Shown piece after piece: positions 1-55,987 of a stretch of DNA of 55,987 nt. This stretch comes from an uncultured Methanospirillum sp. (GTDB taxonomy: Archaea > Halobacteriota > Methanomicrobia > Methanomicrobiales > Methanospirillaceae). Numbering within the stretch: position 1 is the stretch's first letter; each line of letters opens with the position of its first letter. Made by a program: the position numbers and the translations under genes. The notes below the pieces were generated by a model. That model did not search any database and was not told the DNA's origin. It saw only the letters and a list, made by a program, of their open reading frames with translations. The DNA lies in assembly GCA_964637135.1 (NCBI GenBank), contig CAZWTX010000006.1, positions 62,001 to 117,987 of the forward strand, read 5' to 3'.

Positions 1-2
1 AA

Positions 3-817
3 ACACCTGTCGATCAACCGGACGGAATCGTCCGTGCCGCGGCAGAAGCCCTTCACCGGTTATGCAGGGAGTCAGGGATACCCTTTCCTGCCACGGTCGG
101 GGTATCTGTCGCCGGCCCGGTCAACGTTAGGGAAGGAACAATTGATCATCCACCCAACCTCCCTTTTGAGCGTGTCCCGGTGGGAAAACCTCTTCATGAA
201 CTGACCGGATGCCGGGTTTCTCTTCTCAACGACTGTGCCGCGGCAGTGATTGGCGAAATCACCGCCGGTGGGGGTAAAGGGTTTGATCATGTCGTGTACA
301 TAACTATCTCCACCGGGATCGGCGGCGGTGTTTCCTCCGGAGGGCATCTCCTGGGCGGCAGGGGGGGAAACGCAGCAGAAATTGGCCATTTTTTTGTGGA
401 CAGTACATTTCTCCTCCCCTGTAATTGCGGTGGCAGGGGCCACTGGGAAGCATATGCCGCAGGCAGCCGGATCCCCGTTTTCTTCAGGGAATGGTGTGGA
501 AAATCCGGAATTCACTTCCCTGAGTGGGGAACCACGGCTGAAGGAATACTCTCAGCCGGCCTTTCCGGTGATCCGGTGGCTGGTCCGTTCATCATGGATC
601 TCTCAACGATATACGGGCGTGGACTCTCTTCAGTGATTGTGGCATACGATCCTGAAGTCATCATCCTGGACGGTCCGGTACTCCGGGAACACCCAGGCCT
701 GATCCCCCTGATGATCGCACAGACTGACCGGTATCTTCCATTACCTACGGTTCTGGTCTCGCCGCTCGATGGCATGGCCCCGTTAATCGGTGCTGGCATT
801 ACAGCGCTCTCTGAAAT
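3..817 (+). CDS. ROK family sugar kinase (glucokinase-like), partial at both ends
   Basis: The frame is open from position 3 (TPVDQPDG...VGVSVAGPV...PPNL). It has the ROK motifs LLND, YITISTGIGGG, EIGH and CNCGGRGHWE. The 5' end lies outside the window and the 3' end runs into the N gap. Confidence 0.88.
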
Positions 818-827
818 NNNNNNNNNN
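818..827. other. Scaffold gap (10 N)
   Basis: Run of ten N. ORFs called across it (790..2130 and 180..854) have artificial ends. Confidence 0.99.
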
Positions 828-867
828 ATGTCTCCTGTACCCCTGGTACCGTAAATTTACCACTCCT

Positions 868-2130
868 ATGAACCCGTCGTACCTGTCCCGGATGATCATT
901 CTCGTGGTTATTTGTATTGCATCCCCGCTTCCGGTATCGGGGACAGTATCTGACGGATCACTCCTGGTTGCGGTATACACTGCCGGGAACTCTCTTGAGA
1001 GTTCTGAAGGACTCATAACAGATGACATCAGTCAGATGATCGCCGGCCTGAATGAAACGACAGGAGCAGTTGAGTTGCTCGTTGCATATGGCGGGGCAAA
1101 CAAGACCGGCTGGCACGGGATGACGGTTGCTTCGTCAGCCCAGCTCCGTGAAGACTTACAGGATGGTGTCATCGGGAATGAAACGTTCTTCCTGAAACGG
1201 TACCCGGATGCGGATATGGGTAATGGCACCAGCCTGAGCCTTTTCCTGTCGTATATCAGGGATGAATACCGGTTTGACCGGGTATTTCTCATCCTTATCG
1301 GTCATGGCCAGGCGTATACCGGGATGCTCTTTGACGAGAATCACGGAGATAACGGGCTTACCGTTGCAGAACTGGTATCCGCTTTCCAGTCCGGCGGGTA
1401 CAACGTGGATCTTCTTGGAATTGACTCATGCCTGATGAGCTGCACTGAAGTCGCATCCGGCACGGCAGGCTATGCCGGATACATGATCGCGAGCGAGGAG
1501 TCTGAACCGGCTGCAGGTTGGGAATACGAACCATGGATTCGCTACCTGGCCGGAAATCCCGGTGCAGCGCACGAGGATCATGCCCGGGTTCTGTTCGATG
1601 CCTACATGGCAGACCCTGAGCCTGGAAAAACGTTGAGCCTGCTGGATCTCTCGAAGATCGGTCTCGTCACCCGTGCACTGGATCAGTTCTCGCAGGATCT
1701 CACCGGTCTCCTTCATGATCCCGATGACCGTGTCCTGCTTGCAGAAGCAATCGCATCAACCTGCCAGTTCGGGCTGACCGAAACCGGTGAACGTGAGGAA
1801 GCAACCCTTGATCTCTACGATCTTGCTATCCAGGTCAGGGACCGGTTTCCATACCTGGAAACATCCGCAACCGGGCTTGTGGAGGCAGTTGACGAGACGG
1901 TCATCCTCTCCCGGCATGATGGCCTGACTCCGGGTGCACATGGCCTGTCAATCCTCTCGCCGGTGACGATCACCTCATCGTTCTTCGACTATTACCGGTC
2001 ACAGGCTGCAGTCACGCCGGCCTGGGATCGCTTTATTGCAGAGTATCTCTCCATGTGCGATGAAGACCGGAAAAATGAAACCCCGGGAGAATCTATCGTC
2101 TCCGGAAGTACCATGCCGCAAATCCGATAG
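868..2130 (+). CDS. Secreted clostripain-family (C11) cysteine peptidase
   Basis: Signal-peptide-like N-terminus, LILIGHG (catalytic His-Gly), GIDSCLM (catalytic Cys) and ASEESEP. The start is ATG 868 or 892. Confidence 0.8.
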   Translation: MNPSYLSRMIILVVICIASPLPVSGTVSDGSLLVAVYTAGNSLESSEGLITDDISQMIAGLNETTGAVELLVAYGGANKTGWHGMTVASSAQLREDLQDGVIGNETFFLKRYPDADMGNGTSLSLFLSYIRDEYRFDRVFLILIGHGQAYTGMLFDENHGDNGLTVAELVSAFQSGGYNVDLLGIDSCLMSCTEVASGTAGYAGYMIASEESEPAAGWEYEPWIRYLAGNPGAAHEDHARVLFDAYMADPEPGKTLSLLDLSKIGLVTRALDQFSQDLTGLLHDPDDRVLLAEAIASTCQFGLTETGEREEATLDLYDLAIQVRDRFPYLETSATGLVEAVDETVILSRHDGLTPGAHGLSILSPVTITSSFFDYYRSQAAVTPAWDRFIAEYLSMCDEDRKNETPGESIVSGSTMPQIR

Positions 2131-3829
2131 CCGGGATGGCAAGCCCTGGCCAGACCGGAGTTGCCGGTTGTTCCATCTTCAGGTTCTCGAGTTTCACGGT
2201 AACGCCGCTCAGGGCCGGCTGGAGATCAAGGGCACGCCGGTATGACTCCTCTGCCTTTGCCCGGTCACCTGCCATCCGGTAGAGATCACCCATCCGCTCG
2301 AAGAATGCAGCATCTTCAGGGGTCCCGTTCATTCGTTTCGTATACCCTGCAATAGCTTCGGACAGTTTTCCCTCTGTGACAAGTATCTCGCCCTGTGCTA
2401 TCGTCACCGCTTCCAGATCAGTGACATTTCCATAGGCCTTTGAGAGGGTTGAGAACGCTTCCTCGCTTCGTCCGAGATTGCTCAACGTCTTTGCCTTCTG
2501 GATCCAGAGTTCGGCATTACCTGGTTCTGCAAGGATGGCCCGGTCAAGGTAATCCAGTGCTTTCTCGGGATCTCCGGTCTGTGCCATGTTAATGCTTCGT
2601 CCAACCCATGCCCTCACATTAGCGGGATCGAGTTGGATGGCTGCATCATAGGCAACTGCAGCATCGTCAGTCCTGCCAAGGCCGGTCAGCGCATCTCCCT
2701 TCCCTGCCCAGGCAGCAGCCATCCGCGGGGTGAGAGCCGTGGTTATCTCGTATACTGCAAGTGCTTCCTGGTACCGTTCGAGCGCATTGAGGGCCCGTCC
2801 TTTCCCTGCCCATGCCGGGGAATCAGAAGGTGCAAGCCCGATTGCCTGTTCATAGGCAGCCAGTGCCTCGTCATACCGTCGCTCCTGCATCCATACGATA
2901 CCGATGCTCTTCCAGATTGAGGGGTCCGTCTTGTCAAAACGGAGTGCCATCTGGTATGCCTGGATTGCGTCATCGTACCGTTTCAGGCTGGTATAGACAT
3001 TCCCGAGGTTTGCCCAGGCCTTGACATCAGATCCGTTCAGGGCGATAGCCTCTTCGTATACGTCAACCGCATCGCTGTATTTCTTCAGATCGGCAAGGGT
3101 GAGCCCTTTGTTCGTGAGGGCAACACTGTCTTTCGGGTTATAAGCAAGGGCCATGTCATAACTCTTCAGGGCCTCTTCGAGAAGTCCGAGGTTGTATTGG
3201 GCATTTCCCTTGTTATACCAGGCTTTGCTGTCTTTGCTGTTGTGCTGGAGGGCAACTTCGTATGCCTTTATCGCCTCTTCGAAAATCCCCTTGCTGTAGT
3301 AGGCGTTTCCCTTTTCAAACCAGGTTTCGTCATTCGTGGGATCCAGCTGGATAGCTGCATCATATGCCCGGATGGCATCATCGAACTGGTTCTGTCCGGA
3401 CAGGACATTCCCTTTCGCCACCCATGCTGCCACATCAGAAGGGTCAAGCTGGATGGCGACATCAAAGGCAGCATACGCCTCGCTCAGGAGGTTCTTGCTG
3501 AGCAGGGCATTCCCCTTGTTGTACCAGTAATCAGCATTCCGTGGTTCAAGCCCGATTGCCACTTCATAGGCGGCGATTGCCTCGTCAGCCCTTCCCAGCA
3601 TGTACAGGCTGACACCCTTGTTATACCAGGCTGCTGCATTCGAGGGATCCAGTTCGATTGCCTGTTCAAAGGCAGTAATTGCTTCATCATATAGTTTCTG
3701 CCCGTAAAGGGCATTCCCGGTAGTAAACCAATCTGCTGAAGACTCCGCTCCGAATACGTCTTCAGGAATGGCGGATATGGTGAGGATAAGGAGAATGCAG
3801 ATGAAAAAAGAAGGACGGACCGGGTTCAT
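2093..3829 (-). CDS. Exported tetratricopeptide repeat protein with C-terminal membrane anchor
   Basis: Signal peptide, many 34-aa W-x-N-K-G...A...A...P repeats, and the C-terminus PATPVWPGLAIPAIGFAAWYFRRR. Confidence 0.9.
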   Translation of the reverse strand: MNPVRPSFFICILLILTISAIPEDVFGAESSADWFTTGNALYGQKLYDEAITAFEQAIELDPSNAAAWYNKGVSLYMLGRADEAIAAYEVAIGLEPRNADYWYNKGNALLSKNLLSEAYAAFDVAIQLDPSDVAAWVAKGNVLSGQNQFDDAIRAYDAAIQLDPTNDETWFEKGNAYYSKGIFEEAIKAYEVALQHNSKDSKAWYNKGNAQYNLGLLEEALKSYDMALAYNPKDSVALTNKGLTLADLKKYSDAVDVYEEAIALNGSDVKAWANLGNVYTSLKRYDDAIQAYQMALRFDKTDPSIWKSIGIVWMQERRYDEALAAYEQAIGLAPSDSPAWAGKGRALNALERYQEALAVYEITTALTPRMAAAWAGKGDALTGLGRTDDAAVAYDAAIQLDPANVRAWVGRSINMAQTGDPEKALDYLDRAILAEPGNAELWIQKAKTLSNLGRSEEAFSTLSKAYGNVTDLEAVTIAQGEILVTEGKLSEAIAGYTKRMNGTPEDAAFFERMGDLYRMAGDRAKAEESYRRALDLQPALSGVTVKLENLKMEQPATPVWPGLAIPAIGFAAWYFRRR

Positions 3830-3874
3830 CGTGGACGAGGTTGGGGGCGGGTGAATATATAGTTTCCAATCCGC

Positions 3875-5257
3875 TCATATCTCTTTCCGTTGTTCAGCCC
3901 GCCTGATTCTCACCAGCGGGGAACTCTTCTGAAGAAATGCCGAGATGAAGACCTCGAATCCCTCCTGCCAGCAGTCAGTTCCCCGGTGAACCGCGTATCC
4001 TTCCTGCATCGAGATCTTAATGTGCTTTCCAAGAGCTGTTCCGAAGACCTCCTGCGAGGAGAGGAGTTCGTATGCAGAACGATACTTTCTCGGTATCTCG
4101 ACACCGTACTTTCCGTCCCTGATATACGGCCCTGCAAAGATTGAGGGATCATTGAGGTATTTATTCACGAATTTTTCGGCATTTACAGCTGCAACAACCG
4201 GCGGGCCGGAATGATACCTGAGTGCAGGGAGGGTATCCACCAGCAGTTCGAACAGGAGCATCGACCGGTCGGGCCGCATCTCGCAATCTGCCCGGGCGAT
4301 AACAAATTCGCGCCTGACGAGAAGATCGCATATTCCGGTGAGGCTGCGCCTGAGCTGGGGAACGATGACATCCTCGATGAACTCCGGTGTCCTGAAAGTA
4401 ATGGCAAGGAACGCTGATTCCCGGCCGGAAAGAAGGCGGGTGACATCCGCCCCGGTGAGTATACAGACCTGTGGCCGGTAGAAGAACCATCGCGAGGGTG
4501 ATTTGAGGTATCCCCTGCAGAGTTCAACAAACTCAAAGAACCTGGTGAGCGAGACTGAAGCCGATACATTCCTGCAGGGGTCGACCGGGTCGATGACTAC
4601 GAGGGGATCTTCGAATGACTTCTGTCCATGATGCTCGATGTCAATAACCAGACCCGGTTTCCACCCGGCACCAGCTGCAATCAGGCTGGAGAATCCTCCG
4701 TAATGGAGAACGAGCAGTTCACAGAGGTACCCGGCAAAACCTTCAGTCATCTGGTCTGATCCGTATACCCCTCCTGCTTTCACAAACTGCTTGAGGAGGA
4801 GGACATCATCCTCTAACCCGTTTATCCGTGCCGTGATGTACCGGTTATGAAACGGGGTACGGTCCACGGCACTCTGTATGCCGGTGGCAGATGCGACCCG
4901 GTAGCAGGGTACAAGGTCCACATCCACTTCCCCGATGGTGGCGTTCACGTATGGATGTTCGGCATATTTCATCCTGATATCAGAGGTGTACCTGCCTGCA
5001 ATATGGTTGGCTAGGGCCAGCCCCTCGCGTTCCAGGTCTTCGCGCTGGAGAGCAGGATCAAAGAGCATGAAAATGTCCAGGTCACGGTCTCCCCTGACAC
5101 AGGTTCGTCTCGCCACGGATCCGACCATCATCCCGTCTGCCTTTCCGGAAGCCCGGATCTCACCGATGATCTCATCGGCGAGGAGGTTAATCTGTTTGAT
5201 CTCCTCTTCGGTCGGTCTGATAACCTCCAGGATCTCCTCTTCAAGGGCAGTTCTCAT
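3875..5257 (-). CDS. cca: Archaeal class I CCA-adding tRNA nucleotidyltransferase
   Basis: GSVARRT...DRDLDIF nucleotidyltransferase motif, YAEHPY, SAVDRTPFH, GFAGYLCELL. Confidence 0.96.
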   Translation of the reverse strand: MRTALEEEILEVIRPTEEEIKQINLLADEIIGEIRASGKADGMMVGSVARRTCVRGDRDLDIFMLFDPALQREDLEREGLALANHIAGRYTSDIRMKYAEHPYVNATIGEVDVDLVPCYRVASATGIQSAVDRTPFHNRYITARINGLEDDVLLLKQFVKAGGVYGSDQMTEGFAGYLCELLVLHYGGFSSLIAAGAGWKPGLVIDIEHHGQKSFEDPLVVIDPVDPCRNVSASVSLTRFFEFVELCRGYLKSPSRWFFYRPQVCILTGADVTRLLSGRESAFLAITFRTPEFIEDVIVPQLRRSLTGICDLLVRREFVIARADCEMRPDRSMLLFELLVDTLPALRYHSGPPVVAAVNAEKFVNKYLNDPSIFAGPYIRDGKYGVEIPRKYRSAYELLSSQEVFGTALGKHIKISMQEGYAVHRGTDCWQEGFEVFISAFLQKSSPLVRIRRAEQRKEI

Positions 5258-5808
5258 GACGTTCCCCCAAGGGGATATACCCTGATATCGGTGTATACCG
5301 GTCCCTGCGGTGTCAGTTCGCTTTTTTTCAGGATAAACCGATCAACCGTGATTGTTCCGGAGCATTCGCAGGTTATTCCCGCTACTGCTTCAAAGATCGA
5401 GGGGTGGAATTGTTTTATCCGTGCAATCGTGATATGAGGATGATATGCCCGCTTTTCTGCCGGGATCCCAAGGGGCCCTAAAACCCGGTCGATCTCGCCG
5501 GCAAGTTTCCTGCAATATCCCTGTTCATCATCAAGATCACTCCATATGACCCGTGGATTATGCTGGCTGTTTGTGGTTATCAGGCCGGGGATAATCCGGA
5601 AAGGATCCATCCGTATCGTTGAGAGCGCCTCTGATATCCGGTCCATCCGTGATCCTTCCACCTCACCGATGAACTTCAGGGTAATATGGAGCGAATTCCG
5701 GCTGACGAGAGAGAGACGTGCCCTGCTTTGCTTGAGGGATGGTTGCAGAAAGAAGTACTGGTCCCTGACCTCATCAGGGAGATCAATGGCAACGAACAGG
5801 CGGACCAT
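5254..5808 (-). CDS. thpR: RNA 2',3'-cyclic phosphodiesterase (2H family)
   Basis: RLFVAI N-terminus and two HxT motifs (HITLKF, HPHITIAR). It overlaps the cca start. Confidence 0.93.
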   Translation of the reverse strand: MVRLFVAIDLPDEVRDQYFFLQPSLKQSRARLSLVSRNSLHITLKFIGEVEGSRMDRISEALSTIRMDPFRIIPGLITTNSQHNPRVIWSDLDDEQGYCRKLAGEIDRVLGPLGIPAEKRAYHPHITIARIKQFHPSIFEAVAGITCECSGTITVDRFILKKSELTPQGPVYTDIRVYPLGGTS

Positions 5809-5964
5809 GCTCTCTTCAGATTTGAGGGGAAGGTGTATATCCCTGACGGAATCCGTATACCCTCACAACCCTCGAATATATAGTCGTTTTGAGTTAAACC
5901 GGGGTGTTTAGGCGATTTGCAAATAAATTATTAGATAGACAACCTAAACTTACACTTATTCACC

Positions 5965-6225
5965 ATGTCAACAGGGGCAGGCTTCATCGTATATTCACTC
6001 GAATTTTGTCCGAGGTGTGAACTCCTGAAAGAGTATCTCACCTCCCGGAGTATTCCCTTTACCGTGACAGACATGTCTTCGGCCGTGGCATTGACTGAAC
6101 TGAGGGTCAATGGCATTTTCGTACAGGAAGGCCCGGTTCTTCAGAGTGGAAAGAAATTTCTGACTACAAAGGAGCTCTTTTCAGGGGACCGGATTATTGA
6201 GGATGCAATTTCCGGACTCCTGTAG
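5965..6225 (+). CDS. nrdH: Glutaredoxin/NrdH-like redoxin
   Basis: 86-aa thioredoxin fold with CPRC. Its stop directly abuts nrdD. Confidence 0.8.
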   Translation: MSTGAGFIVYSLEFCPRCELLKEYLTSRSIPFTVTDMSSAVALTELRVNGIFVQEGPVLQSGKKFLTTKELFSGDRIIEDAISGLL

Positions 6226-8439
6226 GTGTTTGGATTGAGCAGAGGTTCACGACAGACCACTCTTGACGGGATCGAGATCCCCCAGATGCCCCAGGTCAGA
6301 ACAAGTGACGGGCATATCCTCGAATGGGACCGTGACCGTATCGTCAGGCAGATTATCACGGAAACGAGGCTGGTAGAGACTTTTTATGGGTATGACGGGG
6401 CAGATGAGGCAACTGCCCAGGACATCGCCCGCGGTGTCGAGGAGCGGATCAGGAAGATGGGCCTGAAGACGCTCTCCGGGCCGTTGATCCGTGAGATCAT
6501 GAACATTGTCCTGCTTGAACGGGGTCATGTCCAATGGCGGAACGTCTGTACACGGGTCGGAACACCGGTGTATGATGCCCACCTGATCGATGTCGGCTGT
6601 GGATTTGAAGCGCATGATAATGCCAATCTCCAGGAGAACGCGGAGACATCGCATAAAAAGAAGGCAGACAAGATCAGCAAGGAGCAGTATCTCCTCTCCC
6701 TCCCGCCGCACCTGGCAGACCGGCATCTCTGTGGGGATCTTCATATCCATGATCTCGAGTATTTCGGAAGCAGGCCGTTCTGCCAGGACTGGGATCTCAG
6801 GTATTTCCTGTATTACGGCCTGATGCCTGACGGTAACGGGACAAAGGCATCGGTTGCCGGGCCTGCAAACCGTGCGGAGGTTGCCGTCCTGCATGCAGTC
6901 AAGGCACTCGGGAGTGCCCAGACGAACTTTGCCGGTGGCCAGGGGTACTACAATTTTCTGACATTCCTTGCACCGTACTTCGAAGGGATGCCCTACGGGG
7001 AGATGAAGCAGCTGATGCAGATGTTTGTCTACGAGATGACCCAGATGATGGTGGCACGGGGAGGTCAGCTCGTTTTTTCCTCGGTGCAGCTCTCCCCTGG
7101 TGTCCCCCGGCTCTGGCGCGATAAACCCTGTGTGTTCAAGGGGAGGGTCTGGGACGGGAAAAACGGGATCCCTCTCAAGACATACGGTGAATTTGAGAAG
7201 GAAGTGCGTCTTCTTTTCAAGGCCCTGATAGAGGTGATGCTTGAGGGGGATTACTGGGGAAAACCGTTCAACTTTCCCAAACCGGAGATCAGCATCGAGC
7301 CGGACTTCATCAGCGAAGACGAAAAATTCAATGCAGATAATCCCGATCTCCCAACCTACGAAGATCTCTACCTGATGACATTCGAACTGGCATCCAAGTT
7401 CGGCACTCCCTATTATGACAACCAGCTTCCCCCGTACCGGGGCGCCGGCGAGGGTATCTCCTGTTATCAGTGCTGTGCGTACCAGTTTTCGACAGTGGCA
7501 GAGAAGGACCAGGATTTTGAGAAGAAACTCTTCTTCGAAGATGGGTACCACTTCTCGATGGGGTCATGGGGAGTCGTCACCCTGAACTGTCCCCGTGCCT
7601 CATACAAGGCGGGCGGGGACGATGAACGCCTTTTTGCCGAGTTACGTGCGATGATGGATACAGCGGTCGAAATATTCAAGATAAAACTCCGCTGGATGGA
7701 CCTGATCAAAAAGAACGGCCGGATGCCCTTTGCCATGCAACGGCCTCGTGATCCGGTAACCGGCGAGCGGGGTGCTATCGCAGTTGATTTTGACGGACTT
7801 GTATATACAATCGGGATCGTTGGGCTCAACGAGATGGTTCAGCACTTCACCGGCGCCCAGCTGCATGAGTCTGATGACGCGTTCCGTATGGCGGTCAGGA
7901 CCATGACCGAGATGGAACTGTATGCACGCGAACTTTCTGAGAAGCACAACATGACCCTTGCCCTCGCCCGGACACCTGCAGAGACGACCGGCCAGCGGTT
8001 TGCCGTTGCAGATCTGCTCCACCGCGAGTATCACGACGAAGCGGTCAGGGTGATCAAAGGAAACCTGGAAACTGCCCTTACCCGGCTCGGGGAGACGCGT
8101 GACCTCCCGGTGTACTACACCAACGGTACGCATGTGGCACCGGGGGCAGACATCCCGCTCGCCCGTCGGGCTGAACTGGAACATGTATTCTTCCCGATCG
8201 TGGACGGGGGGAACATCTTTCACATCTGGCTCGGGGAAACACGCCCCGATCCCCGTGGCCTCATGGACATGGCCATGAAACTCTGCAGGAATACTCAGAT
8301 CGGCTACTTTGCTTTTACCCGCGATCTGACGGTATCACTTCACCAGTTTACCGAGTGGCGGAGAACACGAAAGGACGTTCTCACCGGTGAGAAGGGACAC
8401 GCGGATCCTACAACCCGCCAGACCGCCATCCTGGGATGA
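6226..8439 (+). CDS. nrdD: Anaerobic (class III) ribonucleoside-triphosphate reductase catalytic subunit, lacking the C-terminal Zn-ribbon/glycyl-radical domain
   Basis: ATP cone (PQVRTSDG...DRDRI), HLCGDLHIHDLEY, FPKP, YQCC, TPAE, YYTNG, GGNIFH. The start is GTG 6226 or TTG 6235. Confidence 0.93.
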   Translation: MFGLSRGSRQTTLDGIEIPQMPQVRTSDGHILEWDRDRIVRQIITETRLVETFYGYDGADEATAQDIARGVEERIRKMGLKTLSGPLIREIMNIVLLERGHVQWRNVCTRVGTPVYDAHLIDVGCGFEAHDNANLQENAETSHKKKADKISKEQYLLSLPPHLADRHLCGDLHIHDLEYFGSRPFCQDWDLRYFLYYGLMPDGNGTKASVAGPANRAEVAVLHAVKALGSAQTNFAGGQGYYNFLTFLAPYFEGMPYGEMKQLMQMFVYEMTQMMVARGGQLVFSSVQLSPGVPRLWRDKPCVFKGRVWDGKNGIPLKTYGEFEKEVRLLFKALIEVMLEGDYWGKPFNFPKPEISIEPDFISEDEKFNADNPDLPTYEDLYLMTFELASKFGTPYYDNQLPPYRGAGEGISCYQCCAYQFSTVAEKDQDFEKKLFFEDGYHFSMGSWGVVTLNCPRASYKAGGDDERLFAELRAMMDTAVEIFKIKLRWMDLIKKNGRMPFAMQRPRDPVTGERGAIAVDFDGLVYTIGIVGLNEMVQHFTGAQLHESDDAFRMAVRTMTEMELYARELSEKHNMTLALARTPAETTGQRFAVADLLHREYHDEAVRVIKGNLETALTRLGETRDLPVYYTNGTHVAPGADIPLARRAELEHVFFPIVDGGNIFHIWLGETRPDPRGLMDMAMKLCRNTQIGYFAFTRDLTVSLHQFTEWRRTRKDVLTGEKGHADPTTRQTAILG

Positions 8440-8450
8440 TCCTGTCCGGA

Positions 8451-9767
8451 TCAGGACCGGTCTGCCAGGTACCTTGCAAGCCAGTATATGCCGTCCGATG
8501 AGGGATGGACCTCGTAGAACGATTCGAGATCCTGCACCCTGATCCCGGCATTGATCATCCATCCGGCATATGCTGCCGCTGTTGCAGCGACGGGAGATGC
8601 TTCTGCCATGGAACATATTTTCCCGGTATTATCAGTACTGAGTGATGTCACCCCGGTATGGCGTTCAGGAACCGACCAGAAGGTTCCCGGGCCTGCAGGG
8701 CCGGGTATGGATACCCCTTTTCCTGAAAAACCGGGAAGGTGGCACCAGCCGAGGTCATTTTTTAGTTTGATCGCCTGGGGGATGGCGACAGGCATCGGCA
8801 TCGGAACGTGACCGAGGATGATATCCGCTGCAAGACGCCCGTATCTCCGTGCAACCGGGGTGAGAAACCCGTTCCCGGTGACATCTCCGGCGGCATACAC
8901 CCCGGGGACTGATGTCTCAAGGTGGTCTGAAACCCTGATACTCCCGTCTGCATTCTTCTCGATTCCTGCAATAAATCCGGTATCCGGAGTCATACCGGTT
9001 GCAATCAGCACTGCCTCGCAGGGTATCAGTTCCTCCCCGCCTGGGCCGTTAATGGAGACACCTGAAACAGATCCTGTCCTGGTTATCTCCCGGACGGTCG
9101 CCTCTTCGATGATCTTCACCCGGTCAAGGTCCTTTTTTGCCTGTTGGACAAGCGTTTCAGGAATCTGGTGAAGGAGGGTGCTTCTGACGATCATCGTCAC
9201 TGTGGTCCCGAGGGATGCGAAGATATAGGCAAACTCAGCTGCAATGACCCCTCCGCCGATGATGACAAGACGCTTTGGAAGAGTTGCCATGGAGAGGATG
9301 GTATGAGCGGTGTATACCCCGTCCAGTTCCTTTCCGGGAATATCAGGAATGTTCGGTCTTGCTCCGCAGGCAAGAATGAGTTTATCGGCTGGTATCGTCT
9401 CTCCGTTCACCCTGACCGCTCTCCCGTTCACAACCGCTTCACCGGTGATGACCCTGACTCCCGCATCGATCGTTTCCCTGTCGAGGACCCCGGCGATCGT
9501 TGTGATAATGGTCCGAAGTTCCCTGATAAGAACCGGGTAAGAGACCGTGAGGGATCCTGACACAATTCCCATCTCTCTGAACCTGGCAGCCTGGTCAAGG
9601 GTTCGCGCCAGGTCGTTGAGTGCGCAGATAATCATGCAGCCCTGGTGAAGACACTGGCCGCCAAGTCCCTCCACCCTCCGGTCAACCAGGGTGACTTCTT
9701 TTCCAGCCCCGGCAAGCCTCATGGCAGCATATCGTCCGGCAGGTCCACCGCCGACCACAACAATCAT
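8451..9767 (-). CDS. Class I pyridine nucleotide-disulfide oxidoreductase (dihydrolipoamide dehydrogenase-like)
   Basis: GGGPAG FAD motif, GGQCLHQGC redox disulfide, GGGVIAAE NAD motif, YAAGD, and C-terminal VHPS. Confidence 0.85.
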   Translation of the reverse strand: MIVVVGGGPAGRYAAMRLAGAGKEVTLVDRRVEGLGGQCLHQGCMIICALNDLARTLDQAARFREMGIVSGSLTVSYPVLIRELRTIITTIAGVLDRETIDAGVRVITGEAVVNGRAVRVNGETIPADKLILACGARPNIPDIPGKELDGVYTAHTILSMATLPKRLVIIGGGVIAAEFAYIFASLGTTVTMIVRSTLLHQIPETLVQQAKKDLDRVKIIEEATVREITRTGSVSGVSINGPGGEELIPCEAVLIATGMTPDTGFIAGIEKNADGSIRVSDHLETSVPGVYAAGDVTGNGFLTPVARRYGRLAADIILGHVPMPMPVAIPQAIKLKNDLGWCHLPGFSGKGVSIPGPAGPGTFWSVPERHTGVTSLSTDNTGKICSMAEASPVAATAAAYAGWMINAGIRVQDLESFYEVHPSSDGIYWLARYLADRS

Positions 9768-9769
9768 GT

Positions 9770-9777
9770 AAAAAAAA
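9770..9777 (-). terminator. Oligo-U terminator candidate after the ArsR-Hsp20 pair
   Basis: T8 tract on the minus strand, about 33 nt past the Hsp20-like stop. Confidence 0.45.
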
Positions 9778-9809
9778 GTATCTCTGAAACCTGAAAGGGT
9801 CTTCGGGTT

Positions 9810-10295
9810 TCAGCCGGCATTGCCCGAACCGGTATCCTGTTCCGGTTCTGATGGAATAGATGGGCTTTCATCCTCTTTTACGAGAACGGCATCGAGAATA
9901 CCGTTCCGGTATGACCAGGTACACTGATCCGGAATAATCCTGAACGGAAGGTGAACCCGCCCGCTGGATCCTGAAGATGCAATTTCACAGATATCATTCT
10001 TAAACGAGACATCCGGTGTTTCTCCGCCGGGAACCGAGATCTGGACCGTCAGGTATGCTTTCTCCCCGGTATCAGTCATCTCATAGGGTACTTCCTGGGA
10101 ACTGTGGCAGGATGCTCTATAGTCATTTCCTGCATGCCTGGGGATTCCGGTGCCTGCAATAATGGCACATCCAAAGATCTGGGAGTTTTCTGATTGCCTG
10201 GTTCCACCCTGCTGTAACCGCTGATCCATGCTGGCCAGTTGTTCAATCAGCCGGGCCAAATTTTTGAGCAGGTCATCATACGGATTGTTCTGCAT
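9810..10295 (-). CDS. Small heat-shock protein (Hsp20/CS-domain)-like
   Basis: Alpha-crystallin-type ending VHLP...[14 protein letters not shown]. It overlaps the upstream ArsR gene. Confidence 0.65.
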
Positions 10296-10908
10296 ATATA
10301 CCTCGAAGACGGTATGTTGTCCCTGTCCTGCATGCGATTCCCTGTTCTACAAGCGATTCAAGGGTACTTCTGACCTCTTCCTCGGCAATATCGGTCATAC
10401 TGCTGATCTCCTGGGTGGTGTGTGCGCCATGGGCAAGTGCCACCGAGATCATCATCTCAGGTTCACCTGCCCCGCATCGCCGTCCGGAAAGCAGCACCTC
10501 ACCGATCTGCTGATCAATATCCCGCTCAATCTCCTCGAGACCGGAGACCAGCTCATCCCGTTTTATGATGAGCTGGAAGAGTTTCTGAAGAGAAATACGC
10601 AGATGCTGATCATCACTCAGCACGAGGGGGATCAGACCCTGCTTCTGTTGCTGCAGTTGTACCTGGATACTGATATCCTGCTCCAGGTAGTAATACTTCC
10701 TCCTCTTGTCATCATGATGATAGGCAAGGATTCGTGCCTCCTCAAGCATCTGCAGATGGTCTATCACCGCTTTTGGAGATATCATCAGCCGCTCCGAGAT
10801 CTCGGTGACGAAGCAGGGCTTGTTCCTGAGCAGGTCAATGATCCTCCTTCTGTTCCGGTTCCCCAGGATATCAAGCAACCGGGACAGATCAGTTGGGTCC
10901 ATCATCAC
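10276..10908 (-). CDS. ArsR-family wHTH regulator, HSR1-like heat-shock repressor
   Basis: [13 protein letters not shown]...[22 protein letters not shown]...RRKYY, then a coiled coil and a second HTH. The start is GTG 10908 or ATG 10905/10902. Confidence 0.85.
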
Positions 10909-10924
10909 TAACTCTATGTTAGTG
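10906..10924. promoter_or_regulatory. Palindromic operator CACTAAC-N5-GTTAGTG (HSR1-type CTAAC-N5-GTTAG)
   Basis: Perfect 7-bp inverted repeat with a 5-nt spacer over the regulator's start codon. A TATA-like ACTATTAT lies at 10943-10936 on the minus strand. Confidence 0.8.
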
Positions 10925-10946
10925 TAAAAGAGAGGATAATAGTATC

Positions 10947-12407
10947 TCAGATCCGGTAATTCGGCGCTTCATCGGTGATGGTGATGTTATGGGGATGACT
11001 CTCGGTATACCCGGCATGGGTAATCCTGACAAACCGGGTACGTCTGTGCATGTCATCAATCGTTGCCGATCCGGTATATCCCATGGCTGATTTAAGCCCC
11101 CCGATCATCTGGTAGATGACATCTGCAACCGGGCCGACATACGGGGTAACCCCTTCAACCCCCTCGGGGACAAACTTGGTCCGCCCGATCTCTTTCTTCT
11201 GGAAGTACCGGTCAGACGAAACCCCGGTACTCATCACGCCAAGGGATCCCATGCCCCGGTACTGTTTGTATTTCCGTCCCTTGATCGTGACAAGCTGGCC
11301 GGGAGCCTCATCGGTCCCGGCAAAAAGATGACCCATCATTACTGAGTCGGCTCCGGCGGCGATTGCCTTCGCGACATCGCCGCTGTACCTGATACCACCA
11401 TCGGCGATGACCGGCACACCGGCAGCATGGGCAACTTCAGCAACATGGGCAATGGCCGTGATCTGCGGAACGCCCACCCCGGCCACGACACGGGTCGTGC
11501 ATATCGATCCTGGTCCGATACCGACTTTCAACCCGTCAACCGTATCAGCAAGCGCCTCTGCAGCCTCCCTGGTTGCGATGTTTCCGGCCACGATATCACA
11601 GGAGGCACTCGCCGCAATCTCTCTGACCGATCGCACCACGTTGAGGTTATGGCCGTGAGCACAGTCCACCGCGATTGCATCGACACCCGCTTCCTGCAGG
11701 AGGTCCGCCCGTTTCAGATCAAAGGGCCCGATTGCAGCGGCTACCCTCAGGTTGCCTGAGGCGTCCCGGGCAGCATTGGGATACTGGCGCTTCTCGAGGA
11801 GATCCTGCATTGAAATGATCCCGAGAAGGCCGCCTTCTCCGGATACCACCGGGAGCCGTTCGACCTTGCGCGAGTACATGAGTTCAAAAGCCTCTTCGAG
11901 GGTGATCTCCTCGGGAACGACGATCGGTTCGGGGGTCATGATTCCGGCGACGGTCTCGGATCCTCTCTTGTGGGCGATCGCCCTGACATCACGCTTGCTG
12001 ACAATCCCGATCACCTTTCCGTCTTTGACCACCGGAACACCGCCGATACCATGGTAGGTCATGATCCGATCAACCTGGGCGACGGTTGTATCCGGGTCGA
12101 CGGTGAGAACGTCACGCTGGATGATCTCTGCTTCCCGCTTCACTGCCCTGACCTCGTCGGCCTCTGCCTCGGCTGACATGTTCCGGTGGATCACCGATAT
12201 GCCACCTGCCCGGGCAAGGGCGATTGCCATATGCGAGGTGGAGACCGTATCCATCGCGGCACTGACAAGGGGGATGTTGAGGGGGATGTTCTTTGAGAAC
12301 CGTGAAGAAACGTCGGTCTGGTCCGGCTCTACCTCCGACGCCGCCGGTTCGAGGAGAACGTCATCGAAGGTAAGTGCTATTGGTATGTTCAGTTTTTCCG
12401 GGTACAT
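10947..12407 (-). CDS. guaB: IMP dehydrogenase
   Basis: [12 protein letters not shown] pair, [30 protein letters not shown]. Confidence 0.98.
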
Positions 12408-12409
12408 GA

Positions 12410-13096
12410 TCAGTGAACCATGCTTACTGCTTTGAGAACGAGATCTTCGCGTACCATTGCACGCCGATCCCCGCCACAGACCATACCCCTGACCCCGATG
12501 ATGTCAGGGTTGATTCGCTTGAGGAGTTCGAGATCCTCGAACTTGAGGGAACCGGCCAGGGCTGTCCGTATTCCAAGGCTTCGGTTCAGATTCGTAAAAG
12601 CGGTAAGGCGCTCCCCGTTCATGAACTCAAAGGTGGATCTGCCGTCTTTTATACCGGTGTCAACCATAGCGACATCGGCACCTTCCCGTGCGGCGATTGG
12701 TGCCATCTCTTCAGGAGATATGGTCTCAAGCCGCTCATGGTCTGAGTATGCGGCGATAACGACGGTCTTTTCAGGATAGGTATCTTTTACAGCCCTGACC
12801 ACCGCACGGATGACTGCAGCAGCCTCATTTTCACCTGAAAACATCAGCCCGATCTTGATGTAATCTGCTCCTGCCGCTGCCGCTCCGAGGGCCGTCAGGG
12901 CAGCTCCACCCGGCTTGTAATCAAAATCTCCTATTGCGGCACTGACCGGTTTATGGGTAAGGTTCTTGATCGCCCTGATGATCCACGGAAAAGAAGCGCC
13001 GAGCGATCCCTCCTCAGGACGTTTTACGTCAACAATATCGGCAGCCAGGGCAAATCTGGCTTCTTCTATACTTGCCGGGCTGACTAGCAACTGCAT
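12410..13096 (-). CDS. mfnB: (5-formylfuran-3-yl)methyl phosphate synthase (methanofuran biosynthesis)
   Basis: LLVSP...DVKRPEEGSLGA, DYIKIGL, MVDTGIKDG, ALAGSL, GVRGMVC. Confidence 0.93.
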   Translation of the reverse strand: MQLLVSPASIEEARFALAADIVDVKRPEEGSLGASFPWIIRAIKNLTHKPVSAAIGDFDYKPGGAALTALGAAAAGADYIKIGLMFSGENEAAAVIRAVVRAVKDTYPEKTVVIAAYSDHERLETISPEEMAPIAAREGADVAMVDTGIKDGRSTFEFMNGERLTAFTNLNRSLGIRTALAGSLKFEDLELLKRINPDIIGVRGMVCGGDRRAMVREDLVLKAVSMVH

Positions 13097-13140
13097 ACAT
13101 TTTATGCACCTGATATCTAAATAGTGATTACGTTAGAAAT

Positions 13141-13812
13141 ATGGACGTCATTCTTGCCGCAGACCTAAAAAACGGCTCCATTGTTCATGGAAAATCAGGC
13201 ATGCGGGAGACCTATTTTCCCATCAGAACCCCGCTTACCCCTGCTTCGGATCCGGTATCATTTGTCCGCGATATCTCTCCGAAATACCTTTATCTTGCAG
13301 ATCTTGACCGCATATCGGGGAATGGTGACCACGATACCGTCATCCCGGAGCTGGTCCCGCTTACAAGGGAGATCTACCTGGATCGCGGATCATCAGGCCC
13401 TGGTGATATCCTTCCCGGGCAGGGGATCACGCCCGTGTATGGAACCGAGACTGCCGGACCGGATTTCACCCGTTATCAGGGCGGATACCTGAGCGTGGAT
13501 ATCAGGGACGGCTGCGTTATCCCGACCGGGGAGGATCCCGTTCATTTCCTGTCGCGTGCTGATCGGTTCTCCTTTGACGGGTGTATCATCCTCAACATTA
13601 CCGGTGTCGGCACAAAAGAGGGCCTGGACCAGGATCTTCTTGCAGCCTGCCGGGAGGCATACCACGGACGGCTCCTCTGGGGAGGCGGCGTTGGTACCAG
13701 CTCAGATCTTGATCTGCTCGCTGAAACCCATTTTGACGGAACAATCATCGCGACTGCAGTTCATAGCGGGATGATACCCGTTGACGTACTCAGGAGGGGA
13801 TCCTGGTGCTGA
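13141..13812 (+). CDS. HisA/HisF-related TIM-barrel protein (methanogen type)
   Basis: ILAADLKNGSIVHGKSG.RETY, LYLADLDRI, GVGT, GGGV, IATAVH. Confidence 0.82.
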   Translation: MDVILAADLKNGSIVHGKSGMRETYFPIRTPLTPASDPVSFVRDISPKYLYLADLDRISGNGDHDTVIPELVPLTREIYLDRGSSGPGDILPGQGITPVYGTETAGPDFTRYQGGYLSVDIRDGCVIPTGEDPVHFLSRADRFSFDGCIILNITGVGTKEGLDQDLLAACREAYHGRLLWGGGVGTSSDLDLLAETHFDGTIIATAVHSGMIPVDVLRRGSWC

Positions 13813-14405
13813 TCACCCTTGAGGGGATCGATGGAACGGGGAAGAGCACCCTTCATGCCGCTCTCGGCGATGCCCTTGCCGATCTAAACCCGGTCATGAC
13901 CCGGGAACCGGGAGCAACCTGGATCGGTGAATCGGTCCGCCGGGCAATCGCTGAAGATGCAGATCCGATAGCCGAAGCACTGCTCTTCGCTGCCGATCAT
14001 GCAGCCCACCTGGCCGGGATTATCAGACCTGCCCTAACTGGCGGACAGCTCGTGATCTCTGACCGGTACATCGACAGCAGGTATGCATACCAGCAGGTTA
14101 CCCTTGCTTCTATCCTGGAAGATCCCCTCTCCTGGCTCCGTGCTGTCCATGGTTCCTGGACGATTCTGCCGGATATGACGTTTCTTCTTATGGTCCCTGT
14201 TGATATCGCCCTAGAACGAACCGGGATGCGGGAGAGAGGAGAGCATTTTGAGCAGCGGGATATCCTTGAGATGGTCCAGGAACGATACCTGGAGCTGGCA
14301 ACTGCTGAACCGGTACGGTTTACCATCATCGACGCGACCCTGCCGCCCGGACAGATTCTCCGGTTTGTTACCGAAACGATCCGTTCCCGCATTCGCTGCG
14401 GGTAG
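13806..14405 (+). CDS. tmk: Thymidylate kinase
   Basis: LITLEGIDGTGKST P-loop, TREPG, ISDRYIDSRYAYQ. GTG start overlaps the upstream stop. Confidence 0.95.
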   Translation: MLITLEGIDGTGKSTLHAALGDALADLNPVMTREPGATWIGESVRRAIAEDADPIAEALLFAADHAAHLAGIIRPALTGGQLVISDRYIDSRYAYQQVTLASILEDPLSWLRAVHGSWTILPDMTFLLMVPVDIALERTGMRERGEHFEQRDILEMVQERYLELATAEPVRFTIIDATLPPGQILRFVTETIRSRIRCG

Positions 14406-14420
14406 AGAAAAAGAGGGTGT

Positions 14421-17015
14421 TCAGGATGCCTGTTCGATGGTGATGATCAGATCATCGCCTGAGATCAGGTCAACGGCAGCCCCGGAAACCGTAAAGGAGG
14501 TCTCCGGCACGACTGCCCCCACCGGCACGGCGATCTCCTCGCCCCCGATATTCAGGGTTTTTGGTAGTGATGTGATCTGATCTTTCGGCATCGCTTCGAT
14601 GGTCTCCATGAACGCTTTTGCTTTACCACGAAGCTGTGGTCCGATGATTCCCATGTTAAAGGAGACTCCGGTAACTGCCTCGGTGAGATCCGGTTTTCCG
14701 GCGATGAAGGCCACCGGTGCATTCAGGGCACGCGAAGCGTCCCCGCCGTCCTCAATGGCGACAGGGACATATACCGTGATCGTTCCGAGCGGTGCGTTGA
14801 GGGCAAGACCCTTGTCATGCTTGTACCGCCTGATCTCGGTGATCACCTTCACCAGGAGGTCGCCCTGTGCGGCCGCCGCCGCATCAGCGTATGAACCCGT
14901 GACCCAGGACTGCTTGTGTACTGACCCGCTGGCAAAGAATGACCAGATCTCCTCGGCAAAGTAGGGAGTGAACGGAGCGAGCATTCTACAGATGGCATCG
15001 AGTGCCGTATGTATGGCAACACAGGCGCTGTCCCGTCCTTCTCCCCCGTAAAGGCGTCCCTTCACGATCTCGATGTAATTGTCGGCAAGATCATCCCAGG
15101 CAAACTCACGGATGGCCCGGAGACCCTTGTCAAACTGGTATGTTTCCAGCGCCCCGGTAACCTCCCTGATGGTCGCGTCAAGCCGGGTGAGCAGCCACCG
15201 GTCGGCAAGAACCGTGACTGCTGTATCAGCCTTGTACGGTTTCTGGAGCTGCATGAGGGAGAACCGGGCAATGTTGTACATCTTGGTAAGAAACCGGTTT
15301 GCCGCGATCACGTCGTTCCAGTTGAACTGGATGTCTGACCCGGTTGCAGCTCCCGCCGCTGCCCACTGGCGAAGGGAATCCGCCCCGTACTGGCTCAGGA
15401 TCTCCTCCGGTACCGTGACATTCCCCCGGCTCTTGCTCATCTTGAACCCGTCCTCGCCAAGCACCATTCCATTGACCAGAATCTGTTCCCATGGTTTTTG
15501 CCCGGTGAGTGAGACTGCCCTCAAGATCGAGTAGAACGCCCATGTCCTGATGATATCGTGACCCTGCGGGCGAATCTGTGCCGGAAAAAGCGGTGGCACG
15601 GCTGATTTTCCGTCCCACCCGGTTACGTGCATCACCGAGATGGATGAGTCCATCCAGGTATCGAGTACATCGGTCTCTGCTGTGTACGCACGGCTGCCGC
15701 ATTTCGGGCAGGGATTTTTCGGGGCATCAGTGGTGGGATCGACCGGGAGATCCTCCAGGTCGGGAAGCAGGATCTCCCCGCAGTCCTTGCAGAACCAAAT
15801 AGGTATCGGAGTGGCAAAGATACGCTGGCGTGATATACACCAGTCCCACTCCATCTGCTCGATCCAGTTCTCCATCCTGAGGAACATATGTTCAGGATAC
15901 CATCTGACCTCCTTCGCTGCCGTCATCGCCGCTTCATGCGGGATCCTGACGAACCACTGGTGCTCGGAGAGGATCTCGATCGGGGTTTTGCACCGCCAGC
16001 AGGTTCCTACCCGCTGGTCAAGCGGTTCCTGCCTGATAAGGATCCCCTGGTCCTTCATCTCGGTGAGGATCGCCGTGCGGCACTCGGTAGTACTCATCCC
16101 CTGGTACTTCCCGGCGATGGCTGTCATCTTCCCGGTTTTATCGATCGCCTTGCGGAGCGGGAGATTGTGGATCTTCCACCAGAGAACATCCTGCTTGTCA
16201 CCGAAGGTACAGATCATCACGGCACCAGACCCGAATGCCGGATCGACTGCCTCATCAGCGATGATGGTTACATCATGCCCGAAGAGCGGTACCTTCAGGG
16301 TCTGTCCGGTTCGTCCCTTGTACCGGTCGTCTCCTGGATGAACGGCAACTGCGACACAGGCGGCGAGGAGTTCCGGCCGGGTAGTGGCAATCTCGATCCC
16401 GTCAAAATTGAAGAAGTTCAGCGAGGTCTGCCGGTCAGAGTAGTTCACCTCGGCAAATGCAATGGCCGTCTCGCAGCGGGGACAGAAATTTACCGGATGA
16501 TCGGACTGGTAAATCTGCCCGGCATGGTACATCTTTAAAAACGATTTCTGGGTCTTGCCGAAGTAATACGGCATCATCGTGATGTACTCATGGCTCCAGT
16601 CGATAGAGAAGGCCATGCGTCGCATGGATGCCCGCATCTTTTCGATGTTGGCAATCGTAAGATCCCGGCACATCTCACGGAACTGCTGGCGGGGTACATC
16701 GTTCTTCGTGATCTTATGTATCTCCTCGACTTTCACCTCGGTAGGCAGTCCGTGGCAGTCCCATCCCTGGGGGAACATCACGTTGTACCCGTTCATCCGC
16801 TTGTACCTGGCGATAAAATCGATATAGCACCAGTTGAAGGCGTTTCCGATATGAAACTCGCCGGTGGGATACGGTGGCGGTGTATCAATGACAAACTGGG
16901 GACGGTCAGAGTTTTCCTTGAAATAATGATCTTCGTCCTTCCAGGTCTGCTGCCACCGTGATTCGACTTCACGGTAATCGTAGTTCTTGGGAAGTTCCGT
17001 TCGGACCGGCGACAT
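14421..17015 (-). CDS. valS: Valine--tRNA ligase
   Basis: [15 protein letters not shown] (HIGH), [23 protein letters not shown]. Confidence 0.97.
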
Positions 17016-17094
17016 TTCTTATACGTTTGTGATTCCGGGATAATGTATCTGATGGAGCCGGTCGGTGAGAGAAAAAAAGAGGTGAAGAACCGTG

Positions 17095-18168
17095 TCAGCC
17101 CATGGCGCCGATGTTACAGGTGGGGATACCGCTTGGCCCGCGTGCTATATTGAGCGGTTTGATAAGGCTTCTCGCAGTGGTTCTCGCATTCTCAGCCTCG
17201 CTGTCCTGGCCGGTTTTCTGGAGGGCTGTGGCGTATGAGTACCAGATCTCGGATCCGTTCACGCCGAGATCCATCGCTTTCTTGTATGCAGATACCGCCT
17301 TGTCATACTCACCGAGGGTTATCAGGACGTCACCATACGCCTTCTGGGTTACCGGCAGCTGAGAAGAGATCGAGAGGGCGTTCCCATAGGTCTTTGCTGC
17401 CTCTTCAGGTTGTCCGAGGAGGGCGAGGGCATCACCAAGACCGGTGAGGGCTGCCGTATTCTGGGCGTCAATCGAGAGTGCCCGGGTAAAGATCTCCCGT
17501 GCCTCCTCATACTCGTTCATCGTGATGAGGAGATACCCGAAGGCGGTCATTATCTCAGGGTCAGGATTTGCTGTTACTGACTGGTTGTAGGCATTCTTCG
17601 CTTCATTGAGTTGACCGAGGGAGACCAGGTTCTGGGCATATTTACCGATGAGCAGGGGATCAGATCCATTCATCTCGATTGCTTTCTTGTATGCCTTTAC
17701 GGCGTAACTGGCAAGATCGAGGGCTAGCAATCCGTCTCCTTGCCGGATCAGTTCATCATACGAAAGCCCGTCCGTCTCCGCAATGACTTCTTTCTCGTAT
17801 GGCCAGTGGGAATCATACGTGTCTGAATCACTCATATCTGCGTTTTTTACGGATATTTTATCGAAGAAATAGGTGACTGTCGCACCCGGGAGGATAACGG
17901 TACACTCAGGGGTATATGCTCCCATTTTTTTATACGTAAACTTCGGAGAGACCTCGGTTGAGGTATTCCCATCCCCGAATGACCATGTGACACGGTCCCC
18001 GTTTTCGCCGCCGGGGAGCGTGAACTGCACGGTAAGGGGGTATTTTCCTTCGTCAGGGGAGAAATAGGGATCCGCTGTCACCGGAACGGAAACAAGAATC
18101 AGGAGGATTATTCCTGCCAGTATAACGGCAGTTCCCGGGAGGGATGATACGGGAGTGTAGGGTCTCAT
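17095..18168 (-). CDS. Exported PKD-domain plus TPR protein
   Basis: Signal peptide, PLTVQF...WSFGDG...P.FTY...G.Y PKD motif, then TPRs. The likely start is ATG 18168. Confidence 0.8.
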   Translation of the reverse strand: MRPYTPVSSLPGTAVILAGIILLILVSVPVTADPYFSPDEGKYPLTVQFTLPGGENGDRVTWSFGDGNTSTEVSPKFTYKKMGAYTPECTVILPGATVTYFFDKISVKNADMSDSDTYDSHWPYEKEVIAETDGLSYDELIRQGDGLLALDLASYAVKAYKKAIEMNGSDPLLIGKYAQNLVSLGQLNEAKNAYNQSVTANPDPEIMTAFGYLLITMNEYEEAREIFTRALSIDAQNTAALTGLGDALALLGQPEEAAKTYGNALSISSQLPVTQKAYGDVLITLGEYDKAVSAYKKAMDLGVNGSEIWYSYATALQKTGQDSEAENARTTARSLIKPLNIARGPSGIPTCNIGAMG

Positions 18169-18249
18169 CTTGATGATCCGTTTGGCAGCGGTGAATAAAG
18201 GGCTTCTTGAGGGAACGGGGGCAGGTATCTTATCTGGCAGGTTCAAACA

Positions 18250-19470
18250 ATGATCATGGATTTACCCGGGAGATGGATCGCTTTTATCGCCTCAGTGGTG
18301 TTACTGGTGGTCGCCCCGTATCTTCCTGCCGGGTTCCCCGGACTCAGTGTTCTTGGGGGGGCAGTCCTCCTGTTCGTGATCTCACGGGAGATTTCGCTTC
18401 CCCTTGCCCTTGGTATTATCGGGCTGCTTGGAATAACCGGGATCCTGCCGGTCTTCGTACTTTGTGCATCTGTTCTCATCGTTGCTACCAAGGAACTGAT
18501 ATTTCATTATGCCGGGGGAAAACCGGTTGAATATGCACTGACTCTTATCGGTGGGCTCCTGATGGCGGCCGTGGTAATGGAGTACCTGGGAACCACCTCA
18601 TGGCTCTCTGCCGTTGTCGGAGCAACGGTTGCAGTTCTGCTCCATTCGATCATGGGGACCAGCCGGCAGGCGGTCACCGGAGAACTCATCGGGGTGGCGA
18701 TGGTGATGCTCCTGATCGAAGATCTCGAGTACCAGGCCTCATTCCCGCTTGTTCTCACCGCAGCCATCATTGCTTTCTCATTCAGTTACCTCGCCTACCG
18801 GGCAAAGACCGCAGACATTCCCGGTCTCTTTTCGGCAGCCCTCATGGGCATCCTTCTCATCGTCTTCACCGGTATCCCGGGCTTTCTCGTTATGCTCTCC
18901 TTCTTCATCATCGGTTCAGCAGCGACCCGGTACAAGATGGATTACAAAAAGAGCCTCCACGTTGAGCAGGAGGGGGGCGGGGTCCGCGGGTATGTCAACG
19001 TCTTTGCCAACGGGCTGGTCTCCTGCGGTGCTGCGGTCTGCTGGGGGATCACCCGTGAGCCTGCCTGCATGGCGGTATATGTCGGAAGTGTCGCTACTGC
19101 TGCGGCTGATACTGTGGCCGGTGAGATCGGGGTCACCTCCGGAAGACCATACCTGATAACGACCCTGAAACCGGTCCCTGAAGGAACGAACGGGGGAGTT
19201 TCACCTCTCGGAGAAATCGCAGGTCTCTTTGCAGCGATATTCGTTGCTGCCTGTGCAGTTCTGCTCGGACTAGCTGACCTCTCCATCTTTGCTGCCGCGA
19301 TCGTGGGAGGATTCATCGGCGGTAACATTGACAGCCTGATCGGTGATCTACTGGAAAATAGGAAGTATATCGGGAATGCGGGAACCAATCTCCTTGCCAC
19401 CCTTGGGGGCGGGGTGGTAGCGGGCATCATCTGGGTGATAATAACCCCGCTTTTTAATGGTTTTTTGTAG
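18250..19470 (+). CDS. DUF92/TIGR00297-family integral membrane protein
   Basis: Multiple TM helices, RGYVNVFANG, ATAAADTVAGEIG, PEGTNGGVS, IDSLIG. Confidence 0.88.
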   Translation: MIMDLPGRWIAFIASVVLLVVAPYLPAGFPGLSVLGGAVLLFVISREISLPLALGIIGLLGITGILPVFVLCASVLIVATKELIFHYAGGKPVEYALTLIGGLLMAAVVMEYLGTTSWLSAVVGATVAVLLHSIMGTSRQAVTGELIGVAMVMLLIEDLEYQASFPLVLTAAIIAFSFSYLAYRAKTADIPGLFSAALMGILLIVFTGIPGFLVMLSFFIIGSAATRYKMDYKKSLHVEQEGGGVRGYVNVFANGLVSCGAAVCWGITREPACMAVYVGSVATAAADTVAGEIGVTSGRPYLITTLKPVPEGTNGGVSPLGEIAGLFAAIFVAACAVLLGLADLSIFAAAIVGGFIGGNIDSLIGDLLENRKYIGNAGTNLLATLGGGVVAGIIWVIITPLFNGFL

Positions 19471-19478
19471 TTTTTTTG

Positions 19479-20321
19479 TCAGTATTTGTACCAGCGGCCT
19501 TTATCGTCGAACTCTCCGTACGGTTCCGGTTCGACAGCTGACAATGACTGGTAGCAGGACTGCTTGAAGACGATCAGGAACGGGATGAAGAGGGCCGTGT
19601 AGACGCCGATGGCTATCACCGTTACGAGGATCCCGTCAGCCCCGAGAACCTGGTGCCAGTCGGTGAGATTAAAACCGGAGAATGTTTCCTGCTGTTCGGT
19701 AAAGGTCATCTCCATGTACGGGGTGAACTTCTGGCCAAGGACCATTCCCCAGAGAGTTGCTCCGCCAAGGGCAAGGATAAGTGAGATAATCACGCTGATG
19801 ACAAAGAAACCGGCTGACAGAAGTGCTCCGGATCCGAAGAGTTCCATGCTTCGTTTCAGGGAGGAGAAGACACCAAGCCCCTCTCCCACCGCTGCATTAT
19901 CATAGTACATCGCAAAGAGGAGGGCAGGGATTGTCACCCCGATCACGAGGCCGCTCATCATGGACGGATCTGATCCAAATCCGGCAATGGTCAGGGGAAC
20001 AGCCAGAAGGAAGATCATCAGGATTATTACCCCGGCAAGGATGATCCCCGGGAGAAGAACCGGGAAGAAGAACCGTCTTCCCCCCTCTACAAACGTCCCT
20101 GCAGCAAACGACTTCTCTTTCAGGCAGTGGAGAACCCCGGCAATGAAGAACGGGAAAACAACGAGGGAGAGAAAAACGACCTTCCCGGCAATGAACATGG
20201 CATCATTGAGTTCGAGCCAGATGGCAAGGGCAGTGACTCCTCCGGCAAATATCCCGGGAATCCAGGGTATAGGGGACCGAAGCAGGATCCGGAATGTTTC
20301 AGATAACGCCTGGAACAGCAT
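19479..20321 (-). CDS. Conserved multi-pass membrane protein of unknown function
   Basis: About 6 TM segments, SLKRS motif, C-terminal GEFDDKGRWYKY. The likely start is ATG 20321 (MLFQAL), 2 nt after the upstream stop. Confidence 0.75.
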   Translation of the reverse strand: MLFQALSETFRILLRSPIPWIPGIFAGGVTALAIWLELNDAMFIAGKVVFLSLVVFPFFIAGVLHCLKEKSFAAGTFVEGGRRFFFPVLLPGIILAGVIILMIFLLAVPLTIAGFGSDPSMMSGLVIGVTIPALLFAMYYDNAAVGEGLGVFSSLKRSMELFGSGALLSAGFFVISVIISLILALGGATLWGMVLGQKFTPYMEMTFTEQQETFSGFNLTDWHQVLGADGILVTVIAIGVYTALFIPFLIVFKQSCYQSLSAVEPEPYGEFDDKGRWYKY

Positions 20322-20323
20322 GG

Positions 20324-20914
20324 TCACCGGTTCCTCGGCATTGCTACGATCTCCCTGACCTGGAGATCGAAGAACCGGGAGGTATGGGATGGCCTGATGA
20401 CGCAGACGGTATCTGCCCCGCTGGCGGTACCACCGAGGGCAATGACTTCTTCCGTTACGCCGACGGCACCCTGGTCTGCTGCGATCAGGACGCATTCGAC
20501 GGCGACCTTCAGACCGACGGCGATAACCCGGCGGAATGCTTCTGCCACCGCCTCGCTCCGTGATCCTCCTCCGACTTTCTGGGAAGCTGAAAAGGATCGT
20601 TCCAGACCTGAAAGGACATGGGTTCCGGTAACGATCCTGGTTCCCGCTGCCTTCAGTTCTTCGGCAAGCGCCGCATCAAATTCCCATACACCGGGTGATG
20701 AGAATCCTACTGCATGGGTGACGACGACCAGATCGATCCCCTTTCCCCTCAGTTCTTCAGCAGCTATCCGTGCTGTCATCCCGCTGGAACTTGCGACGAC
20801 CAGTGTGCGTATTGAGAGTTCTCCTGCCCGCTCTATTGCGATCGTAATGGCATCGCGGGTGTTATCAGGACCTGGTTTGTCGAAATAACAGACTTTTTTG
20901 GTGCTGAATCCCAT
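20324..20914 (-). CDS. Pyruvate kinase alpha/beta-domain-only protein (MTH1675-like)
   Basis: YFDKPGPDNT, VVASSSG.TA, THVLSGLER, GLKVAVEC...AADQG, GGTASGADT. Confidence 0.85.
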   Translation of the reverse strand: MGFSTKKVCYFDKPGPDNTRDAITIAIERAGELSIRTLVVASSSGMTARIAAEELRGKGIDLVVVTHAVGFSSPGVWEFDAALAEELKAAGTRIVTGTHVLSGLERSFSASQKVGGGSRSEAVAEAFRRVIAVGLKVAVECVLIAADQGAVGVTEEVIALGGTASGADTVCVIRPSHTSRFFDLQVREIVAMPRNR

Positions 20915-20953
20915 AGGTATATGTTTATCCGCTCAGGGATATTGGACCAGCTT

Positions 20954-22123
20954 ATGATCACCCTTGCCTTTGCAGGAAAACCAAACTGCGGAAAATCAAC
21001 CCTTTACCGGGCAGCAACCCTTGCCCCGGCAGAGATTGCCAATTACCCGTTTACCACCATTGATGCCAACCGGGGGGTCGCTTATGTCAGGACGGCATGT
21101 CCGTGTACTATCCTCGAAAAACGATGCGGGTTTTGTACTGACGGGATACGGTACATCCCGGTACACCTGATCGATGTCGCCGGGCTGGTTCCCGAAGCCC
21201 ATGCCGGGAAGGGACTCGGGAACCAGTTCCTCGATCATCTCAGGCAGGCGGATGCCATCATCAATGTCATCGATGCGAGTGGCAGTTCTGATCTCGAGGG
21301 GAATCCGGATGATCCCGGTTCCCATGATCCCCTCCTTGAGATCCCGATGCTGAAAGAAGAGATGGCCATGTGGCTGGTCGGTATTCTTGAGAAACACTGG
21401 TCAAAGATCCAGCGGCAGGCACAGGTCAAAGCGTTCTCGATCCACGGGTCCATCGCCGACATTCTTGCCGGGCTTGCGATCAGTGAGGAAGCAAGTATCG
21501 AGGCAGAACGGATATCAGGAATCACCCTCCGGACCGCGACCGCGGATCAGCTGAAGGGATACGCCCGTGAACTGCTGAAGATCGCAAAACCCTCGTTCGT
21601 GGTTGGAAACCGGGCCGATGTCACCCCCGAGCCCCTGATTACCCTCCTCACGGAGAAGGGTATCCCGCTCATATCCGGTGCAGCGGAGCTGGCCCTGCGG
21701 AGTGCCGCCGAACACCAGTTCATCACGTATCACCCCGGTGACCCATCTTTTACGATCCCTGAAGGCGTGACCCTCAGTCCCGCACAACAGGAGGGACTCC
21801 TGAAGATCAGGTCTTTCATGGATCGGTTCGGGGGAACGGGAGTGCAACAGGTGATCAACCAGGCAGTCTTCGGACTGCTTGACATGATTGTTGTGTACCC
21901 GGTTGAGGATGAGACCCACTTTGCCGATGGCCAGGGCCGTATGCTCCCTGATGCCTTTCTGATGAAGAAGGGTTCGACCCCGAAAGATCTTGCATTTGCC
22001 GTTCACACCGATATCGGCAATGGATTTTTATATGCTGTCGATGCACGGAGCAGAATGCGGATCAAGGAGTCTGCCATCCTCAAAGATGGAGATATCATCA
22101 AGATCGTCAGCACGGCAAAATAA
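20954..22123 (+). CDS. ychF: Archaeal YchF/Obg-like ATPase with TGS domain
   Basis: GKPNCGKST, ANYPFTTI, DVAGLV, GLGNQFLD, C-terminal TGS (AVHTDIG). The likely start is ATG 20954. Confidence 0.92.
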   Translation: MITLAFAGKPNCGKSTLYRAATLAPAEIANYPFTTIDANRGVAYVRTACPCTILEKRCGFCTDGIRYIPVHLIDVAGLVPEAHAGKGLGNQFLDHLRQADAIINVIDASGSSDLEGNPDDPGSHDPLLEIPMLKEEMAMWLVGILEKHWSKIQRQAQVKAFSIHGSIADILAGLAISEEASIEAERISGITLRTATADQLKGYARELLKIAKPSFVVGNRADVTPEPLITLLTEKGIPLISGAAELALRSAAEHQFITYHPGDPSFTIPEGVTLSPAQQEGLLKIRSFMDRFGGTGVQQVINQAVFGLLDMIVVYPVEDETHFADGQGRMLPDAFLMKKGSTPKDLAFAVHTDIGNGFLYAVDARSRMRIKESAILKDGDIIKIVSTAK

Positions 22124-22163
22124 TCATCAGTTTTTTATACTAATCAGGGGATAAATTCTCATA

Positions 22164-22484
22164 ATGGGTGGCGAGATCTACCAGGCACAGGTCCTGAAAA
22201 ATTTCTTCGATACCATCACCGGTACCGACAGGAATCTGACGAGGATCTACATGTGTGTGGTGAGTCTTGCCAAGCTCAGGGGAGAAGGCCCTGAGGTGAT
22301 AGGTCCCCTCGTCGAGCAGCTCAAGCAGAGTAAGGTAAGGAAAGAACTCTCGATTGATATTCTCGATTATATGTGTGCTGCTGCGACCGAACTGCATATC
22401 TCTGCAGTGAAAACGGCTTTCGGCGTTCAGGATATTGGTGAGGTCATGCAGGATTTTGACAGCATCAGTATTGACAGCCTCTGA
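22164..22484 (+). CDS. Hypothetical protein (106 aa, helical)
   Basis: Clean ORF between two plus-strand genes, with a TATA-like TTTTTATA near 22132 and a T-tract after the stop. Confidence 0.75.
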   Translation: MGGEIYQAQVLKNFFDTITGTDRNLTRIYMCVVSLAKLRGEGPEVIGPLVEQLKQSKVRKELSIDILDYMCAAATELHISAVKTAFGVQDIGEVMQDFDSISIDSL

Positions 22485-22529
22485 TTTTTCTCCGGAAGGA
22501 TAAAACCTCCCGTTCCCTAACCATAAAAT

Positions 22530-23708
22530 ATGAAGGTCTGTATCATGTGCGGCGGAGAAGGTACCCGTCTTCGCCCGCTCACGTTCGAACGACCAAAACC
22601 CTGCATACCCATCGTCAATAAACCTTCCATTGAGCACCTGATCTGTCATCTGTCCAATCTCGGATTTCATGACATCATCATCACCGTCGGATACAAGGGA
22701 AATACCATTGAGGAGATGCTCGGTGACGGGGCTATCTTTGGTGCCAATATCACGTATGTATACGAAAAGACCAAGCTCGGAACCGCGGGGAGCGTGAAGA
22801 ATGCACAACAGTTCCTCGGTGACAAACCTTTCCTTGTGGTGGGCGGGGATCACCTGACTGATCTGAATCTCCTCGAATTTTACCGGGAACACCTGCGGAG
22901 CCGGGCGATGATCACGATCGGGCTGATCAGCATTGATGAGCCCTCCGAGTATGGCATCGCCGAGATAGATGTGGATAACCGGATCCGCCGGTTCAGGGAA
23001 AAACCCGGTCCCGGTGAGATATTCTCAAATCTCGCCTCGACTGGGATGTATGTCTGTTCGCCTGAGATCTTCGACTATATCCCTGAAGGAAAGAAATTTG
23101 ATTTTGCAAAAAACCTCTTCCCATTGCTCATGGAACAGAATCTCATCCTGAACGGGTGGCTTGCGAGAGGGAACTGGTCTGATGTCGGCAGTCCGGCATC
23201 GCTCCGGATGGCAGAGAGATGGATCCTTCAGGAAATGAAATATGCGAATATCTCCGGGGATCTCGATGTTAAGAACGCGTCAATCCAGGGTCCGGTGGAC
23301 TTCGGAAGCACGGTGTACCTCGGGAACAACAGCAGGATCGTCGGACCGGTGGCGATCGGAAGCGGGACATCAATCGGGGACAATGTGCTTATCGGGCCAT
23401 ACACCTCGATAGGAAAGAACTGTGTCATCCGCAACAACGTCAGGATCCTTTCTTCCTCCATCTATAACCGGGTGGTTATTGGCCAGGGCTCGTCCGTATC
23501 CGGGTGTATCATCGATAACGAGGCGATGGTTGGTGACTTCTGCAGTATTGAGCATGGCTCGGTCATCGGGCCGAGATGTGTCATCCGCAACAAGGTGACG
23601 ATCCATTCAACCACCCGGATCTGGCCTGACGTGATCATCCAGGACGGGACGACCGTCACCGAACATGTCCTCAACGAGGATTATGACACCCGCTGTGAAG
23701 GATCCTGA
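22530..23708 (+). CDS. Sugar-1-phosphate nucleotidyltransferase (mannose-1-phosphate guanylyltransferase-like) with LbH domain
   Basis: CGGEGTRLRPLT..RPKP, LGTAGSV, FREKP, W.DVG, hexapeptide repeats. Confidence 0.92.
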   Translation: MKVCIMCGGEGTRLRPLTFERPKPCIPIVNKPSIEHLICHLSNLGFHDIIITVGYKGNTIEEMLGDGAIFGANITYVYEKTKLGTAGSVKNAQQFLGDKPFLVVGGDHLTDLNLLEFYREHLRSRAMITIGLISIDEPSEYGIAEIDVDNRIRRFREKPGPGEIFSNLASTGMYVCSPEIFDYIPEGKKFDFAKNLFPLLMEQNLILNGWLARGNWSDVGSPASLRMAERWILQEMKYANISGDLDVKNASIQGPVDFGSTVYLGNNSRIVGPVAIGSGTSIGDNVLIGPYTSIGKNCVIRNNVRILSSSIYNRVVIGQGSSVSGCIIDNEAMVGDFCSIEHGSVIGPRCVIRNKVTIHSTTRIWPDVIIQDGTTVTEHVLNEDYDTRCEGS

Positions 23709-24508
23709 TTGTCAAGCGGTCGGTACCCGGTTCCTCCGAGCCGGTGGGTTCCTGCAACGAGGGGATGGCGGGCATAATCCATCACTTGGATATCTGATAT
23801 CTTCTTCAGGTTCATCGTTCGGGCGGTCCGCTCGAGTCCGAGCTCGAAGTCCTCCTGTATCTCGATGATATATGCCTCAAGAACCTTTATCCCGAGCCGC
23901 TCGGCTGCCACGGCACGGTGATGCCCGTCTACAAGGATCATCCTCCCCGGTTTCTTGATGACTATCACCGGTTCAGCGAGCCCTTTCTGGATCTCGTATA
24001 TTCTCCCCTCTAGTTCGTCCATGTAGATCCGTGACTGGGTTGGAAGGAGGAATGCAACCTGGACCGGTCCCTTGGTTAAAAATGGTTTGATATTGTGGAG
24101 CCGTTCGATGGTATCCATCAGTTTGTAGACTTTTTCCGGTGAGACATGCTCTATCTGGGACCTGACCACATCGGTATTCGAGATAATGCCGATTAACTCA
24201 TTTTTCTCGTTGACAACCGGGAGTTTCTGGATTCCTGATCTGATGATCACCCGTGCGACATCCCCGATCGCCATGTCTGGCTCTGCCACGATGAGGTGAT
24301 TGCTCATGATCTCGGTGACCGGTGTTTCGGGGTGGACAAAGAGGAGATCCCGGGCGGCGATATACCCGACCACAACGCGTCCCTCCATCACCGGGAACCC
24401 GTCGTGCGAAGTAAGCCGGATAACATTAATAACATCCCGCGCGGTCTGGTTCACCGTGATGGTGTCCACATCCGTGGTCATGTAATCCCGGACTTTCTTC
24501 TTATCCAT
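23681..24508 (-). CDS. CBS-pair plus ParB/Sulfiredoxin-domain protein
   Basis: Two CBS domains (HDGFPV, IQKLPVV), then LLPTQ...EPVIV...LVDGHHRAVAA. The likely start is ATG 24508. Confidence 0.87.
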   Translation of the reverse strand: MDKKKVRDYMTTDVDTITVNQTARDVINVIRLTSHDGFPVMEGRVVVGYIAARDLLFVHPETPVTEIMSNHLIVAEPDMAIGDVARVIIRSGIQKLPVVNEKNELIGIISNTDVVRSQIEHVSPEKVYKLMDTIERLHNIKPFLTKGPVQVAFLLPTQSRIYMDELEGRIYEIQKGLAEPVIVIKKPGRMILVDGHHRAVAAERLGIKVLEAYIIEIQEDFELGLERTARTMNLKKISDIQVMDYARHPLVAGTHRLGGTGYRPLDNQDPSQRVS

Positions 24509-24641
24509 GGTGACCAATTTCTCTCCTCTGAAAGGTTCAAACCATCGGTCTTCCTGAACCGTCAAACGCGCAGTTATCGCTTCCCATGGGATGCCGGGGG
24601 ATATTTACGTTTTATCTGATGGGAAGGCTGACTCTATAGGA

Positions 24642-25346
24642 ATGAAGGGATTCCGGCATAAGACTGAAAAGAAAAAAGAAGAGATTCAGTGGAACAAAAT
24701 ACTCATTGTCGTAGCCTGTGTTGCTTTCGCTGTTTTCATGATCTTCTCCATGTTCGGGATGTCATGGCTGAACATCTTCAGCCAGGCAAAACCAGGAAAT
24801 ACGGCGGTTCTCGATTATACCTTTTATGACGCCGAGAACCGTCCGGTCGTCACCACCGACCAGGTATACTTCCAGAATGCCCACGAGCAGAATACGGTTA
24901 CCCTCCTTGCCAGCCAGATGCCGGTGCGGGTAAATATCACCACCGACGAGGATCTGGTTCCGATCCAGGTGGTCAATCCCTACAACCAGTATGGTCTGAT
25001 AGACTTTGGGCTCTTTGGTCCTGAAATCGATGCCATGAGCATGGGAGCGGTCGGGATGAAGATAGGCGAGTCAAAAACAATGACGCTTCCCTGGGCAGGT
25101 CAGATGACACGGACCATGACTGACGAGCAGTTTGCGAAGATTGCGGGAGAGGTCTATGCCGATGCCAAGGTCGGAGACCAGGTACCGATTGCATTCAGTG
25201 AAACACCACAGATAGTTGTGGATGATAATGCCACCCCGTCCACGTACCTCAGGACATCGACCGTGGTTGACCGGAGCAATGGCAATATCTCGCTCAATTA
25301 CGGGTATCCAAGTCTCCAGATAACCCTCTCGCAACTGAATTCCTGA
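24642..25346 (+). CDS. Membrane-anchored FKBP/SlyD-like protein
   Basis: Basic N-terminus and one TM helix, then AVLDYTF and GMKIGESKTMTLP, which resemble the FKBP core. Confidence 0.6.
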   Translation: MKGFRHKTEKKKEEIQWNKILIVVACVAFAVFMIFSMFGMSWLNIFSQAKPGNTAVLDYTFYDAENRPVVTTDQVYFQNAHEQNTVTLLASQMPVRVNITTDEDLVPIQVVNPYNQYGLIDFGLFGPEIDAMSMGAVGMKIGESKTMTLPWAGQMTRTMTDEQFAKIAGEVYADAKVGDQVPIAFSETPQIVVDDNATPSTYLRTSTVVDRSNGNISLNYGYPSLQITLSQLNS

Positions 25347-25351
25347 TACGA

Positions 25352-25933
25352 TTACGCTCGGTAGGCGTAAATTCTCTTTATTTTATTTGCAAACTCGTAT
25401 TTTCCGTCCTTTTTCTGGGTCATTCCGTTCCGCAGCCTGATATGATGGATACGAAGCCTGATCCCCTGGACGATGTAGACATCCCTGACGATGAACTTCT
25501 CGTCACCTTCGCATTTCAGGTAGAGGGGGATGGTCTTCTTTCCGTCATGGACCGAGAATCTGACCACCACCTCGTCGATGGCCCGCGTCCAGAGGGTATC
25601 AATCTTCGATGCCACGGCCCGCTCAAGGCGTTTGTCACCGGACTCTATGGACATCACCTCGACACCGGTTCCTTCACCGTCTGTTGATTCGGCGATGAGG
25701 TAATCTCCTACGCTGACCTCTTCTTCTTCCTCAAGCTCGCACCGGCAGACTATTGATGTGGCTTCCTTGCTGACGATTGTCTTGACGTTCAGTACCACCG
25801 GTTCAGGGATCGGCTGCAGGCGGTGAGTCTGCATACAGACCTGGCATTGCACCACCATGTTCAGTCCTCCTCCGAGGATCTCATGTTCAGTCTCCTCACC
25901 GCAGGTAGGACAGAAGACTTCAGTATGCTCCAT
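25352..25933 (-). CDS. HVO_0476-family Zn-finger protein
   Basis: CPTC...HEIL...CQVC...H, KTIVS, I.TLWTRAIDEV, IKRIYA. Confidence 0.85.
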   Translation of the reverse strand: MEHTEVFCPTCGEETEHEILGGGLNMVVQCQVCMQTHRLQPIPEPVVLNVKTIVSKEATSIVCRCELEEEEEVSVGDYLIAESTDGEGTGVEVMSIESGDKRLERAVASKIDTLWTRAIDEVVVRFSVHDGKKTIPLYLKCEGDEKFIVRDVYIVQGIRLRIHHIRLRNGMTQKKDGKYEFANKIKRIYAYRA

Positions 25934-25964
25934 TCATTATCAATGGAAGAGAGTGTGTAAATAC

Positions 25965-26435
25965 ATGGTCCGGGAGACTGAACAGCTACGGGCATACGGC
26001 CATCCGAATGTAACGGCAGATCATGCAACCACGTTTGAGATCACGAAGGAAGACAACCTCACACCGGCCGGTTCGTGCATAATTGCGGTATCTGCTGACA
26101 AGGGAGCAGCCGATCTCAGTCGTGTTCTCCTCGGGATCCTCCGGATTCCCGGTTCCATCCTGAAGACCACGATTTCATGGGACGGGGATCCTGTTATTAT
26201 CCGTGGAGAGGGTTCTCCTGATCTCACCCTCACCCATCACACCGACCTGGTATGGCGGCGCTCATCGTTCACCTGCCCGCGGACGATCGCTCTCTATTCT
26301 GATCAATGCGCTGTTACCCTTCCCCGTGACCTCGTGGAATATCTCAGAGAAGGCGGAGAGATCTGCTGTACCCTGGTTGCAGAAGCAGACGAAAACGCTC
26401 CTCCTATGGGAACTCTCCCGGCTATCCTCTGGTAG
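25965..26435 (+). CDS. DUF371-domain protein
   Basis: AYGHPNVTADHATTFEITKE..LTPAG.CII, LVWRRSSF...RT. The likely start is ATG 25965. Confidence 0.88.
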   Translation: MVRETEQLRAYGHPNVTADHATTFEITKEDNLTPAGSCIIAVSADKGAADLSRVLLGILRIPGSILKTTISWDGDPVIIRGEGSPDLTLTHHTDLVWRRSSFTCPRTIALYSDQCAVTLPRDLVEYLREGGEICCTLVAEADENAPPMGTLPAILW

Positions 26436-26554
26436 GAGAACCAGCAGGACGGCGGATTATTCTCTCCCGGCAGCGGCAATCCTCTAAACCCGTATCAGAT
26501 CTCTTATATTGAGAAGATCATATCTTTAGCATACGATACGTAGAGGATAATCTG

Positions 26555-26734
26555 ATGGATAAAATGGGACTTGGAATGCTCATCGTCGGGATCATCCTGA
26601 TCATCGCCGGAGCATATGGAATCTGGTATTTCCTGCCTGAAGTTATTGAATTTGTCATCGGCGGTATTGGCATCGCCGCACTGCTGGTCGGCATCATGCT
26701 TGCCGGTATCGGGGTTATCCTGGTTAAGGATTAA
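26555..26734 (+). CDS. Small two-helix membrane protein, 59 aa (absent from the ORF track)
   Basis: Translated by hand: MDKMGLGMLIVGIILIIAGAYGIWYFLPEVIEFVIGGIGIAALLVGIMLAGIGVILVKD. It has a GAGGA RBS, an upstream TTATATT and a T-tract after the stop. Confidence 0.8.
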   Translation: MDKMGLGMLIVGIILIIAGAYGIWYFLPEVIEFVIGGIGIAALLVGIMLAGIGVILVKD

Positions 26735-26761
26735 CCCCCGTTTTTTACTGCCTCGTGGCAG

Positions 26762-27403
26762 TCATCTCTTTTCTTGCCGGGAGGTTTTCGGCCGTGTCTT
26801 TCTGATCCGGTAGATCTCAACAGGGATTTCCCTCCGGTCGTCAGCATGGAATGAGAATGTGCGTGGGATAGTGCACCCTGCCGAGATCGTATCAGAGATC
26901 TCGCCCCTCCCAATGATATATGGTCCGAGGAACCGTCTCGTTCCGGCATTGAAGATCCCATACACGATCTCCCCCCGTTCAAGAGCACAGTCAATGAACG
27001 GCCGGTCTGCATGTTCGTTCTGGGCCCCGAAGGGAGGATTCATGATGACCGTTCCGGCTGAAGGAATCCGTCTCCACTCTTCAGACCGCCTCAGGTCTGC
27101 CTGGATGAAGGTGATGGTACACCCTGTTTTCTTAGCATTCTCTTCTGCCACCCTGATGGCATCTGGATCTGTTTCTATTCCGGTTACTTCCACAGCCCCG
27201 AGGAGTGATGCCGCAATGGAGAGGATACCGGTACCTGATCCCAGATCGAGGACGCTGGACCCGGCAATATCTCCGTTCATCATCGCGGTATGGATGAATC
27301 GTGCTGCAAGAGGTGCCGGTGTCCGGTACTGCTCAAGCCTGGCAGAAGGATTTGGAAAACCATTGAGGGATTCAAGCACGATCTCGAGTTGCCTCAGTTT
27401 CAT
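26762..27403 (-). CDS. METTL5-family N6-adenine RNA methyltransferase
   Basis: LEQYRTP, VLDLGSGTGILS, VIMNPPFGAQ..HADR.F. Confidence 0.92.
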   Translation of the reverse strand: MKLRQLEIVLESLNGFPNPSARLEQYRTPAPLAARFIHTAMMNGDIAGSSVLDLGSGTGILSIAASLLGAVEVTGIETDPDAIRVAEENAKKTGCTITFIQADLRRSEEWRRIPSAGTVIMNPPFGAQNEHADRPFIDCALERGEIVYGIFNAGTRRFLGPYIIGRGEISDTISAGCTIPRTFSFHADDRREIPVEIYRIRKTRPKTSRQEKR

Positions 27404-28338
27404 CTGATCTCGTCAACCTCGTAGGATTCCCAGGGCCTGATGCCACAGAGGATCTCAAACTCTTCCGGGCTGAGAACTGGGACCGGAAACCGGACCTGAT
27501 CATCAAAAGCCAGACGCGGACAGGCAGTGTTCACGAATGCATCATATCCGAGATTGAGCATCTGGTCAGGGGTTACCTCACGCATGGTCACAAGGACTGC
27601 CCCGGGATGGGCAGATACGAGGCGTTTTGCGAGTGCTGTCCGGTCCTGCCCGCTCTTTGGCGAGATAATGATCCCGATCGTTCCTGCGCTCCGTGCCCGT
27701 TCGATGAGGGCAAACCGCTGCCTGAGAAACCGGTCCGCGCTGATCTCCCTGGTCTCCCGGGTGATCGGATCAACTGCTATGACCCGGGCACTGGTTGCTA
27801 TCGCGATCCCGATCGGGTGAAACACCCCGGTGCCGAAGAAGACGATCTCTGTTGCATGCGTATTCCTCGCTGCATCGAATGAACACCCGAGAACCTGTCC
27901 CGGGTACGGCGTCCTGGACGATCCCGATGCAATTACCACCGTATGGCCTGCAGAAGAGAGCTGTTCCCTGACGTTTTCGAGGAGGTGGACATGCTGGATC
28001 GTGGTGACAAGTCCGACCCGCTGTTCGCTCAGCAGGGGAAGTGCTGCCAGAACTGATCCCGGATCGGCATCCACCGGCCAGGGTTCATACCAGACACCTG
28101 GTGTCTGGTCTACCGGGGCATGCCCGATATGGACAAGGAGATCTGCCATATCCCGGGTGTGCAGATCAAGATCACACGCCCCGTAACATGGTTCACCGCT
28201 CAGGATTACCTCAAAGCCGACTTTTTTTAGATCTTCGGCGATGGCCCGTGCCTTCCGTTTGAGCCCTTCGGGTGCCTGAAGACCAACCCGTCTGACTCCG
28301 GCAGCAGCCAGCCGGCCGGCCAGGTCAGATATGGTCAA
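27400..28338 (-). CDS. dph2: Diphthamide biosynthesis enzyme Dph2
   Basis: GLQAPEGLK and three Fe-S cysteines in CYGACD, GQVLGC and NTACPR. Confidence 0.95.
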   Translation of the reverse strand: MTISDLAGRLAAAGVRRVGLQAPEGLKRKARAIAEDLKKVGFEVILSGEPCYGACDLDLHTRDMADLLVHIGHAPVDQTPGVWYEPWPVDADPGSVLAALPLLSEQRVGLVTTIQHVHLLENVREQLSSAGHTVVIASGSSRTPYPGQVLGCSFDAARNTHATEIVFFGTGVFHPIGIAIATSARVIAVDPITRETREISADRFLRQRFALIERARSAGTIGIIISPKSGQDRTALAKRLVSAHPGAVLVTMREVTPDQMLNLGYDAFVNTACPRLAFDDQVRFPVPVLSPEEFEILCGIRPWESYEVDEIR

Positions 28339-28870
28339 TGATCTTCACCGCATCAGTGACCTCTATAGAGACGAGGTACTTGTATGGACGGTCAAGGACC
28401 GGATCACCCTTTTTGATGGCAAAGCAGATGTCAGCAATCTCAACACCCATCTCATTGAATGTCTGGATAAAGGCCCGTGCCGTTCCTCCGGTGCTGATGA
28501 CATCATCGACAATAACCACCCGGTCGCCTCTGGACAGCCCGTTGATATACATGCTTCCCTTTGAATACCCGGTCTCCTGGTGGACGAGGCACTCCCCTGG
28601 GAGTCCGTACTGACGCTTGCGGACGATGTTCAGGGGGATGTCGGTCATCATGGAGATGACCGACCCGATCGGGATTCCCATCGCTTCGGCAGCCACGATG
28701 TAATCAATGTTCTTCAGGTCAAGGATCCGTATCATCCCGACGGCAACCTCACGGAGCACCTTCGCATCCAGTGCCGGGACTCCGTCGGTAATTGGATGAA
28801 CGAAATAGTTGTACTCGCCTTTCTTCACAATCGGGCAGGATAACAGGGATTCTATGAGATTATTCAGCAT
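28325..28870 (-). CDS. hpt: Archaeal hypoxanthine/guanine phosphoribosyltransferase
   Basis: YNYFVHPITDGVP, EAMGIP, RKRQYGLPGE, VIVDDVISTGGT. GGTGA RBS before ATG 28870. Confidence 0.93.
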   Translation of the reverse strand: MLNNLIESLLSCPIVKKGEYNYFVHPITDGVPALDAKVLREVAVGMIRILDLKNIDYIVAAEAMGIPIGSVISMMTDIPLNIVRKRQYGLPGECLVHQETGYSKGSMYINGLSRGDRVVIVDDVISTGGTARAFIQTFNEMGVEIADICFAIKKGDPVLDRPYKYLVSIEVTDAVKIIDHI

Positions 28871-29960
28871 ACTGTTCACCAATATCTTCGAGAAACGCCT
28901 CGATGGTGTCCCGGGTTACATGCGGCATACAGACGATCCTGAGATCTCCGTTCCGGGTATACGAGACGATCCAGGGTTTCGGGACTTTTCTTCCTTCAAA
29001 AGTTGCAACATTCACGTCAGGCGTGACCCGGCGGCTGATCCCGAATGCTTCCATCCCATCGATGAGCCGGCGGGTATTCTCCATGCATCCGTTGACGACC
29101 GCTTCCATTCCTGACTGTCCGTGGTATGCCAGCACGGCATATGCTCCTGCGACTGAAGCACCCGGACGCGTTCCGGTCAGGCTGTATGCCTGTTTCACGG
29201 TCAGGTACGGGGTTTGGACGAGCAGGTTGGAGAAACACTCCTCGTTTCGTACCATCAGCACGCCGGCGGGAATGGTACTCATCCCCATTTTATGGGGATC
29301 GACAGAGATTGACGATACACCAGGGACACTGAAGTCAAAAGGCGGGGAATCCTTTATGAACGGCAGTACCAGCCCGCCGAAGGCGGCATCCACATGGAGA
29401 TGGATTCCCTCGGATTCTGCGATCCTGCCGAGCTCCGGTACCGGATCAACCATGCCGTACTCAGTGGTCCCGGCAATAGCAACCAGGCAGCAGGTATGAT
29501 CATCGATCAGTTCGGCAGTGCTGTCTGGTTCCATTCTGAACCGGTCGTCAAGGGGGGCGATCCGCATCTCCAGATCCATCATGCGGCATGCTTTCTCGAA
29601 GGAAAAATGTGCGGATGCCGGTACAATGATGTTCAGGTTCTCACCGGGATGTTCGGCTTTCGCGATCCGGAGCACCTGGATGTTTGACTCGGTCCCCCCT
29701 GATGTTGTGCATCCGCCGGCGGCCGGTTCATGGTACAGCTCTGCAAACGACCTGATCAGGGCATCCTCGACCTGCACGGTTCCCGGGAAAAGCCCGGGAT
29801 CACCGAGGTTTGTCTCCATGAAAAGGGTATGAGCGCGTACTGCGACCGGGTGCGGGGTGGTACACATTGAGGAGAGAATATGGGTATACGGGATGTCCTC
29901 ATCCCGCAGCTGTTGTAACCTGCAGAAGAGCTCCTCTTCAGGGAGCCCTTCATAATCCAT
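28860..29960 (-). CDS. mfnA: L-tyrosine/L-aspartate decarboxylase (PLP-dependent)
   Basis: ILSSMCT.PHP, NLGDPGLFPG, SGGTESN, HVDAAFGG, DPHKMG. The likely start is ATG 29960. Confidence 0.95.
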   Translation of the reverse strand: MDYEGLPEEELFCRLQQLRDEDIPYTHILSSMCTTPHPVAVRAHTLFMETNLGDPGLFPGTVQVEDALIRSFAELYHEPAAGGCTTSGGTESNIQVLRIAKAEHPGENLNIIVPASAHFSFEKACRMMDLEMRIAPLDDRFRMEPDSTAELIDDHTCCLVAIAGTTEYGMVDPVPELGRIAESEGIHLHVDAAFGGLVLPFIKDSPPFDFSVPGVSSISVDPHKMGMSTIPAGVLMVRNEECFSNLLVQTPYLTVKQAYSLTGTRPGASVAGAYAVLAYHGQSGMEAVVNGCMENTRRLIDGMEAFGISRRVTPDVNVATFEGRKVPKPWIVSYTRNGDLRIVCMPHVTRDTIEAFLEDIGEQYAE

Positions 29961-32241
29961 GGGTTTTTCTCGCACTCTCAAGAATAATCCGCTGCTCTGT
30001 CTTTGCAACGGTCTCCCGGATTTTCGGTATTGCATCGATGTTGGAGGAGACACTGGTGATTCCGTGTTCGACCAGCCAGGAAACCATGTCTGGTTCACTC
30101 CCTGCCTGTCCGCAGATCGAGACTTCAACCCCGTTTTCACGGCAGGCCCGGATTGCCTGATCAATCAGTGTCAGGACAGCCGGATGTTTCGGCCAGTACA
30201 TATCGGTAACATTCTCGTTATTCCGATCGATTGCAAGGGTGTACTGGATGAGATCGTTTGTACCAAAGGAGGCGAACCGTATGCCAGCCGAGATGAAGTC
30301 TCTGATGATGATCGCTGATGCCGGAATCTCGATCATGACCCCGAGATCGACCTTATCGACATCAACCCCTCCCTCGCGGAAGAGTTCCCTGGCTTTTATG
30401 AACTCGGCTGGATGAGAGACCATCGGGAACATGATCCCGAGGTTATTGTATCCGAGCGCCCAAAGCCGTTTAAAGGTCTCAATCTGAAGCCTGAACTGGG
30501 CCGGGCTCTGGAGATCCCGGCGGATTCCCCTCCAGCCAAGCATCGGGTTGTGTTCGATTGGTTCATGCTGGCCGCCCTGCATGTTCCTGAACTCATCGGT
30601 CGGGGCATCCAGGGTTCTGACCCAGACAGGTTTTCCCGGGAAGGCATCGAGCACCGTTTTGATACCGTTCATCAGTTCGGTGATGAACTCTTCTTCTTTT
30701 TTATGTTCGATGTACCATCCGGGGGTCTTGTTCAGACCAAGGATCAGATGTTCGATCCTGAGCAGACCGACGCCGTCTGCACCGGTAGCTGCTGCCCGTG
30801 CTGCTGCCTCGGGCATGGAGACATTCACTTTCACCGATGTTGCCGTAATGATCTTCGGCGTGACCATCACCGTGCCGTCGGTTGCTGATGAGGGCTGTGC
30901 CGGTGCTGCTTTCTCAATGATTCCGTCGTAGATGATCCCTTTCTCACCATCAACGGTGATATGTTGCCCTTCCTTCAGGATCACGGTCCCCTTGCGGGTA
31001 CCGACGACGGCAGGTGTGCCAAGTTCACGCGAGACAATGGCAGCATGACAGGTCATACCCCCCTCATCAGTGACAATGGCAGCAACTTTCCGCATTGCAG
31101 GGACCATGTCCGGATTCGTCATCCGGGTGACCATGATGTCCCCTTCATTCACTTTTCCGATATCCTTCACATCATGGACGATGGTGACTTTACCACTTGC
31201 AAGGCCGGGAGAAGCTCCCTGACCCTGTAGGATAATCCGCTCTGCCGGTGCCGTATGCTGTTCCTCCTTCTTTTTTCCGGATGATTTGATGGTCGTTATC
31301 GGACGTGACTGCAGGACATATATCTTCTCGCCTACAATGCCCCATTCCATATCCTGGGCAACGCCGTAGTGTTCCTCGGAAACAATTCCGTATGTTGCAA
31401 GACGCCTAATCTCTTCATCAGAGAGAACCTGGAGTTCCTGGCGGTTCTTCTCAATGTCCCTCGTTATTGTTCCATATTCTCCGTCAGCCACAATCTCAAG
31501 GATTTTAGCCGATATGAGCGTATCGGTGACACGGTCCAGGCGCCGGTCATACACGTATTTATCCGGTGAAACAGAGCCGGATACGACTGCTTCTCCAAGA
31601 CCCCAGGATCCTTCTATGATGGCATGGGGTTCCCCGGTGATCGGATGAGAGGTGAACATGACACCTGCTTTCTCTGAAGGGACCAGTTGCTGAACAACAA
31701 CGGCGATATTTACGGTATGATGATCAAATCCCTGTTTTGCCCGGTAATAGATGGCTCTCGCCCCGTACAGGGAAGCCCAGCAGGTCTGAACGGCTTTCAG
31801 AAGGTTTCCGGCGCCCCTGATGTTCAGGACCGTTTCCTGCTGGCCGGCAAAACTTGCGTCAGGAAGGTCTTCAGCCGTCGCACTGGATCTGGCCGCAACG
31901 ATCGGGCCGGTCTTTGAGAGTTTTTCGTATGCCGTCCTAATCTCCTGTTTCAGATCCTCAGGGATGGGCGCATCATTCACCAGGTCTTTTGCCTTCTGTG
32001 CCGTGGATTCGAGAACATCATTGTCATCAACATCCAGCCCTTCAAGAAGCGTAAAGAGTTTCGTTTCGAGCCCGGTCTGGACCAGGAACCGTCTGAAGGC
32101 CTGGCTGGTTATTACGAAGGCCGGAGGAACAGGCAGACCAATCGAAGCCATCTCACCGAGGGAAGCTCCTTTTCCGCCGACGGATGGAATATCCTCCTTT
32201 CGAATCTCCTCAAGCCACAGAATATCAGGAACTCCCGTCAT
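29950..32241 (-). CDS. ppsA: Phosphoenolpyruvate synthase
   Basis: VGGKGASLGEM, RSSATAEDLPDASFAGQQET, GGMTCHAAIVSRE (phospho-His), SFGTNDL, ICGQA. The likely start is ATG 32241. Confidence 0.97.
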   Translation of the reverse strand: MTGVPDILWLEEIRKEDIPSVGGKGASLGEMASIGLPVPPAFVITSQAFRRFLVQTGLETKLFTLLEGLDVDDNDVLESTAQKAKDLVNDAPIPEDLKQEIRTAYEKLSKTGPIVAARSSATAEDLPDASFAGQQETVLNIRGAGNLLKAVQTCWASLYGARAIYYRAKQGFDHHTVNIAVVVQQLVPSEKAGVMFTSHPITGEPHAIIEGSWGLGEAVVSGSVSPDKYVYDRRLDRVTDTLISAKILEIVADGEYGTITRDIEKNRQELQVLSDEEIRRLATYGIVSEEHYGVAQDMEWGIVGEKIYVLQSRPITTIKSSGKKKEEQHTAPAERIILQGQGASPGLASGKVTIVHDVKDIGKVNEGDIMVTRMTNPDMVPAMRKVAAIVTDEGGMTCHAAIVSRELGTPAVVGTRKGTVILKEGQHITVDGEKGIIYDGIIEKAAPAQPSSATDGTVMVTPKIITATSVKVNVSMPEAAARAAATGADGVGLLRIEHLILGLNKTPGWYIEHKKEEEFITELMNGIKTVLDAFPGKPVWVRTLDAPTDEFRNMQGGQHEPIEHNPMLGWRGIRRDLQSPAQFRLQIETFKRLWALGYNNLGIMFPMVSHPAEFIKARELFREGGVDVDKVDLGVMIEIPASAIIIRDFISAGIRFASFGTNDLIQYTLAIDRNNENVTDMYWPKHPAVLTLIDQAIRACRENGVEVSICGQAGSEPDMVSWLVEHGITSVSSNIDAIPKIRETVAKTEQRIILESARKTHGL

Positions 32242-32364
32242 ACACACACCAAATAGAATATCAGTAACAGATATCAGTACATACTCCTCCCGTTGTAGTA
32301 AAAGCATTTTCATCGGGCCGATCTGCACCAGACATGGTGTATCTTCAGGTGACACTATCTCAAT

Positions 32365-32380
32365 TGGAAATTTATTTATG
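32365..32380 (+). promoter_or_regulatory. BRE/TATA promoter of the tRNA pair
   Basis: GGAAA followed by TTTATTTATG, about 30-40 nt upstream of tRNA-Tyr. Confidence 0.6.
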
Positions 32381-32409
32381 CTGATTAAGCACACCGTATA
32401 GGGCAATAT

Positions 32410-32515
32410 CCCGCCTTAACTCAGACTGGTAGAGTGCGCGGCTGTAGTATGGATTGCCGATTGAGGTAACTGCGCGGCTACCGCGATGTCCCCGGTTCAA
32501 ATCCGGGAGGCGGGA
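32410..32515 (+). tRNA. tRNA-Tyr(GTA) with 32-nt canonical 37/38 intron (32448-32479)
   Basis: Acceptor stem CCCGCCT/AGGCGGG plus A (C1-G72, the archaeal Tyr identity), anticodon stem CGCGG/CCGCG, GTA at 32444-32446, T-loop TTCAAAT. CCA is not encoded. Confidence 0.95.
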
Positions 32516-32527
32516 TATGTACCCTTT

Positions 32528-32600
32528 GCCCAGATAGTGTAGTGGCCTATCATGTCGGCCTGTCACGCCGACGACTCGGATTCGAATTCCGATCTGGGCG
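32528..32600 (+). tRNA. tRNA-Asp(GTC)
   Basis: Acceptor stem GCCCAGA/TCTGGGC plus G, anticodon stem TCGGC/GCCGA, GTC at 32562-32564, T-loop TTCGAAT. Confidence 0.96.
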
Positions 32601-32683
32601 TTCCTGTTTTCTGGTAATACCAGCATCTACTTAATGTTCAATTCGAAACCTAACAACTGATCTCAATAAGAAGAGGGGTTTGA

Positions 32684-33502
32684 ATGGCCAGATATCTCAT
32701 AGTAATTCTCCTTGTCCTTTCAGTTATGATGTGTCCGCTTGTTGCGGCAGACCGGCTCCCGAATGGCAGTTCAAGCAGCAACTTCCAGTCACCTTCGACA
32801 AGTAACCTCCAGATTATCGGGATGATGGACTCAAAGACCAAGGTCCAGATAGACACCTCCAACTTTGACCTGAACAGTACCGGTTTTCTCCACCAGGGGG
32901 ATGCCTTCTCCTCGGTTCTGTATACGAAGGACACGATGACGAACGGTGGGTATCTTTCCGAGGCCAAGCATCAGAAATTTGACGAGGGTGGACAGGGTTC
33001 CGGGACCTATAACATTGATTCAAAGACCGTCACCACCTATGCCTCTGACTCCTCGATAAAAAGTCAGCTCAGCAATAAGGAGAAACTCTCCATGACCACT
33101 TCCGGAAACTGGTCCGAAACCGACAAAACTATTCATAACGTCCTCGTTGGCTCAATTATTGACGAATACATCGGGGGATTCAATAGTAATTATGAGGCTG
33201 GATCAGATGTCAAACTGAGTTCCGGACAGCTTGCAACAATCGCAAAAGCCCGTTCGGTCGGAAAAGATACGACTGTCCCTGCAGCGGTCAGTTACACCCT
33301 CGGGATCCATCCGGATAGTTCGACCGGTATGCCATACGCTGAAGGATCTGCTTCGACCAGGTTTGTTCTGACAAACGAGGAAGGGTACTCGAATACCACG
33401 AATTTCTCATCGACGAACCAGCTCGTTGACGAGACATCTGTCGATGGCCTGATCTTCCACTTTGGAAAAGCGTTTGAAGCCAGTTCAGGAGTTGAGAGCT
33501 GA
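32684..33502 (+). CDS. Secreted beta-rich protein, Methanospirillum sheath protein (MspA/SH)-like
   Basis: Signal peptide ending AAD, Ser/Thr-rich alternating beta pattern. The motif order matches my recollection of the sheath protein family (not searched). Confidence 0.7.
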   Translation: MARYLIVILLVLSVMMCPLVAADRLPNGSSSSNFQSPSTSNLQIIGMMDSKTKVQIDTSNFDLNSTGFLHQGDAFSSVLYTKDTMTNGGYLSEAKHQKFDEGGQGSGTYNIDSKTVTTYASDSSIKSQLSNKEKLSMTTSGNWSETDKTIHNVLVGSIIDEYIGGFNSNYEAGSDVKLSSGQLATIAKARSVGKDTTVPAAVSYTLGIHPDSSTGMPYAEGSASTRFVLTNEEGYSNTTNFSSTNQLVDETSVDGLIFHFGKAFEASSGVES

Positions 33503-33562
33503 TCCATCCCTTCTTATGAAGAAACTATTTCCTCTTTTACAAGTGACCTAATACCATTCAGA

Positions 33563-33976
33563 ATGATGATAATCCGTCCGGCCCTCCTCCTGGTTCTGTT
33601 CATGATACCCCTGTCAGGAGTCCTTGCTGCTGAGACCCTTGTTATTCCCGGATTTGACAGTTCAGTGAAGGCCTCCTCATCTGTTGCGAATATACAGGAT
33701 GTGACGGTTGAGTCTGCCCTGAAAACACGGCTCGTGGCGGAAGATGCCTCGATCCCTGAGTCAGTCAGGTACACCTTCAGCCTGAAAGGGTTGAACGGGT
33801 CTCAATCCGGTGCACGGGGGATGGCACGGACCGAGTTTGTTATTCACGGATATGAAGCGCACAATAATTCGCTCAATATCTCCGGTGATCTCTCGTTCCA
33901 TGATACCACCGAGGTTGTCGGGAACATCTCAGAATTGCTGAAGATCTTCTCGTTCGACTCCGGGATCAGGGTGTGA
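33563..33976 (+). CDS. Secreted half-length paralog of the preceding sheath-like protein
   Basis: Signal peptide. The mature part aligns by eye with the C-terminal ~110 aa of 32684..33502. Confidence 0.72.
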   Translation: MMIIRPALLLVLFMIPLSGVLAAETLVIPGFDSSVKASSSVANIQDVTVESALKTRLVAEDASIPESVRYTFSLKGLNGSQSGARGMARTEFVIHGYEAHNNSLNISGDLSFHDTTEVVGNISELLKIFSFDSGIRV

Positions 33977-33979
33977 CAA

Positions 33980-34666
33980 ATGACTGTAAAAATACCCTCC
34001 CTTACCGGCATTCTCCTGGTGCTTTTTCTGACAGGCATCACATCTGCCGTCGATTTTACGTATATGCCTGTTGATTATGGTACTCCGGCGAATTTCACGC
34101 TCTGTCACCCTTCTGTGAAAACCCTCGAAGGTGAGACGATATCTGCTGATTTTGTAGCTGATCGTACGGTTGGTGATGCACCGTTGACCGTGCGGTTCTA
34201 TGATACCAGTTACGGGTTTGCTGATTTCTGGGAATGGGATTTCGGTGATGGGAATGTATCATATGCCCAGAATCCCTCTCATACCTACGGACAGCCGGGA
34301 ACCTATGACGTCAGTCTCCGCATTGGTAGCAGGGTCTCGTATGAAACCTCTACCGCACGGTATAACAAGACCGGGAAGGGTCAGTTTACTGACATCACGT
34401 ATTCCAGTATCGACCGGGAGATTGAGTACATCACGGTAAACGAGAAGGGTTCTGGAACCACAAAACCGGTCCCTGCCGGGTGGTACCCCGAGCCGGCTCA
34501 GCCGGTAATAATGCCTTCAGGCCAGACCGGCGTGAAAGGGAATGTCGAACTCGATGCAGCAACGATCACGATCACCCCGACTACCCAGAAAGGATTCACT
34601 GACACCCTGAGTATAAACGGGATCTACAGAATTCATACTTCAACCCCGTATAATACTGCCTATTAA
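33980..34666 (+). CDS. Secreted PKD-domain protein
   Basis: Signal peptide and ADF.AD...G.APLTVRFYD.S...WEWDFGDG....QNP.HTY..PGTYDVSL. Confidence 0.88.
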   Translation: MTVKIPSLTGILLVLFLTGITSAVDFTYMPVDYGTPANFTLCHPSVKTLEGETISADFVADRTVGDAPLTVRFYDTSYGFADFWEWDFGDGNVSYAQNPSHTYGQPGTYDVSLRIGSRVSYETSTARYNKTGKGQFTDITYSSIDREIEYITVNEKGSGTTKPVPAGWYPEPAQPVIMPSGQTGVKGNVELDAATITITPTTQKGFTDTLSINGIYRIHTSTPYNTAY

Positions 34667-34677
34667 TCCGTTTTTTT

Positions 34678-36597
34678 ATGAATCGTCATACCTCCATCTC
34701 TGCGTTACTCAGTATCACTGCCCTTCTTATCCTTGCCGGTTTATCCGGATGCCTCGATGAGAAACCGGTAAATATTGCAAACGTCTCGAAAGAACTTGAA
34801 GAAACATCAGTATCAGAAGAATCAGGTGGCAATTACTCAGGTGCCCTCGTTGCATCCCGTGCCGCCCTGAACCTGAACCCTGAAAACATTTCCCTCTGGT
34901 TAAAATCCGGAGATTTGCTCAAATCCGCCGGGAGACCTGATGATGCCCTTGCAGCATATGAACGGGCTATCCGTCTGGACCAGGCCAACCAGACGGCACT
35001 TTCCCGAAAAGCAGCCCTGCTCTTCTCAATGGGTGACTATAACGAGTCTGCAGTCCTTGTGGACCGGATTCTCCGGGTATACCCGGATGATGCGGATGCC
35101 CTCGTGACCAGGAGTGATATTCTCGAACGCTCGGACGATTACGAGCAGGCCCTGTCGGCCCTGACCGCTGCGGCCGCAGTAGATCCGCAAAACCCGGAGA
35201 TATGGGTTCGAATTGCACGTATTTCCACGGACCTCGAACAGTACAACAATGCAGCAAAAGCTTATGATACGGCATTGAAACTGAACCAGAGCGATTTCAG
35301 TTCCTGGAAGGAACTCGGTGATCTTCTCAGGTATGCCGGCCGGTTCCGGGAGGCAGCCGTGGCCTATAACAAAGTGAACATCCTGCAGCCCGGTTCGTCT
35401 GATAATCAGAAGATAGAGGCCGAACTGCTTGTCAAGTCGTTCCAGTATGACAAGGCCGCCCTTATCTATGATCTTCTTCTGAAAGAGCATCCAGATGATA
35501 CTGAGCTTCTGAATGCCGAGGCAAAAGTCCTGAACATGCTCGGGCAGTATGATATCTCGGCAAACATCTCCCGGATGGTATTGGACAAAGGACCGGATGC
35601 GCAGGCGTGGTCCAATCTCGGGTTCTCATATGCAAACAAGGGCGATTATAACAGTTCCTTTGCTGCATTCAATGAATCATTAAAGATGGATCCAAAAAAC
35701 GATGCCATCCTGACAAATATCGGATATCTCCTGATTCAGAAGGAAGAGTTCGGTTCGGCCAGGGACGTACTCATCAATGCCACCCAGATCAATCCCTCAT
35801 CTCCCACCAGCTGGGCATACCTGGCGAGATCACTGACTAACCTGGAACAGTACGGAGAAGCAGAGAAAGCAGCAAAGAAAGCAACCGAACTCTACCCTGA
35901 CCTCTCAGACAACTGGTTCCTCCTTGGTGATGCTTCTTTCAGAAACCGGGACTTTGAAACGGCATATAATGCCCTTGGAAAGGCGTATGAGCTGGATCCC
36001 CAGAACCAGATGACCTGGCAGTACTATGTCGAGGCGATGCATAAGATGGACCGGGGTGAACAGTCCCTTCATTTCTATGACCAGACCCTGGCGGTAAATC
36101 CCAATCTCACCTGGGCCTGGATGAATGCCGGGTACGCCGGTGAACGTGCCTCGCGGTACGATATCGCGGAGGATGCATACAAGGGAGCTATCAAATCAGA
36201 TCCGAATTCGACACAAGCCTGGATGAATCTGGGGTTTGCCCATTTCAAGCAGGGGAATTATTTCGGCGCTATTGATGCCTTCACGCATGCTGCGAATCTT
36301 TCCCCCAACACCACCGCCATCTACGTGAACCGGGGGGCTTCCTACCTGCTCATCGATGATCTCGAGAACGCAAAGGCTGATTATGATAAGGCACTCGAGA
36401 TAAATCCGGATGACAAGGATGCGATGTACGGGATGGGAAGAACCCTGTACCGTCTCGGACAGATATCAGAAGCGTTCCCGTATTTCAAAAACAGTGGAGA
36501 GAATATCTACATTGCCAGGATTTATGACAATCTCTACCAGGGATATACTTTCTTTTCAAACGACTGGAATTACTGGCGGTACAGTTACCAGTGGTAA
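34678..36597 (+). CDS. TPR-repeat lipoprotein
   Basis: Lipobox LSG-C after a hydrophobic stretch, TPRs along its length, many N-x-S/T sequons, aromatic C-terminal tail. Confidence 0.88.
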   Translation: MNRHTSISALLSITALLILAGLSGCLDEKPVNIANVSKELEETSVSEESGGNYSGALVASRAALNLNPENISLWLKSGDLLKSAGRPDDALAAYERAIRLDQANQTALSRKAALLFSMGDYNESAVLVDRILRVYPDDADALVTRSDILERSDDYEQALSALTAAAAVDPQNPEIWVRIARISTDLEQYNNAAKAYDTALKLNQSDFSSWKELGDLLRYAGRFREAAVAYNKVNILQPGSSDNQKIEAELLVKSFQYDKAALIYDLLLKEHPDDTELLNAEAKVLNMLGQYDISANISRMVLDKGPDAQAWSNLGFSYANKGDYNSSFAAFNESLKMDPKNDAILTNIGYLLIQKEEFGSARDVLINATQINPSSPTSWAYLARSLTNLEQYGEAEKAAKKATELYPDLSDNWFLLGDASFRNRDFETAYNALGKAYELDPQNQMTWQYYVEAMHKMDRGEQSLHFYDQTLAVNPNLTWAWMNAGYAGERASRYDIAEDAYKGAIKSDPNSTQAWMNLGFAHFKQGNYFGAIDAFTHAANLSPNTTAIYVNRGASYLLIDDLENAKADYDKALEINPDDKDAMYGMGRTLYRLGQISEAFPYFKNSGENIYIARIYDNLYQGYTFFSNDWNYWRYSYQW

Positions 36598-37446
36598 TTA
36601 CCAGTGATGGGCATATCCCCGGGGAGGAAGGGGGATTTCGTCACAGAAAACTCCCTTCCCCGCTGAAACGACTCCGATAACCGTACACTCCGGTTCAAGA
36701 GTTTCTCCCCGCTCTGGTGGGATGGTAAAGAGGAGTTCAAAATCCCCACCACCGAACAAGACATCCTCCTCTTTCACACCAGCTGCTCCCGGAAGCAGTT
36801 CTCTCCTGATATTCATTCTTACCGCTGAAGCAGTCGCAAGATCATGGAGCGATATGGCGAGACCGTCACTGATATCCATCATCGCTGTTGCCCCGGTGTT
36901 CCTGATCCTGATTCCCTCATAAACCCGGGGTGTTGGTTCGCAGAGATCTTTCCGGTACTCCGGGCTTCCGGCAAGCCCTGCCATCGCCCGGCCAAGTCGT
37001 CCGGTTACCCCGATGAGATCACCCGGACGGGCCCCGGTTCTTAAAACCGGTTTTCCATCCGGAATTAACCCAATCCCGGTCGATACTATTGTCAGTTCGG
37101 AATGGGAATCCAGATCCCCGCCGGCATACACCATGCCATACCCTGCTGCACAGTCTGAAGCACCCTGAACAATACCTGGCAGGCGTTCCGGCCTGTCGAG
37201 ACCGATTGCAAGAAAAAGCCAGGCAGGACTGGATCCCACCGATGCAAGATCAGATATCGTGACGGCGGCAGCCATCCACCCGATCTGCCAGTCTGATATC
37301 CCCTCCGGAAAATCGGTCTGTTCATGGAGCATGTCAGTGGAGACCGCCATCCACCCTCCCGGGCCGGGGAAGACGGCACAGTCGTCACGACAGTGTTCAT
37401 CCCCGATAATCGCAGTGATATCCCTGAGCATCTCCCGGTCATCCAT
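36598..37446 (-). CDS. thiL: Thiamine-monophosphate kinase
   Basis: DDCAV, STDML...DF, SDLASVG, GGDL, MMDISDGL, GGGDFELLFT, GYAH. The likely start is ATG 37446. Confidence 0.94.
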   Translation of the reverse strand: MDDREMLRDITAIIGDEHCRDDCAVFPGPGGWMAVSTDMLHEQTDFPEGISDWQIGWMAAAVTISDLASVGSSPAWLFLAIGLDRPERLPGIVQGASDCAAGYGMVYAGGDLDSHSELTIVSTGIGLIPDGKPVLRTGARPGDLIGVTGRLGRAMAGLAGSPEYRKDLCEPTPRVYEGIRIRNTGATAMMDISDGLAISLHDLATASAVRMNIRRELLPGAAGVKEEDVLFGGGDFELLFTIPPERGETLEPECTVIGVVSAGKGVFCDEIPLPPRGYAHHW

Positions 37447-39382
37447 GTTTTCGCCGCTCCCGTTCCCGTTCAGCACGGTACTCCTTCATAAGATCGTCAA
37501 GCATCTCTTCCTTCTGCTCCTTGTGGTAGCGGGAATGCTCTTCCTGCCAGGCATCGACGGCTTCTTCAAGATGCTCACGAACACAAACCCCCACTTCACC
37601 CTTGATCCTGACCGGAACATCATTCTCTGAAACGAACGGGAGTTCAAATTCATGGAATAGTCTTTGTAAGGGTTCATTCATCTCACCGCTTTTTTTTCCA
37701 AGGATGAGAGCAGATACCCCTGCATCATGCAGTTCCTGAAGAGAAGCCCGCCCCCAGGAGCCGACTGATTTGACATACACTGGTTCGTCTTTTTTCAGCC
37801 CGGCAAGACTGGTAAGCACCCTGATGTTCTCACGCGAGAGATCCTCGAGAACCCGGATCGGGAGATTTCCCTCCTCCTGGCCGGTTTCGGTCTCTTTTAT
37901 CCGTTTCAATCTCCGGGAGAGTTTTTTGCTGTTCTTCTCCTCCTGTCTGAGCCGGTGTTTCAGGTTTTCAATGATAAGATCCCTCTTTTTTACCTCGGGA
38001 TCTGAACATACCCCTGCTTTCAGGCTCTCTTTTAGGGATTGGATCTGCTGGTTCCGGGAGGCGATCATCTGCCTGAGCCGGTTGTTATCTGCCTGGAGAT
38101 CACTGACGATCATCCTGAGATCTTTGAGGTTTCCTTCAAGAACCCGTATCCGTTCGTCTCCTGAACCGAGGGATATCGCAGGTTTCTGATCCTCTCTCGG
38201 CTTTACGCCATGACTGCGGCTCTCGAGGATCTGCTCTACCGTCTGCCCGCGGGTGAATCCGGCCTTCACATCCTCGAGATTGACACCCGGGGGGATCCTT
38301 CTAATGATCCCGGCCCACTTGTGATTCCAGTATCTGAATGCCTCAATCGCAGCAGTGAGGGCGTCACGTTCGTGATCATTGCCGTACCCGTATTTCCCGG
38401 CAAGCTCGTATTTCGTGTTGACACTGATATCCTGGCGGGGAATATAGGCAACTGCCTGGAATGCCCGTCTGATCTTCTCAACTGAAAACGGCATCGGTGA
38501 GACATCGGTGGCGATGATAAGTGGCTTTCCGAGCATGTAGAGGAATTCTATGACGTCTGACATCCCCATCTGCCGTGAACTGTGGATCCTGACCAGCTCA
38601 CCGTCCAGGTTCAGGGCTGCAATTCCGATAGTGGTTCCGGGATCAATCCCGATAATCAGGTGCCGCGGCTTACCGCTCAGCGGGACATAGCGGATCCGTT
38701 CAAGTCGTCTCCCGATGATTCTGATCTGGACATCCCCGCCCCGTGATGGAGAGACCGGTATCTCTTCTCTGGTTGCCCGCACATGGAAGAGAACCCGTGA
38801 TAATCCTCCAAATGCTTTGAATTCCTTCTTCCAGTAATCAAGACCTGCCATCTTCAGTTCCTGGTCGATTGCCCGTGCATGGGAGAGGACATTCCCGTGG
38901 ATCTTCCGGGCATACCGGTTCTGGCTCCATCCTCCTTTTCCGGGTGAACGGTTCCGTGAGACGACAATCTCGGTCTCCTTTTCAAACGCAACCACCTCAA
39001 CCCCTGCGCCGTGGTATGCAACCCAGGCGATGGCCCTCGCTTCCCCGAAGGGATCAAACTTGTCAAAGGAGAGATTGTACCGCCGTGCGATCTCGATCAG
39101 CCCGGTCTTCTGTTCACCGCCTGTTACCGAGACAAACTTCGTCTTCGGCGGGAGGGATTCAAGGAACCGGTAGAGATCCTGGGTATGGTGAGCTACTTCC
39201 TGGATACTATCAACGGCGAGAATGTCTGGCTGGTACTGGTGAACCATCCTGAACAGCCGGTGGAGTGTGACAGATGTTTCTCCGGTGATATTGCCATCTT
39301 CAACGGTTACCAACGCGTAGGTTGGCTGGACCGTATGGGACCTGACAGATCCCCTGATGATATCAATACCAAAGATCTTCAC
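37439..39382 (-). CDS. DUF460-domain protein (two RNase H-like modules plus coiled coil)
   Basis: IFGIDI, IIGIDPGTT.GIA, DHERDAL.AA, long C-terminal coiled coil. Confidence 0.87.
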   Translation of the reverse strand: MKIFGIDIIRGSVRSHTVQPTYALVTVEDGNITGETSVTLHRLFRMVHQYQPDILAVDSIQEVAHHTQDLYRFLESLPPKTKFVSVTGGEQKTGLIEIARRYNLSFDKFDPFGEARAIAWVAYHGAGVEVVAFEKETEIVVSRNRSPGKGGWSQNRYARKIHGNVLSHARAIDQELKMAGLDYWKKEFKAFGGLSRVLFHVRATREEIPVSPSRGGDVQIRIIGRRLERIRYVPLSGKPRHLIIGIDPGTTIGIAALNLDGELVRIHSSRQMGMSDVIEFLYMLGKPLIIATDVSPMPFSVEKIRRAFQAVAYIPRQDISVNTKYELAGKYGYGNDHERDALTAAIEAFRYWNHKWAGIIRRIPPGVNLEDVKAGFTRGQTVEQILESRSHGVKPREDQKPAISLGSGDERIRVLEGNLKDLRMIVSDLQADNNRLRQMIASRNQQIQSLKESLKAGVCSDPEVKKRDLIIENLKHRLRQEEKNSKKLSRRLKRIKETETGQEEGNLPIRVLEDLSRENIRVLTSLAGLKKDEPVYVKSVGSWGRASLQELHDAGVSALILGKKSGEMNEPLQRLFHEFELPFVSENDVPVRIKGEVGVCVREHLEEAVDAWQEEHSRYHKEQKEEMLDDLMKEYRAERERERRKHG

Positions 39383-40236
39383 CCTATCACGCGGGCTCTG
39401 AGTTCCTCAAGAGAACACTCAATCCTGTATTTCCGTTGGAAAAACCTGCTGATGGTTTCAAGGTCATGATCAAGGATCTCTTTAGCATTGAGATGATCCG
39501 GGGATACCCATTGCGGCCAGTCGATGATCCAGACCTTCTCCCCATCGGTCATGATATTATATTCCGAGAGATCCCCGTGGATGAAACCTTTCCGGTAGGC
39601 TTTGGTGATCTCGGTGATGATCGATTCAAAGACCGGCTCAGGATTATCAAGGGTGACAACATTGAGATTTGCGCCCTGGAGAAGTGACATGGCAATCACG
39701 TTCCGGCTCATCGAAATCGGAACCGGGACCGAAACCGTCCGGTAGAGGGCAGAGAGAGCAAGGTATTCCTGCTCGGCGGAGAGGTGGGAGGCAAGGATCC
39801 ACGGACAGTGTCCGTTATCAGGCATAAAGGTCCGGCTCTTGCGGGCGGTCTGAAAAGACCGCTGACCGAGGCGGTGAAGCTTGAGGATGAGGGGTCCTAT
39901 TCCGAGTGCCTCGTAGACTATTGCCTCCTTTCCCTCTCCTACCATGGAACCAAGTGCTGATATGACTCCTTTTTTCGTCAGGTGTTCAATGGCAAGGGTA
40001 TCATACCCGGTGAAGATCAGGGCATATCCCTGGTACGGAACCTGGGCGCTTTTCACCAATCCTCTCTCCATCAGCCTTCCTGCACGGTACCGGGTCTCGG
40101 TCTCTGACAGGCGGGTATTGTGGATCAGTTCCTCAAGGGGAACCCAGTCGTACCGTTTCATGAGGTACTCGACTGACTGGAGAACCTTGAGATCATATTT
40201 ATGGAGAGACCGGATCAGGTCTGCTGAAAGAGGCAT
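39379..40236 (-). CDS. rio2: RIO2-type atypical Ser/Thr kinase
   Basis: N-terminal wHTH (GYAL.FTGYD.LA), GEGKEA, IHGDLSEYNI, IIDWPQ. Confidence 0.92.
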   Translation of the reverse strand: MPLSADLIRSLHKYDLKVLQSVEYLMKRYDWVPLEELIHNTRLSETETRYRAGRLMERGLVKSAQVPYQGYALIFTGYDTLAIEHLTKKGVISALGSMVGEGKEAIVYEALGIGPLILKLHRLGQRSFQTARKSRTFMPDNGHCPWILASHLSAEQEYLALSALYRTVSVPVPISMSRNVIAMSLLQGANLNVVTLDNPEPVFESIITEITKAYRKGFIHGDLSEYNIMTDGEKVWIIDWPQWVSPDHLNAKEILDHDLETISRFFQRKYRIECSLEELRARVIG

Positions 40237-40277
40237 CCGCTTAGGGTTTATGGTATCAGTTCGTTAAATTTCATTGT

Positions 40278-41036
40278 ATGTCAGAACGGTGTGACCGGTG
40301 CAGCCGTGACGCGATCCTCTGCCAGCAATATTCCGGCCGTCATCTCTGTGCCGTACACCTTGCCGCCGATCTGATCCGTCGTGCCAAGAAAAAAGTGAGG
40401 ATGCAGGGTGGATTAGGGAAAGGAGGTAATGCAGCAGTTTTATGGGAAGGGTGCCGGACCCTGCCCCTTCTCTCATTTCTTGATCTGCTCTGTGGAGACC
40501 GGAGAGATCTCTCTTTTTTCCTGATCATAGTCCCCGGATACTGTTCAGATCCGGAACCATACACCGGGTCCTTCAGGATCCCGTATACTCATCTCTCCCT
40601 TTCGTTCCCTGAAGGATCCGGCCGGCCGGCAGAATCATGTTCTCTCTCTCCCCTGCTGAATCCTGATCGCCTCTCTGACCTGGTCCGTATCGCCACCGGG
40701 AACGGGATCCGGATCATCTTCCGATCGGAAACCCTGGATGACCTGGCGGCAGGGATTCTCAGGCAGGTGCTTGAGGGTGATACCGCTTCACTGGTTGGTA
40801 TGGACATCCCGTCCAGGCTCGCAATCCGTACGCCCTTCGGAGAGATACCATTCCCCGAAGTTGAGCACTTTACCGCTTTTTCCGGGCACCCGGTCCCTGA
40901 CAGATGCCTGGCACCAGAATGCGGGGTCTTCTCCCTCCTTGAAACGCTTACCGCCAGTCATCCATCCGTCCCGTATGCTCTTCTCTCGTATGGCCGGAAG
41001 ATAGCAGCCCTTTCCGGGAAGAACACCCTGTACTGA
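40278..41036 (+). CDS. TtuA/Ncs6-like protein with degenerate catalytic motifs
   Basis: N-terminal CDRC...YSGRHLC..H Zn finger, TLDDLA, IRTPF. The PP-loop SGGKDS is absent. Confidence 0.65.
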   Translation: MSERCDRCSRDAILCQQYSGRHLCAVHLAADLIRRAKKKVRMQGGLGKGGNAAVLWEGCRTLPLLSFLDLLCGDRRDLSFFLIIVPGYCSDPEPYTGSFRIPYTHLSLSFPEGSGRPAESCSLSPLLNPDRLSDLVRIATGNGIRIIFRSETLDDLAAGILRQVLEGDTASLVGMDIPSRLAIRTPFGEIPFPEVEHFTAFSGHPVPDRCLAPECGVFSLLETLTASHPSVPYALLSYGRKIAALSGKNTLY

Positions 41037-41118
41037 TCCCGTCCGGTCTGGAAAATTAATGGCAGGCCGGAATGACCTGTCAGCATATTTCTTAAGAACG
41101 CTCCTCAGATAGAACATC

Positions 41119-41874
41119 ATGCAACCGAACCGGGATCCGGGGAAGACCATCAGTGAGATTGAGGATCTTCTCCGCCAGTCGCTTGAAGTCACCGGGGCAG
41201 AGGGGTATGTCATCGGAGTGTCCGGAGGTGTTGACTCAGCGGTTGTTGCCGCCCTTTGTGTCCGTGCTGCCGGACCTGACCGGGTGCATGGGATCTTTCT
41301 CCCGAGTGACCTGACCCCGGTTTGTGACCACAGGGATGTCGCTGATCTCCGGTCAGCGTTTGGATTCTCCCTCTCAACCGTTTCAATCGGGAGGATCCTG
41401 GATGAATATATGAGAATTCCCGGATTTACCATGACCCCGTACCTTCTGGGGAATCTGATGGCACGAATCCGGATGAGCATTCTCTATTACCACGCGAACC
41501 GGGATGGAATGATGGTCTGCGGAACGTCGAACCGGACCGAGTATCTTCTCGGGTACTGTACAAAATACGGGGATAACGCGGCTGATATCCAGCCGATTAT
41601 TCATCTTCAGAAGAGTGAGGTATGGGAGTGTGCCCGTATCCTGGGAGTACCTGATCAGATCATCATCCGGGCGCCGAGTGCCGGCCTCTGGGAGAACCAA
41701 ACCGATGAAGAAGAACTGGGATTCACCTATGCCGAACTAGATTCTGTCATTACCGCTCTTGAGGAATCGGGATGGAGAGTTACAACACCCCGTGAGGAAC
41801 AGATACTGGCGAGAATTAACCGTTTCTCACATAAGAGAAATCCGCCCCCTCAGGTGAAAAGGGAGAGTGCCTGA
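41119..41874 (+). CDS. nadE: NH3-dependent NAD+ synthetase
   Basis: GVSGGVDS, GNLMARIRM, GTSNRTE...GYCTKYGD, PSAGLWENQTDEEELG. Confidence 0.96.
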   Translation: MQPNRDPGKTISEIEDLLRQSLEVTGAEGYVIGVSGGVDSAVVAALCVRAAGPDRVHGIFLPSDLTPVCDHRDVADLRSAFGFSLSTVSIGRILDEYMRIPGFTMTPYLLGNLMARIRMSILYYHANRDGMMVCGTSNRTEYLLGYCTKYGDNAADIQPIIHLQKSEVWECARILGVPDQIIIRAPSAGLWENQTDEEELGFTYAELDSVITALEESGWRVTTPREEQILARINRFSHKRNPPPQVKRESA

Positions 41875-42554
41875 AACGCATTCCGATATTTCCGTGGATT
41901 GTTCAGGAAATCAAGTCTTGTCTCATCCCCGATCATCTGGTACAGGGATCTGTTGGGGAACGGATCAGGAAGCGGTCCGGCTGGCACCTGCCTGAGTTCC
42001 GCAGCCGCCTCCCCGTACTCTGCGTTTTTTCTTATCGATCCATCTGCAAAGAGATAGCAGGCTGCCCCCCTCTTCTGTTCATATGGCCTGTAGTCGCTCG
42101 AGAATGACGAGCTCACGAGATTCGCCATGGTGAGGGTATCCGGCCCGGGATTGATCGTAACATGCCCGTACCCGGGTGGAATAAGAACCAGGCTTCCTGC
42201 CGGTGCATCCACGAGGATGAGATCCCGAAGATCCATCCGCTGGAGGAGGTAAAGGGCCCTCCCCTCAAGAACTTCGTAGATTTCAGGATAATGATCCCCA
42301 TCCGGTGCGACCGGATGGTAATGACCCTTTGTCTTCACCCATTCACCGCAGATGGTGAGAAACGGTATCCGGGTGACATCGTACCGTATCCGGTGGGAGG
42401 AAAGCCATGCCCGATCGTTCTCGTTCTTTGCGATATCACGGAACATCTCGTATACCGGCCCGCAAAAGGTGCATGAACGGTCGGCAAGCACTCCGGTCAG
42501 TTCCTCGCCGGTCCTGATATCTGGATTGTCAAGGACAAGATCGAGCATTATCAT
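41850..42554 (-). CDS. pgi: Cupin-type glucose-6-phosphate isomerase
   Basis: YEMFRD, KTKGHYH, YPEIYEVLEG, IPPGYGHVTIN. Confidence 0.88.
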   Translation of the reverse strand: MIMLDLVLDNPDIRTGEELTGVLADRSCTFCGPVYEMFRDIAKNENDRAWLSSHRIRYDVTRIPFLTICGEWVKTKGHYHPVAPDGDHYPEIYEVLEGRALYLLQRMDLRDLILVDAPAGSLVLIPPGYGHVTINPGPDTLTMANLVSSSFSSDYRPYEQKRGAACYLFADGSIRKNAEYGEAAAELRQVPAGPLPDPFPNRSLYQMIGDETRLDFLNNPRKYRNAFQALSLFT

Positions 42555-42629
42555 TGATTCTCTTTTTTCTATAATAGGGTATTCCCATAAATCCGGCTTC
42601 GGGATTCTCCTGAGTCTGTCCGGAACCGT

Positions 42630-43376
42630 TCAGTAGTCCCTGATATCCCGCATCTGGGAGATGTCAATCACTCCTTTCATCGCCTGCATCCGGACTGCCA
42701 CTCCCTGTTCCTTGATCGCAGCCATCCAGTTTGTTCCCCCGAGGGCAGCAACCCCCATGTACTGGGGATCCACGGCGACTCCGAGGCAGGGGGTGTTGGG
42801 CAGGCCGACATCGAGAATGCCGGTGAAATAACTCTCGGTTATCTCCTCGAGAACTTCTTCCACCTTCTCCTCAGCTTCCATGTGGCATTGCCTGATGTTA
42901 CCGAGAAGACTCCCGTTTCCGCTCTTCATTACCTGTATGATCGAGGTGATCTCCTGGGAGATAAGAACCTGGAGGGGATCGATCGTGGTATATTCGTACT
43001 TGATCAGGTGGGTAAATCGCCGGGGAATATTCTCGGTCACCTCGACAACTCCGCCACCGATGGGGGTCATAGGGATTCCCCTCTTTGTGAGGAGTCCGTC
43101 AAGGGTTGTACTGCAGAGCGTGAGCATTCCGCCATATCCGGCAGGAATGGTAAACCCGTCGATCTCTTCACCGCTATCAAGAATCCTGACGAGAGTGCTC
43201 GGGGATATCCCGGCATCACAGGTTGCGCGGAAGATATCGATTGCCTGGGTTATTGAGTCTGATGGAATGAGGGTAAGGTTGTATACAATCGTCCCGGTTC
43301 CTTCTGCCGGATTGAAGGTAACCTTCATTGCATAGTCCTCTATCCGGTGACTGACAAACCGGAGGGGATCGGTCAT
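42630..43376 (-). CDS. NrpR regulatory-domain protein without wHTH (NrpRII/DUF128-like)
   Basis: VTFNP..GTG.IVYN, TLCSTTLDGLL, RFTHLI.Y..TTIDPL, GGTN. No DNA-binding domain. Confidence 0.83.
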   Translation of the reverse strand: MTDPLRFVSHRIEDYAMKVTFNPAEGTGTIVYNLTLIPSDSITQAIDIFRATCDAGISPSTLVRILDSGEEIDGFTIPAGYGGMLTLCSTTLDGLLTKRGIPMTPIGGGVVEVTENIPRRFTHLIKYEYTTIDPLQVLISQEITSIIQVMKSGNGSLLGNIRQCHMEAEEKVEEVLEEITESYFTGILDVGLPNTPCLGVAVDPQYMGVAALGGTNWMAAIKEQGVAVRMQAMKGVIDISQMRDIRDY

Positions 43377-43435
43377 ATCTCATTCTATCCTGTACAAAGA
43401 TACAAATATTGTTCTTTTTACAAGGTGAACCATAG

Positions 43436-44386
43436 GTGATGGAACAGAGGATCCGGGAAAAAGCGGTTCGAGCACTCAGTGATATTTTGAAAACGGCAGG
43501 ATATGATGTGCACCACGCCGCTCCCCCTCTCGATCTCTCAGCGAGCGCAGAGGGGAGATATCTTGTCATCATATGTTCGGATGACCGGGAAGAAGTTTCC
43601 AGGTTCGTGGATACCGAATATTCCATACGAACTGAATCCGGGGAAGAGAATTGCAGTAAACTGCTGATTACCTTTGATTCAACGATAGATGTCGACGGAT
43701 GCCTCATCTGGTATCCTCAGGATTTTGTCCAGTATGCCGGTGAGATGGTCATGGCACGGATTCTTGGGAGATCAATCGCGATCCCGATGAATGAGGACTC
43801 CCGGCCGGGTCATACCGGTCTCTCTGTTGGGGAGGATGAACCTGGGGACAAAATCCGGATTCCCCATCTCCCGGTCAGAATTTCACGCGACACTGCCGAG
43901 GAACGTTCAGGAATTGCCGGCGTCGTCAGTCTCCGGTTCATTCCCTTCTGGCTGTACCGATATGTCTCCCGGGGAAATGCTTCATTTAAGGAACAGACCG
44001 TTTCATTTGACGGTTCGGGAACCGGTGCCGTGAATGCGATCAACGGAGTTTTTTCAGACATCGATCCTGACTCGGTCACCCGCCGGGAGATTCCTGCGTC
44101 ATCAGATCTGGTTCATCCGGTCATCAGCCGGGAAGAGGCGATCACCCGCATCACCGGCCAGCTGGTGAAGATGATGACCCGGCAGGTGAAATCCCGCCAG
44201 GTAAAGGGAGATGCCATCTTCTATGAGGAGAAGAACCTCTCTCCTGACCATGAAAACTTTACTATCGAGCTGAAGGAGGTATATATTCCGGTCTGGCAGA
44301 TCAAGGGAAAGAAAATCGTTGAGATAAATGCCAATACCGGTGAACGGCTTTCAGAACCGATGGATGACGGGGTAGAGGTCTTTTAA
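43436..44386 (+). CDS. Hypothetical protein with degenerate restriction-endonuclease-like N-terminal domain
   Basis: LKTAGYDV...LDLSA....YLVIIC pattern. C-terminal FIPFWLY and YIPVWQI...INANTGE. Confidence 0.6.
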   Translation: MMEQRIREKAVRALSDILKTAGYDVHHAAPPLDLSASAEGRYLVIICSDDREEVSRFVDTEYSIRTESGEENCSKLLITFDSTIDVDGCLIWYPQDFVQYAGEMVMARILGRSIAIPMNEDSRPGHTGLSVGEDEPGDKIRIPHLPVRISRDTAEERSGIAGVVSLRFIPFWLYRYVSRGNASFKEQTVSFDGSGTGAVNAINGVFSDIDPDSVTRREIPASSDLVHPVISREEAITRITGQLVKMMTRQVKSRQVKGDAIFYEEKNLSPDHENFTIELKEVYIPVWQIKGKKIVEINANTGERLSEPMDDGVEVF

Positions 44387-44826
44387 GACTTCTTTTTAAA
44401 CACTCCCTGTAATTCTGCCAGACGTCCCAGAACCGCTTCCACGTGTCCGGGTACCCGGACGCTCCTCCATACACTCCTGATGATCCCGTCCGGATCCACG
44501 AGGAACGTCGACCGGTCAACACCCATGTACTCCTTCCCGTACATCTTTTTCTTCTTCCAGACGCCGTATGCTTCACATACACGGTGATCCCCGTCTGAGA
44601 GCAGTATCACCTTAAGATCATGCTTTTCCCTGAAATTCCTGTGACTGGCCGGGGTATCCGGGCTGATCCCGATCACAGCGATACCATTCGCAGCAAGTTC
44701 TTCGTATACCCCGGAGAAGGCAACCGCCTCGGCAGTGCAGGCAGAGGTGTTATCTTTCGGGTAGAAGTACAGAATAAACCAGTTGCCTGAGAACCTGCCC
44801 GGCTCATGGTTCCGGCCGGGTTTCAT
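44383..44826 (-). CDS. bcp: Peroxiredoxin Q/Bcp (N-terminus truncated or frameshifted)
   Basis: LYFYPKDNTSACTAEA (PxxxTxxC), GISPD, LLSD, RSTFLVDPDG. Confidence 0.85.
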   Translation of the reverse strand: MKPGRNHEPGRFSGNWFILYFYPKDNTSACTAEAVAFSGVYEELAANGIAVIGISPDTPASHRNFREKHDLKVILLSDGDHRVCEAYGVWKKKKMYGKEYMGVDRSTFLVDPDGIIRSVWRSVRVPGHVEAVLGRLAELQGVFKKKS

Positions 44827-44851
44827 CAGGTGAGGGACGGAACAGAGTGGA

Positions 44852-45331
44852 ATGCAGATAAAAATAGCAGCAATCGGGAAGATCAAGGAACAGTATCTCA
44901 GGGACGGGGTTGAAGAATACAGGAAGCGGATATCGGGATTCTGCACCTTCGAAATCAGCGAACATCCCGAGGTTCAGACTGCCGGGAACGATACCCGGGG
45001 GCCGGGAGGCGTAGGGGTGGAAAAGGAGGGGGTATTCCTCCTGTCCGCGGTCGGAGAAACGGATTGTGTGTTTGCCCTTGATCCTGCGGGCATCCAGATG
45101 GAGAGCAGATCGTTTGCAGAACGGTTGCACCGGTTTGAGCTTGAAGGGCCATACCGGATTGTCTTCCTGATCGGAGGGCCGGATGGTCTTTCCGATCAGG
45201 TCCGGTCACGGGCTGACATGCTTCTCTCCCTCTCAAAGATGACCTTCCCCCACCAGGTGGCCAGATTCATCCTCCTTGAACAGATCTACCGGTCATTCAC
45301 CATCAGCCGCGGCCTGCCATACCACCGGTAA
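44852..45331 (+). CDS. rlmH: 23S rRNA m3-pseudouridine-1915 methyltransferase (SPOUT)
   Basis: MQIKIAAIGK..E, EY.KRI, FLIGGPDGL, LSLSKMTFPHQ.AR..LLEQIYR...I.RG.PYHR. Confidence 0.95.
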   Translation: MQIKIAAIGKIKEQYLRDGVEEYRKRISGFCTFEISEHPEVQTAGNDTRGPGGVGVEKEGVFLLSAVGETDCVFALDPAGIQMESRSFAERLHRFELEGPYRIVFLIGGPDGLSDQVRSRADMLLSLSKMTFPHQVARFILLEQIYRSFTISRGLPYHR

Positions 45332-45341
45332 TAATACCCGT

Positions 45342-46004
45342 TTAACAGTTCGTGAGAGGAATTTTACTGTCAGAATGGCCCTTCCCAGCGCCATGAGCAT
45401 GAAACCGTATTGCACCGGTCTTTTGAATCAGGTCATCAACCGATACCGCCTGCTGATACAGGGATATCAGTTCCGGCCAGGGTGTTGCATATACAGAGGG
45501 ATCAATCCAGGTCTCTGAATCCTGGTCAGGCCCGTAGATCATGATATCTTCGCCGTCAGAAATGTGCGCGGAGTTCTCTTCAAATCCTCCCCGTGAATCG
45601 AGCCTGATCCACCGGTTGAGTTGCTCAAGGTATACTGCCGAAAACCCGTGAAGTACATACCGGTATTCATCGTCTCGTACCCGCTGGTAACAGAGGCCTG
45701 CCGGTATTCCGACTGCCCGGCAGAGGGCGACGAATAGATGTGCCTTCGCAAAACAGAGGCCGTGTCCGGTCATCAGGACATCAGATGCTTTCCAGACAAG
45801 TTCATGTTTCCCGTCATCGCAGGTATGGACGATGCGATCCCGTACAAATGTGAATAATGCATGGATCTGGTCGGCCTCGGACGGGGCGTTTCTGGTCAAT
45901 GTTCTTGCACAGGTGCGGATATCCGGATGGGTGCAGTTGATGACCTCGTTACAGGCGAGGTACGGTGCGGTGACATCCGGGGGACGGAGGGGGGGGAGAT
46001 GCAT
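45342..46004 (-). CDS. Transglutaminase-like cysteine protein
   Basis: FVRDRI.H, ASDVL..G.GLCFAKAHL..ALCRAVGIPA.LCYQR, LHG, WIRLD (Cys-His-Asp triad). Confidence 0.88.
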   Translation of the reverse strand: MHLPPLRPPDVTAPYLACNEVINCTHPDIRTCARTLTRNAPSEADQIHALFTFVRDRIVHTCDDGKHELVWKASDVLMTGHGLCFAKAHLFVALCRAVGIPAGLCYQRVRDDEYRYVLHGFSAVYLEQLNRWIRLDSRGGFEENSAHISDGEDIMIYGPDQDSETWIDPSVYATPWPELISLYQQAVSVDDLIQKTGAIRFHAHGAGKGHSDSKIPLTNC

Positions 46005-46174
46005 CAGGTATCACCAGCGAGTATTTCAGGTGGCCAACGCATCAACATTCCTATCCGTCAGTACGAGGATCTCAGAAAAAAATAGAGGTATCTGTAATTA
46101 CCCTATAGGCTATCAGTATTTTTTCAGGAGGTATGGTATGAATTATCGGGATTGCCAACAGAGATCTCACATAC

Positions 46175-47596
46175 ATGAACCGGATATCTCCTCCCGTTTC
46201 TGCCCTTTTTACCGACCTCTATGAGTTGACCATGATGCAGGTCTGGTTCAGCCAGAACACCCATACCCGGCGGGCCTGTTTTGACCTCTTCTTTCGAGAA
46301 AATCCTTTCAACGGAGGATATAGTGTCGTCTGCGGTATTGATGATGCGATTGTATTTCTGACTGAAGCTCGATTCACCCCTGAGGATATCCGGTACCTCG
46401 CGTCCCTCGGGCTCTTTGATGAGTCTTTCCTTTCCTGGCTCTCCTCCTGGAAATTTGATGGAACCGTGCATGGGATGGCGGAAGGATCACTGGCTTTTCC
46501 GAATGAACCGGTTATGAGGATTGAGGGGAGTATCGCGTCATGCCAACTGGTCGAGACAGCGCTGCTGAACATCCTCAACTTCCAGTCGCTCATCGCCACC
46601 AAGGCCTCTCGGATAAGCGGGGTGATCGGGTGGGATCTGGTGATGGAATTCGGGGCACGGCGGGCCCAGGGGCCTGACGGTGCCTTTTCCGCAGCCCGTG
46701 CAGCGTACATCGGCGGCTGTTCGGGAACGTCGAATGTCCTCGCGGGAAAAGAACTGGGCATTCCGGTGAAAGGTACCCATGCCCATTCCTTTGTGATGGC
46801 TGCATCATCAGAGGTCGAAGCATTCCGCCAGTTTGTCGCCTGTTACCCTGACGGAGCGGTTCTCCTGATCGATACATATGACACCCTGGGGAGCGGACTC
46901 CCCCATGCCATCATGGTAGCACGGGAGATGGAGGAGCGTGGTCAGCGTCTTTTCGGCATACGGCTTGATAGCGGAGATATATTAACCCTTTCCCGCCGGT
47001 GCAGGGAAATCCTCGATGGTGAGGATCTATCGTATGTCCGGATCATCTGTTCCGGTGATCTCGATGAATATCACCTGGCAAAACTCCGTGATGCCGGCGC
47101 ACCCGTTGACGGGGCAGGCATCGGAACCAGGCTCGTAACCGGGAATGAATCTCCCGCCATGACCGGTGTCTACAAACTGGCAGCGATCGCAGGAGATGAC
47201 GGTACGATACGCCCGGTCCTGAAACTGACTGACCAGACGGCGAAGCAGACGCTCCCCGGGGTAAAACAGGTATACCGGACCTTTGATACCGATGGCATGA
47301 TGGCGGGTGACTGTATCGATCTGGCTCATCCCGAAACCGGCATAGTACCTGAAACCTTGAACCCGGGGAAAATAGTGCCCCTCTTACAGCCCCTGATGGT
47401 ATCGGGATCGCCTGTCCGGCCCGGGAGGACCATCCACGAGATCCGAAACACCCTCCGGTCAGCCCTCCAGCTTCTTCCCGGGCAGTATCTCCGGATTGAA
47501 CAACCTGCCACCTATCCCTGTACTATCGGGCCAAACCTTACACGGGTGAGGGACCAGGTATCACACTCCCATCAGATATCATCGCCAGACACCTGA
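46175..47596 (+). CDS. pncB: Nicotinate phosphoribosyltransferase
   Basis: LFTDLYELTM, FDLFFR, EFGARRAQG, GTHAHS, LIDTYDT, GIRLDSGD, GVYKL. Confidence 0.95.
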   Translation: MNRISPPVSALFTDLYELTMMQVWFSQNTHTRRACFDLFFRENPFNGGYSVVCGIDDAIVFLTEARFTPEDIRYLASLGLFDESFLSWLSSWKFDGTVHGMAEGSLAFPNEPVMRIEGSIASCQLVETALLNILNFQSLIATKASRISGVIGWDLVMEFGARRAQGPDGAFSAARAAYIGGCSGTSNVLAGKELGIPVKGTHAHSFVMAASSEVEAFRQFVACYPDGAVLLIDTYDTLGSGLPHAIMVAREMEERGQRLFGIRLDSGDILTLSRRCREILDGEDLSYVRIICSGDLDEYHLAKLRDAGAPVDGAGIGTRLVTGNESPAMTGVYKLAAIAGDDGTIRPVLKLTDQTAKQTLPGVKQVYRTFDTDGMMAGDCIDLAHPETGIVPETLNPGKIVPLLQPLMVSGSPVRPGRTIHEIRNTLRSALQLLPGQYLRIEQPATYPCTIGPNLTRVRDQVSHSHQISSPDT

Positions 47597-47663
47597 AGCG
47601 TCCTCGAAAGCGGATGCTGTCCTTCCAGGCGGTTGAACGACGGATGAGCGGGGTGATGGATGC

Positions 47664-47692
47664 GAGAAAAAAGGTTTTCCGGGTAAAAAAAG
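47664..47692 (-). terminator. Oligo-U terminator of the mbh operon
   Basis: Two T6-7 tracts on the minus strand just after the mbhN stop. Confidence 0.55.
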
Positions 47693-47703
47693 GAGCCGGG
47701 TAC

Positions 47704-48108
47704 TTACTCGACAATCATGGCTTCTTCATACCGGTCTTCGGTTGCGAGGAGAAACTCCTGGGACATATGCAGGGAGTCTTTCGGACAGATGTCGTTGCAC
47801 TGACTGCAGAAGACACACTGGGTCACCCATACCCTGATTCGTTTCGTTTCAGGAAGAAACTCGATGGCGTTGGCCGGGCATACCTTGATGCACATCCTGC
47901 ATCCGATACAGGTATCCCGGTCATAGTGGATCTTCCCCCTGAACTTTGGCGGTGTCTGAACGGGGGGATGAATTACAGCCTTCCCTTCTCCGACTGCCTT
48001 GAGAAACCCGGTTACTGAGGGGGGGAGGTTTCGTGCAGGGAAGAAATTGGTTGCCGGTTTCTTCAGGATCTGCCTGAGTACCATCGGAACTGATGGAAGC
48101 CTGATCAT
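47704..48108 (-). CDS. mbhN: Mbh 2x[4Fe-4S] subunit
   Basis: CIGCRMCIKVCP and CVFCSQCNDICP. ATGA overlap with mbhM. Confidence 0.88.
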   Translation of the reverse strand: MIRLPSVPMVLRQILKKPATNFFPARNLPPSVTGFLKAVGEGKAVIHPPVQTPPKFRGKIHYDRDTCIGCRMCIKVCPANAIEFLPETKRIRVWVTQCVFCSQCNDICPKDSLHMSQEFLLATEDRYEEAMIVE

Positions 48109-49136
48109 AATCCGCACCCCCCGGTACTGATCATTCCGTCAATTACCACCAGGACCAGCCCGATAAGCCCGATCCCGGTGAACCAGCCCCAATACATCGA
48201 GACGAGGGTATTGATCCGGAACCGTGCCATAACAACCCGGATGACGGTCACCGAGAAGAAGATGACGATCATTGCCTTTACGAGGAAGAAGACGAGATCA
48301 ACCCCTGCCGCGGCAATCCCTGAAAGCCCGATCACCGGCGAGAGGTTCCAGGGGAGGAAGAGGATCACCGCAAGCCCTGCCATCGCAACAAGTTTTACTG
48401 CCATCGAGAGAGTGAAGAGGGCGAGGTTTTTCCCCGAGTATTCCACGAGGAGCCCCCCGCAGAGTTCGGTCTCGGCCTCGGGCGTATCACAGGGAATCCG
48501 GGAGAGTTCTGCCGGCGTCACCCAGGCAAGCACGATCAGGAGAAGAATACAGCCGATGATGCCGACCGGCCCGACAACCTCCCAGATAGACGTGGACATG
48601 AGGGTCTGCAGAGAGAATGGGGCGACATATCCCGCCACGGCAAGGCGCCAGGCGATGGCCACGATCGCGATTGCAAGGGGGAACTCGTATGCAATCATCG
48701 TCACCATCTCCCGCTGGGCACCGACACTGGCATACGGGGAACCTGATGCGAACCCGCCTGCCACCATGGCGAGGGCGGGGATGGTCAGGAGGTACATGAT
48801 CAGGATAAGATCCCCCCATTCGCCGGTGACCGGGACAGGAGCACCAACCGGGCTGATACTGCCAATCGGGAGGTACACGAGGACCATTACCGCTGATGCA
48901 AACGCAACGATCGGTGCCGCATTGAAGAGGAACGGAATAGCGTTCGCAGGGACGACAGAATCCTTACACAGCAGTTTCCGGACATCGATGAACGGCTGGA
49001 GGAGGGGCGGACCCTGGCGCATCTGCATCCGGGCAGCACAGATCCGGTCAATCCCCATGATCAGGAGTCCTGCCCCGGATCCGAAGATCGTGACGGCGAT
49101 GACCCCTGCGAGGGCAATAAACAGATCATTCATCAT
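48105..49136 (-). CDS. mbhM: Mbh membrane subunit, NuoH-like
   Basis: ARMQMRQGPP..QPF.D..KLL.K, PCDTPEAETEL..G..VEYSG, RFRI. Confidence 0.9.
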   Translation of the reverse strand: MMNDLFIALAGVIAVTIFGSGAGLLIMGIDRICAARMQMRQGPPLLQPFIDVRKLLCKDSVVPANAIPFLFNAAPIVAFASAVMVLVYLPIGSISPVGAPVPVTGEWGDLILIMYLLTIPALAMVAGGFASGSPYASVGAQREMVTMIAYEFPLAIAIVAIAWRLAVAGYVAPFSLQTLMSTSIWEVVGPVGIIGCILLLIVLAWVTPAELSRIPCDTPEAETELCGGLLVEYSGKNLALFTLSMAVKLVAMAGLAVILFLPWNLSPVIGLSGIAAAGVDLVFFLVKAMIVIFFSVTVIRVVMARFRINTLVSMYWGWFTGIGLIGLVLVVIDGMISTGGCGL

Positions 49137-50359
49137 TCCTGCATCCTCCGTGTTTTCTCAACCGATAACCGGTGCAGGTGTTCTTTTGTCAGGATACCGG
49201 CCCCGCTATCACCAGCTATGACGACCCGGTCTGTACAGGACATACAGGGATCGATAGAAGCGACGATGATTGGTATATCGGCGATCTGTTCACCTTTCAG
49301 GATATCAACCCAGGCCATCTGGTTTGAGTAGGTGGAAGCCTTTACCTTCCACATCTCCGGTGATTCCTGCTTCCCGTTCATCCTGACGTAATGGGTGTCT
49401 TCTCCCCGGGGTGCTTCGACTCTTCCGAATGCTTCTCCGGCAGCTTTCTTGAGATTCAGGAGGATCTTGGCGTACTTCTCCTCGCCAAGGACCGGGCCTT
49501 CAGGCATCTGGTTCATACACTGCCTGATGATCCTGATCGATTGGGGTATTTCGTACAACCTGACAACAATCCGGTCATACACATCGCCGAGGGTTTCCTG
49601 ACCGTAGACATCCGGAAGGATGACATCAAAGTCAACATCACCGTATGCGGCATAGGGAGAATCACGCCTGACATCCATCTTCAGGCCGGAAGCCCGTGAC
49701 GTCGGGCCGACGGTCCCGAGCTCAAGGGCACGCTTCTTCGGGAGTATTCCTGCGTTTCTGCACCGCATCTGGATGGTTTTATCGGTCAGGAAGAGTTTCA
49801 CCATCTTTTCAAAGATTCCCTCGTAGTACTGGAGGGCCTGCTCGATCCGCGGGAACATGTCAGGGGTGATATCCCGGCGGGTACCCCCGATCATGATAAT
49901 ACCGTAGTTGATCCGGTTTCCGGTGATGTACTCGATTATATCCACCGACTCTTCCCTGACCTGCCAGGCGAGGTAGAAGAGGGTATCAAACCCGAGTTCG
50001 TGTGCTGCAACACCGGCCCAGAGGAGATGTGACTGGATCCGCTCGAACTCGGCGATGATCGTCCTGACGTAAAAAGCACGGTCAGGCACTTCCACTCCCG
50101 CTATCTGTTCGACGGCATGGGCGAATGCCATGGCATGGGACACCCCGCAGATACCGCAGATCCGGTCACAGAGGTGAAGGATCTGTACCGGGTTTCTCCG
50201 CATACCCATCCATTCGATCCCCCGGTGAGCCCGGCCGGGAGCAAAGTCCACCTCCTCGATCACCTCACCCTGGATTTTGAAGGTGAAGTTGATCGGCTCT
50301 TTCAATGCCGGGTGGATTGGTCCGATTGGCATCTCGTATGGTGCATTCTTGCTGCTCAT
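49133..50359 (-). CDS. mbhL: Group 4 [NiFe]-hydrogenase large subunit
   Basis: GPIHPALKEP, RICGIC (L1), EAPRGE, DPCMSCTDR (L2) and a C-terminal extension. Confidence 0.94.
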   Translation of the reverse strand: MSSKNAPYEMPIGPIHPALKEPINFTFKIQGEVIEEVDFAPGRAHRGIEWMGMRRNPVQILHLCDRICGICGVSHAMAFAHAVEQIAGVEVPDRAFYVRTIIAEFERIQSHLLWAGVAAHELGFDTLFYLAWQVREESVDIIEYITGNRINYGIIMIGGTRRDITPDMFPRIEQALQYYEGIFEKMVKLFLTDKTIQMRCRNAGILPKKRALELGTVGPTSRASGLKMDVRRDSPYAAYGDVDFDVILPDVYGQETLGDVYDRIVVRLYEIPQSIRIIRQCMNQMPEGPVLGEEKYAKILLNLKKAAGEAFGRVEAPRGEDTHYVRMNGKQESPEMWKVKASTYSNQMAWVDILKGEQIADIPIIVASIDPCMSCTDRVVIAGDSGAGILTKEHLHRLSVEKTRRMQE

Positions 50360-51009
50360 TCCTGTTCACCTCCTTTTTTTCCTTCTTTTACAGGCGGAAC
50401 TTCCGGTTCTGCATTCCCGGGTTCCTGCTTGTTTTCCGGTTCAGCAACGGTCACTGCCGGTGCAGGCCGGTCAGTCGGCCGGTCTACTTTCCAGAGTTCC
50501 CGCACCATGGACGGGGGGATACCTTTCTCGTCCTTGCGCCACGGGTAAACATCCATGGGGAAATCCTCGGGCAGGAAAATGCGGCGGGAATCCGGAATCC
50601 CGTCAACGATGATCCCGATCATATCCTGCTTCTCCCGTTCAGTGTAGACAGCCCCGGGAATGATGCCCGATATCGTCGGGACATGGGGATCCGTCTTCGG
50701 AACATGGACGGTGATGTTTATCTCTATCTCCTCGAATTCCCCGCCGAAGAAGATCTGCATCGTGTATATGAGGTCTATCATCTCACCGGCATCGGCAGCG
50801 GCAACAACCCCGAGATGGGGGAAGTCAATCGAGACGATCTCCTCGATCACCCTGAGGAGATTTTCCCTGTCGCAAGTAAGCCAGAGAGAACGCTTGGGTC
50901 GTTTTTTAACTCCTTCTCCCCACAGGACGATTCGGATATCAGAAACTGCATTCCCGGTTCGTGCCGTGATGCGGGCGCCGACCTCTTCGGGTGTCATCGT
51001 TGCTCTCAT
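50356..51009 (-). CDS. mbhK: Mbh NuoC-like subunit
   Basis: PTISGIIPGA...EREKQDMIG....GIP..RRIFLPEDFP..VYPWRKD. The likely start is ATG 51009. Confidence 0.88.
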   Translation of the reverse strand: MRATMTPEEVGARITARTGNAVSDIRIVLWGEGVKKRPKRSLWLTCDRENLLRVIEEIVSIDFPHLGVVAAADAGEMIDLIYTMQIFFGGEFEEIEINITVHVPKTDPHVPTISGIIPGAVYTEREKQDMIGIIVDGIPDSRRIFLPEDFPMDVYPWRKDEKGIPPSMVRELWKVDRPTDRPAPAVTVAEPENKQEPGNAEPEVPPVKEGKKGGEQE

Positions 51010-51443
51010 ACCTTCGCCTCCTCCTCGAGACGCTCGAGTTTTTTGATCGCCTGGACCACCCCGTAGATGATGGCCTCCGGGCGGGGGGCACACCCGGGGA
51101 CATAGACATCCACCGGAATAACCTGATCAACCGGACCATCAAGATTGTAGGAATCGTAGAAGACGCCTCCCGACTGGCCGCAGGTGCCGACGCACAGCAC
51201 AACCTTCGGTGCGGGCATCTGTTCATACACCCGTTTTACCTTGTCCCGCATCTGTCGCGTAACCGGGCCGGTGACGAGGAGCACATCGGCATGGCGTGGA
51301 GAACCGACGAGCCTGATTCCGAACCGTTCAGGATCGTACCGTGGACAGATCGTGGCGACGATCTCTACATCGCAGCCGTTACAGGATCCGGTATTCATGT
51401 GGAACACCCAGAGGGAGCGGTTAAACGACGGGGAGAGTCTCAT
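51006..51443 (-). CDS. mbhJ: Mbh hydrogenase small subunit, NuoB-like
   Basis: SCNGCDVE, SPRHADVLLVTG, VGTC..SGG, VPGCAPRP. The likely start is ATG 51443. Confidence 0.92.
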   Translation of the reverse strand: MRLSPSFNRSLWVFHMNTGSCNGCDVEIVATICPRYDPERFGIRLVGSPRHADVLLVTGPVTRQMRDKVKRVYEQMPAPKVVLCVGTCGQSGGVFYDSYNLDGPVDQVIPVDVYVPGCAPRPEAIIYGVVQAIKKLERLEEEAKV

Positions 51444-51787
51444 CTGAAGATCACCACCATGACCAGAAGCAGTGCTGTTACGGCCAGATAGGCAAGGACG
51501 TAATCGGAGGCATTCCCTGTATGGAGCGGTTTTATCCATCGGTAATACCCGGAGAGGGCATCAGTATACCCCCAATAGAGGTTTCCTCCCCTGATATGAA
51601 CGGCTCCCTTCTCGGGCTCTTTGTTCCCGGAGAGGTACGGGGCTGCCCCGTCCTTTCCGGCAGGGTGATCTCCTTCACCGCGTCGCCAGATGATCCAGCC
51701 GATGATCATGGCGACGATAAAGGCAGCAAGCCAGAAGATCGCGTTCCAGGAACCGAATCCGGTAGAGAGGGTGAATGATCCGACCAT
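51440..51787 (-). CDS. mbhI: Mbh subunit I
   Basis: GFGSWNA, PYLSGN, NLYWG, HTGN.SDY. Located between H and J. Confidence 0.8.
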   Translation of the reverse strand: MVGSFTLSTGFGSWNAIFWLAAFIVAMIIGWIIWRRGEGDHPAGKDGAAPYLSGNKEPEKGAVHIRGGNLYWGYTDALSGYYRWIKPLHTGNASDYVLAYLAVTALLLVMVVIFR

Positions 51788-53355
51788 CAGACACCTCCGA
51801 GCACAGCCGAGACATACCCGGTATGATCCACGAGTGCTGTTGCAGCCGGGGCAACAATGACATCCACCACCTGCTGGGGGAACAACCCGAACAGGATGAC
51901 AAGCAGGGCGAGGATTCCCATTCCGACAAGCATCGGAAGTGGTGCTTCCTGGACCCCGGAGTATTCAGGCAGTTTTGGACCCATGAAGATCGAGTGGAAG
52001 ACTTTCACAAAGGAAGCAAGGGTCAGGATACTCACCACCATCGCGATAATGGAGAGGATCGGGCTGAATAAGAATGTAGATTCATAAATAAGCAGTTTTG
52101 ATGCAAATCCGTTGAAGGGAGGGATGCCTGCGATGGCAAGGGCCCCGATCATGAAGAAGACCATCGTCCATTTCATCGAGTGCCCGAGTCCGCCGAGCTG
52201 GTTGAGGCTTCTTGTCCCGCACCGGTACATGATCACCCCGGCGGTCAGGAAGAGGAGTCCCTTGTACAGGGCATGGTTCATGATATGGAAAAGCCCGCCC
52301 TTCAATGCCGTCATTCCCACGCTCTGCATCAGGCACGGGCTCGACATCGCGGCAAGCCCGACTCCTACTCCGAGGAGCATGTACCCGGTCTGGGAGACAG
52401 CATGGTATGCCATGAGCCGTTTGACATCCTTCTGCGGGATGGCCATGGTGACCCCGACAAACATCGAGAGAACACCGAGGACAATGATAATCCAGCCGAT
52501 CGTGACCGGATTGATGACCTCGCCGTATACAGAGAAGGCAATCCTGAAGAGACCGTAGAGACTTGCCTGGCTTGAAACCACGAGGAACGCGGTTACTGCC
52601 GAGGGAGCCATGGAGTACGAATCAGGTGTCCAGAAATGCATCGGCACCGCCCCGCATTTCATTGCCAGGGCGGTGAAGATGAGGACAAAGGCGATGATGT
52701 CAAGGACCGTCAGTTGCATCCGGTCGGCGATGACGGCCATGTTCAGGGAGTTATACTGGGCGAAAAGGAGACCGATGGCGAGCAGCACCATCATTCCGCC
52801 GATGGTTGATATCACCCCGTACTTGAGACCGGCCTCTGCCGCAACCCCCCTGTCGACCCGGAAGGCGACGAGGGCAGCACCGGCAAGGGAACTGATCTCA
52901 AGGAAGACAAAGAAGTTGAAGATATCACCGGTCGCGATCATTCCGTTTACCCCGGCGACGAGGAGCATGAGCAGGGTGTAATACCCGTCCTTCCCTGAAT
53001 GCTCTGCCATGCTCGTGATCGAGTAGACGGTAATTGAGAACCCGACGATGGCCGAGATGATCAGCATGAAGGCGTTCATCGCATCAATGGTGAATATGAT
53101 CCGGATCGGAATCCCGCCCGAGTCTGGGGGAATCACCTGGCTGAGGTCAGATATCCCGAAGGCATACGTGATGGTGCCGCCGGTGAGCACTTCTGCTGCG
53201 ATTAAAAGCCCGGTGCATGCGGTAAGCAGGGAAATGAGGAGAATCCATCCGTTTCTCATCCCGTCTCCGGCGCGGGAGATGAACGGGGTAAGAAACGCCC
53301 CGAGCAGGGGTAATGCGATCAGGAGTGCCGGTAAATTATCAAGTATCAGGTTCAT
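51787..53355 (-). CDS. mbhH: Mbh antiporter-like subunit (MrpD/NuoN-like)
   Basis: About 14 TM helices, GDIFNFFVFLEI, KCGAVPMHFWTPD, KRLMAY, H..NHALYK, PPFNGF.SK. Confidence 0.92.
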   Translation of the reverse strand: MNLILDNLPALLIALPLLGAFLTPFISRAGDGMRNGWILLISLLTACTGLLIAAEVLTGGTITYAFGISDLSQVIPPDSGGIPIRIIFTIDAMNAFMLIISAIVGFSITVYSITSMAEHSGKDGYYTLLMLLVAGVNGMIATGDIFNFFVFLEISSLAGAALVAFRVDRGVAAEAGLKYGVISTIGGMMVLLAIGLLFAQYNSLNMAVIADRMQLTVLDIIAFVLIFTALAMKCGAVPMHFWTPDSYSMAPSAVTAFLVVSSQASLYGLFRIAFSVYGEVINPVTIGWIIIVLGVLSMFVGVTMAIPQKDVKRLMAYHAVSQTGYMLLGVGVGLAAMSSPCLMQSVGMTALKGGLFHIMNHALYKGLLFLTAGVIMYRCGTRSLNQLGGLGHSMKWTMVFFMIGALAIAGIPPFNGFASKLLIYESTFLFSPILSIIAMVVSILTLASFVKVFHSIFMGPKLPEYSGVQEAPLPMLVGMGILALLVILFGLFPQQVVDVIVAPAATALVDHTGYVSAVLGGV

Positions 53356-53357
53356 GG

Positions 53358-53702
53358 TTACCCCTGGAGCTTATTGACGTTCCGAACATCTTTCGTCTTG
53401 TAATACCGCCAGATCAGCATGACAAATGAGAGCAGCAGTGCCTCGGTTGCGACACCGATGACGATGCTCGTCAGGGTGAGGGCCTGAACGGTCGGCATGA
53501 CCATCTCAAGGGACGGTGCGTTCGTGAAGATCGGGGCCACCGAATCCCATCGGTACCCGATAGTGATGAGGAAGAGATTGACTCCGGCCTCAACCATCGA
53601 GAGACCCATGACGATCTTGATCAGATCTTTACGGAGAAGGATGGCATAGATTCCAAGGATTATGGTGATAGCCACCACAATATAGGGGAGATTATCTATC
53701 AT
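53358..53702 (-). CDS. mbhG: Mbh subunit G (MrpC-like)
   Basis: DLIKIVMGL...E.GVNLF, QALTLTSIVIG. Confidence 0.9.
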   Translation of the reverse strand: MIDNLPYIVVAITIILGIYAILLRKDLIKIVMGLSMVEAGVNLFLITIGYRWDSVAPIFTNAPSLEMVMPTVQALTLTSIVIGVATEALLLSFVMLIWRYYKTKDVRNVNKLQG

Positions 53703-54172
53703 TCTCCTTCCTCCATTGAATGTAATCCGTGTGTCATGTATACTATGATAATAGAGAGTCCGCCAAGAACCTCAACGCCCACTGCGATATTCATAATCGG
53801 AAGAACACCTGCAGTATTGAGGAAGCCGGCATTCACTCCGAAGGGAACTGTCTGGCCGAAGAGTCCACCTGCATGGGCGAGATAATTCATGAAGAAGGTA
53901 CTGCCAAGGCCGATGGCAACGAGTGCCGTTCCGATGAAGAGTGAAAGACCGATTGTTTCGCTGTTCTGAAATGAGAGTTTACTGAACCGTGTCGTGACAT
54001 CCTCAATCCGGTGTGCCACAAAGAGGAGGATAAACCCGGTCGCGAGGATTGCTCCGCCCTGGAATCCACCTCCGGGAGTGAGGTGGCCATGGATCACGAT
54101 GTAGAATCCGAAGACGAGAATGAAGGGGAAGAGGATATCAGCCGTGGTCCTGACGATCTTACTCATATTCAT
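53699..54172 (-). CDS. mbhF: Mbh subunit F (MrpB-like)
   Basis: HGHLTPGGGFQGG, N.AVG.EV. The likely start is ATG 54172. Confidence 0.9.
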   Translation of the reverse strand: MNMSKIVRTTADILFPFILVFGFYIVIHGHLTPGGGFQGGAILATGFILLFVAHRIEDVTTRFSKLSFQNSETIGLSLFIGTALVAIGLGSTFFMNYLAHAGGLFGQTVPFGVNAGFLNTAGVLPIMNIAVGVEVLGGLSIIIVYMTHGLHSMEEGE

Positions 54173-54443
54173 AGTCTTCCTCCTTCTTCCGTTGCCTGAG
54201 AAGCACGGCGACACCCATCACGGCCGTGAAGAGCACACTGGCTTCGCCTAAGGTATCGAATCCTCTGAAGTCAAAGACGATCGAGGTTACGACATTGTTG
54301 GTAGCGGTCTGTTCCTGCCCGTGGGCGATGAAGTAATCGTCCATATCTGAGGCCTGTGGGGCTCCAAAGGGAATGGACAGGGCCACATATGCAAAGGCAA
54401 CACTCATTACGATCAGGGTTCCCCATGCGAGAATGTCTCTCAT
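54159..54443 (-). CDS. mbhE: Mbh subunit E
   Basis: NVVTSIVFDFRGFDTLGEA.VLFTA. Confidence 0.9.
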   Translation of the reverse strand: MRDILAWGTLIVMSVAFAYVALSIPFGAPQASDMDDYFIAHGQEQTATNNVVTSIVFDFRGFDTLGEASVLFTAVMGVAVLLRQRKKEEDYEYE

Positions 54444-54688
54444 CAGGCCACCTCCTCTTTATCCGTCGCCCGGATGGCAATGATGTAGATGGCCGTTGAG
54501 AGTCCGGCTCCGACTGCTGCCTCGGCAATAGCCACGTCAGGAGCCTGGAGAATGTAAAACTCAAGCGAGAGAAGGAAACCGAATCCAGCGAATGAGATGG
54601 TTGCAGCAATCAGGTCCCGCTGGAAGATAACCAGTCCGGCAGTGATGACAATCCCGATAAGGACCAGGATCTGAATGATGTCAATCAT
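54443..54688 (-). CDS. mbhD: Mbh subunit D (DUF4040)
   Basis: LQAPDVAIAEAAVGAG. The likely start is ATG 54688. Confidence 0.9.
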   Translation of the reverse strand: MIDIIQILVLIGIVITAGLVIFQRDLIAATISFAGFGFLLSLEFYILQAPDVAIAEAAVGAGLSTAIYIIAIRATDKEEVA

Positions 54689-55043
54689 AGAGGTTCGCCT
54701 CCGCAAGACGGTCAACAACAGCAGGGATTGGAACCTGTCCGGATTTGTGTGCTGCCCTGGCAATAGCGTGAGAACCGGCAGCGTTTGTGATAGCAAGGGC
54801 AAAGATGGCAATCAGTACGTGAAGAATCAGCATGAGGTACTGGGCATCTGCAGATCCAAGGTACGTGGCTCCTGCATACACGACGATTGCAAGTCCAATG
54901 AAGATTGTTCCAAATGTGGTGGATTTCGTCGAGGCATGGAGCCTTGTATACATATCAGGGAACCGGAGGATGCCAATGATACCGAGTGCATTAAAAAACA
55001 GCCCTATTGCAAGCAGGATCAGGACGATGGTTTCAGCGATCAT
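54681..55043 (-). CDS. mbhC: Mbh subunit C (MrpG-like)
   Basis: RFPDMYTRLHASTK..T.G, SHAIARAA. Confidence 0.92.
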   Translation of the reverse strand: MIAETIVLILLAIGLFFNALGIIGILRFPDMYTRLHASTKSTTFGTIFIGLAIVVYAGATYLGSADAQYLMLILHVLIAIFALAITNAAGSHAIARAAHKSGQVPIPAVVDRLAEANLYD

Positions 55044-55228
55044 GAGATTTGACCTCCGAGGTGTCTGGTTGTAAACCAGGTGGATGCAAAGAAGAGCAAA
55101 GCGTAGGGGATTGCGATATAAACGAATAACATCTGTCCGCTGATGAATCCGTACAGAAGTAACATCACGGTCGTGATCGTATCAATCGCGATCGCGGCAT
55201 AAAACAGGAGCCTGATGGTATCAGTCAC
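55040..55228 (-). CDS. Truncated MbhB/MrpF-like paralog (62 aa)
   Basis: GGAGG RBS, GTG start, ATGA overlap with mbhC. IAIPYALL.F.ST..TRHLGG parallels mbhB. Confidence 0.65.
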   Translation of the reverse strand: MTDTIRLLFYAAIAIDTITTVMLLLYGFISGQMLFVYIAIPYALLFFASTWFTTRHLGGQIS

Positions 55229-55300
55229 AGTTTCGCCTCCGCTTGCTGGACACTATCAGAGGACTGCCGATAACTATCAGGTGTAATATCCCTGATATCA

Positions 55301-55558
55301 TCAGAGCTCACCCCCGATGTACTTGGAAATATACAGGGTTGAGACGAAGGAGAGCAGGGCATACAGAATTGCGACGTCGATGAAGATCAACTGCCTATAT
55401 ACAACGCCAAGCAGGAGCATTGCTGCAACCGTAATCGTGTTGATGGCATCGACCGCGACGATCCTGTCAGGGATTGTCGGGCCCAGATATAGCCTGATGA
55501 TGGCAAGCAATGCCAGGATAACAAGGACCACTACAGCAGCAAAGAAGTACTCCATCAT
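55301..55558 (-). CDS. mbhB: Mbh subunit B (MrpF-like)
   Basis: RLYLGPT.PDRIVAVD, DVAILYALLSFVST. Confidence 0.92.
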   Translation of the reverse strand: MMEYFFAAVVVLVILALLAIIRLYLGPTIPDRIVAVDAINTITVAAMLLLGVVYRQLIFIDVAILYALLSFVSTLYISKYIGGEL

Positions 55559-55986
55559 TCAGCGATCCTCCGAATCCTGGCGGGAAGATCCATGTAAGAA
55601 AAGATCTCGCGAGCTTTGAGAGCTGTTTTCTTCCCGGTCTCCTCGTCGATATTGATGACGTGGATGAAGAGATCGTGTGTCTTCTCGTCGACATCTACCG
55701 AGAGGGTTCCCGGCGTAAGGGTGATCGAGTGGGCCAGCATGGTCAGGGCGAGGTCTGACTGCATTCCTGATTCCAGCCTGATAATCCCCGGTCGAATTCT
55801 CCCCGTGATCACCCGGTAGGCAACATCCAGGTTGGCCTTGGTCAGTTCAACAAAGAACGGACCGATATAGAGGACCAGCAGGATCAGCCGCAGAGGATTT
55901 GCCATCCGGAGATTTCCATTCCTACAGAGAACCGGATATGAGATGGCACCGGTTCCAAGCCCGACAATGGCACCGGCAATGATCTC
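55555..55986 (-). CDS. mbhA: Mbh subunit A (MrpE-like), 5' end outside the window
   Basis: KANLDVAYRVI...I.PGII, LAHSITLTPGTL, HVI. The frame stays open to the window edge (EIIAGAIVG...). Confidence 0.92.
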   Translation of the reverse strand, partial: EIIAGAIVGLGTGAISYPVLCRNGNLRMANPLRLILLVLYIGPFFVELTKANLDVAYRVITGRIRPGIIRLESGMQSDLALTMLAHSITLTPGTLSVDVDEKTHDLFIHVINIDEETGKKTALKAREIFSYMDLPARIRRIAE

Positions 55987-55987
55987 T

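Follow-up and report, generated by a model that had tools for sequence, protein, structure and literature searches.

A Class III Ribonucleotide Reductase Split across Two Genes throughout Methanomicrobiales, with a Predicted Glycyl-Radical Subunit

The NrdD Locus

The window analyzed here, a stretch of 55,987 nucleotides from a contig of an uncultured Methanospirillum sp., carries an nrdD gene, which encodes the catalytic chain of a ribonucleotide reductase (RNR) of class III, together with the following features.

5965..6225, + strand: glutaredoxin/NrdH-like gene, 86 aa, with a CPRC motif; abuts nrdD upstream; likely reductant carrier
6226..8439, + strand: 737-aa nrdD core; catalytic barrel of a class III RNR of the NrdD3 type, lacking the glycyl-radical domain
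6292..6534, + strand: N-terminal ATP-cone-like domain, residues 23-103 (Pfam ATP-cone, E 0.00098, under the curated cut-off)
6619..6627, + strand: NxN flap (N132-A-N134), aligned to the P. copri flap; residues 130-131 and 133-135 belong to the interface predicted for the small protein
6781..6783, + strand: Cys186, conserved beta-A cysteine, invariant in 44/44 aligned cores
7468..7479, + strand: finger-loop QCCA motif, residues 415-418 (C416, C417), the NrdD3 signature, invariant in 44/44
7975..7983, + strand: PAE motif, residues 584-586; E586 equals P. copri Glu581 by alignment; residues 584-587 lie in the predicted interface
8323..8355, + strand: strand retained across the break, residues 700-710, with Ser704 instead of the first Zn cysteine; the small protein is predicted to dock here
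8356..8439, + strand: variable tail, residues 711-737, and stop, found where fused enzymes have their Zn ribbon and glycyl loop
8451-9767, - strand: convergent gene for a dihydrolipoyl dehydrogenase-like flavin disulfide oxidoreductase; all matches below cut-offs

The core passes the cut-off of its family (TIGR02487, 454 bits against 326; PF13597, 436.6 bits), and the catalytic residues are all kept, namely N132/N134, C186, QCCA 415-418, N454, and PAE 584-586, so that the initial annotation was right to call the core and its active-site Cys intact. The beta-A role of Cys186 is deduced from its position after the HxHD motif. A QCCR/A finger loop defines NrdD3 (section 2.5 of PMC9669993), and QCCA, without Met, is found here at 415-418. 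As for E586, its P. copri counterpart Glu581 bonds to the Tyr following the radical Gly, according to PMC11226230.

The NrdH-like product has a weak match to GlrX_YruB, under the cut-off, and a homologue adjoins nrdD in 30/30 loci that carry a split core and in 16/20 that carry a fused, one-chain enzyme. The nrdD stop codon is TGA at 8437-8439, 11 nt short of the stop of the convergent oxidoreductase gene, which was rejected as a component of the system because it lies beside nrdD in only 2/30 loci. RNA runs cover only scraps of the 5' part of nrdD. A short run of N at about 810-830 of the window, far from nrdD, appears as X in the translations of open reading frames.

Where the Catalytic Chain Ends

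The Pfam NRDD profile has 562 positions, and core residues 131-703 cover only 1-510 of them; on TIGR02487, with 581 positions, coverage runs from 2 to 529. Ser704 stands where 19/19 aligned fused relatives have Cys, the chain extends for 34 residues onward, and the motif R[IV][TVCS]GY occurs in none of the three forward frames over the 1.2 kb downstream of nrdD. Profile coverage, Ser704, and the motif scan together confirm what had been proposed from the sequence of the window, that this NrdD lacks a Zn ribbon and glycyl loop; the Zn site and loop that end the chain in fused enzymes are absent from the core and carried by a separate gene.

Two details of that proposal need adjustment. The break does fall at the first Zn Cys, but the CxxC...CxxC pattern expected there was too strict, the first half of the Zn site being a true CxxC in only 4/19 of the fused relatives (C707 column). 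Likewise, the chain does stop early after the break, but the residues just past it are not junk: among split cores, L705 is conserved in 25/25, Q707 in 22/25, F708 in 23/25, and E710 in 24/25. As for the assembly, positions 7882-8728, which include the end of nrdD, are covered by an independent run's contig that shows 0 differences, and no indel or joint is listed in four runs.

The Small Protein and the Other RNR Genes of the Genome

A six-frame motif scan of the genome for a stand-alone Zn-ribbon/SRVTGY protein located a 122-aa gene outside the window, the other matches of the scan being chance or unrelated; a search for nrdG also succeeded, above the cut-off.

G000:C21:14401-14769, - strand: small radical-domain gene, 122 aa, Cys-rich, with SRVTGY and Gly97
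G000:C42:3797-4519, - strand: nrdG2, radical-SAM gene (TIGR02495, 140.9 bits against a cut-off of 131.15), the only NrdG2 match of the genome

With its sole match on contig C42, nrdG is indeed absent from the window, as the initial annotation had it. The three genes (core, small gene, and nrdG2) are unlinked, on contigs C6, C21, and C42.

The C-terminal part of the small protein reads CPxCGS...SRVTGY...KQQELKDR and matches positions 503-562 of Pfam NRDD, so that this profile is tiled by the two genes. A third Pfam NRDD match and a PFL-type glycyl-radical domain (PF01228) were both sought in the genome, which is 97.7% complete, and neither was found; tblastn of the core against the genome returned only the core itself. 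The alignment puts Gly97 opposite Gly711, the radical residue in P. copri NrdD, in a chain numbering offset by four from that of PMC11226230. In 53/53 aligned rows of the small protein, R94, T96, G97, and Y98 are invariant, as are ten Cys/His (C31, C34, C43, C46, C55, C62, H64, C73, C76, and C81) and, likewise, C84 and H87. Half of the small protein is made up of an Spt4-like ribbon and additional Cys clusters, for which fused NrdD has no equivalent. Folded alone, the small protein gives a middling model (pLDDT 73, pTM 0.52), with which Foldseek returned nothing at E<=0.001.

Homologues number 374 matches of 67-214 aa, at least 120 of them with source names. Among the matches listed, the sources include Methanospirillum, Methanoregula, Methanofollis, Methanolacinia, and Methanogenium, hence Methanomicrobiales, in agreement with the initial annotation, which placed small stand-alone NrdD C-terminal proteins in this order, and the names given include the erroneous NrdD, oxidoreductase, and Spt4. 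The small gene is single-copy and lies downstream of pyrF; it is near pyrF in 47/49 loci and, in 39/47, at most 300 nt downstream on the same strand. Judged by its neighbors, the locus is one of pyrimidine synthesis, with no evident stress context.

The same genome has an intact class II RNR (nrdJ, 738 aa, NPCGE), and therefore class III need not be essential in it.

Conservation across the Order

Of 121 genomes drawn across Methanomicrobiales, 106 gave a match to the core, 105 to the small gene, and 105 to nrdG, scored at E<=1e-30; all three occur together in 102, none occurs in 14, and one is missing in five. The 14 triple-negative genomes form one genus (g20) and thus count as a single loss event; each of them gives a class I/II barrel match, the only type of RNR that they keep, and a Pfam family search was empty in the 5/5 g20 genomes tested. 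The five discordant genomes are 56, 62, 71, 91, and 93% complete; in the last (G097) the core and nrdG are present and the small gene was not found, and in the 91% complete one (G107) nrdG was not found at E<=1e-30.

When the end points of orthologues were compared, they proved to be at the same place: 49/49 cores inspected, out of 106, stop 23-42 aa past the FAFTRD motif without RxxGY. These 49, which include all six families, comprise the 30 best matches, biased to the family of the present genome, and 19 picked to cover the others; the first Zn Cys is retained in three. Both genes are under purifying selection, with pN of 0.12-0.15 against pS of 0.65-0.80 for the core (24 pairs) and 0.14-0.26 against 0.59-0.95 for the small gene (36 pairs), the two values being given instead of ratios because dS is near saturation. 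The order-wide conserved split of this class III RNR is real, with good genomic support.

Several further observations concern RNR genes of the order. The open frames of many split cores are 1160-2000 aa long, with interruptions close to residues 185-189 and 410-428, next to the catalytic cysteines, and two such inserts in G058 (L138:1678-3096 and L132:2257-3570) match intein/LAGLIDADG models. The closed genome G046 has two truncated-core copies about 14 kb apart (C1:285013-286965 and 300733-302892), and G003 has, besides the split system, another NrdD of the one-chain kind (569-aa frame, RRVSGY), accompanied by an nrdG-like gene of its own (G003:C1:589500-594500). For the class II RNR, many genomes of the order show an open frame of about 550-570 aa, compared with about 740 aa elsewhere, and in the short-frame genomes this enzyme may be split or shortened too.

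Genomes without Another RNR

No class I/II barrel match was obtained in 10/121 genomes, all of which have the core, the small gene, and nrdG. Five of these were searched again with TIGR02504, TIGR02505, and PF00268, by which four were empty and one showed an nrdJ fragment; an NrdJ protein query, run without a positive control, was empty in 5/5. G018, which carries the nrdJ fragment, was rejected as a case without class II, G058 was left out for want of established synteny, and the synteny comparison rests on G071 and G076, which are 98% complete, 20-contig drafts. In both, the pdxT-hppA interval is gap-free, N-free, and devoid of nrdJ; in the same genus, G106 has nrdJ inside this interval and G119 has it next to pdxT. 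No class I or II RNR matched in G071 and G076, whose only NRDD matches are the truncated core and the small gene. Free-living cells require an RNR, and since no other was detected in these two genomes, the split pair likely works there.

Predicted Complex of the Two Chains

The initial annotation had suggested co-folding the two parts. With core residues 20-720, the small protein, and three Zn as input, the co-fold reached the pass mark (ipSAE 0.78; highest value among three controls, 0.00), with runs agreeing in at least 92% of contacts and a partner pLDDT of at least 83. That mark is reached by 116/157 solved pairs and 2/215 mismatched pairs, a calibration that applies only roughly here, given that our own alignments and zinc were used.

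The model has about 200 predicted contacts and a beta-sheet shared between the chains, and in it the small protein occupies the position that the radical domain has in solved NrdDs. The contacts of lowest error join core 701-705 to partner 88-92, a predicted pairing that rebuilds one internal to the fused chain, and core 708-710 to partner 35-37, which belong to the part missing from fused enzymes. The predicted interface also takes in the NxN flap and the PAE loop, both of which touch the radical domain in P. copri NrdD, as described in PMC11226230. The co-fold speaks of compatibility rather than binding, because the halves of a split gene can pass by their likeness to solved structures and by the 19 fused sequences in the core alignment, and the placement may be a memory of solved one-chain NrdDs. 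It is silent on the Gly-Cys distance because C416/C417 lie outside the confident interface residues.

Proposed Mechanism and Alternative Readings

We consider it highly probable that the core and the small protein make up a two-chain class III RNR, in which NrdG2 would load Gly97 of the small chain with the radical, this chain would dock via the retained strand, insert its loop, and start nucleotide reduction at the QCCA loop, and NrdH would serve as reductant. The suggestion made from the window, that a small Zn-ribbon/RxTGY protein supplies the radical in trans, is thus supported by the partner gene, nrdG2, the ends of the orthologues, and the co-fold. All chemical steps are inferred by analogy with one-chain NrdD. 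NrdG2 and SAM would generate the radical on Gly97; strand 88-92 of the small protein would pair with the kept strand 701-705 of the core, and its extra N-terminal Zn ribbon (35-37) would grip the newly conserved core residues 708-710. The Gly97 loop would then reach the inside of the barrel by passing between NxN flap and PAE loop, the route taken in fused NrdD, and there the radical would abstract H from a finger-loop cysteine (C416/C417), and the C186 disulfide would be re-reduced via the adjoining NrdH-like protein, as tabulated for NrdD3.

Of the other readings, the one that survives best has the small protein as a shared, diffusing radical donor that pays brief visits to cores instead of being a bound subunit. 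The core and small genes are not co-transcribed, and the P. copri domain is mobile, being ordered in one monomer only (PMC11226230), both of which would suit a donor of this kind; we nevertheless think it unlikely in view of the roughly 200 predicted contacts, the shared beta-sheet, and the conserved new docking residues on the core.

Considerably less probable is that the two proteins have separate jobs, the core being non-radical or regulatory and the small protein serving another glycyl-radical enzyme or a plain Zn-finger role. The genes are unlinked, and half of the small protein is an Spt4-like ribbon with Cys clusters foreign to fused NrdD, some sources even naming it Spt4. Against this reading, no other glycyl-radical enzyme was found in the genome, the catalytic residues of the core are all kept, the pair is lost jointly with nrdG, genomes exist in which no other RNR was detected, and the two chains co-fold.

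It is more doubtful still that the chains are joined after expression, by a split intein or RNA trans-splicing, into an ordinary mature enzyme: the NrdD of the order does host inteins and has many open frames of 1160-2000 aa, but an intein match is absent from both the core and the small protein, the first 60 residues of the latter are conserved and Cys-rich rather than intein-like, and the tail of the core is variable. Finally, that the gene is a pseudogene or assembly error, its end lost recently while a class II RNR does the work, would fit with the intact nrdJ and with class II in 111/121 genomes, but misassembly and decay are ruled out, as far as sequence can tell, because the independent contig matches across the end and 49/49 orthologues end likewise, and the strong purifying selection on the core and the conserved partner gene point the same way, so that we give this reading virtually no credence.

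Within the two-chain RNR, the small protein is better read, from its gene context, as a regular, obligate radical subunit than as a YfiD-like spare, because it is single-copy, lies behind pyrF, and has no fused NrdD to repair. The replaceable, O2-sensitive part put forward in the initial annotation is a possibility that these results neither support nor refute; exchange after oxygen damage may occur.

Comparison with Known Systems

The closest relatives are the one-chain NrdD3 enzymes of Methanosarcina and its relatives, whose cores are 54-69% identical and which have in common QCCA, an NrdH-like neighbor, and NrdG2; their fused C-termini are up to 79% identical to the last 42 residues of the small protein. 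The present system differs from them in that a gene of its own, unlinked to nrdD, encodes the radical domain, which is preceded by some 70 additional N-terminal residues and has further Cys clusters. For the NrdD3-type enzyme of M. barkeri, the biochemistry is taken from a table and citations in PMC9176816. The solved NrdDs (P. copri, 8p23; T. maritima, 4coi/4u3e) have a homologous barrel and glycyl loop, with an interface that uses the NxN flap and the Glu581 equivalent; the solved chains that match the small-protein profile hold the domain in cis, unlike the split form, and no solved split NrdD is among them.

GrcA/YfiD of E. coli, the spare part of pyruvate formate-lyase, is a stand-alone glycyl-radical domain acting in trans, as proposed here, although the small protein has no homology to PF01228. 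Rescue by YfiD requires a beta-strand retained on the cleaved enzyme (PMC13450708, within section 5.3), which the retained strand 701-705 of the core parallels. The two systems differ in that YfiD repairs a full-length enzyme after oxygen cleavage, whereas this genome has no full-length NrdD, and therefore the small part would be obligatory. According to the same section of this June 2026 review, it is not yet clear whether glycyl-radical enzymes beyond PFL have spare-part proteins at all.

RNRs in pieces have been described for other classes and sources. NrdJa and NrdJb of Pseudomonas aeruginosa form a split class II RNR, with a Cys-rich C-terminal domain on its own gene; NrdJb, however, serves reduction and oligomerization, not radical storage, and no homology was found between the class II and class III Zn sites (PMC5704485 and PMC9669993). 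The splits named in the available text of PMC9669993 are of class II only. The fragmented phage nrdD and nrdA-a/b of Aeh1 are adjacent pieces arising from introns, inteins, or homing endonucleases (PMC3653736), in contrast to the conserved, unlinked radical subunit of the present system. In the literature searched, no account came to light of an NrdD split in this way, its radical domain being separate; most subscription papers and supplements were outside this scope, and an earlier mention is possible.

If the two-chain reading is true, an NrdD with its radical domain on a 14-kDa chain of its own would show that this domain works in trans. The small chain would make substrate recognition by NrdG testable, as a small protein to crystallize with the activase, and the split form would do the same for movement of the domain in and out of the barrel and for ATP-cone regulation through it. 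For annotation, the large split genes appear truncated and the small ones are misnamed; a survey that discards sequences of <400 residues (methods of PMC9531940) would miss the small chain.

Origin of the Split

Outside the order, 20 fetched loci hold fused enzymes, 54-69% identical to the core, which show that fused orthologues exist and not how frequent they are, because these loci were picked for the domain in a long frame; in a phylum search, most matches listed outside the order sit in frames >600 aa. A quick, midpoint-rooted tree of 25 split and 19 fused cores places the split cores, from three of the six families, on one side of a branch with SH-aLRT 100; left out were five split cores (including all four from f5), one fused core, and every core of f4 and f6. 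A single fission would explain this tree most simply, and it probably took place in the order's ancestor, because relatives outside the order are fused.

A full-length target beside the stand-alone part is absent from the present genome and present in genus g59 of another family (f7). Four genomes of g59 combine a 118-aa stand-alone homologue (41-45% identity; L082-L084 and L147:2982-3335, in G184, G170, and G161, and also G239) with an NrdD3 that is fused and another NrdD of about 610-624 aa, and their stand-alone protein is a candidate for a true spare part. We advance tentatively, as a minority chance, the broader proposal that the small protein is an order-wide obligatory radical subunit that could be swapped after oxygen cleavage, sparing the 80-kDa barrel, and that it was born of a stand-alone spare, still found beside fused NrdD in g59, followed by loss of the barrel tip. 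If true, it would give glycyl-radical RNRs their first two-chain member and would extend spare-part systems for the first time beyond pyruvate formate-lyase.

Two more loci of stand-alone homologues deserve mention. The homologue of G161 has a desulfoferrodoxin-family gene about 0.9 kb away. In G191 (L149:2334-2660), a 109-aa homologue, altered at its end, sits immediately upstream of a 799-aa ORF resembling, by eye, a class II RNR, and the element is possibly mobile.
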